Made by a program: the position numbers and the translations under genes
Notes under the pieces: generated by a model
What the model saw: the letters and a program-made list of their open reading frames with translations, nothing else
Databases searched by the model: none
Told to the model about the DNA's origin: nothing
Assembly (NCBI GenBank): GCA_945937855.1
Contig: CAMEUC010000001.1
Span: 1-59,394 of the forward strand
Reading direction: 5' to 3'
Origin: an uncultured Clostridium sp.
GTDB taxonomy: Bacteria > Bacillota > Clostridia > TANB77 > CAG-508
DNA: 59,394 nucleotides
Part shown: positions 1 through 59,394 of the stretch, piece after piece
How the letters are laid out: each line of letters starts with the position of its first letter
Numbering within the stretch: the stretch's first letter is position 1

Positions 1-3000
1 ATTAGATGAAGTAGCTTCAAAATGGAAAAATTTTGACCAAACAAAACAATCTCAAATTGCAACTGCAATTGCAGGTGTAAGACAACAAGAAAACTTTAGA
101 GCATTGATGAACAATTATGATGAAGTTGGACGTCTTGCAGGAGTTGCAGCAGATTCAACAGGGTCAGCATCAAAAAGAATGGAAACGTATCTTGATAGCG
201 TAGAAGCAAAAACTAACAATTTAAAAGCAGCTTGGGAAAATTTCGTAATGAGTTTAAATCAAAGTGAAAGTTATAAAAGCTTTTTAGATATGTTAACAAA
301 TTTATTAGATAAACTACAATATGTTGATTGGAAATCTGTTGCTGGAGTTTTAACTTTATTTATTACAGTACTTGGCATAATAAAAGCAACAAAAGGTATT
401 ACTACACTTATTACAGCAATTAAAGAATTTAAAGGATTAAGTTCGTTAGCAGGAATTTTCTCATCAAAAATATTATTAGTTGTTGCAGCTATTGCAGCTA
501 TTGCTGTAGCTATAAATTCTATTAATACAAATTTTGATAAACAAATAGCAGATATAGATAAAAGAGTAGATTCTATTAATAAAGAGAAAGAAGCTGTTGA
601 AGAAGATAAAAAATCTGTTCAAGAACTATATAACGAATATCAAAATTTACAATCAAAACAGCAGTTAAGTGGATTAGATACATCTGAGAAACAAAGAATG
701 GCTGAAGTAACGAAAGAACTTGTTGAGCAATATGGATTCGAATATAGTGCAGTAGATTCTTTAAATGGTGGATATGTATTAGCAACAGATGCTCTTACAA
801 AATATATGGAAGCAAAAGAAAAACAATTAAAACAATTGGATGAAGAAGAACGAAAATCGAAAATAGAAAAAGTTGCAAAACAGATAAAAAAGCAGAATTC
901 TAATATTAAAGCAAAAGGAGCTAGTGAAAATCTTACAAATTTAGGTTTTGGTTTTGAACAAGCAAAAAATGAATTAGATGCAGTTGGATTTTTTGGTTCA
1001 TTGGGGTTAGAATGGAATGCATATAAATATGCGTTTGGTAATTGGGGAAATGGAAATTTCTTTGATAATTATGATAAAGAACTTCAAAGACAATATAAAG
1101 AAAAAGTAGGAGAATTTGAAGATAATATAGTTGAAGGATGGGATGAAATAACATCTGGAATTGTTGATACTTTAGCTCCCGCAATTGAATCTTCTGGATT
1201 ATCTGATAGGTTTACAGAATTATTTACTGCTCAAGTAAAAGCTGGAATAAAGAATGTAGATACATCTAAACTTGAAACAGATGAAAGTGTTGAAAAATTA
1301 ATAAAATCATATGAAAAATTACTTAGCCAACCAGAGATAAAGAATTATTCAAATGAATTAGATAAAAAATTAACAGAATTTGAAACAAAAATATCTGATA
1401 AAAATGCTCATATGTCATTACAAGATTACAAAGATTATAATGATGCATTAGAAAAACAAGCAAGTTTATCTATAACATTATTAAGTAATATGATTGGTAT
1501 AGATAAAGCAAAAGATATAGTATCAAAGTCATTAAATCAACAACTTGCTAATAGCGGTAGTTATTTTGCATTATTGTCTGACCAAATTAAAAAAGACTTT
1601 GGAGAAGATAGCCAAGTTGTTAAAAATTTTGATAACATAGCAGGAAGTATTATTAATATTAATAAACAATTAGCAGATGGACAAATTGATGTAAAAAACT
1701 ATTTTAATTTAATAAAAAATGAAATAGATAGTATTGATACAAAAAAATTAGAAGATAGTTTTGGTAATATAGGAAATTATCTTGCTACTATGGGACAAAT
1801 TGCTAATTCAAGTGGTGGACAATTACAAACAATCATTACAAATATGCAACAAGGTAAAAAACTAAATAATGAGGGAGTAGATGACATAAAGTCTTATGTT
1901 GGAATTTTAGGAATGGTAAAAAATTCTACAAAAAAACATATGACTGATGAAAATGGCAACTACAAAATATTTAAAGATACGAAAGGTAATGATTATGATT
2001 CAAGACAATTATTTGAAGATACATCTGGAACAAATCAATCAACAGTCACTAACCTTCAAAAGCAACAATCAAGTTTGCAAGAAAAAATTAACAACCTAAA
2101 TGCTCAAATATCCGCATTAAATAAAGCTAAAAATGGTGAAACTGTACCTTCAGATATGAATGTAAAAACTAGCACATCTGATAATAAATCTGTATATAAT
2201 AGAAGTGTTCAACAGCCATCAATTAGTGATTCTAATATAAAATTGGCATCAAAACCTGTTCAACAAACATCAAAAATTACAGGAAATGACCCTATTAAAG
2301 GTCTTCAAGTAAGTGATGATGATATATTAGACAGAATTGCTGCGATAAATAAAGGGCAAGATGAGACAGCAAACAAAGCAAAAGCGATTAAGGAAATTAA
2401 CGAATTAATCGCACAGAAACAGAAAGAACTTAATAAACTTAAAGAAAAAGATACTGGAATAACAGAAGATATCGAAAAAGAACAAAAGAAAGTAAATAAA
2501 GGAATGGATTCATATCTTGATGATATGGAAAAAGGAGTTAGTTTCTTAGACCGTTATGATTGGGATAACTTAGATAAAGCATCAGATACTCTATTTCAAG
2601 GTTTTGCTGATGGGGCATTTAATGCCAATTCTACAATAGATAATGTAGAAGAAAATTATAAAAATGCTGCATTATCTATGGCAGATGCATTTATTGATAT
2701 GACTAGTCAATCTAATGAAGCATTTACGTCATTAGGAGAAAATGTTCAAACGCAATTACAAAATATTAGTGCAGAAACATTAAAGCAGATTGGATTGACA
2801 TCTGAAGCAACAAATACAGAAATTGCTAATGCAATGTTACAAAGTCAAAGTAATTTTAATGCTGTAGTAGGAGCAATGAATAAAAATGCTCAAACAGCAT
2901 TATCTGAAGTACTTAAAGGTGCTGGAGGAATGTTAGAAGCATTAGGAGCAGCTATTGAATCATTTACTGGAGAAATAAAGATTTCTATTGGTGGAATAAG

Positions 3001-5614
3001 ATTTAATGGATTAAAAACATTTGCTAGCTGGGATGGTGGAGACTTGTTCTCTAGTGATAGTAAACCTGTTGAAACATCTATTAAATTTAGTGGTTCAGGA
3101 ATAGATACAAAGAGTTTGGGAGCTGGTATTAAAGATGCTGGAACAGCATTAAAAAATAATGCAGATACTTTAGCCGCGCAATGGACTCCAATTCAACCAA
3201 ATTTACTTAATAAAAAAACTAATGGTGGAAAAACTGGAGGATTAAATAATGGCGGTGGAGGCTCTAAAAAAGGTTCAGGTTCAGAATATTCAGCAGAAGA
3301 TGCAGCATCTGACCTTAAAGACATTCTTCAAGACATCGAAGATTATGAAGCAGATATTGAGTTAGACCTTGAAGACCAAACAGAGCAATTAATAAATCAA
3401 TATAATTTAAAAAAGAATCAATTAGATGCACTTAAAGAAGAGTTAGATTATTATGATAGTATTTATGATGTTACAGAAAATACTACAAAATGGTTAGATA
3501 CTCAATTAAAGATACTAGATGAAGAATCTAAAAAAGTTGCAGAGATACAAAATGCAAATGATAAGATTGATAAACAAAGACAAAAAATATATAATGAAAA
3601 TTCTAAATATAATGTACAATCTTGGTTTGATAGCGAAGGAAATGAGACTTTAGCATATGGAAATTTATTAAATTCTTTTGAATATCGTAAAAACGAAATA
3701 GAAAAAGAGACTGCTGCTGCAATGCGTGCAGAGTATAATAAAGTTGCAAATAGTACAGATAAAGATACTATTAGCGCAGCAAAAGACAGAATTAAACAAA
3801 TTGAAAAAGATGGCGACATCAAGATAAAAGCTATTGATAAAGAACGCGATAAAGTTGAAAATATTTATGATAGCGTTAGTCAATTAAATGATGCTTGGAA
3901 AGAAAACCAAGAGGCTATTAGAGAAGCACTTCAAGAGTTAAATGATAAAGTTAAATCAATTCGTGATGAATTAATTGATGATATTATGGAACAACTTGAA
4001 CGTGCTGTAGACAAGATGAATACAAGTATTGAGAAAGATGTTACTAGATTAGAACAACTTAAACAAGTTCAAGAATCATATAATGATATTTTAAATGATG
4101 CAATAGATACACAACAAGAACTTGAAGATGAGTTAAAAGCTAATATGGACTCTTATCAATACCTTGATGATACAATGCGTCAATTAATGTTCAATGAAGA
4201 TGATTATAAGCAATTAAGTGGAGTTATTGAAAGAATTCAATCTGATATTGCAGGTATTTGGGAAGACCACTATAATCAAATTCAAAACTTAACAGAAGAT
4301 GAAATGTATAAGGCAGAGTACATAACAAATGAAACAGAAAGACAGCTTGCTGCTAAACAAAAAGAATATGACCTTGCTAAAGCAGAATTAGATGTTGCGA
4401 AAGCACAAACAAATTTGAATAATGTAAAGAACGAAAGAAACACAAGAATATTTGCTAATGGAGAATGGCAGTGGGTTGCAAATCCAGATGACGTTAAATC
4501 AGCACAACAACAATTGATGGAAGCCGAACGTGAAAAAACAAGATTGGAACGTGAAGCTGAACAACAATTATTAATAGATGCAATGGATAAAATGATAGAT
4601 TCAGATAACCTTCAAATTGACAAAAATAATGAATTGTTAGAAAACATTCAAGATGCAATAGAAAAAGAAACAGAAGAAGTTAAATCAATTGAAGAAGCTT
4701 TGTTAAATGCAGATAAAGCAAATCTACCAGCATTAACTACAACATTAATTGGAGCATTAGGCTCTGATGGCGGATATATGAAAGAATTACTTGGAGAAAT
4801 TAATCATTCTCAAGTAGAACTTGCTGCCGCTTTAAGAGGGCAAACAGTGCAACAAGCTATTGACCAATTAAAATCAGGAACAATGAGCCAATCAGAATTT
4901 GAAGAATTAACAAAAAGATTAGGATTTTCATTCAATCCTACAACTGGAATGGTAACAACTCAAGATGGAAGTTTTGCTGCTCATTATAAAGGATGGGTTA
5001 AAAAATCAAATAGTGATACTCAACTAGGAACTGCTGCAAACGGAGTACAAGTTACTGGAGGTCAAGCTGGTTCTGGACAAGCAAATGCTGCAACGTCTGG
5101 TGGCAATGGAGGAGGAAGTTCTTTCCCAAGAAATGGTAGAGTAACTACAAGCTCATTACCATTAAGAATCCGTTCAGGTGCTGGTACACAATATAAAATT
5201 CTTGGAACTATGCCAAAAGGTGCCAATGTTACTATTTTAGGTGAAGCTAATAGTGGTTGGGCACAAGTTAGATATGGTGGTATTACTGGATATGCAAGCA
5301 GACAATATTTACATTATGACCAAGGTGGAATTGCAAGTGGTATAGGATATATGCCAAAAGCTACATTAAAACCAGAACGTGTATTATCACCAAGACAAAC
5401 AAAAGCATTTGAAAAATTAGTAAATAATATTACAACAAATCCTGTATTAAATGCTTTAAGTAGAATCCCAAGTGTAAATTCAAAATTGGGAAATTTAGCA
5501 GGAGAAACAAATAATAGTAAAAATTATTACTTTAGTAATTTTACAGTTCAAGCAGATGATATTCAACAATTTATAAATAGTATTGAAACAATAATGCCTA
5601 TAAATAACAAATAG
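1..5614 (+). CDS. Tail tape measure protein (5' end outside the window) with a C-terminal SH3b-like module
   Basis: The frame is open from nt 2 (LDEVASKWKNFDQTKQSQIATAIAGVRQQENFRAL...), so the track start at 104 (TTG) is not the true start. The protein exceeds 1830 aa. It has hydrophobic segments (VAGVLTLFITVLGII, ILLVVAAIAAIAVAI), a very long K/E/Q-rich coiled-coil body and Gly-rich linkers. It lies directly upstream of the tail genes. Confidence 0.85.
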   Translation, partial: LDEVASKWKNFDQTKQSQIATAIAGVRQQENFRALMNNYDEVGRLAGVAADSTGSASKRMETYLDSVEAKTNNLKAAWENFVMSLNQSESYKSFLDMLTNLLDKLQYVDWKSVAGVLTLFITVLGIIKATKGITTLITAIKEFKGLSSLAGIFSSKILLVVAAIAAIAVAINSINTNFDKQIADIDKRVDSINKEKEAVEEDKKSVQELYNEYQNLQSKQQLSGLDTSEKQRMAEVTKELVEQYGFEYSAVDSLNGGYVLATDALTKYMEAKEKQLKQLDEEERKSKIEKVAKQIKKQNSNIKAKGASENLTNLGFGFEQAKNELDAVGFFGSLGLEWNAYKYAFGNWGNGNFFDNYDKELQRQYKEKVGEFEDNIVEGWDEITSGIVDTLAPAIESSGLSDRFTELFTAQVKAGIKNVDTSKLETDESVEKLIKSYEKLLSQPEIKNYSNELDKKLTEFETKISDKNAHMSLQDYKDYNDALEKQASLSITLLSNMIGIDKAKDIVSKSLNQQLANSGSYFALLSDQIKKDFGEDSQVVKNFDNIAGSIININKQLADGQIDVKNYFNLIKNEIDSIDTKKLEDSFGNIGNYLATMGQIANSSGGQLQTIITNMQQGKKLNNEGVDDIKSYVGILGMVKNSTKKHMTDENGNYKIFKDTKGNDYDSRQLFEDTSGTNQSTVTNLQKQQSSLQEKINNLNAQISALNKAKNGETVPSDMNVKTSTSDNKSVYNRSVQQPSISDSNIKLASKPVQQTSKITGNDPIKGLQVSDDDILDRIAAINKGQDETANKAKAIKEINELIAQKQKELNKLKEKDTGITEDIEKEQKKVNKGMDSYLDDMEKGVSFLDRYDWDNLDKASDTLFQGFADGAFNANSTIDNVEENYKNAALSMADAFIDMTSQSNEAFTSLGENVQTQLQNISAETLKQIGLTSEATNTEIANAMLQSQSNFNAVVGAMNKNAQTALSEVLKGAGGMLEALGAAIESFTGEIKISIGGIRFNGLKTFASWDGGDLFSSDSKPVETSIKFSGSGIDTKSLGAGIKDAGTALKNNADTLAAQWTPIQPNLLNKKTNGGKTGGLNNGGGGSKKGSGSEYSAEDAASDLKDILQDIEDYEADIELDLEDQTEQLINQYNLKKNQLDALKEELDYYDSIYDVTENTTKWLDTQLKILDEESKKVAEIQNANDKIDKQRQKIYNENSKYNVQSWFDSEGNETLAYGNLLNSFEYRKNEIEKETAAAMRAEYNKVANSTDKDTISAAKDRIKQIEKDGDIKIKAIDKERDKVENIYDSVSQLNDAWKENQEAIREALQELNDKVKSIRDELIDDIMEQLERAVDKMNTSIEKDVTRLEQLKQVQESYNDILNDAIDTQQELEDELKANMDSYQYLDDTMRQLMFNEDDYKQLSGVIERIQSDIAGIWEDHYNQIQNLTEDEMYKAEYITNETERQLAAKQKEYDLAKAELDVAKAQTNLNNVKNERNTRIFANGEWQWVANPDDVKSAQQQLMEAEREKTRLEREAEQQLLIDAMDKMIDSDNLQIDKNNELLENIQDAIEKETEEVKSIEEALLNADKANLPALTTTLIGALGSDGGYMKELLGEINHSQVELAAALRGQTVQQAIDQLKSGTMSQSEFEELTKRLGFSFNPTTGMVTTQDGSFAAHYKGWVKKSNSDTQLGTAANGVQVTGGQAGSGQANAATSGGNGGGSSFPRNGRVTTSSLPLRIRSGAGTQYKILGTMPKGANVTILGEANSGWAQVRYGGITGYASRQYLHYDQGGIASGIGYMPKATLKPERVLSPRQTKAFEKLVNNITTNPVLNALSRIPSVNSKLGNLAGETNNSKNYYFSNFTVQADDIQQFINSIETIMPINNK

Positions 5615-5652
5615 GCATTATTTGTTTTATTTAAGAAAGTAGGTGAAATAAA

Positions 5653-8196
5653 ATGGCTTTATATCAGCCAAGTTTTTGTATTCCAAAAAATCAAGCCATA
5701 GATGTTACAAATCAAGATGATATGACATTTAGTTTTAAATTAAATGGAAATAATCCATTAGTTGCATATAATATTCAAATATTTGATAATGATACAAATA
5801 ACTTAGTTTATGAATTAGTAAGTACAGAAAATGAAAGAGCTATACAAGCTAACATTCAAGAAATATCAAATTGGTTATCAGTACAAGATACAAAACAAGA
5901 TAAGGTAGATGAATCTGAAACTGCATATAAGTCTAGTAAAATAAAAACAAACTTCAGAAATGAATTAAGAAAGACTATTGCAAACGAAAAAAAGAAACTT
6001 ATTACAATGGAAGAAATTCTTCAAAAGAAGAAAGATGGGAAAACCTTAGGGCAAACTGAGATATCAAAGTATTTTGAATATTGGGGAAATATTATAACAG
6101 ATTTAGGAAATCTTATTGGAAATGAAGAACATCCTATTGCAAATACTGGAGAATATATATTAAATACTATTGAAGATTGGTTGAATATTGACCCTGCAAG
6201 GAAAGACGGAATAGAATATGCAGATGAAGATAAAGAAATAATTGATAGAAGTGCTTTCAATAAAGTAAAAGAAACTTATATTTCATTAAAACAATATTAT
6301 GAAGATGTAATGAAAGCAAGAGGTGGAGCATCAGATACAACTTATATTAATGATACAACTTATAATAAAGCAAAACAATCAGCTTATCTAATATATTCTG
6401 AATTTTCTAATGAACCATATTTTAACCAAGATTTATATGAATCAATAAATTCCGTATGGATTGGAGTAAATTTTGATAAATTAAGAAATCAAATAGATTT
6501 ATATAAAGATAAATGGATGAAAGAAATTAGTCAACAAGAATATGCATTAGCCCATCTTAATGGTGGAGAAACAAATCAAAAAGTAAATATCTATAAAAGT
6601 GCATCAGCATCAACGTCAAATATTGCTTATGTTTTACCAAAAGGAGCACAAATAGCTATAATTAAGGGAAGTACAGAACCACCATCAGGATGGTATTATA
6701 TTTCTAGTAATGGACATTTTGGATATATACAATCTCAATATGTAACATTATATAACATTCAAAATGGAAAGTATTATTTAGAAGAACCAATATATCCAAC
6801 TAATTATGAAGGAGAACAAAATACAGTATATCATCAATTACCAATTAATGTTTTACAGAATGGTAAATCATATAAATGGTCTGTTACTTTATATTGGAGC
6901 ACTTCTGGGAAATATAATGAAGATAGCAAAATAGATGGTAGTTTAATAAGTGTAGAAAATTATTTTGACACTAGAAAAAGACCAATATTAAATTTAGCAA
7001 ATTATAAAGAAATATTTACAATTCCTTTTAATTATGTAAATACAAAAAATGATATTGTTGTTACTACAGATGATTCACAAATAATGACAATTAAAGCTGG
7101 AAGTTCTGTAAGAATAATTACTTTAGTTAGTGGAGATGAATCAAGAGCTAATATAGAATATGTTGATGAAGATACAAACTCTACATATCAAACAACTGTA
7201 CCAGTTAGTGATTTAACAAGTTTAGGTTTGTATGATACATCTCAAAATTATATTCTTCCATCAAAAAAAGCAATATTTAGAGGATATTATGAACAAGAAC
7301 AATTTGTATCAATATCTTATTTTAGATGGGTATTGTATAAATTACAATATGATAGCGAAGAGATTACAGAAGTTGTAAAAGATACAGGAATGATTCCAAG
7401 TGTAGATTTTAAATTTTTCTATGATGGATTTTTAAATGATGAGAAATATGCAATTCAAATATTTGTACAAACTTTGGATAATGTAGAAGTACAAACTGAA
7501 CCTATTAAATTTAAAGTGTCTTATATTAATTATGAAATAGATAATATGCTTAATGCAGAAAATAGCCCAATTGAACACGGAGTAATTGTAGAATGGTCAA
7601 ATTTAAGACTTATTCAGGGAGAAATTGAAGGAAATAGCCATTATGAAATGGATACCCCAGTAGAGAATAAAACATCTTTAACATTAGATAAAGGGTCAAC
7701 TTTAACATTTGATAAAGATAAAGAAAGACCATTAAGTGTCGATTTTGATGCAAATCAAATATTATGTACTAGATTCGATGAAGAAAGACCAACTGAATCT
7801 CAAATATATTATACAGCTTCTGGATTAGATGACAATGGGGAAGTTATTTCTAAAACTTTACAAATGATTCCAAAGGAAGATACTCAAACTACAGGTAAAG
7901 TTATATTAAGATATACAATTAAAACTGCAACTGGAGTTGAAAGTTATGACCAAGAAATTATAGCATCAGCTTTATATTGGTATGTAATTATTATGAAAAA
8001 AGATGGATTTGTAGTATTCACTAAATATGCTCAAGGATTATTCCCAGCACTTGACCAATATCCAAATCTTAATAAATTTACTGGAGCAAAAGGATTATAT
8101 CCAGATGCACTTACATATCTTGAAGAACCAAGTGATAAAGTTGAATATAATTATCAAACTATTGTTGATAGAGATGGAAATGAGATTACAGAATAG
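5653..8196 (+). CDS. Large tail/baseplate structural protein with an inserted SH3b-like segment
   Basis: 847-aa ORF immediately after the tape measure gene, with an RBS (gtaggtgaaataaaATG). It contains an internal SH3b-like stretch, KVNIYKSASASTSNIAYVLPKGAQIAIIKGSTEPPSGWYYISSNGHFGYIQSQYV. The family was not recognised with certainty; the call rests mainly on position. Confidence 0.6.
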   Translation: MALYQPSFCIPKNQAIDVTNQDDMTFSFKLNGNNPLVAYNIQIFDNDTNNLVYELVSTENERAIQANIQEISNWLSVQDTKQDKVDESETAYKSSKIKTNFRNELRKTIANEKKKLITMEEILQKKKDGKTLGQTEISKYFEYWGNIITDLGNLIGNEEHPIANTGEYILNTIEDWLNIDPARKDGIEYADEDKEIIDRSAFNKVKETYISLKQYYEDVMKARGGASDTTYINDTTYNKAKQSAYLIYSEFSNEPYFNQDLYESINSVWIGVNFDKLRNQIDLYKDKWMKEISQQEYALAHLNGGETNQKVNIYKSASASTSNIAYVLPKGAQIAIIKGSTEPPSGWYYISSNGHFGYIQSQYVTLYNIQNGKYYLEEPIYPTNYEGEQNTVYHQLPINVLQNGKSYKWSVTLYWSTSGKYNEDSKIDGSLISVENYFDTRKRPILNLANYKEIFTIPFNYVNTKNDIVVTTDDSQIMTIKAGSSVRIITLVSGDESRANIEYVDEDTNSTYQTTVPVSDLTSLGLYDTSQNYILPSKKAIFRGYYEQEQFVSISYFRWVLYKLQYDSEEITEVVKDTGMIPSVDFKFFYDGFLNDEKYAIQIFVQTLDNVEVQTEPIKFKVSYINYEIDNMLNAENSPIEHGVIVEWSNLRLIQGEIEGNSHYEMDTPVENKTSLTLDKGSTLTFDKDKERPLSVDFDANQILCTRFDEERPTESQIYYTASGLDDNGEVISKTLQMIPKEDTQTTGKVILRYTIKTATGVESYDQEIIASALYWYVIIMKKDGFVVFTKYAQGLFPALDQYPNLNKFTGAKGLYPDALTYLEEPSDKVEYNYQTIVDRDGNEITE

Positions 8197-8213
8197 AAGG
8201 GAGAGAATAGTAA

Positions 8214-9374
8214 ATGGCAGCTACAATAAATAAAATAGAATTACGTGGGGCTCAAACTATAGATTATCTTTGGGTTACTAACACAGAAATGACAGCTGAT
8301 TGGGAAGCTATTCTCAACCAAGCTAATTTTGAACCTGTCTGGGATATTAATACTCAATTACTTGCAAAATTTAATAACTCATTAAATGCAGGAAATGCAG
8401 GAGAATTAGCAAGTAAAACATTAAAAGGATGGAAAGTATATAGACAAGATTTAGATGGTTCAACTTTAAAATATGTTAAAACATTAGACCCAGATGAAAT
8501 ATTTTTGGTAGATTACAATGTAAAATGGGGGCAAGAATATAAATATTATATGTTCCCAGATTATGAAGAAGCTATGGGTTCACCATTTGTTTCTAAACCA
8601 GTTAAGGCTTGTTGGGTAGATTGGATATTATTATTATGTAGGGAAGAAGAAGGAAAAAAAAATGAATTTGCAGTAGAAGAATCTTTCTTATTCCAATTAA
8701 ATACTCAAAGTGGGCAAATGAATAATAACGCAGATGCTAATATATTTAAAACATATCAAAAATATCCAAAAGTTGTTAAAGGAAAATCTAATTATTTAAG
8801 TGGACAATTATCTAGTTTAGTTGGTTATATTGGAGAAACTAATGGAGAATTAAATTATATTGAAAAATTAGATATGATAGATAGATTAACAAGTTTAAAT
8901 ACAGACCCAAGAAGAAAATTTTTAAAAGATAAAAAAGGTCACGTTTGGGAAGTAGAGTTAACTGCCCCAACAACTTTAGAGTATATGGAAAATGTTTCTG
9001 GGCAACCAGTAACTGGAGCTATAGCTTGGACAGAAGTTGCTTCAACAGAAAATGTTTCTATTTATAATGGAAACGCTAGAGAATTATGGTTACTTACTAC
9101 AACAGGAAATCCAGAATATAATGTTAAATATATTTGGGTTGATAGTGAATACTGGACTCCAAGTAAGTATTGGACTGAAGATGGACATCCTATATTTCCA
9201 ACATATACTGAAACTATTGTTGATACATCTGATGCAACAGCGACTGAATTTGATATTCTTGAAGGGAAAACGGCTTATGCAAAAGGAGAAAAGTTAACTG
9301 GAGTATATAAAGAAGTAATTACAAAAGCAGAGTATAACGAGGCAATTAATCAAGTAAATGAAATATTATCTTAA
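8214..9374 (+). CDS. Tail/baseplate structural protein
   Basis: 386-aa ORF tightly packed in the tail module, with RBS gaagggagag upstream of the ATG. No specific family recognised. Confidence 0.55.
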   Translation: MAATINKIELRGAQTIDYLWVTNTEMTADWEAILNQANFEPVWDINTQLLAKFNNSLNAGNAGELASKTLKGWKVYRQDLDGSTLKYVKTLDPDEIFLVDYNVKWGQEYKYYMFPDYEEAMGSPFVSKPVKACWVDWILLLCREEEGKKNEFAVEESFLFQLNTQSGQMNNNADANIFKTYQKYPKVVKGKSNYLSGQLSSLVGYIGETNGELNYIEKLDMIDRLTSLNTDPRRKFLKDKKGHVWEVELTAPTTLEYMENVSGQPVTGAIAWTEVASTENVSIYNGNARELWLLTTTGNPEYNVKYIWVDSEYWTPSKYWTEDGHPIFPTYTETIVDTSDATATEFDILEGKTAYAKGEKLTGVYKEVITKAEYNEAINQVNEILS

Positions 9375-9386
9375 AGGAGGATTATA

Positions 9387-11298
9387 ATGGGGGAACTAAA
9401 TGACAAACTAAATCAAATAAAAAATATCAAACAAGACATAAAACAATCTTTAGTTAATAAACGGACAAGAATCAGTTAGTGAAAGTGATTTTTCATCATA
9501 TCCAATTTTAATTGATGATATTTCAACAGAGCCTCCAGAATTAAAAACTTGGAAAGAAATAACTTTACCAATTTCTTTTAACAACCCAAGAAAGTGTACT
9601 TTTGATTTAGAACATATATTTATTTCAGATTCTACTTCAACTAGTAAGGTAACAGATTGGTCTGGGGTTTGGAGATATGATTATACTCACAATATAATGG
9701 AAAGACTAACTGATAAATATTATGGATATCAAGTTCAAATTATTGCGGAAAAGTATGCTCTTATTTATGGAGTTTCCAATAATACAGATATTATTCTATT
9801 TAATTTGCAAACTAATGAATATGATATTCTTGTATCAGATTTTTATTTACAATATATACAAGAAATATCTACGGGATATTTTTTTATAAATAGAGATTCA
9901 AATACAACAGGTTTATCTTATTTTTTAAATAAAGAAACATTAGAATTAACTCAAATTGAGAATATTGGGAATAGACGAATTGATTATCAAGATGGAAATT
10001 ATGTTTTATTTACGGGATATAATCTGGCACCAAGAATATATGACTTAAATAATAAAATAGCTACAACAATAACGAATTTATCAGGAGAGTATTTTAATTA
10101 TATTGATGTTGATGATAATATAACTTTATTATCTTATAGTTCAAATACAAGTACAACATCCTATTTAGGAATATGGAAATGGAATAAGTTAGAAAAGTCT
10201 ATGTCTAAAATTTATAATGAGGGATGTAGTTGGAAATATTATGCTAATTGTGATAATTGTGTCATAATTAGAAGTCCATATAAGCCAAATATTTTAAAAT
10301 ATAACAAAGAAGATAGTAATATATCAATATTATTGTCTGGTACAAAATATAATTTTAGTTCAAATGATATGAGTAAAATTGAAGAGGGCGTATTATTAAC
10401 AAATACTGTAGGAAGTGATGTATATATTTATAATGATAAAAAAGATAGTTTAAGAAAGCTATCTTTTACATCACCATACTCATTTCAACATTTTCCAGTA
10501 AAAGAGGGAGTATTTCTTGGAACCTCATATACTTCATCGGGATATTTTTATGAAACTGCGACAGATACAGTTAAAAGTATAGGGTATATTACTAGTCACT
10601 TCTCTGTATTTAATACGGAATATGGATATATATTAAAAAATATTAATAATGGAATACTTATATCAAAATTTGTTGATGGAAAAATTTCTACAAAAATAAT
10701 GGGGGCAGAGTCTTCAGGTAGTATAAAATATATTTCTAACTATGAAACAGATGATTATTATTATTTTTATGGAAGTAATACTGGTGGCGGTGGAAGAAAT
10801 ATTATTAAGGTTAGTAAGACAGATTATAATGATTGTAAATTATTATTAAAATCAAATCTTGATACTTTTAAAAGTTGTTTATCGTTGAATGACAATCTTA
10901 TTTTCTATAATTCAAAATTTGTTATATATAATGAAAAAAATGATGAAGTTGTTATCCCTGATATAAATCAATTTCTTGGAGACACATCAATATCATTGTG
11001 GGCAAAAAATATAATAGATAATAAAGAATATCTTTCAGATGGAGAAGGGATTATAGATTTGTCAGAAATGAAAATAAATAATATCCCAAATAGAAAATAT
11101 ATTTGGAATACATATACTTTTGATAGTCTTGGAGCAACAAATTTTTTAACTGGAGAAAAATATTCGTTTAAGATTAGGTATGATGCTAATTCTTTTAAAG
11201 ACTATTATTATGCTATATATGGTAGTAATACAACTAATTTTGATACAAAAATACTTGTTGGATTAAATAAAGCCAATATAATTATATGTGAAAATTAA
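9387..11298 (+). CDS. Tail-fibre-like protein that needs a +1 shift at CGG (9462-9464)
   Basis: RBS aaaggagg (9373-9380) precedes ATG 9387. The 0 frame reads MGELNDKLNQIKNIKQDIKQSLVNK, then CGG, and stops at TAG 9477-9479. The +1 frame is open from 9454 straight into the 9697..11298 track ORF (GQESVSESDFSSYPILIDDISTEPPELKTW...). Joining 9387..9461 to 9463..11298 gives one protein of about 636 aa and removes an apparent 320-nt gap. Confidence 0.65.
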
Positions 11299-11321
11299 TA
11301 TAAAAGGAAGGAGTGGATAAT

Positions 11322-20979: not shown

Positions 20980-21472
20980 TTAGTCCTCCTTTGTTATATA
21001 AAATATTACAAGCTTGTTTGGCTTTCCAGCCTATTAAACCTCTTTTAAATGATGTATGAACAAAATGTAGCTTTAATTCTTCAAAGCATTCTATATCAAA
21101 AGAATCATCATCTAAAATTACAAAAGGAGAATCTAAATGGTTGTGGTCTTCTAGCCACTTAATAATTTCTGTACCTCGATTTTGATGAATATAAGGAGTA
21201 GTCTCCTTAACATATATCCCATACTCAGCTAATCTGGCGTTTACAATGTAGTGAGCTCGTTCATTTAATCTCCAAGAACTAGATAATACAACTAATGGTT
21301 CATTATTATTATCTAAAATTGAATCATAAATTTTTCTTAAATTATCTAAACTTCTTGGATTAAATGGAACAAAATCCATACTCATTGGTTGATGATGGCG
21401 TTCATAACATTTTTCAATGTAATTTCCATCATTCAATACTCCATCTATATCTAAAAATATGATATTTGTCAT
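20942..21472 (-). CDS. HAD-like phosphatase
   Basis: MTNIIFLDIDGVLN (DxDxV), ...VVLSSSWR..., ...VILDDDSFD.... Confidence 0.6.
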   Translation of the reverse strand: MTNIIFLDIDGVLNDGNYIEKCYERHHQPMSMDFVPFNPRSLDNLRKIYDSILDNNNEPLVVLSSSWRLNERAHYIVNARLAEYGIYVKETTPYIHQNRGTEIIKWLEDHNHLDSPFVILDDDSFDIECFEELKLHFVHTSFKRGLIGWKAKQACNILYNKGGLNETRDRIKSGIY

Positions 21473-21501
21473 AAAACTACTCCTTTATATTTTATCTAAA
21501 A

Positions 21502-21780
21502 TTATGAGTTTTTAACAGCATCTTTTAATGCTTTAGCAGCTTTGAATCCTACAGCTTTTGTTGCTGGAATTGATATAGCTTCACCTGTTTGTGGGTTTCT
21601 ACCGCTTCTAGCAGCTCTTTCTCTAACTTCAAATTTTCCTAATCCTGATAAAGCAACTTCTCCACCATTTGATAATTCGTTAGAAATTACTTCTACGATT
21701 GCGTTTAATGCAACCTCTGCATCTACTTTTTTAATTTCTGCTTTTTCTGCTATTGCAGCAACTAATTCTTTTTTATTCAT
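21502..21780 (-). CDS. HU/IHF-family DNA-binding protein
   Basis: MNKKELVAAIAEKAEIKKVDAEVALNAIVEVISNELSNGGEVALSGLGKFEVRERAARSGRNPQTGEAISIPATKAVGFKAAKALKDAV is a textbook HU fold sequence. Confidence 0.9.
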   Translation of the reverse strand: MNKKELVAAIAEKAEIKKVDAEVALNAIVEVISNELSNGGEVALSGLGKFEVRERAARSGRNPQTGEAISIPATKAVGFKAAKALKDAVKNS

Positions 21781-21890
21781 AAAATGTTCCTCCTAAAATT
21801 TTTTATTCAAAAATCAACCTTACAGCCCTATTTAAAAAGGTGATTATGAATAAACATATATTTATAAGTCCTTTCGGAACTTACATACTT

Positions 21891-21919
21891 ATTATACCAC
21901 ACTGACAACTAGTTGTCAA
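21891..21919 (-). promoter_or_regulatory. Consensus sigma-70-type promoter overlapping the operator palindrome TGACAACTAGTTGTCA (21903-21918)
   Basis: The minus strand reads TTGACA (21919-21914), a 17-nt spacer, then TATAAT (21896-21891). The upstream extension is TTTCTATCTAAC. Confidence 0.75.
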
Positions 21920-21932
21920 GTTAGATAGAAAT

Positions 21933-22199
21933 TTAAAACTCTTTTGTATAAAGTATAATAGGAGCATCTTTTCCCATATAAGGTAAAGCCCTTATAGTAT
22001 TATACTCTATAAATTCCAATGCATCTATATAAGACATTTTATCTTCTTCCATCAAGTCCACAATCATCTGTTCCATATCATATATAGCTCTATCATCAAT
22101 AGTTAATCCTATAATTGAATTAGGATAACGTGGATTGTCAAATAACTTTATAGGTATATTATTTTCTTCTGCATAAGTGCATACTTCATCATATGTCAT
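21933..22199 (-). CDS. Hypothetical protein
   Basis: 88-aa ORF co-oriented with its neighbours. Confidence 0.45.
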   Translation of the reverse strand: MTYDEVCTYAEENNIPIKLFDNPRYPNSIIGLTIDDRAIYDMEQMIVDLMEEDKMSYIDALEFIEYNTIRALPYMGKDAPIILYTKEF

Positions 22200-22220
22200 A
22201 ATTGATGCTCCTTTCTAAAA

Positions 22221-23069
22221 TTATTTTTCATCATCAGTTTCAATTCCTAATATTTCATAACTCTCTTTAAAGTAATCACAAATAAATTTTTTTTGATTTT
22301 TGCCTAATAGAGCTAATTCTTTTTCAACTTCGTGTGCATAATGTCCATAAGGACATCCCATACACCCCGTTCTAGTAACATAATTATAAATTGATGGAAT
22401 TTCAATGTTAAATTCATTATAAATTTCATTTAATAATTTATCATCTAAATCCCATATTGGAGTAAATTTCATATCTTTAGTAAAACAACTTTTATATTTT
22501 GCTTTTCTTGTTGCTCCTTCATAACTTCTTACTCCTAATATTGGTTTTAAATTATTTTCTTTTTCAAATTTATGAGCAGGTTTCTTTTTTAGGAAATCAC
22601 AACATTTCTTGCTAATAGGATGTAACTTATTATTTAAAAGTAATTCTCTACTTTTTTTATTTAACCCAAATTTATTTGGATGCATTTTTCCGTCTTTTCC
22701 TAAAAAATCTCTATCATAAATTCTGTCTAATAAATACTCAGCTCTACTCCCTTTTTGATATAAATATATTAATTCGTCTTGAGTTTTGCTGAAACAAGGA
22801 ATGCCATATTGTTCTTTTATTTCGTGAGGTTTCTTTACGGGAAGTAATACAATATCACAATTATCATAAATTCGTTGTCTAATTTCTGGATGCTCCATAT
22901 ATGTATTTATTCCTACAACTTTTATTCCATCTATATGCGCATATTCTTTGATGAACCAATATAATAAATGACTATCTTTCCCTCCCGAATAAGATAAGTA
23001 ATATTCCTCAGGATTTATTTTATTAAATTTTGTTTTAAGGTCTTCTAAATAGAGTTGTGCATTAGTCAT
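22221..23069 (-). CDS. PAPS-reductase-family PP-loop ATPase with a C-terminal Cys cluster
   Basis: PP-loop motif SYSGGKDS, KCCDFLKKKP, and a C-terminal TRTGCMGCPYG. Confidence 0.7.
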   Translation of the reverse strand: MTNAQLYLEDLKTKFNKINPEEYYLSYSGGKDSHLLYWFIKEYAHIDGIKVVGINTYMEHPEIRQRIYDNCDIVLLPVKKPHEIKEQYGIPCFSKTQDELIYLYQKGSRAEYLLDRIYDRDFLGKDGKMHPNKFGLNKKSRELLLNNKLHPISKKCCDFLKKKPAHKFEKENNLKPILGVRSYEGATRKAKYKSCFTKDMKFTPIWDLDDKLLNEIYNEFNIEIPSIYNYVTRTGCMGCPYGHYAHEVEKELALLGKNQKKFICDYFKESYEILGIETDDEK

Positions 23070-23088
23070 AATGATACTCCTCTAAAAA

Positions 23089-23607
23089 TTATTTTTCTAA
23101 CATATTTTTTATTATAATATGACCTTGTTTCATACTTTTTTGAACATCTATCCATCTTTGATTTTCTGAGCCAGCCCATTTAAGATTAAGATTTTTCTTT
23201 TCTTCAACAAACTGCCCATCTACTAAATAATCTAAATAGATTAACATACTTTTTATATCCTCATCATTTTCTGATAATAATTTTTCTAAAGTATATCCTG
23301 TCCACATCCAAATGTCTTTTTTAGGGAACTTAAATTTAAAAGCTCTTATAATGTCTACAACAGTTTCTCTATTGTTTGGATGCATTGGTTCTCCACCTAA
23401 AATAGACAAACCTTTAATATATTCTTTATCACATAGTTCTAATAAAGTATTAAGAGTTTCGGTTGTGAATTCCTTACCCCCTTCAAAATTCCAAGTTTCT
23501 GGATTAAAACATCCTTTACAATGAAATTCACAACCTTGTACAAATAGAGATACTCTAACACCTTCACCATCTGATATATCCATTTCACGTATTTTGTTAT
23601 ATCTCAT
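23089..23607 (-). CDS. nrdG: Anaerobic ribonucleotide reductase activating protein (radical SAM)
   Basis: Cys cluster GCEFHCKGCFNPETW, a size of about 170 aa, and a position adjacent to nrdD. Confidence 0.85.
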   Translation of the reverse strand: MRYNKIREMDISDGEGVRVSLFVQGCEFHCKGCFNPETWNFEGGKEFTTETLNTLLELCDKEYIKGLSILGGEPMHPNNRETVVDIIRAFKFKFPKKDIWMWTGYTLEKLLSENDEDIKSMLIYLDYLVDGQFVEEKKNLNLKWAGSENQRWIDVQKSMKQGHIIIKNMLEK

Positions 23608-23622
23608 ATTTGTTCCTCCTTT

Positions 23623-25819
23623 TTATTCTTTTAAATCTTTATTGTCTAAGTGTAAAACTCTTTCTTTTATTTCTTGTGTTCTTCCTTTATTCCAGAAATT
23701 AGTTCCTATGTATCCGCAAGTACGTCTTGCAACATTCATTTTAGTATGGTCTCTATTTCCACAATTTGGGCAATACCATTCCATATTATCATCAATTTGC
23801 ATTTCTCCATCAAACCCACATACTTGACAATAATCTGATTTAGTATTAAGTTCTGCATACATAATATTATCATAAATAAATTTCATAACTTCAATTATTG
23901 CATTTGGGTTATTTTGTAAGTTAGGTGTCTCTACATAACTTATCGCTCCTCCGTGGACTTAATCTTTGGAATTCACTTTCTAATTTTAGTTTATTAAAAG
24001 CATCAATTTCTTCAAATACTGGTACGTGATAAGAATTTGTAATATAATCTCTATCAGTAATACCTTCAACCTCTCCAAATCTATTTTTTAAACATTTTGC
24101 AAATTTATAAGTTGTAGATTCAATTGGTGTTCCATATACTGAATAATCAATATCTTCTTCTGCTTTCCATTTTGCACAAGCATCATTTAAGTGTTGCATA
24201 ACTGCTAATCCAAATTCTTTTGGTTCTCCTTCTTGTGTATGAGATTCACCTGTCATATATTTAACACATTCATATAATCCTGCATACCCTAAAGATATTG
24301 TACAATATCCTCCGTGTAATAAAGGTTTAATATTCTCTCCTTTATCTAATCTTGCGAATGCTCCATTTTGCCAAAGTAGAGGTGCAGCATCAGATGTAAT
24401 TATACTCATTCTTTGATATCTTGCTTGTAAAGCTTTATGACAAAGTTCAAGTCTTTCATCAAATATCTTCCAGAACTCATTCATATCTTTTCCAGAGGAT
24501 AAAGCAATATCTGGTAAATTAATTGTTACAACACCAATATTAAATCTTCCATAATATTTGCCTTTCCCTTCAACATAATCTAATGCTTTTGCAGGGTTTC
24601 CTTTAATTCTATCTGGTGTTAAGAATGAACGACATCCCATACATCCATAACAATCACCATTACCATATTGATTAATTTTATTTTGTTTCATTATTTTTTC
24701 AGAAATATAATCTGGAACCATTCTTTTAGCTGTACATTTAGCAGCTAGTTCTGTTAAATAATAATATTTACTATCTGGATGAATATTATCTTCTTCAAGA
24801 ACGTAAAGTAATTTTGGGAAAGCTGGTGTTATATAAACACCTTGTTCATTTTTAAATCCTAGAATTCTTTGATTTAAGAATTCTTCAATTATCATAGCAA
24901 GTTCATCTTTATATTCATCTGTTTCTCCTAAATACATACAAACAGATAAGAAAGGCGCTTGACCATTAGTATTAGTCATTGAGTTAACTTGATAATTAAA
25001 TGTTTGTACACCATCAGCTACTTCTTTTTTAGTATCTTTTAATGCACATTCTTTTGCTTTATCTTCTTCAAATCCCCAATCTATATATTTTTTTAAGAAT
25101 TTATTATAACTATCTCTTACAAATGGAGCTAAATGACTTAAAGTTATTGTACATCCTCCATATTGGCTAGAAGATACTCCTAAAATTATTTGTGTTGCTA
25201 TTGTAGCTGCTGTAATAAATCTATGTGGTTTTTCTATCATTACACCATTAATAACAGTTCCATTTTGTAACATATCATTTAAGTTTATTAAGCAACAGTT
25301 ATTTAATGTTTTTTGAGCAAAATAATCGGCATCGTGAAAATGTATAATTCCTTCATCGTGAGCTTTTACAACATCTTCTGGTAATAAAAATCTTCTTGTT
25401 ATATCTGTACTTGTTATTCCTGCTAAATAATCTCTTTGTGTTGTTACTACTCTAGCATTTTTGTTAGAGTTTTCTGTATTCCAATAGTCATTAGTTCCAT
25501 CAATTAATTCTTTGATACTTAAATCTGTTGTATTAGATTGTCTAACCATTGCTCTTTTTTCCCTATAAACTATATATGCTTTTGCTAAATCATATTTATC
25601 AGCTTCCATTAACTTTTTTTCAACCATATCTTGAATTTCTTCAACAGTTAGTTTTGCTTTATCATAATCTTGAATATTTTTTGCAATTTCTTTAGTTAAT
25701 TGTATAGAAGCCTTTTGTCTTCCTTGAACATCTTTATTGGCTTTAAAAATAGCCTCTTCTATTCTACTTTTATCAAAATCAACAATTTTACCATTTCTTT
25801 TAATTACACTTGAAACCAT
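23623..25819 (-). CDS. nrdD: Anaerobic ribonucleoside-triphosphate reductase (class III), needs a +1 shift at CGG (23953-23951)
   Basis: Track ORF 23921..25819 ends ...EFQRLSP-RRSDKLCRDT*. The minus strand reads AGT CCA CGG AGG AGC. The +1 frame gives SP-GGAISYVETPNLQNNPNAIIEVMKFIYDN... and runs into ORF 23623..23886. That ORF carries the Zn ribbon (CQVCG...CPNCG) and the glycyl-radical motif RRTCGYIG. Segments are 23954..25819 plus 23623..23952 (about 731 aa). Confidence 0.85.
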
Positions 25820-25870
25820 AATTATTTTCCTTTCTAGTATATATTTATTTTCGTATCTAAAATCGTAAAA

Positions 25871-26491
25871 TTATTCTTTAATTTCAGTAGGTTCAACTAC
25901 ATCAGATGTATTAGAACTTTCTTCAATTTCATTTTCTTCAGTAGTATTTGTATTTTCTACTATTTCAGTTTTAGATTCTTCTTTTAATTTTTCAACATCT
26001 ATTGCTAAATCAGGAACAGTCTTGTTAATAGTTTCTTCAATAACTTCTTCTTTCTCTGCTTTTGTTTGTCTTGTAGTGAATCCTTCTTGAAGAATTACAT
26101 TAGGGTCTGTTTCTAATTTTGTACCATCTTCAATTTCTCTTACTTGTCTAACTAGAGATTCTCTTTGAGCTTCTAATAACAAATATTCTTCTTGAGCCAT
26201 TGTTGTAGGAATACCTAAAGCAAGTTCTCTAATATGTCTTAATACTTTATAATCTGTATCAGATAATTGTTTTCTTAAATCATATACAAGAGTTTCAGCT
26301 CTAAGATTACTTTCAATTCTTTGTACTTTTTTAGCATCAAGAACTAATTGTGTTCCATCATATCCTAACTTATAACAAGCTAAATATTTCATATCAATTG
26401 TATCGTCATCTGGCAACTCAACTGAGTTAGGTAAATCACCTTTCATTATAAGCATCTCAACATAACCATCATTATCGAAAGTTACCTTCAT
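25871..26491 (-). CDS. Hypothetical protein (acidic C-terminus)
   Basis: 206-aa ORF with RBS GGGAGGATTTTAAATG. Confidence 0.5.
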   Translation of the reverse strand: MKVTFDNDGYVEMLIMKGDLPNSVELPDDDTIDMKYLACYKLGYDGTQLVLDAKKVQRIESNLRAETLVYDLRKQLSDTDYKVLRHIRELALGIPTTMAQEEYLLLEAQRESLVRQVREIEDGTKLETDPNVILQEGFTTRQTKAEKEEVIEETINKTVPDLAIDVEKLKEESKTEIVENTNTTEENEIEESSNTSDVVEPTEIKE

Positions 26492-26533
26492 TTAAAATCC
26501 TCCCTTCTCTATTTTTCATTTTATAATAAACGA

Positions 26534-26734
26534 TTACTCGTTATTAACCTTTTTATTTTCTGCTTCTTTTGCAGTTTGTATCATTTGTTCTGTAAGTCTT
26601 GCTGCATATTCTTCTTGTAATTCTTTTTGTGTTTTAAATCTATATTTACTTAAAGGTTGAGTCCTTTTCATTCCATCTTTTTTTATTTGTGCTTTTAATC
26701 TATTCCTTTCTACTTTTCTAGCGAATCCACTCAT
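26534..26734 (-). CDS. Small basic hypothetical protein
   Basis: 66-aa K/R-rich ORF with RBS AAGGAGGATTATTATG. Confidence 0.45.
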   Translation of the reverse strand: MSGFARKVERNRLKAQIKKDGMKRTQPLSKYRFKTQKELQEEYAARLTEQMIQTAKEAENKKVNNE

Positions 26735-26745
26735 AATAATCCTCC

Positions 26746-27465
26746 TTATTTACCACTACTTCCTAATATTCCATTTCCTCTTTTTGAAGGGATTTGTTTA
26801 AGTTCTTCAAAACTAATTTCTCTAACAGGAAGGTTATCAACTTTATGTAAAACTAATTGTGCGATAGCCTTTGTTTCTGGATAAAATATTGCATTTGAAA
26901 TATTTTTAATTAAAGTTTCATCATTGTCAGGACTTTTAATTTCTTGATATATATTTCTAATAACCATTTCTTTTTCTTCATCTGTTAAATTGTCATATGA
27001 ATCCTGATATTGGTCTCTTAAAAATTTTTCCATATCTAATTTATCTTGTTCTGTTAAATTATTTACATCTACTGATTGCCATTTTTTTAATTCATCCAAT
27101 GCGTCTTGAAGATAAGTATCTTTGTCTCCAAAAATTAAGTATCTATCATTTACATTTGATATAGCAACAAAAATTTCCCCTCTATATCCTGAATCAACTA
27201 CTCCAGCACTTTTTTTAATTCCTTTACTTCCAGTACTTCCTCTTTCTTCGACTTGAAAATAATAATTAATTGGTAAAGCACAAGCAATTCCAGTAGGAAT
27301 TAATTTTGTTGTATGAGGTTTAATGATTTTATCTTTCTTTTCTACTCCATCCCAACAAGCATAAATGTCAAATCCTGCATTTTCGTCTTCTTTAGAAGGA
27401 ATAATTGCATTTTCTTTTACTTTCGCAAAAATAATTTCTAATTCTTTTTCTCCGATATTAGTCAT
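26746..27465 (-). CDS. dut: Trimeric-type dUTPase with a large internal insertion
   Basis: Motifs NAGFDIY, ERGSTGSKG, GVVDSGYRGEI, AIAQLVL and RGNGILGSSGK are present. About 100 aa separate motifs III and IV. Confidence 0.8.
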   Translation of the reverse strand: MTNIGEKELEIIFAKVKENAIIPSKEDENAGFDIYACWDGVEKKDKIIKPHTTKLIPTGIACALPINYYFQVEERGSTGSKGIKKSAGVVDSGYRGEIFVAISNVNDRYLIFGDKDTYLQDALDELKKWQSVDVNNLTEQDKLDMEKFLRDQYQDSYDNLTDEEKEMVIRNIYQEIKSPDNDETLIKNISNAIFYPETKAIAQLVLHKVDNLPVREISFEELKQIPSKRGNGILGSSGK

Positions 27466-27832
27466 TATTATTTCCCTCCATTTTAATAGATGATGCGCAA
27501 TCTAAATTTGCTTCTCCACAAACACAAGTTGTTCCGCAATTGCATTCTCCACATTTTATAATGGTTGATTCATTAGTTAATCCATATTTGTCTAACCAAA
27601 TTGTTTTGTGATATTTTACAATTTCATATTTGTCTGGGGAAGAACTACAATCTTTTACATCTTCATTCAAACTATCTGATGTCTCTTTTGCTATTGCATA
27701 TTCTTCGAAGATTTCTGCATCTTCTATATCTTCAGAAAACTCTGAATTTCTATCTAAAAAATTCATTTGTTCTATGTCCATAATAACATAACCATTTTTT
27801 TCAATATACATATTATTTACCCAACCCTTCAT
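27458..27832 (-). CDS. Hypothetical Cys-rich protein
   Basis: 124-aa ORF with C-terminal CGECNCGTTCVCGEANLDC. The start is uncertain (ATG 27832 or the ATG seven codons downstream, MYIEK...). Confidence 0.45.
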   Translation of the reverse strand: MKGWVNNMYIEKNGYVIMDIEQMNFLDRNSEFSEDIEDAEIFEEYAIAKETSDSLNEDVKDCSSSPDKYEIVKYHKTIWLDKYGLTNESTIIKCGECNCGTTCVCGEANLDCASSIKMEGNNND

Positions 27833-28259
27833 AAATAGCTTCTAATTTTTTTGCATTAGTTAATTCTTCTAATCTTGATGCTTGAATTTTTTCATTTTCT
27901 TTTAGAATTTTCATTTGAGCTTTTGTTTCTGCTTTCTCTTCATCGTCTTCAAATGTTTCTTCTGGTGCAACCATATCGGCAAATCCAATAACATCATAAA
28001 TTTCGCAATCTGGTAATCTTTTCATTACTGTAACAGCAATATTAGAATCATAATCGTAAACAAAAGCAAATACTTTTTGCCCTTCGTATTTACTTCTATG
28101 ACTTAAAAGGTAATCTGTAATTTCTTTTTTTACTTCTTTTAAGTCTAATGAACAAGGATTTCCATTAGCATCTATAAAATCTTTATATTTTTTGTTAAAA
28201 GAAATAACAACCTTTTTATCAATTTCTACAATAATATCATTTTTATCTAAAATTTCCAT
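27813..28259 (-). CDS. Hypothetical protein
   Basis: 148-aa ORF with RBS GGAGGTAATACTATG. Confidence 0.5.
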   Translation of the reverse strand: MEILDKNDIIVEIDKKVVISFNKKYKDFIDANGNPCSLDLKEVKKEITDYLLSHRSKYEGQKVFAFVYDYDSNIAVTVMKRLPDCEIYDVIGFADMVAPEETFEDDEEKAETKAQMKILKENEKIQASRLEELTNAKKLEAIYEGLGK

Positions 28260-28270
28260 AGTATTACCTC

Positions 28271-28621
28271 CTATTTACTTTTTTTTACTTTTGTTTCTTT
28301 GTCTATATTTTCAAACAATTTAGAAACTTCTTTATTTGATTCTTTTACTATGTTAATAAAATCTGTAAGAGACACTTTTTCTTCTTTGCTTAGTTTTGTT
28401 TTTTCTCTTGTTATTTCTTTAATAAGAGAATTTCCTAGATGTTCCCAAGTTGAATAGTATCCTAAAATTTTCATTCCTTCTTTTTGTTCTTCTTTAGATA
28501 ATTCTTTATCATCACTTGAAATTTTTTTACGAAGAATAAAACATCTCTGGTCAAGTGTTACTTGATAAGTATCATTTAAAACCACTATTGGGTCTGGAGT
28601 GATAGTTTTTTTACCTGCCAT
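28271..28621 (-). CDS. Hypothetical protein
   Basis: 116-aa ORF with RBS AAAGGAGGAATTTTAGATATG. It is the first gene after promoter 28754-28782. Confidence 0.5.
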   Translation of the reverse strand: MAGKKTITPDPIVVLNDTYQVTLDQRCFILRKKISSDDKELSKEEQKEGMKILGYYSTWEHLGNSLIKEITREKTKLSKEEKVSLTDFINIVKESNKEVSKLFENIDKETKVKKSK

Positions 28622-28650
28622 ATCTAAAATTCCTCCTTTTGAGAATAAAG

Positions 28651-28698
28651 TGGCAATTAGTTGTCAGTTGGGTAACATAAATTGACAACTATTTGTCA
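28651..28698 (-). promoter_or_regulatory. Two tandem operator palindromes in a 5' UTR
   Basis: TGGCAATTAGTTGTCA (28651-28666, one mismatch) and TGACAACTATTTGTCA (28683-28698) lie between the promoter and the RBS. Confidence 0.55.
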
Positions 28699-28753
28699 GT
28701 TTTCTTTAATTTTTAGGAGAGAAAATCTCTCCATAATTTTGTCGTCCATATAT

Positions 28754-28782
28754 ATTATACCATACTTTTTTTATGATGTCAA
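28754..28782 (-). promoter_or_regulatory. Consensus sigma-70-type promoter
   Basis: The minus strand reads TTGACA (28782-28777), 17 nt, then TATAAT (28759-28754). The upstream extension is ACACCTAAC. Confidence 0.7.
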
Positions 28783-28810
28783 GTTAGGTGTAATTGAGTC
28801 ATATCAAGGA

Positions 28811-29974
28811 TTAGACGTCATATTTTTTTTGTTGTCTTATCCCATCTTTTAATGTTTTGATAATATAATCTATATCATTATTTGGAATTGGTTCTTTAAA
28901 AGAAAATCTTAATGAAGATAATGCTTCACTATCCGTTAATCCCATTGCTTTTAATACGTGAGATGGAGTATCACTATCTGAATGACAAGCTGAACCAGCA
29001 CTAACACATATGTCGTGATTATCAAGATATAATAATAAATTTTGAGCATTAATGCCTTGAAAAGCTATATTAAAAATTCCTTTTGCCTTATATCTTATTG
29101 CATTTTCTGGAATATTTGAATATGCTTCTTTAATTCCATTTAAAATTTTATATCTAAAACGATAATCAAACTCTTCCATTTCAATCATTTTTTCATTAAA
29201 ACCTTGATATGTTATTTCTAATGCTCTAGCAATTCCCATTATATATGGGACATTTTCTGTTCCACTTCTAAGTCCTTGTTCTTGCCCTCCTCCATTTATT
29301 AAAGGATTACATTTTATTCCTCGTTTTAAATAAAGAATCCCTATTCCTTTCGGAGCTCCAAATTTATGACCAGATAATGATAAAGAGTCTACACCTAATT
29401 CTTGAACATCTAGTTTCATTTTTCCAACAGCTTGAACTGCATCGGTATGGAATATTATATTTGGTACATAACTTTTTAAAAGCTTAGACAATTCTTGAAT
29501 AGGTTGAATCATTCCTGTTTCATTATTTACTAGCATAACACTTGCATATATAGGCTTTTCTTTTTGAATTAAATTTTTAAGTTTCTTTACTCCTTCTATA
29601 TCTATAATACCAGATTTAGTAATAGGTAATGTAATTTGTAAGGCGCCAAGTGTATGTATTTGCTTACAAGCATTCATTATAGCAGGATGCTCTATTGGAG
29701 AAGTTATTATAGCTGAATTTTCTTTAAAACATCCTTTAATAAATAAATTATCACTTTCACTCCCACCAGACGTAAAATATATTTCGTCAGGGCTACAATT
29801 TAATATTTTAGCAATTCTTTCTCTAGCATTTGTAATTACATATTTTGCTAATCTTCCTTTAGCATATATAGAAGATGGGTTGCCCCAATGCTTTAAAAAA
29901 TATATATTCATTTCTCTTATGACTTCAGGATATACTGGTGTCGTTGCTGAATTATCACAATAAATTTCTTCCAT
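28811..29974 (-). CDS. Cysteine desulfurase (NifS/IscS-like class V aminotransferase)
   Basis: PLP-lysine motif SLSGHKFGAPKGIGILY and active-site loop SAGSACHS, at a typical 387-aa length. Confidence 0.85.
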   Translation of the reverse strand: MEEIYCDNSATTPVYPEVIREMNIYFLKHWGNPSSIYAKGRLAKYVITNARERIAKILNCSPDEIYFTSGGSESDNLFIKGCFKENSAIITSPIEHPAIMNACKQIHTLGALQITLPITKSGIIDIEGVKKLKNLIQKEKPIYASVMLVNNETGMIQPIQELSKLLKSYVPNIIFHTDAVQAVGKMKLDVQELGVDSLSLSGHKFGAPKGIGILYLKRGIKCNPLINGGGQEQGLRSGTENVPYIMGIARALEITYQGFNEKMIEMEEFDYRFRYKILNGIKEAYSNIPENAIRYKAKGIFNIAFQGINAQNLLLYLDNHDICVSAGSACHSDSDTPSHVLKAMGLTDSEALSSLRFSFKEPIPNNDIDYIIKTLKDGIRQQKKYDV

Positions 29975-29976
29975 TT

Positions 29977-30550
29977 TTATTTCCTTTCTAATAGATAATA
30001 TGATTGTGGAAATGTTAAAATGTTTTTACCATATTCTATATTCATTTTTCTATTTGTTGTGTGTTTAAAACCAAGCTTCAAAAAGATATGAGCTGCAATT
30101 CTATTATCTTTAAATGTTGAAACGGATATTGGGTAATCATTAAAATTATTTAATATAGCTTTTAGTAAAGATTGCCCGATTTTCTCATTTTGATATTTTG
30201 GGTCTACAAATAATTTTTCAATGTAATATCGTTTATTCCCTTTATTATCAACCCCTAATCTAATTATAGTGAATCCAGAAATACCTAATAAAATTTGATT
30301 TTTATGCCCTCCGAAACCCTTGTGGCACAAGGGTTTTAGAAGACGATTTTTTTGAATTTTTTATAATTTTTTTATGAGATAGCATTATATGTGCATTTTT
30401 GTCATCTAATAATTTTTCCAAATCTTTTTTTAAACTAGTTTTTGTTTGATAATAAAGGTATTCTGAAATTTTTAACATAGGAGCATAGTTTTCTTTCCAA
30501 CAATCATATTCTATTTCGGCACATCTTTGTAAATCTTCTTGACTAATCAA
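29977..30550 (-). CDS. GNAT-family N-acetyltransferase, needs a +1 shift at CGG (30313-30311)
   Basis: ORF 30302..30550 ends ...KTLVPQGF-RRA*. The minus strand reads GGG TTT CGG AGG GCA TAA. The +1 frame gives GF-GGHKNQILLGISGFTIIRLGVDNKGNKRYYIEKLFVDPKYQNEKIGQSLLKAIL, which carries the acetyl-CoA-binding motif Q/RxxGxG/A. Segments are 30314..30550 plus 29977..30312 (about 190 aa, a normal GNAT size). Confidence 0.7.
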
Positions 30551-33053
30551 AAATGTCTCCTCCTAACATATTAGATTCATCTTTACTGTCTTTTGATTCT
30601 TCTGTTTCTGTATTATTTATAACCCCATTAATCAATAATGGTAGAAATGTTTGACGAGCTAAAACTTTGTCTGTTGTATAAGCTGTAAGATATGCATTTG
30701 GTTGGAATATTACAAAATTCATATCTTTTGCTCTTGTTACTGCTGTATAGAATAAAGTACTATCTAAAAGAATTGTATGTCTTGTATCCATTACAAATAT
30801 TACTGCTTTATTTTCAGAACCTTGCATACTATGTACGGTTAAAGCATATGCCAAATCAAAGTTAGCTAATTCTACACTTCTAAAATGAACTATTCTACCA
30901 TCATCAAATGTAACAAGAAAACTTGACCTATCATCAGAGATATCAGTTATTGTTCCTAATTCTCCATTAAATACCATTTGCTCGTAATCATTTTTTCTTC
31001 TAATTACTCTACATCCTAATTTAAAAGTTCTTGGAGTTTTATCCTTATCCTGATATGTTCCACTTTTTATTTCAACATCTTCATCAGCTAAAAGTAATTC
31101 TTGAATTTCTTGATTGAAACTATCTGTACAATTTATCATATTACTTTTCATAGGTACTATAATTGATATTTCTTCTGGAGTAAGTGGAGTATCTCCTCCA
31201 ATGCCCCCACCACTAATCAATTCTTTATATAGCATAATTGCTTGTGTATGAATAGATGTGGCATTTAATAAATTATAATAATGCATATCATTTCTTTCTC
31301 CGTGAGTAACGTGTAATGGTAAGGTTCCAGATGCATCATAATCATTTCCTACTGCAAATACATCTATTTGTTGTCTTATGTTATTTGCATCTATTTTTAT
31401 TCCTGATTTTGCTGCTTGCCTATGAATTTTTGTTAATCTTTTAATACAGAAATTACTTGTTAGCAAATCCTTTGCAACTGAACCTGCTCCTATTGCAGGT
31501 AATTGAGCATCATCAAATACTAATACAATCTTTCCTCCACTTTTTATTGCTCTTAATAAAGACAAAAATAAACCAACATTTATCATAGAGCACTCATCAA
31601 CAATAACTATATCATAAGGTAACGGATTTTCTTCATTATATAGAAAACGTCCTTCTCTAAAGTTTAACAATCTATGAATAGTAAATGAATCCATTCCAGT
31701 AGCTTCTCTAATTCTTATAGCAGCTTTTGCAGCTAGTGCACAACAAGCGATATATTTGTCTTTCCATAATTCAATTATTCCTTTAATAGTTGTTGATTTA
31801 CCAGCTCCAGCGTGAGCAGTTAAAATGATTACATCATTATCTAATGTAGATTTAATTGTATCAACTTGTTCTTCTGTTAAGCTTAAAGGTTCTCCTGCTT
31901 TAGCAGACATATAATCATTAGTTCTTTGTACTGCTTCTTCTAAAGTGTATTTTGGAACTAAATGTTCTCCTTCATTTACTCTGTTTAAATGTTTCAAAAT
32001 ACTTTTTTCTGCTCTAAAATATTTTGCAAGACCAATTCTTTCTTCATCTACATAAAACATTGAACCGCATCCTAATAATTTTGTTAATTCTCTTTCTTGA
32101 GAGAAATAATCTTTAACACAGGGTTGACATTCAGGGATATTTTCTTTTATTAAGTGAGCCATACTATGTTTTACATCTATAGGATTGTTAATAAATATCC
32201 AAGTATGCCCTCCATCAGAAGCATTTGCTATATCTTCTAAAGCATTCTTGCAGAAAGAAATTAAACGAGATTCGCTATTTATCATAGTTGGTTTAAGAGC
32301 TAATGCCAATTTATCAACTCTTTTCCATCCAAATCTTGCTAATTGCATAAGTACATATGGGTCATCTTTTATTTTTTGTAAAACTATTGCTGGGCTATTT
32401 CCTAATTTATTATTTTTACTATTCGTTGGGTCATCAAAATTTCCTAATGAAGTAATGGTTCCTAATGAAAATTCTGGAAATTGTCCTAATGTTGCAATTA
32501 GTTCTACATAATCTCTGTATTGTAAAACATTTCTATGGATATTGTCCATAGCTTCTTGTCTTTGTCCTTTAAGTCTTGGTAATCTAAAATTTTCATCTGC
32601 AAATATTTTTTCTACAAAATCTGGGCACTCTGCTTTAATAAGATTATACTGGTTATTTGTTACTAAAAATTTTAGATACTTATCTAAATCATCATATTTT
32701 TGATTTTCCATTTCAAAAACTGCAACAATTTTATATTGATAATTATTATATTTTTCATTAAGCTCTAATTTTGCTTTAAACTTATAGCTTTTCATTGGAA
32801 TAAGTTCTATTGTATCTCCACAAACAATCCCTGTTGTTTTTTTTGTATAAGCATTTAATGCTAATTTAGGTAAAGGGCTATCTGTTTCAAATTCACAAAT
32901 ATTAAAATACATATTTGGGTCTTTAAAAGAAGGACTAGAGTATATTGTTCTATTTATGGTTCCTATGAAATAATATACTCCATTTTCATCTGGGATACCT
33001 TCTTCCATACATTCTTTAGCTGAATGACCAATTCTTTCGTCATATAATCCCAT
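30543..33053 (-). CDS. RecD/RecD2-like superfamily 1 helicase
   Basis: Walker A LTAHAGAGKSTT, Walker B IVIVDECSM, then VFDDAQLPAIGAG, ALTVHSMQGSE and YTAVTRAK. Confidence 0.8.
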   Translation of the reverse strand: MGLYDERIGHSAKECMEEGIPDENGVYYFIGTINRTIYSSPSFKDPNMYFNICEFETDSPLPKLALNAYTKKTTGIVCGDTIELIPMKSYKFKAKLELNEKYNNYQYKIVAVFEMENQKYDDLDKYLKFLVTNNQYNLIKAECPDFVEKIFADENFRLPRLKGQRQEAMDNIHRNVLQYRDYVELIATLGQFPEFSLGTITSLGNFDDPTNSKNNKLGNSPAIVLQKIKDDPYVLMQLARFGWKRVDKLALALKPTMINSESRLISFCKNALEDIANASDGGHTWIFINNPIDVKHSMAHLIKENIPECQPCVKDYFSQERELTKLLGCGSMFYVDEERIGLAKYFRAEKSILKHLNRVNEGEHLVPKYTLEEAVQRTNDYMSAKAGEPLSLTEEQVDTIKSTLDNDVIILTAHAGAGKSTTIKGIIELWKDKYIACCALAAKAAIRIREATGMDSFTIHRLLNFREGRFLYNEENPLPYDIVIVDECSMINVGLFLSLLRAIKSGGKIVLVFDDAQLPAIGAGSVAKDLLTSNFCIKRLTKIHRQAAKSGIKIDANNIRQQIDVFAVGNDYDASGTLPLHVTHGERNDMHYYNLLNATSIHTQAIMLYKELISGGGIGGDTPLTPEEISIIVPMKSNMINCTDSFNQEIQELLLADEDVEIKSGTYQDKDKTPRTFKLGCRVIRRKNDYEQMVFNGELGTITDISDDRSSFLVTFDDGRIVHFRSVELANFDLAYALTVHSMQGSENKAVIFVMDTRHTILLDSTLFYTAVTRAKDMNFVIFQPNAYLTAYTTDKVLARQTFLPLLINGVINNTETEESKDSKDESNMLGGDIFD

Positions 33054-33056
33054 AAA

Positions 33057-36000
33057 TTAAAATCCTCCATTCTCTTCTAAATTTTCTTTTCTTGCTTTTA
33101 ACCAAACTTGAAAATCTTTAACTTCTTTTATAAACATTTGATTGTTTTCTCCTTTTCTTCCTAAAAGAGCTATACATTTGCCTTTCTGTAATAAATCTCC
33201 ATATGTTTTAAATATACTAGACCAAGCAACAGATTCTATTATACCATTAATTGTATATAAATCAATATATGCAAAAACATTATTATTTTTGTCTTTTTTC
33301 CTTTTTAAGTCAACTACAACTGCAAGTAATACACCTTCAGCACCTTGACTTACGTCATTCCAATCTGTCACATAATCTTTTACTTCTTTCAATGGATTAT
33401 TAGTTAAAAACATTGATAATGTTTCAAATTCCCACATATATTCATCATCCATATATTTATCAATAAGTTCTTTTCTTTGAGTTTCTGCTTTTAAGTTTTG
33501 TTCGTCATCAAATTGTTTTTTACGTCTATGATTATATGCTTCTAATAAATCTGCATTATTTTTCTTTTTATCTGGGTCATTAAATTTTTTAGGGTCTATT
33601 CCATATTTTAGTAAAGTAGCTTCTTTTGGAGAAGGAATAGTTTTTACAGGTTTATATTCTCTTCTGTCAATTACTGCATTAAAATATGTTAATAATTTTT
33701 TTCGTTTTTCTTCAGAACCAAATGCTCCAGATTTTATAAGTTGGACAATATGAGATTTACTACATCCACTTCTTTCTATAAAATCTTTTAAGCCAGTATA
33801 AGGTTTATTTTCTAATATTTTTGTTACCACTGATTCTCCCAATCCTTTAATTGCTTGTAATCCAAATAAGATTTTATTATCCTTAACAACTGCCGTAAAA
33901 TCTTTTCTTGAATTATTAATTTGTGGTGGTAAAACATCTATTCCTAACTTATAACATTCATTAATTAATATTCCTATTCTTGAAACATCTCCACTATCTG
34001 CATTTAAACAAGCTGTCATAAAAGCTACTGGATAATGATATTTCAAATAGGCTGTTAAATAACTAAGTAATCCATAACTCACAGAGTGCCCACGATTGAA
34101 TGAGTATCCTGTTTGTTTCAAAATTAATTCCCAAAGTTGGTCTAATTGTTCTGTAGTCCATCCCTTTGCTGACAACTTCTCTCTAAAATCTGTTTCAAGT
34201 TTTGCCATAACGTCTAATTTTTTCTTACCTATAGCACGTCTTGCATTGTCTACTTCATTTTCTGGAAAACCAGCATACCTAAATATTTGAAGAACTTGTT
34301 CTTGGTATAGTAATATTAGATTTGTTGTTTTAAATATTGGTCTTAAGTCTTCGTGTATTAAATGAGCATTTTCTGGGTTTAATTTATTAGCACAATATTC
34401 TGGAAAGCCATCTTTTGTTCCGAGGTCTATTTGCTGCATTAATTGCAATAACGTCCTCTATATCATTTGCTTTGGCTTGAATACACATTTTTCTCGCTTC
34501 TAATGACTCCATTTGAAATACTCCAACCGTATGTCCAATTTTATATATATTGTCATATACCTCTTCATCATCTAAATTTAAGTTATTGATATCTACATCA
34601 TCCCAAGTCAATCCAGCAATTTTTAAAGCATCGTCTACAATATCTAATGTTTTTAATCCTAAAAAGTCCATTTTGATAAGTGATAAATCATCCATAGCAG
34701 CGTGCATTTCGAGTTGTAGCATTTTGTTCCCATCTTTATCTTGACATAATGGAGCGTATTCAGTTACGGGTCTAGGGGCTATAATTGTTCCTGCTGCGTG
34801 TCTACCACGAGATTTTGGTAGTCCTTCTAATTGTAAAACGTAATAAAACCATTTTGGAAATTGTTGATAAACTCTTGTCATTTTAGGATTAACAGATAAC
34901 ACGTTTTGTAATGTTTCTTCTTTCTCTGTTTCTTCTCCTAAGTCATCTATTGTTTTAACTGTTGGTATCATTTTTGCTACTTCATCTCTTAAATTATAAG
35001 GAATTTTTTTATAATAAGGACTTTCTGGGTCTTCATCAAGAACTTTGCCTATATCTCTAATTGCTACTTTAGTTGATAGAGTATTATAAGTACAAATAGG
35101 TGCTACATTTGCTCTACCAAATAAATCTTCGGAAATTTCTACAAATTCTCTACGTCTTTCTTTACTTATATCCATATCATAATCTGCCATAGATTTCCTT
35201 CCTAAATTTGCAAATCTTGAAAAATCTAATTTCCAACGCACAGAATCTATTTGAGTTACCCCTAAACAGAATAAACATAAACAATTTGCCCCTGACCCTC
35301 TGGAATATCCTAATGGAATGCCCTTTGCTTTAGCAGCGTTTGTTAACATTTGTAACATTATAAAATATTCACTATAATGTAGGGCTTTAATTACTGGTAA
35401 TTCCTCATTGATTCTTTTTCTTCTTACTTCTTGTTTCTCCTCAGAAAGATTCTTGAACTTTTCATCAAACCCTTTCCAAATTAAATATTCTACATATTCA
35501 TCTCCATTCTCAAATTCTGTAGGAATATCTATAATAGGCATCTGATTTTCTTGATGTAACCCTATATCAATATCTTCAACCATATCTGCAATTTTTAATG
35601 TATTATCTATGGCTTTTTGAACTAAATCCATCTTAATATCGAATTGGGAACAAGTATCTATTACCTCTTGATATGTTTGTAAATAACATCCTTCATAATT
35701 TTCTCCAACTTCTCTTTCTGTCCCAATTTTAACAAATACACTATGTACATCAAGTTGATTTTTATTAATCATATGTGCATCTGTAGTAATAATTATTTTG
35801 TCTGTATTTACTTCTTTTGCAAAATCTAATATATTATTATTTAATTGCATTTGATACTCATTAGGATGTGATTGAATCTCTAAATAAAAATCATCAAATG
35901 TTTCATTACATAAATTATAAAAAGCTTTTGCCTCGTCTTTTTTTCCTAACTCTAACATTCTACTTATACGACCAATCATACAGGCAGAACAAGCAATAAT

Positions 36001-36408
36001 TCCTTTTCCCCAACCATTATCTTTTATTCTTTGAACTTCTATTAATGGTTTTTTATAAAATCCATCTGTAGCTGCCCAACTAGAAATCTTAAATAGGTTT
36101 TGTAATCCTTCTTTATTTTTTGCTAATAATATTAAGTGGTATCTAGGTTGTTTATAATCTTTTGTGTCTGCTTTCTCTAAAGCGTTATCTACTTCATAAG
36201 CTTCTTCACCGATAATTGGTTTAATGCCATAGGCTTTACATTCTTTAACAAAATCTACAAAACCTGACATATATCCGTGGTCAGTTATTGCAATAGCTGG
36301 TTGATTATTATCTACTGCAAATTTAACAATATCTGGAATCTTTGCAATACTATCAAGAAGTGAACCAACAGCAGTATGTACGTGTAAATTTACAAAATTC
36401 TGCTCCAT
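33057..36408 (-). CDS. dnaE: DNA polymerase III alpha subunit (DnaE-type, N-terminal PHP domain), needs a +1 shift at CGG (34422-34420)
   Basis: PHP motif NLHVHTAVGSLLDS. ORF 34387..36438 ends ...AINAANRP-RNKRWLSRILC*. The minus strand reads AGA CCT CGG AAC AAA. The +1 frame gives RP-GTKDGFPEYCANKLNPENAHLIHEDL... and continues into ORF 33057..34448. The start is taken as ATG 36408 (MEQNFVNLHVHT), 9-10 nt after AAAGGAA. Segments are 34423..36408 plus 33057..34421 (about 1116 aa). Confidence 0.85.
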
Positions 36409-36425
36409 CTTACTCATTCCTTTCT

Positions 36426-37985
36426 TTATTTTCTCCAAACATATTTTTTCATTCCTGCGTCAAATATTTGAAGATATCCTTTACTTTCCATAATTTCCTT
36501 TTCGCTTTGTTGCCAAAAGTCATCATTTTTATGTTCTTTATATTTATAATTTTCATCAAATCCATACAATCTGTGCATATATTGTTTTTGACAGTCTCTT
36601 CTCCAATAAACAATATTGTTTCTTTTTACCCACCAATAACTTGGTGCTGTAATTCCTTCAATTTTAAATCCAAGTTTATCATATACCTTTCCACTCATTT
36701 TTGTTATATCGGAAAAAGAAATAATTTTTTGTGGATTATGTTGTTTTATAAAATATGTAAATAGCTTACTTGCTCCACCAATTACTCTATATCCGCTTTT
36801 TGTGCAAAAACGAGATAGTGTACAAATATCTTTCTTAATAGAAAATGTCATACAAGATATTAATTCTTCATTAAAAAACAATCCATAATTATATTTAGAA
36901 TTAGATGTTTTTCCTTGAAGATGGTACTTCTCATAAAATGAATTAGCAACATAATTAGTAATTTCTTTTATTTTGCATTTTCTTGCATAAATATTTGTAA
37001 TATTAATATTAAAGATATTATCTAAATAATCAAATATTTTTTTATTGTTTTCTGGTAAGAGTTCCCATTCAAAAATATGTATTAAACGAATTGAATTTTT
37101 CTCACATTCTAAACTTTTTTCTTGGTGATATCTTCTATCCTTTGGAGGAAAGTTAAGATATTTTGAAGAAGAGTGGCAACATATCCCATTTACTTCAATC
37201 CCTATATTAAACTTAGGAATAAAAAAGTCTATTTCTAGTGGAGGGATAACATTTCTATTATGTAAAGAATATTCTATATTATTTTTATCTAAAAAATCCT
37301 TAATAGTTTGTTCATATATAGAAGATGTTTCTATTTTAAAAAAGTCATTTAATTCCCATTTATTATCTTTTATGATTTTATATATATTTGTTATGTCATA
37401 ATTAGATTCTTTTGCAAAATCAAGTATATTTGGAGGTCTTGAATTATTTTGTTGGAATAAGTTAGACCATTGTTTTAACAAAGAATAATTATGTAATATG
37501 TCAATATATTTTTTGTCTATGTTCATTTGGTTGCTACTTGTAATTCCATATGTTTCATTCATTTTCTTCTGAATCAATCCATTTTTAAAAAAACTATCTG
37601 CCCCATATCTTTGTTCCATTGTTTTTTTTGCTTTATTTCTAACTACAGTGTTTGAAAGGGTACATTTAACTCCATATTTTTGAAGATTTGTATTTTCAAT
37701 ACGTTGTTTAACACATTCTTTATTAGGACATTGTTGCTTTTGCTTTCCGAAAAACGCATCTGCTCTCATATCAAATATTGTACCACATAGATTATGTTTA
37801 AACTTCAACTTTGTTCTAGCATTAATATATTCAGTACTCAACAAAGAATACTCATCTTGATATAAATTTTCTATTTCTTTTTTCAATTGAGTAAGTTTAT
37901 CTTTTTTAATTGCGATTCTCCTTTCTAAAAAATCTTTCAACTTTTTTGATAATGAAATTATACTATAAGTTGAAAGATTTGTCAA
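36426..37985 (-). CDS. Endonuclease-like protein (Vsr/PD-(D/E)XK-like core), possible free-standing homing endonuclease; start uncertain
   Basis: N-terminal repeats of the form T..(K/R)YG (TNLQKYGV, TMEQRYGA, MNETYGI). The central segment LEIDFFIPKFNIGIEVNGICCHSS resembles Vsr/DUF559-type nuclease cores. The C-terminal 180 aa are unassigned. The track TTG start (37985) lies inside the -35 box of a consensus promoter. A real start downstream of RBS AGGAG (37922-37918) is more likely, for example ATT 37910 or TTG 37886. Confidence 0.5.
   Translation of the reverse strand: MTNLSTYSIISLSKKLKDFLERRIAIKKDKLTQLKKEIENLYQDEYSLLSTEYINARTKLKFKHNLCGTIFDMRADAFFGKQKQQCPNKECVKQRIENTNLQKYGVKCTLSNTVVRNKAKKTMEQRYGADSFFKNGLIQKKMNETYGITSSNQMNIDKKYIDILHNYSLLKQWSNLFQQNNSRPPNILDFAKESNYDITNIYKIIKDNKWELNDFFKIETSSIYEQTIKDFLDKNNIEYSLHNRNVIPPLEIDFFIPKFNIGIEVNGICCHSSSKYLNFPPKDRRYHQEKSLECEKNSIRLIHIFEWELLPENNKKIFDYLDNIFNINITNIYARKCKIKEITNYVANSFYEKYHLQGKTSNSKYNYGLFFNEELISCMTFSIKKDICTLSRFCTKSGYRVIGGASKLFTYFIKQHNPQKIISFSDITKMSGKVYDKLGFKIEGITAPSYWWVKRNNIVYWRRDCQKQYMHRLYGFDENYKYKEHKNDDFWQQSEKEIMESKGYLQIFDAGMKKYVWRK
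37957..37985 (-). promoter_or_regulatory. Consensus sigma-70-type promoter
   Basis: The minus strand reads TTGACA (37985-37980), then AATCTTTCAACTTATAG (17 nt), then TATAAT (37962-37957). The spacer begins AATCTTT, as in the promoters at 56967 and 57088. Confidence 0.65.
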
Positions 37986-37995
37986 GTAATTTTAA

Positions 37996-39759
37996 TTAAA
38001 AATCAAAATTATCTATTTCATTTTTTGCTTCAATAATTTCGTAATCATCAACAATCATTTGATTTTTTGTTCTTCCTGCGAAGCTACTTATTCCTAATTT
38101 GCCAACAACAGTAATAGTATATTGTTTTTTAGGGTCATAATCTTTGCCATTTGCTATTCTTAAAATTTGTTCTTCACTCGAACATCTAAAAAACATAAAT
38201 TCTATTTTAGAATATGTATATTTTACAGTATCTGATTTTTTACCTAATACATCTAAATTCATTGGATAAAAAGGAATATTTTCTATAACAAATGTTGGTT
38301 CTTCTATTCCTTTTCCCCATAAATTTTTATATGTCTGTATTAAGAAGAAATCTGATGGTGCTATATCTGATATATTTGAAATAATAAAATCAACTATATG
38401 CTCACTTTGTAAAACTTCATTTCCATATATATCTCTAAAATATTGTTGAAGTTTTTCTTTATTAGATAAAGGGAAAGAGAATCCAGCAGCTTGTTGATGC
38501 CCTTGTGCAAATGGAACCAATCCACTCTTTATGATTGTATCTTTAAAATTTATATCTGGGAATCCATTGTTAACTCTTAATGAGCCACCTAAAATTCCTT
38601 TTTTTGTATTTTGTGTACCCATCATTACAGGTCTCTTATATTTTGAAGCTAAATTCATAGCTGTTAATCCTACTATCTCTGTATTAGAAACTAAATTTGT
38701 AACATCAATAATAAGTACTGGACAATTTAAGTCTTCCTCTGATATTGAATTTGATACATCTTCTAATAATTTTTGTTTTTCTTCATCTTGTGATTCTTTA
38801 TAACCCTGCATTATATTAATAATTTCTTTACAAATACCTTTCCTTGTTGATAAATCTTCTTCTGGAGAAATAAAACAAGTAAATAATTTTTCTTTTTCTT
38901 CAACTGTTCCTAGTCTTAATAATGCGTTAACTAATGGAGCAATCTTAAAAGAAACATCTATTGGATAGATATATCTTTCAAAATCTCCAGCTACATCTAC
39001 TCCAGTTTTTTTAACTAATATTTTTAAAAATGGATTCACTAAATTTTCTTGTAGGATTCCTTGTTGTATAAAATATCTTGTTTCGTAATCACTTGTATCC
39101 ATAACATCTGAGATGTTTCCTAATGCAACTAAATCTAAATAATCGTTTGCGTGGCTAGTAAAAAGTTCATCATCTATAGCTTGTAAAAATCTATAAACGA
39201 TTCCTACCCCAGAAAATGCTTTATTTTTATATTTCTCAGAGGTTTGATTGTTAATGATAATTGCATTTTCACTTTCTTTATCTACAATGTGATGGTCAAT
39301 TACTAAAACATCTATATCTGCATCTTTAAACTTTTTATGTTGTTCGAAATCATTACTTCCTCCATCTGGAGTTATAATTAATTTTGTATGTGGGTCAATT
39401 TCAATATCCTCAGAAAGACCGTGTCCCTTTCCACTATGCGTTACAATATTCCAATTTATTTTTGGTAAGTTTTCTTCTTTAGTTACAACTTGTAAATAGT
39501 TGTATAATGTTGCTGATGAACATATCCCATCAACATCTGGGTCAACAACTAATGAAATCATATCTTTATTTTTAATATGTTTCAATAAAGTTTGAACACC
39601 AATATCTATATTATTCAAATCAGAGTATGAATTTTGTTCTAAGTCTTCTTTATTGCTCTTCATAAACTCTTCAATGTTTGTTATTCCTCTGTTATTAAGA
39701 ACAGTTTGCATTAAATGATTAATATCATTTGCACTATTCTTGATTAATTCATATTTCAT
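37996..39759 (-). CDS. RecJ-like DHH-family single-strand DNA exonuclease
   Basis: DHH motifs VVDPDVDG, ITPDGGSND and VIDHH, plus DHHA1-like GHQQAAG. Confidence 0.75.
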   Translation of the reverse strand: MKYELIKNSANDINHLMQTVLNNRGITNIEEFMKSNKEDLEQNSYSDLNNIDIGVQTLLKHIKNKDMISLVVDPDVDGICSSATLYNYLQVVTKEENLPKINWNIVTHSGKGHGLSEDIEIDPHTKLIITPDGGSNDFEQHKKFKDADIDVLVIDHHIVDKESENAIIINNQTSEKYKNKAFSGVGIVYRFLQAIDDELFTSHANDYLDLVALGNISDVMDTSDYETRYFIQQGILQENLVNPFLKILVKKTGVDVAGDFERYIYPIDVSFKIAPLVNALLRLGTVEEKEKLFTCFISPEEDLSTRKGICKEIINIMQGYKESQDEEKQKLLEDVSNSISEEDLNCPVLIIDVTNLVSNTEIVGLTAMNLASKYKRPVMMGTQNTKKGILGGSLRVNNGFPDINFKDTIIKSGLVPFAQGHQQAAGFSFPLSNKEKLQQYFRDIYGNEVLQSEHIVDFIISNISDIAPSDFFLIQTYKNLWGKGIEEPTFVIENIPFYPMNLDVLGKKSDTVKYTYSKIEFMFFRCSSEEQILRIANGKDYDPKKQYTITVVGKLGISSFAGRTKNQMIVDDYEIIEAKNEIDNFDF

Positions 39760-39772
39760 TATATTTTACTCC

Positions 39773-49088: not shown

Positions 49089-51343
49089 TATATCTCCTTT
49101 CCACCATTTTTTATAAATTCATCTCTTTCAGTTATAATATCTGTTATTATATCATAACTTCCAGATTTTCCTCCATTAGGATATTTTTCTTTTAAATACC
49201 CTAAGAAATAATTTTCAACTGGAGTTAATAAGGAGCCAGTGAATTTATTTGTATGAGTTGGATTTTTCATATATGCGTTTAATACCCATCTTAAAGATTT
49301 CCAAGTTGTATAATAATGAAGTTTATATTTAAACATAAATCCTTCTATATCTTCTACAACAAAACCTTCAATATATTCTCCGTTATATTTGAAATCATCC
49401 TTTTGTACATCTCCATTTAAAGTTAAAAATTCTTGTATATTATTTACTTCATAACATAATTCTTTTACTTTAATATTATTTCTATCTCCAAAAGCTTTAA
49501 GATGCTCATATTTTACTTTTTTAAAATCAATAGTGTTATAAATCATATCAAGTAAAATAAGGTCTTGACTATCATATTTGATAATATGGGGGTCATTAAT
49601 TGGGTCAATAACTTCAAATACCATAGTAATATCTTCTTTACTAAATCTTTCTTTGATTGCCGCAATTTGATTTTCGTTATATGTTCTATAAAAAATATTT
49701 TTAAAATATTCAACGTGCTCTCCAGAATTAGAAGATTTTGAACAGAAATATAATTCTCCATCTTTTATACTTAATATTCCTAAGAATCCATTATATTTTT
49801 TATAGAATCTTACAGGGAACTTTAAGTTTTGTACTAAATACCCAAATCGAGTTTCTTCTCTTTCCTCTTTATTAAAAAACTTATTATAACTTCTAGCTTG
49901 GATTTTTTCTTTTTCAATATTTATGAATAATCCTCTTGCCTGAGTTGTAATACCATTCCAGATTCCTTTTTCAAAAGCGTTTCTTGTAAAATTAAATGCA
50001 GAAATTCCATCTCCTAACATTTTTTCTTGGATATATTTACAATTTCTTAACTCTTGAATGAACATTCCCATATTATCAATGCGACTATGTATAATTCCAT
50101 CTGGAGCATTATTCCTTTGTTCAACAAGTTCTTTACTAAATACTTCATTTTTTATTTCTACTGGAGAAAAACTTCCATCATTTAATATTCTTAATACTCT
50201 TAATTCTCCGCCAAATTCAATTTTTCCTTCTAAATTATAAGAATATTCTGTATTGATTAATGGATGTAAAAAAGTATTTCTGTGTCCGTGAACTTGATAT
50301 ATTGGATGCTTTCTTGTTTTATTTTCTTCTTGTGCCCAATTATTAAATATATTATCTATATCATCATCATAAGTTCCAACACCTTTAATAAAGTTAATTC
50401 CAGCATAGAAATCCATAGATTGTTTCGGCATATATGAGATTCCTCCGTGAGATATTATAAAGTCATTACCTCTGAATGTGATATACGCTGCAACACCCAA
50501 TTTTCTATAAAACTGACGTAAATCTGAATTTTCTATTCCTGCTTCTGCAAATTGGATAGCAGTCTTATTTAAAAATTCTTTACTCTTTACTGGCATTCCA
50601 TAAGCATAATCTCTAAGTGCATATTCGTGGTTGCCCATTAACATTAATACGTTTGGTCTTTGAATTAAATCATTAACTAATCCAAAAGTATTTACATTCT
50701 CAATTCCTCTATCAAAATAATCTCCAACAAAAATATATCCATCTTTTTCTGAAAAAGGATTTTGTTTAAAATATGTGTCTAAGGCAGTATAACATCCGTG
50801 AATATCTCCGAAAATATGTATATTCTCATAATCATTCCAATCATATGGTTCTATTGTTAATATTTTTTCAAACTCATCTGGTTTAACTACTGTAAATCCT
50901 GAAGTTTTACCTTGTGTTGCAAACCTAGAATATACTTTATCTATTTCTGATTCTGGAACCTGTTTGTATTCTGGTCTTCCAGCATTTCTTTCTTTAGCAA
51001 CTTCAATTGGAATATCTGTAAAGTCTACACAATATAATCTATAACGATATTGGTCAGCTAAAGCTTTATATTTTGAGAACTCTGAACTTTTACTATGTAC
51101 TGCATCAATAATTGTAAATTCTCCATATTTCATACGTTCTTCTAAAAAATAGAATAACATATCCCAAGCCTGTTTATTTTCTGTTTGTGAAATACAATCC
51201 TTTCCATTAATTCCTATTCTAGGAGCAGTAAGATGCAATCTCATTGTATCAGCACAGAGAGTATATTTTTCTAAATCGTGTTCTTTAAGCCAAGTAGATT
51301 TTCCACATCCCATTGAGCCTCTAAGTATCACTAATTTCCTCAT
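49088..51343 (-). CDS. Trifunctional polynucleotide kinase / metallophosphatase / ligase-like protein (bacterial Pnkp-type RNA repair enzyme)
   Basis: P-loop kinase MRKLVILRGSMGCGKST. Calcineurin-type phosphoesterase motifs GDIHGC, GDYFDRG, GNHE and VHGHRN. C-terminal nucleotidyltransferase motifs KKYNGF (KxxG), EGFVVED and FMFKYK. The start is taken at an ATG just after GGAG; the track start at 51373 overlaps an operator. Confidence 0.7.
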   Translation of the reverse strand: MRKLVILRGSMGCGKSTWLKEHDLEKYTLCADTMRLHLTAPRIGINGKDCISQTENKQAWDMLFYFLEERMKYGEFTIIDAVHSKSSEFSKYKALADQYRYRLYCVDFTDIPIEVAKERNAGRPEYKQVPESEIDKVYSRFATQGKTSGFTVVKPDEFEKILTIEPYDWNDYENIHIFGDIHGCYTALDTYFKQNPFSEKDGYIFVGDYFDRGIENVNTFGLVNDLIQRPNVLMLMGNHEYALRDYAYGMPVKSKEFLNKTAIQFAEAGIENSDLRQFYRKLGVAAYITFRGNDFIISHGGISYMPKQSMDFYAGINFIKGVGTYDDDIDNIFNNWAQEENKTRKHPIYQVHGHRNTFLHPLINTEYSYNLEGKIEFGGELRVLRILNDGSFSPVEIKNEVFSKELVEQRNNAPDGIIHSRIDNMGMFIQELRNCKYIQEKMLGDGISAFNFTRNAFEKGIWNGITTQARGLFINIEKEKIQARSYNKFFNKEEREETRFGYLVQNLKFPVRFYKKYNGFLGILSIKDGELYFCSKSSNSGEHVEYFKNIFYRTYNENQIAAIKERFSKEDITMVFEVIDPINDPHIIKYDSQDLILLDMIYNTIDFKKVKYEHLKAFGDRNNIKVKELCYEVNNIQEFLTLNGDVQKDDFKYNGEYIEGFVVEDIEGFMFKYKLHYYTTWKSLRWVLNAYMKNPTHTNKFTGSLLTPVENYFLGYLKEKYPNGGKSGSYDIITDIITERDEFIKNGGKEI

Positions 51344-51356
51344 CATTTCTCCTTTC

Positions 51357-51372
51357 TGACAAATATTTGTCA
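51357..51372 (-). promoter_or_regulatory. Operator palindrome TGACAAATATTTGTCA abutting the RBS of the Pnkp-like gene
   Basis: A perfect 16-bp palindrome with no matching -10 box downstream. Confidence 0.5.
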
Positions 51373-51398
51373 ATAATGGTTTAAAAAATAATAAATAT

Positions 51399-51917
51399 TT
51401 ATTTATGTGAATATTTATTATTAAATAATTGTTTAACTTGATTCATTAAATTATCATCAAGTCTTTCTGAAGGAGAAAGAACAAATCCTTCGTTATATTC
51501 TTTCTTATATTTTTGAATAAGGTGCAATATGTCTTCCACAAAGATATTTATATCTACATTGAAATAAGTTAATGAACTAGCTATTATTTCTTTTTTATGG
51601 AATTCTTCCCAATTTTGAGTTGTTCCGTCATAAGGAATTTCATCTTCAAATAAATCTTCATTTATTTCAATTGAAATTTGTTTGTTCTGATATTTGTAAA
51701 ATCTTATATTAGCTTCAAATCCTTCTTGGTCAATATAAACTTCATATATTCCTGTTAAATCACTTAATAAAAATTTACAAGCCATTAATAAGTCATCAAA
51801 AAATGGTTGAAGATAACTAATTCGCATTTTCCTAATTTCATTAGACCTATAATCATAAACTGACATATTCATCCATCCTGCTTTAATATCAGAAAAATCA
51901 ACTATAATTTTATTCAT
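51399..51917 (-). CDS. Hypothetical protein
   Basis: RBS AGGAGG then AAAT then ATG 51917 (MNKIIVDFSD...). The track start at 51971 lies in the promoter -35 box. Confidence 0.5.
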   Translation of the reverse strand: MNKIIVDFSDIKAGWMNMSVYDYRSNEIRKMRISYLQPFFDDLLMACKFLLSDLTGIYEVYIDQEGFEANIRFYKYQNKQISIEINEDLFEDEIPYDGTTQNWEEFHKKEIIASSLTYFNVDINIFVEDILHLIQKYKKEYNEGFVLSPSERLDDNLMNQVKQLFNNKYSHK

Positions 51918-51942
51918 ATTTCCTCCTTGTTTTTGTGAAAAT

Positions 51943-51971
51943 ATTATATCATTTTTCCAATTATTTGTCAA
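51943..51971 (-). promoter_or_regulatory. Consensus sigma-70-type promoter
   Basis: The minus strand reads TTGACA (51971-51966), 17 nt, then TATAAT (51948-51943). The upstream extension is TTTCTATCTAAC. Confidence 0.7.
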
Positions 51972-51979
51972 GTTAGATA

Positions 51980-52013
51980 GAAAAATAGAGAAGATTAATT
52001 TATTCTTCTCTAT
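51980..52013 (-). terminator. Rho-independent terminator (- strand, possibly bidirectional)
   Basis: ATAGAGAAGA (51985-51994) pairs with TCTTCTCTAT (52004-52013), flanked by A5/T5 runs. It overlaps the last codons of 52000..52551. Confidence 0.7.
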
Positions 52014-52551
52014 TTTTAGCTTTTGTTTCCAATATTTTTGATAAAGAAATAGGTCTATAATTTATCATTTCAATACTCGCACAAAAATGGTTTTCTGGTT
52101 TATATAAAGTTGTATCTAATGGAACATTATGAATATGACCGTGAATATTTAATATATTATTTTCTACTTGTCTTGGGCTATGTGAAAATATTACATCATC
52201 ATATCCACAATCTAACGGGCACCTTCCTAATATTTCTTTAATACTAACTTCTTTCTTTTTATATACTTCATCAAAACCAATATTTTTCCAAGAATCTATT
52301 CCACGTTTTGCATCGTGGTTTCCTCTTATTAAAATTTTATATCCATTTAAACTATGAATTAATGGTTGAAGTTGTTCAACTAATCCAAATCCTACATCTC
52401 CTAAATGAATAACCATATCTTCTGGATTTACTATACTATTCCATTTTTGCACAATGTCTTTATTCATTGTCTCTATGTTCTCATATGGTCTATTACAATA
52501 TTCAATAATATTTTTATGTGAAAAATGTGTATCAGAGATTATATAAATCAT
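52000..52551 (-). CDS. Calcineurin-like metallophosphoesterase
   Basis: MIYIISDTHFSH, HLGDVGFG, IRGNHD and IHGHIH. Confidence 0.75.
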   Translation of the reverse strand: MIYIISDTHFSHKNIIEYCNRPYENIETMNKDIVQKWNSIVNPEDMVIHLGDVGFGLVEQLQPLIHSLNGYKILIRGNHDAKRGIDSWKNIGFDEVYKKKEVSIKEILGRCPLDCGYDDVIFSHSPRQVENNILNIHGHIHNVPLDTTLYKPENHFCASIEMINYRPISLSKILETKAKNREE

Positions 52552-53234
52552 TATTCTTCTCCCATATCATCTTCATCTTGTTTATTCATTATTTTTTCTA
52601 AATCTTCAATTGTTATTTGTTCTCCTTCAAGAGGTTGAAGATTTTGTTCTATAAATTCATCTTCATTAATTATTTCATTATTTTCTAAAACTTCATCTGT
52701 AACCTGTGGTTCTTCTGGTGGTTGTTGTTCGTCTGTGACTTGTGAGTCTTCTATTATTTCTTGTTGAGCTTGTGCAGCTTTTTGTTCTGCATCTCTTTGA
52801 GCTTTAAGAGCCATTAACTGAGTTGGATGATAACATTCCATTCCTAAAGAATGAGCTTTCGCAAGAACAGAACCTTTATCATCAATAATAATAGCGTGTT
52901 CTTGAACATTCCCGTGCATTATGTCTTCAATATAGTATCTAATAACCTCAACTTTATCTTCTTCTGGAGTAATAAATATCCTATTTTCATATGGCACTCC
53001 AAAGTTATTATTTAACCAATCATTTTTTTCTAATGTTGCTTTTGCATTAGGACTAGCAGAACAAATCATTACAATATAATTTGGATTATTATATTTTTCG
53101 ATGATTTCATCAATAACAGAAACTACAGGTTTTTTCCCTACATAATTTCCTTTTTGAAATTCTCCATCATATAATCCACTTGGATATCCATATTCAGCAA
53201 TTACTCCATCCATATCAACAAATACGTACTTCAT
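52551..53234 (-). CDS. HAD-family 5'(3')-deoxyribonucleotidase-like protein with an acidic C-terminal tail
   Basis: MKYVFVDMDGVIAEY (DxDGV) and IIIDDKGS. The C-terminus is E/Q/D-rich. Confidence 0.65.
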   Translation of the reverse strand: MKYVFVDMDGVIAEYGYPSGLYDGEFQKGNYVGKKPVVSVIDEIIEKYNNPNYIVMICSASPNAKATLEKNDWLNNNFGVPYENRIFITPEEDKVEVIRYYIEDIMHGNVQEHAIIIDDKGSVLAKAHSLGMECYHPTQLMALKAQRDAEQKAAQAQQEIIEDSQVTDEQQPPEEPQVTDEVLENNEIINEDEFIEQNLQPLEGEQITIEDLEKIMNKQDEDDMGEE

Positions 53235-53246
53235 AACAATTCACTC

Positions 53247-53906
53247 CTATTTTTTCCAAAATTTTTTATTTTTACTTTTAGCTTCTAATATTGCAGAATT
53301 ATCTGTAACACTGTCCTCTGTTTCAATAGTAGATTTTTGGTTGTCTGCCTCTTTTATTTCAACTGATTCAGTTGATTGTTTTGACATTTCAGAATATTTT
53401 TCAACTACATCATTGCTATCCAATTCTGTATCTTTAACAGCACTTTGTGCTAATTTTTGAGCCAATTCTTCTTGAGCTTTTTCAATTTCAGCTTTCTTTT
53501 CTTCAGCTTTTTCTTTTTGTTCTTCTATATTAATATAGAATATAAGAGCTCCTTTATTTACTGCTGTAAAATAACGAGAAATAGATATTACTGAAATATT
53601 TTCATTAGCTAAAAATTCATTTACTTCTGCATCTAATGAACTATTTAATGGGACAATTATGTCTTTTACATAACAATATGTTACTTCATCTGCTTGAGAA
53701 TAACTTCTTCCTTGTGCCTCATAAGCTGCCTTTATTTCTTCTCTATTTCCATAACTTAAAGTTGCGGTTTTTAGTCCTAATGCGTCACTTATAACTATTT
53801 GAATTCCTGCTGGGTCAATAGCATTTGTTTTTAAAAAATTATTTATTTCATCATCTATCGTATTTATTACATTTGTTTGAAATGTAATTTGTCTTTCTAA
53901 AGCCAT
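53247..53906 (-). CDS. Hypothetical protein (coiled-coil C-terminal half)
   Basis: 219-aa ORF with RBS AGGAGGAAAAAGAAATG. Confidence 0.5.
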   Translation of the reverse strand: MALERQITFQTNVINTIDDEINNFLKTNAIDPAGIQIVISDALGLKTATLSYGNREEIKAAYEAQGRSYSQADEVTYCYVKDIIVPLNSSLDAEVNEFLANENISVISISRYFTAVNKGALIFYINIEEQKEKAEEKKAEIEKAQEELAQKLAQSAVKDTELDSNDVVEKYSEMSKQSTESVEIKEADNQKSTIETEDSVTDNSAILEAKSKNKKFWKK

Positions 53907-54017
53907 TTCTTTTTCCTCCTAATTCTAAAAAATGTTTTATAGTGAATACTATTTAAGTAAGGGCTGTATATTTTAAATAAAATTAATTTATTTTAATAGG
54001 ATTGTAGACTAAATAAA

Positions 54018-54503
54018 TTAATTTTCACTATCTTTATTAGCTTCTGCTGCTACATTTTCTATATCCTTTTTAGTTTGCATTTCATCTTCTGTAGCATACT
54101 GTATAAATTCAACTTCTTGATTTTGTTGATATTTATCTAAATATTGTTCAGTTTTTCTTTCTTCTCCATCTGATAAACATCTATTATTATATTTGTTAAT
54201 ATCAATAGGAATACAATTTAATAATTTATTGAAAAATTGAGTGTATAAAATCCAAAAAATAAAATCTGTTTTATCTTTGGCAAAATTATTTTTCTTATCA
54301 TTGAATAATGATTTATAATATCTTTCTTGACCAATTTTCACTCTCGTCCACTCATCATTCATATAGTGATAAGTATTTACATAACAAGCTACATTTATAG
54401 CATTAAATATGATTTTTCTTACATAAGGAATTGATAATTTGAATATAACAAATACTAATAACATTACAATTAATATTGTAATAATAATTGTTGCTAACAT
54501 CAT
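54018..54503 (-). CDS. Membrane protein (N-terminal transmembrane helix)
   Basis: MMLATIIITILIVMLLVFVIFKL. Confidence 0.5.
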   Translation of the reverse strand: MMLATIIITILIVMLLVFVIFKLSIPYVRKIIFNAINVACYVNTYHYMNDEWTRVKIGQERYYKSLFNDKKNNFAKDKTDFIFWILYTQFFNKLLNCIPIDINKYNNRCLSDGEERKTEQYLDKYQQNQEVEFIQYATEDEMQTKKDIENVAAEANKDSEN

Positions 54504-54823
54504 TATTTCACCTCCTGCTTATTACAATTAACTTCTTGCAAAGCGCTGATTAGTTCATTAATGTCGTTTTTATCTAAAACAAAATCTTCTAAACGATATT
54601 CTTTGCCTCTAATTGCATACCAAATCAATTTTAATCTATGTAAAAATCTAATATGTAAAGGCTCTTTTTGTTTTGTATAAAAATTACTTGCCCAGATTTC
54701 AAAAAATACTTCAGATTCATCATCAAAAGAAGAAATTTTTATTAAATGAGTTCCACAGTTACATTCAATTAGTATTTCTTTTTCTTCTGTATTATGTATA
54801 TTTTGTTTCCCTCTAAATAACAT
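54503..54823 (-). CDS. Hypothetical protein
   Basis: 106-aa ORF. Confidence 0.45.
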   Translation of the reverse strand: MLFRGKQNIHNTEEKEILIECNCGTHLIKISSFDDESEVFFEIWASNFYTKQKEPLHIRFLHRLKLIWYAIRGKEYRLEDFVLDKNDINELISALQEVNCNKQEVK

Positions 54824-54825
54824 AA

Positions 54826-55317
54826 TTAATAATCCTCCTCTATATTATTAAGTTTTTCTTTTAATTTATAAACTTCACTTGATAAATTACTATTATCTTC
54901 TAAACTTTTTTGATATAATTTAAAGACTGGTTTTATAAATTCGTGATAAAAAGTAGTAAATGAAATAGGTCTTAATGGTTCTAATGGTTTAATGGTATAT
55001 CCATTTGTATTCATATAATCATCTAAATCTGTTTTAAAACTTGGATAACATTCACTAGCATATCCTGTAACCTCTCCATTGTATTCTATACGGCGTAAAG
55101 ACATATTACTACTATCACTACTTCTGTCTACAAAAGCATAACAATCTTCATTTGGGTCAAAATAAAACTTAGGAGATAATAATTTATATTCTCTTAATTC
55201 TTCATTTTCTTTTTCTAGTGTTCTTACTTTATCTATTAATTCTTGATGAAATTTAGAAATAATTTCTGATACGTTTTTATCTTCTCTTTGATATTCTTCA
55301 AATTCTTCTTCAGACAT
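54826..55317 (-). CDS. Hypothetical protein
   Basis: RBS GGAGTGA then ATG 55317 (MSEEEFEEYQ...). The start overlaps the upstream stop (ATGTCTGA). Confidence 0.5.
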   Translation of the reverse strand: MSEEEFEEYQREDKNVSEIISKFHQELIDKVRTLEKENEELREYKLLSPKFYFDPNEDCYAFVDRSSDSSNMSLRRIEYNGEVTGYASECYPSFKTDLDDYMNTNGYTIKPLEPLRPISFTTFYHEFIKPVFKLYQKSLEDNSNLSSEVYKLKEKLNNIEEDY

Positions 55318-55597
55318 TTTTATCACTCCAATATAAATTATTTGCACAAACATTTAGCTTGTCATTATCTTTTCTTTTTAAGAATGGAAGATTATCTGGA
55401 TTTGGAATAAATAATTCTCCAATTATTCTATGAACACAAATTTTTTTCCTTATTCCATTTTGATAAAGTTTCACTGTTGGATTTCCATCTTTATCTAATG
55501 AATTTTGAGAAAGAAGTTTTTTAGTTATTTTGTTTCTAACTTGACCATTTTTATTTGCTTCATATTGGTCAAAATTTTTAAGTGTTAACCATTCCAT
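55310..55597 (-). CDS. NUMOD4/HNH-type homing-endonuclease-like protein, short and apparently degenerate
   Basis: MEWLTLKNFDQYEANKNGQVRN...VHRIIGELFIPNPDNLPFLKRKDNDKLNVCANNLYW. The usual HNH histidine context (NHKDG) reads KRKDN here. ATG 55597 lies 6 nt after GGAG. Confidence 0.55.
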   Translation of the reverse strand: MEWLTLKNFDQYEANKNGQVRNKITKKLLSQNSLDKDGNPTVKLYQNGIRKKICVHRIIGELFIPNPDNLPFLKRKDNDKLNVCANNLYWSDKNV

Positions 55598-55835
55598 AAT
55601 ATTCTCCAAAAAATAAAATTTAGGAATGACAGTATATATATCGTTTTATTATTTATCTCTAACCGAGTAGGTTATATTAGTGACTATCATTCCTAGTTAC
55701 ATAAGGTGGGTTTAACATAAAATACAATCCTCCTTATTTTTGAGAAAAAATCGAAAAATTTACTTTCTAAAACCCTTGTGGCTCTAGGAGTTTAAATTTG
55801 ATAAAATTCAGATTTTATTCTCAACTTCTATATAT

Positions 55836-55864
55836 ATTATACCATACTGACAAGTATTTGTCAA
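55836..55864 (-). promoter_or_regulatory. Consensus sigma-70-type promoter overlapping the operator palindrome TGACAAGTATTTGTCA (55848-55863)
   Basis: The minus strand reads TTGACA (55864-55859), 17 nt, then TATAAT (55841-55836). The upstream extension is TTTCTACCTAAC. Confidence 0.75.
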
Positions 55865-55880
55865 GTTAGGTAGAAAATCA

Positions 55881-55912
55881 TAAAAGAAAAGGTAAGATGC
55901 TTACATCTTACC
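55881..55912 (-). terminator. Rho-independent terminator ending the RNA-gene transcription unit
   Basis: On the minus strand, GGTAAGATG-TAAG-CATCTTACC is followed by TTTTCTTTT. Confidence 0.75.
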
Positions 55913-56398
55913 TTAACCACACGTTAACTGTGCTATTTTTATAAGCACATTGAAGTATTAAATTATTTTGACATTTTATGGGTTTATACATAACTGTATA
56001 AGGATGTTGAAATGTATTTACCATTTAAAATTTAATACTTCAATCTACTTATAAAAAATTTATAAAAGGCTGAGAACTTGACCTTCTAAAATGGGTATTG
56101 ATATTGGTTGGACAATATTGTTCACACATCCTATTTCTAAAATGTACCCATCGTACACACGACTTTTGAGAAATGTCGTCAAATCTTACTAGGTAGCTCA
56201 TATCTTTCATTTCATATATGTAACCTCTTGGATTTGAGTTCATAGTATCCCTACTATTATTGACATAACTACTTTTACTGGATTTAATTTCACTTTGCGA
56301 GTTCCATTAATCTTCATATTACAGAAGAATAAGTGTACTTTTGCTATCCCAGTGGCAACCACTTTTGCTAATATATACTTTACCATATTTGCAGTATG
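55913..56398 (-). other. Non-coding 3' segment of the RNA transcription unit, with a long-range 15-bp inverted repeat
   Basis: There is no ORF with a credible RBS. The perfect repeat TTGAAGTATTAAATT (55950-55964) / AATTTAATACTTCAA (56029-56043) encloses the smaller hairpin TATACA-TAAC-TGTATA. Confidence 0.3.
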
Positions 56399-56470
56399 TG
56401 CGAGTTACAGGATTCGAACCTGTGATATAATCTTTATCATAGATTTGCCTTACCTCTTGGCTAAATTCGC
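56399..56470 (-). tRNA. tRNA-Ile (anticodon GAU), CCA not encoded
   Basis: Minus strand: GCGAATT TA GCC AAGAGGTAA GGC A AATCT ATGATAA AGATT ATATC ACAGG TTCGAAT CCTGT AACTCGC A. This is a 72-nt cloverleaf with U8, A14, G18G19, U33, a T-loop TTCGAAT and one A-C mismatch in the acceptor stem. Confidence 0.75.
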
Positions 56471-56960
56471 TATTATCCATTTGACATATGAGGGTTGCCT
56501 TTGGACATCTATCTCTTTTGGAGACAGCCCATCCATCATACATCTACCGTCGGTTCTAACTGAACCTTAGCTCTTATACTCTGCTGGGTCAAACACTTGA
56601 GAAACTCAAGCTAACCATTAATCCATACCCTTTCAGGCTCAGGAAACAGCGCACTTCGTCTATACAGCAATAATCTTTGTTATCGGATTTTTTACCATAT
56701 ATCAATAAATCTATTATTGGCTTTCACCTCACTCAGGTTGGATAGACCCTCGACATATCTTACATATACTCAAAGACTCCTTCGTTGTATGTAAGCAAGA
56801 CGTTTCATTATTGGCTTTCTGTGGATAGTATCCATTCTTAGGAGTGGTAATACTACGCAAGTAAATTTAATTACTCACTTTATACTGTCACCAGTTTATC
56901 CTTAAAGTTCCGAAGCCGAACTTTTTATATATAACATTTTTCAATGTACTTTTTAACTAT
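56471..56960 (-). ncRNA. Candidate large structured non-coding RNA (about 490 nt) immediately 5' of the tRNA
   Basis: Perfect promoters lie upstream (56967-56995 and 57088-57116), and there is no credible ORF. The region is visibly more GC-rich than its flanks. Many local helices occur in the minus-strand sense: AAAGUUCG-GCUU-CGGAACUUU, CCU-GAAA-GGG, CUUGAG-UUU-CUCAAG, GGUUC-AGUUA-GAACC, and CUUACAUA...UAUGUAAG. Confidence 0.5.
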
Positions 56961-56966
56961 GTATCT

Positions 56967-56995
56967 ATTATACCATATTATAAAAGATTTGTCAA
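56967..56995 (-). promoter_or_regulatory. Consensus sigma-70-type promoter (proximal promoter of the RNA locus)
   Basis: The minus strand reads TTGACA (56995-56990), then AATCTTTTATAATATGG (17 nt), then TATAAT (56972-56967). Confidence 0.7.
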
Positions 56996-57087
56996 GTTAT
57001 TTGGAAAATTTTTTAAATTTTTTAGGTAATCTGTGATGAAGTACTATTTCTAGCACTTACATCACCAATGAACAAATCTATATCTAT

Positions 57088-59394: not shown

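Follow-up and report, generated by a model that had tools for sequence, protein, structure and literature searches.

A divergent GOLLD RNA carrying a tRNA-Ile gene in its linker, encoded by a large AT-rich phage

Results

Gene content and transcription signals

The window, by which we mean the whole 59,394-nt stretch analysed here, comes from contig CAMEUC010000001.1 of an uncultured Clostridium sp. Its genes include those for a DNA polymerase, NrdD, helicases, a RecJ-like nuclease, a polynucleotide kinase (PNK)/RNA ligase and an endolysin, together with a tmRNA; this content bears out the phage setting, with an adjoining tRNA, that a first-pass annotation had proposed from the nucleotides alone. 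The tmRNA (58022-58377; 135 bits in Rfam; tag ANEELVAA) lies ~1.5 kb upstream of the RNA that is the subject of this report, a GOLLD RNA encoded by a large AT-rich phage. The 761-aa product of 49088-51373 (minus strand) has matches in the phage RNA ligase and polynucleotide kinase/phosphatase families, that is, it is an enzyme of the tRNA-repair type. A megablast search of phage genomes with 20 kb of the window returned no match; the phage itself is absent from that collection.

The annotation had singled out positions 56471-56960, read on the minus strand, as a structured non-coding RNA that runs directly into a tRNA-Ile gene. A tRNA-Ile(GAU) does begin immediately after this interval (56398-56470, minus strand; 63.5 bits; no CCA encoded), and the signals that were said to frame the transcript are present as well. 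Two perfect consensus promoters stand in tandem on the minus strand: the upstream promoter P1 at 57116-57088 (TTGACA-17-TATAAT with a TGn extension) and the proximal promoter P2 at 56995-56967, a perfect extended -10 promoter of the sigma-70 type, again TTGACA-17-TATAAT, which is kept at the same place in four relatives described below (L015, L030, L037 and L048). Judging from the position of the proximal promoter, transcription would start at ~56960. The strong terminator that the annotation placed roughly 480 nt beyond the tRNA is an intrinsic terminator at 55914-55889 (minus strand; 11-bp stem, 4-nt loop and T-run), 484-509 nt past the tRNA. The GC content is also higher than in the surroundings, as had been noted, reaching 0.35-0.415 over 56300-56900 compared with ~0.25 in the flanks.

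The spacer between the tandem promoters (56996-57082, minus strand) contains a 14-bp hairpin with a GAAA loop and a z-score of -3.92, which may lie outside the GOLLD RNA; in relatives this position is occupied by tRNA genes (Phe, Cys and Lys in L015). Just inside the predicted start is a leader hairpin, ACAUU-GAAAA-AUGU (56934-56947, minus strand), that is conserved among the closest relatives. Perfect extended promoters number eight across the window, all of them on the minus strand, against 0.1 expected by chance. These near-identical TTGACA-N14-TGN-TATAAT elements stand at 21891, 28754, 37957, 46992, 51943, 55836, 56967 and 57088, and several have a palindromic spacer, TTGACAA.T..TTGTCA, which could be an operator.

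Comparison with Rfam

When the whole window was searched at Rfam gathering thresholds, only tRNA and tmRNA were reported; GOLLD surfaced only in E-value mode on a 1.6-kb slice (55700-57300), searched with Rfam 15 models and permissive filters at E<=10. There, the GOLLD model RF02032 matches 56544-56067 on the minus strand from end to end (model positions 1-416) with 61.5 bits and E 3.9e-15, the hit carrying a composition bias term of 21. The tRNA-Ile is modelled as a linker insert between the first model hairpin and the 3' core. The score falls well short of the RF02032 gathering score of 150 bits, a cut-off of Rfam curation and not a structural feature, because the 73-nt tRNA insert and the divergence of the clade lower it. 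The published criterion for GOLLD membership is E<1e-5 (PMC12286853), and the full-length match lies far below that value. Since this match spans the tRNA, the sequence past the tRNA constitutes the half that defines the family, and the flagged interval corresponds to what comes before the linker. The ~480 nt past the tRNA are not a trailer but the conserved half of the same GOLLD RNA, a point that the annotation missed.

The first-pass annotation had named ROOL and GOLLD as candidate classes and had advised running the models for both, together with those for HEARO, RNase P and group I/II introns. Across 55700-57300, only tRNA and GOLLD were significant, and ROOL, HEARO, RNase P and group I/II introns had no match at E<=10. 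The GOLLD half of the suggestion therefore stands, on the E-value of 3.9e-15, and the ROOL half falls away. A phage context with an adjoining tRNA would by itself suit the idea that the interval belongs to another known large RNA, whether ROOL, HEARO, RNase P or a group I/II intron, but the silence of all these models under permissive filters leaves that idea with a negligible probability.

Divergent relatives in gut phages

Relatives were found by DNA-pattern scans of viral, metagenome and genome collections, and are given locus numbers prefixed with L. A scan with the 16-mer GGTCAAGTTCTCAGCC returned 24 loci, only ~9 of which are true homologues by nhmmer. Four loci (L029, L039, L046 and L049) are chance matches of a gapped 3' pattern and are not GOLLD. 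BLAST against phage genomes matched only the Lak megaphages, with 69% identity over the 3' core.

The homologues can be described as three sets. A close clade carries a tRNA in the linker, either tRNA-Ile(GAU), as in L015 (identical to L036), L030 and L037, or tRNA-Asn(GUU), as in L048, a Clostridiaceae MAG contig, and L028. More distant loci (L020, L032, L031 and L019) have no linker tRNA and score 101.6-119.7 bits on RF02032 (E 1e-25 to 1e-31), the same range as the published members CcrBL9 (119.1 bits) and Bajun (104 bits), both of which are in the published GOLLD alignment; canonical GOLLDs score 217.6 (P577), 216.4 (PegLeg), 189.9 (PG07) and 165.3 bits (phiCbK). The third set, likewise without a linker tRNA, comprises the Lak megaphages (L001-L003 and others). 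Homology of the 3' core in tRNA-less relatives is found by nhmmer with E 1e-17 to 1e-24.

In the larger Rfam searches, RF02032 was reported neither for the close clade, including the closest tRNA-bearing relatives (L015, L030 and L048), nor for the Lak phages. These missing hits are probably a loss at the filters, and given that Rfam is silent here, homology was established by nhmmer and alignment instead. The Lak megaphages, that is, the Prevotella phages Lak-A2, B1 and C1 and related contigs, encode a complete GOLLD-like RNA of ~860 nt with a P1-P3 block, a UCAAAAG hairpin and the 3' end UCUCAGCCA, on which RF02032 is silent even at E<=1. The loci concerned are L001 (~960-1820), L003 (~955-1818), L013, L014, L016, L018 and L041-L044. 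In the literature searched, no paper names both 'GOLLD' and 'megaphage'.

The GOLLDs of the relatives sit in tRNA arrays with tmRNA. A tmRNA accompanies GOLLD in L020, L030, L048, PegLeg, Bajun and phiCbK, and it takes the permuted form in Bajun and phiCbK.

The 3' core

The conserved 3' core occupies 56369-56067 on the minus strand, from AGCAAAAGUG to the 3'-terminal UCUCAGCCU, and corresponds to RF02032 positions ~128-416. Using 18 distinct sequences, RNAalifold resolves 62 pairs in 12 helices, with 98.6% of cells paired. Changes on both sides affect 44/62 pairs, compared with 7-12 when the partners are shifted, and the covariation score of 0.709 contrasts with 0.07-0.12 when they are shifted by 1-3 columns. 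The locus ends in GUUCUCAGCCU at 56077-56067; env-38, the GOLLD for which a cryo-EM structure is available (PMC12286853), terminates in UAUUCUCAGCCU.

Beyond the core lies a tail module (55936-56057, minus strand) in which the arms of a 29-nt inverted repeat (93% complementary) enclose an insert of 64 nt. L048 has the module too, with a different insert; L015, L030 and L037 lack it, and their terminator comes within ~50 nt of the core. The module could be an additional hairpin or else a small element that has been inserted.

The 5' domain and the P14 hairpin

The flagged interval contains a GOLLD 5' domain (56925-56545, minus strand) followed by a single hairpin, and many of the helices and loops that had been read from the minus-strand sequence are recognizable in it. 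Helix P1 (56923-56905) has the UUCG-like loop GGCUUCG, helix P2 (56895-56884) has the GNRA loop GUGA, and another hairpin (56728-56719) has a GAAA loop; helix P3 lies at 56878-56857, and further covarying helices follow. P2 is embedded in a block, AGGAUAAA-P2(GUGA loop)-UAUAAAGUG at 56902-56876, which is shared with GOLLDs above the gathering score. The interval then closes with the A-rich-loop hairpin (UCAAAAG) that stands directly before the variable linker. This pre-linker hairpin (56544-56483, minus strand) is P14/L14 of env-38; it has a conserved CAAAA loop, covaries, and occupies positions 1-63 of the Rfam GOLLD model.

Single-sequence folding of the interval is only mildly better than that of shuffled sequences (z -2.13 for the minus strand, -0.95 for the plus strand), so the case for structure rests on comparative data. 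For the 5' domain and P14, six sequences give 11 helices comprising 74 pairs, with 96.3% of cells paired; 33/74 pairs change on both sides, as against 4-8 when partners are shifted by 1-3 columns. The collection of homologous loci for covariation that the annotation had called for has thus produced covarying pairs in both halves of the RNA. Invariant G-U pairs in the 5' domain would be A-C on the other strand, and therefore fix the minus-strand orientation. A wider 5'-domain alignment of 13 sequences, including Lak, is too divergent in its middle, and RNAalifold retained only P2, P14 and a single small helix. The P3 helices of different subclades were misaligned by MAFFT.

These data bear directly on the view that the interval is a non-functional long leader or spacer of the tRNA, or else encodes a small protein. 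The modest z-score of the minus strand and the presence of short open reading frames (ORFs) are what such a view would predict. Against this, 33 pairs covary and the lengths of indels between relatives are not divisible by three; the interval itself contains ORFs of 25, 29, 38 and 43 aa, mostly with TTG starts, and no Shine-Dalgarno sequence is visible by eye, in keeping with the earlier statement that no ORF here has a ribosome-binding site. A 74-aa ORF and a 91-aa plus-strand ORF overlap the tRNA-proximal end of the interval, but both run across the tRNA, again with no Shine-Dalgarno sequence by eye. We regard a leader or a small coding sequence as very improbable.

How the 5' domain relates to accepted GOLLDs requires more care. 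A sequence-only nhmmer profile of the domain recovers the corresponding Lak domains (E 1e-10) as well as L031 (E 3e-10), and has no match in env-38 or P577. As the profile misses these canonical GOLLDs, 5' homology to them rests on short blocks and on the order of helices. A 20-nt block, GAUAAACUG-N4/5-CAGUAUAAAGU, equivalent to J1/2, P2 and J2/3, recurs without change in L056, L057 and Acinetobacter phage P577 (217.6 bits); the GOLLDs of all three score 213-218 bits. A viral scan with this block alone retrieved three further loci, namely the GOLLDs L056 and L057 and a locus with the same GOLLD layout (L058), and in each of the three the block lies ~300 nt before P14. L057, an Acinetobacter-phage-like contig, also has two group I introns (4731-5338; 79 and 97 bits) a few kb downstream of its canonical GOLLD and tRNA array. 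The homology of this domain to accepted GOLLDs is accordingly supported by the block and the order of elements, the middle of the domain falling outside the alignment to canonical members.

The failure of the sequence-only profile on env-38 and P577, and the fact that the Rfam model spans only P14 and the 3' part, would be expected if the interval were a new structured RNA class unrelated to GOLLD, whose position ahead of a tRNA and of an independent GOLLD-like 3' element would be fortuitous. Several observations contradict this. GOLLDs above the gathering score have an identical P2 block and are retrieved by a scan that uses nothing else; the order of elements is that of env-38; and P14, which is part of the Rfam model, sits within the interval. 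Moreover, in tRNA-less relatives (L020, L032 and Lak) nothing but a plain linker (~50-90 nt after P14) separates the same 5' domain from the 3' core, and the interval is therefore part of one RNA and not a separate gene. An unrelated class is accordingly very improbable in our estimation, if a little less so than a leader or coding sequence, and the annotation's suggestion of a possible new class lapses, both halves being tied to GOLLDs above the Rfam threshold.

We conclude, with a probability of about 90%, that 56471-56960 on the minus strand is the less conserved 5' domain, with P14, of one ~894-nt GOLLD RNA extending from 56960 to 56067. What was described initially as a large, structured, minus-strand non-coding RNA driven by consensus promoters is upheld in that respect, whereas the notion of a separate ~490-nt RNA fused to a tRNA gives way to that of a 5' domain and P14 within the longer molecule. 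Every structural feature of GOLLD that was open to testing was found at the locus, the Rfam bit-score cut-off being the only measure on which it fails.

The linker tRNA

The tRNA in the linker is Ile(GAU) in the window, L015, L030 and L037, and Asn(GUU) in L048 (~3103-3174) and L028 (~244-316 of the extract). Within the close clade the body of this tRNA is nearly constant while the middle base of the anticodon differs, which looks as though one gene had switched its anticodon by a single base. Compensatory changes are seen in the T-stem within the clade, and all clade members have an A-C mismatch in the acceptor stem. In the large ORFs of the window, AAT ranks second among codons by use (6.5%), and 4.2% of codons are ATT.

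Discussion

The locus described here is a new, divergent example of a known RNA class, with a tRNA-Ile gene in its flexible linker. The arrangement of a tRNA within the GOLLD linker is already in the literature and the locus reveals no new kind of RNA; two points are modestly new. The first is that standard Rfam annotation misses a whole clade of GOLLDs in AT-rich gut phages, including the complete GOLLD-like RNAs of Lak megaphages, and the second is the anticodon switch of the linker tRNA within the clade.

Signals in the sequence, together with homology to env-38, suggest how the RNA might be made and assembled. Host RNA polymerase of the sigma-70 type would start at ~56960 from the proximal promoter, with a second promoter 121 nt upstream, and would transcribe a single minus-strand unit consisting of the 5' domain (56925-56545), P14 (56544-56483), the linker with tRNA-Ile (56470-56398), the 3' core (56369-56067), an AT-rich tail and the terminator (55914-55889). 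The cryo-EM structure of env-38 is a 14-mer nanocage in which the variable linker faces inside, and its 5' and 3' domains form distinct bodies with few contacts between them (PMC12286853). By homology, the two domains of the present RNA would fold separately, and copies would assemble into a closed homo-oligomeric RNA cage with the 5' domains as its caps, the 3' domains as its ring and the linker directed into the cavity.

Folding and assembly of a cage at this locus, which we infer by homology, would be consistent with the elements that connect chains in env-38. There, the P2 GNRA loop makes contact B1 and the L14 adenines make contact B6 (PMC12286853); both elements are present at the locus, with approximate mapping of residues, and an invariant CGCAA loop may be a third such element, again mapped approximately. 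The mapping is approximate because the env-38 sequence used was a PDF transcription of 816 nt versus 833, with shifting offsets.

The fate of the linker tRNA matters to this model. Folded tRNAs within long precursors are substrates of RNase P. The compensatory changes in the T-stem, the anticodon switch and the heavy use of ATT and AAT codons favour a working tRNA under selection for decoding, which would therefore be excised, and we lean towards RNase P and RNase Z cutting it out as a working decoder. Excision would leave a two-piece GOLLD, with a 5' piece of ~490 nt and a 3' piece, whose halves would be held by tertiary contacts; an assembly in two pieces is plausible given that the domains of env-38 are separate bodies with few contacts. 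Retention of the tRNA in one 894-nt chain, tethered in the cage as cargo, decoy or structural module, is in our judgement the less probable fate. It would accord with the position of the env-38 linker inside the cage and with the suggestion of the authors of that structure that linker tRNAs could be encapsulated (PMC12286853), as well as with the acceptor-stem A-C mismatch common to all clade members and the maintenance of a tRNA at exactly this position both in the clade, as Ile or Asn, and in phiCbK, as Gly. Yet the tRNA scores 63.5 bits with an intact anticodon loop, its T-stem is compensated and its anticodon has switched to another heavily used codon family, as selection for decoding would predict, and its precursor is of the kind that RNase P cleaves.

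More tentatively still, we raise the doubtful proposal that the linker tRNA, Ile(GAU) or Asn(GUU), is a working and evolving molecule whose excision makes a two-piece cage, or that the cage holds or protects 14 copies of it. If true, either case would link GOLLD function to the supply or protection of tRNA during infection, alongside the tmRNA and the PNK/RNA-ligase repair enzyme.

GOLLD RNAs are among the largest bacterial and phage RNAs without a known function, and were recently shown to form an RNA-only cage. The present locus extends the class to a divergent clade in AT-rich gut phages, with Lak relatives, that standard Rfam annotation misses. The linker of this GOLLD holds tRNA-Ile in some phages, tRNA-Asn in others and no tRNA in still others, a natural series in which to ask whether linker cargo has a role in assembly or function.

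Among known systems, env-38 provides the closest structural guide. It shares with the locus (~820 nt without the tRNA) a less conserved 5' domain, a P14 whose loop is A-rich, a variable linker and a 3' core that ends in UCUCAGCCU. Both begin with the same order of elements, namely the P1 hairpin, AUAAA, a GNRA hairpin, AUAAAGUG (also given as GGAUAAAGUG) and a P3 closed by GUG/UGC, and the locus lies in a phage near tRNA and tmRNA genes. The two differ in that the primary sequence is very divergent, the locus scoring 61.5 bits and the sequence-only 5' profile missing env-38. The linker is ~115 nt with a tRNA at the locus and a disordered ~42 nt in env-38, and the locus has an extra tail of ~150 nt, with its 29-nt inverted repeat, before the terminator. 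The cage has been seen for env-38, whereas the locus is known here from sequence.

ROOL, which like GOLLD is a large ornate RNA of phages, lies near tRNA genes and builds a homo-oligomeric cage, is unrelated in sequence and fold, and the Rfam ROOL model has no match at the locus at E<=10. The GOLLD of Acinetobacter phage P577 (OR180307.1; 217.6 bits) has the identical 20-nt block GAUAAACUG..CAGUAUAAAGU at the start of the 5' domain and a CCUGAGU...GCAAUAAgAGA block that is similar by eye; in contrast to the locus it has no linker tRNA, tRNAs flanking the RNA instead, is shorter at ~740 nt and has CAAAA, not a GNRA sequence, as its P2 loop. The GOLLD-like RNAs of Lak and other gut phages (L001-L003, L019, L020, L031 and L032) come from the same AT-rich gut-phage setting and are homologous in both domains, with an nhmmer E of 1e-10 for the 5' domain and, in the Lak phages, a 3' core that is ~69% identical. 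They differ in having a linker without tRNA, and the Lak copies go unreported by Rfam. The nearest counterpart in architecture is the GOLLD of Caulobacter phage phiCbK (JX163858.1:105042-105528), which has a tRNA gene in the linker directly after P14. The annotated tRNA-Gly starts 65 nt into the phiCbK Rfam match and the tRNA-Ile 74 nt into that of the locus, and hence both occupy the same linker position, although the phiCbK tRNA is Gly(TCC) and not Ile(GAU), its host phage is a GC-rich alphaproteobacterial phage, and its score of 165.3 bits is above the gathering score.
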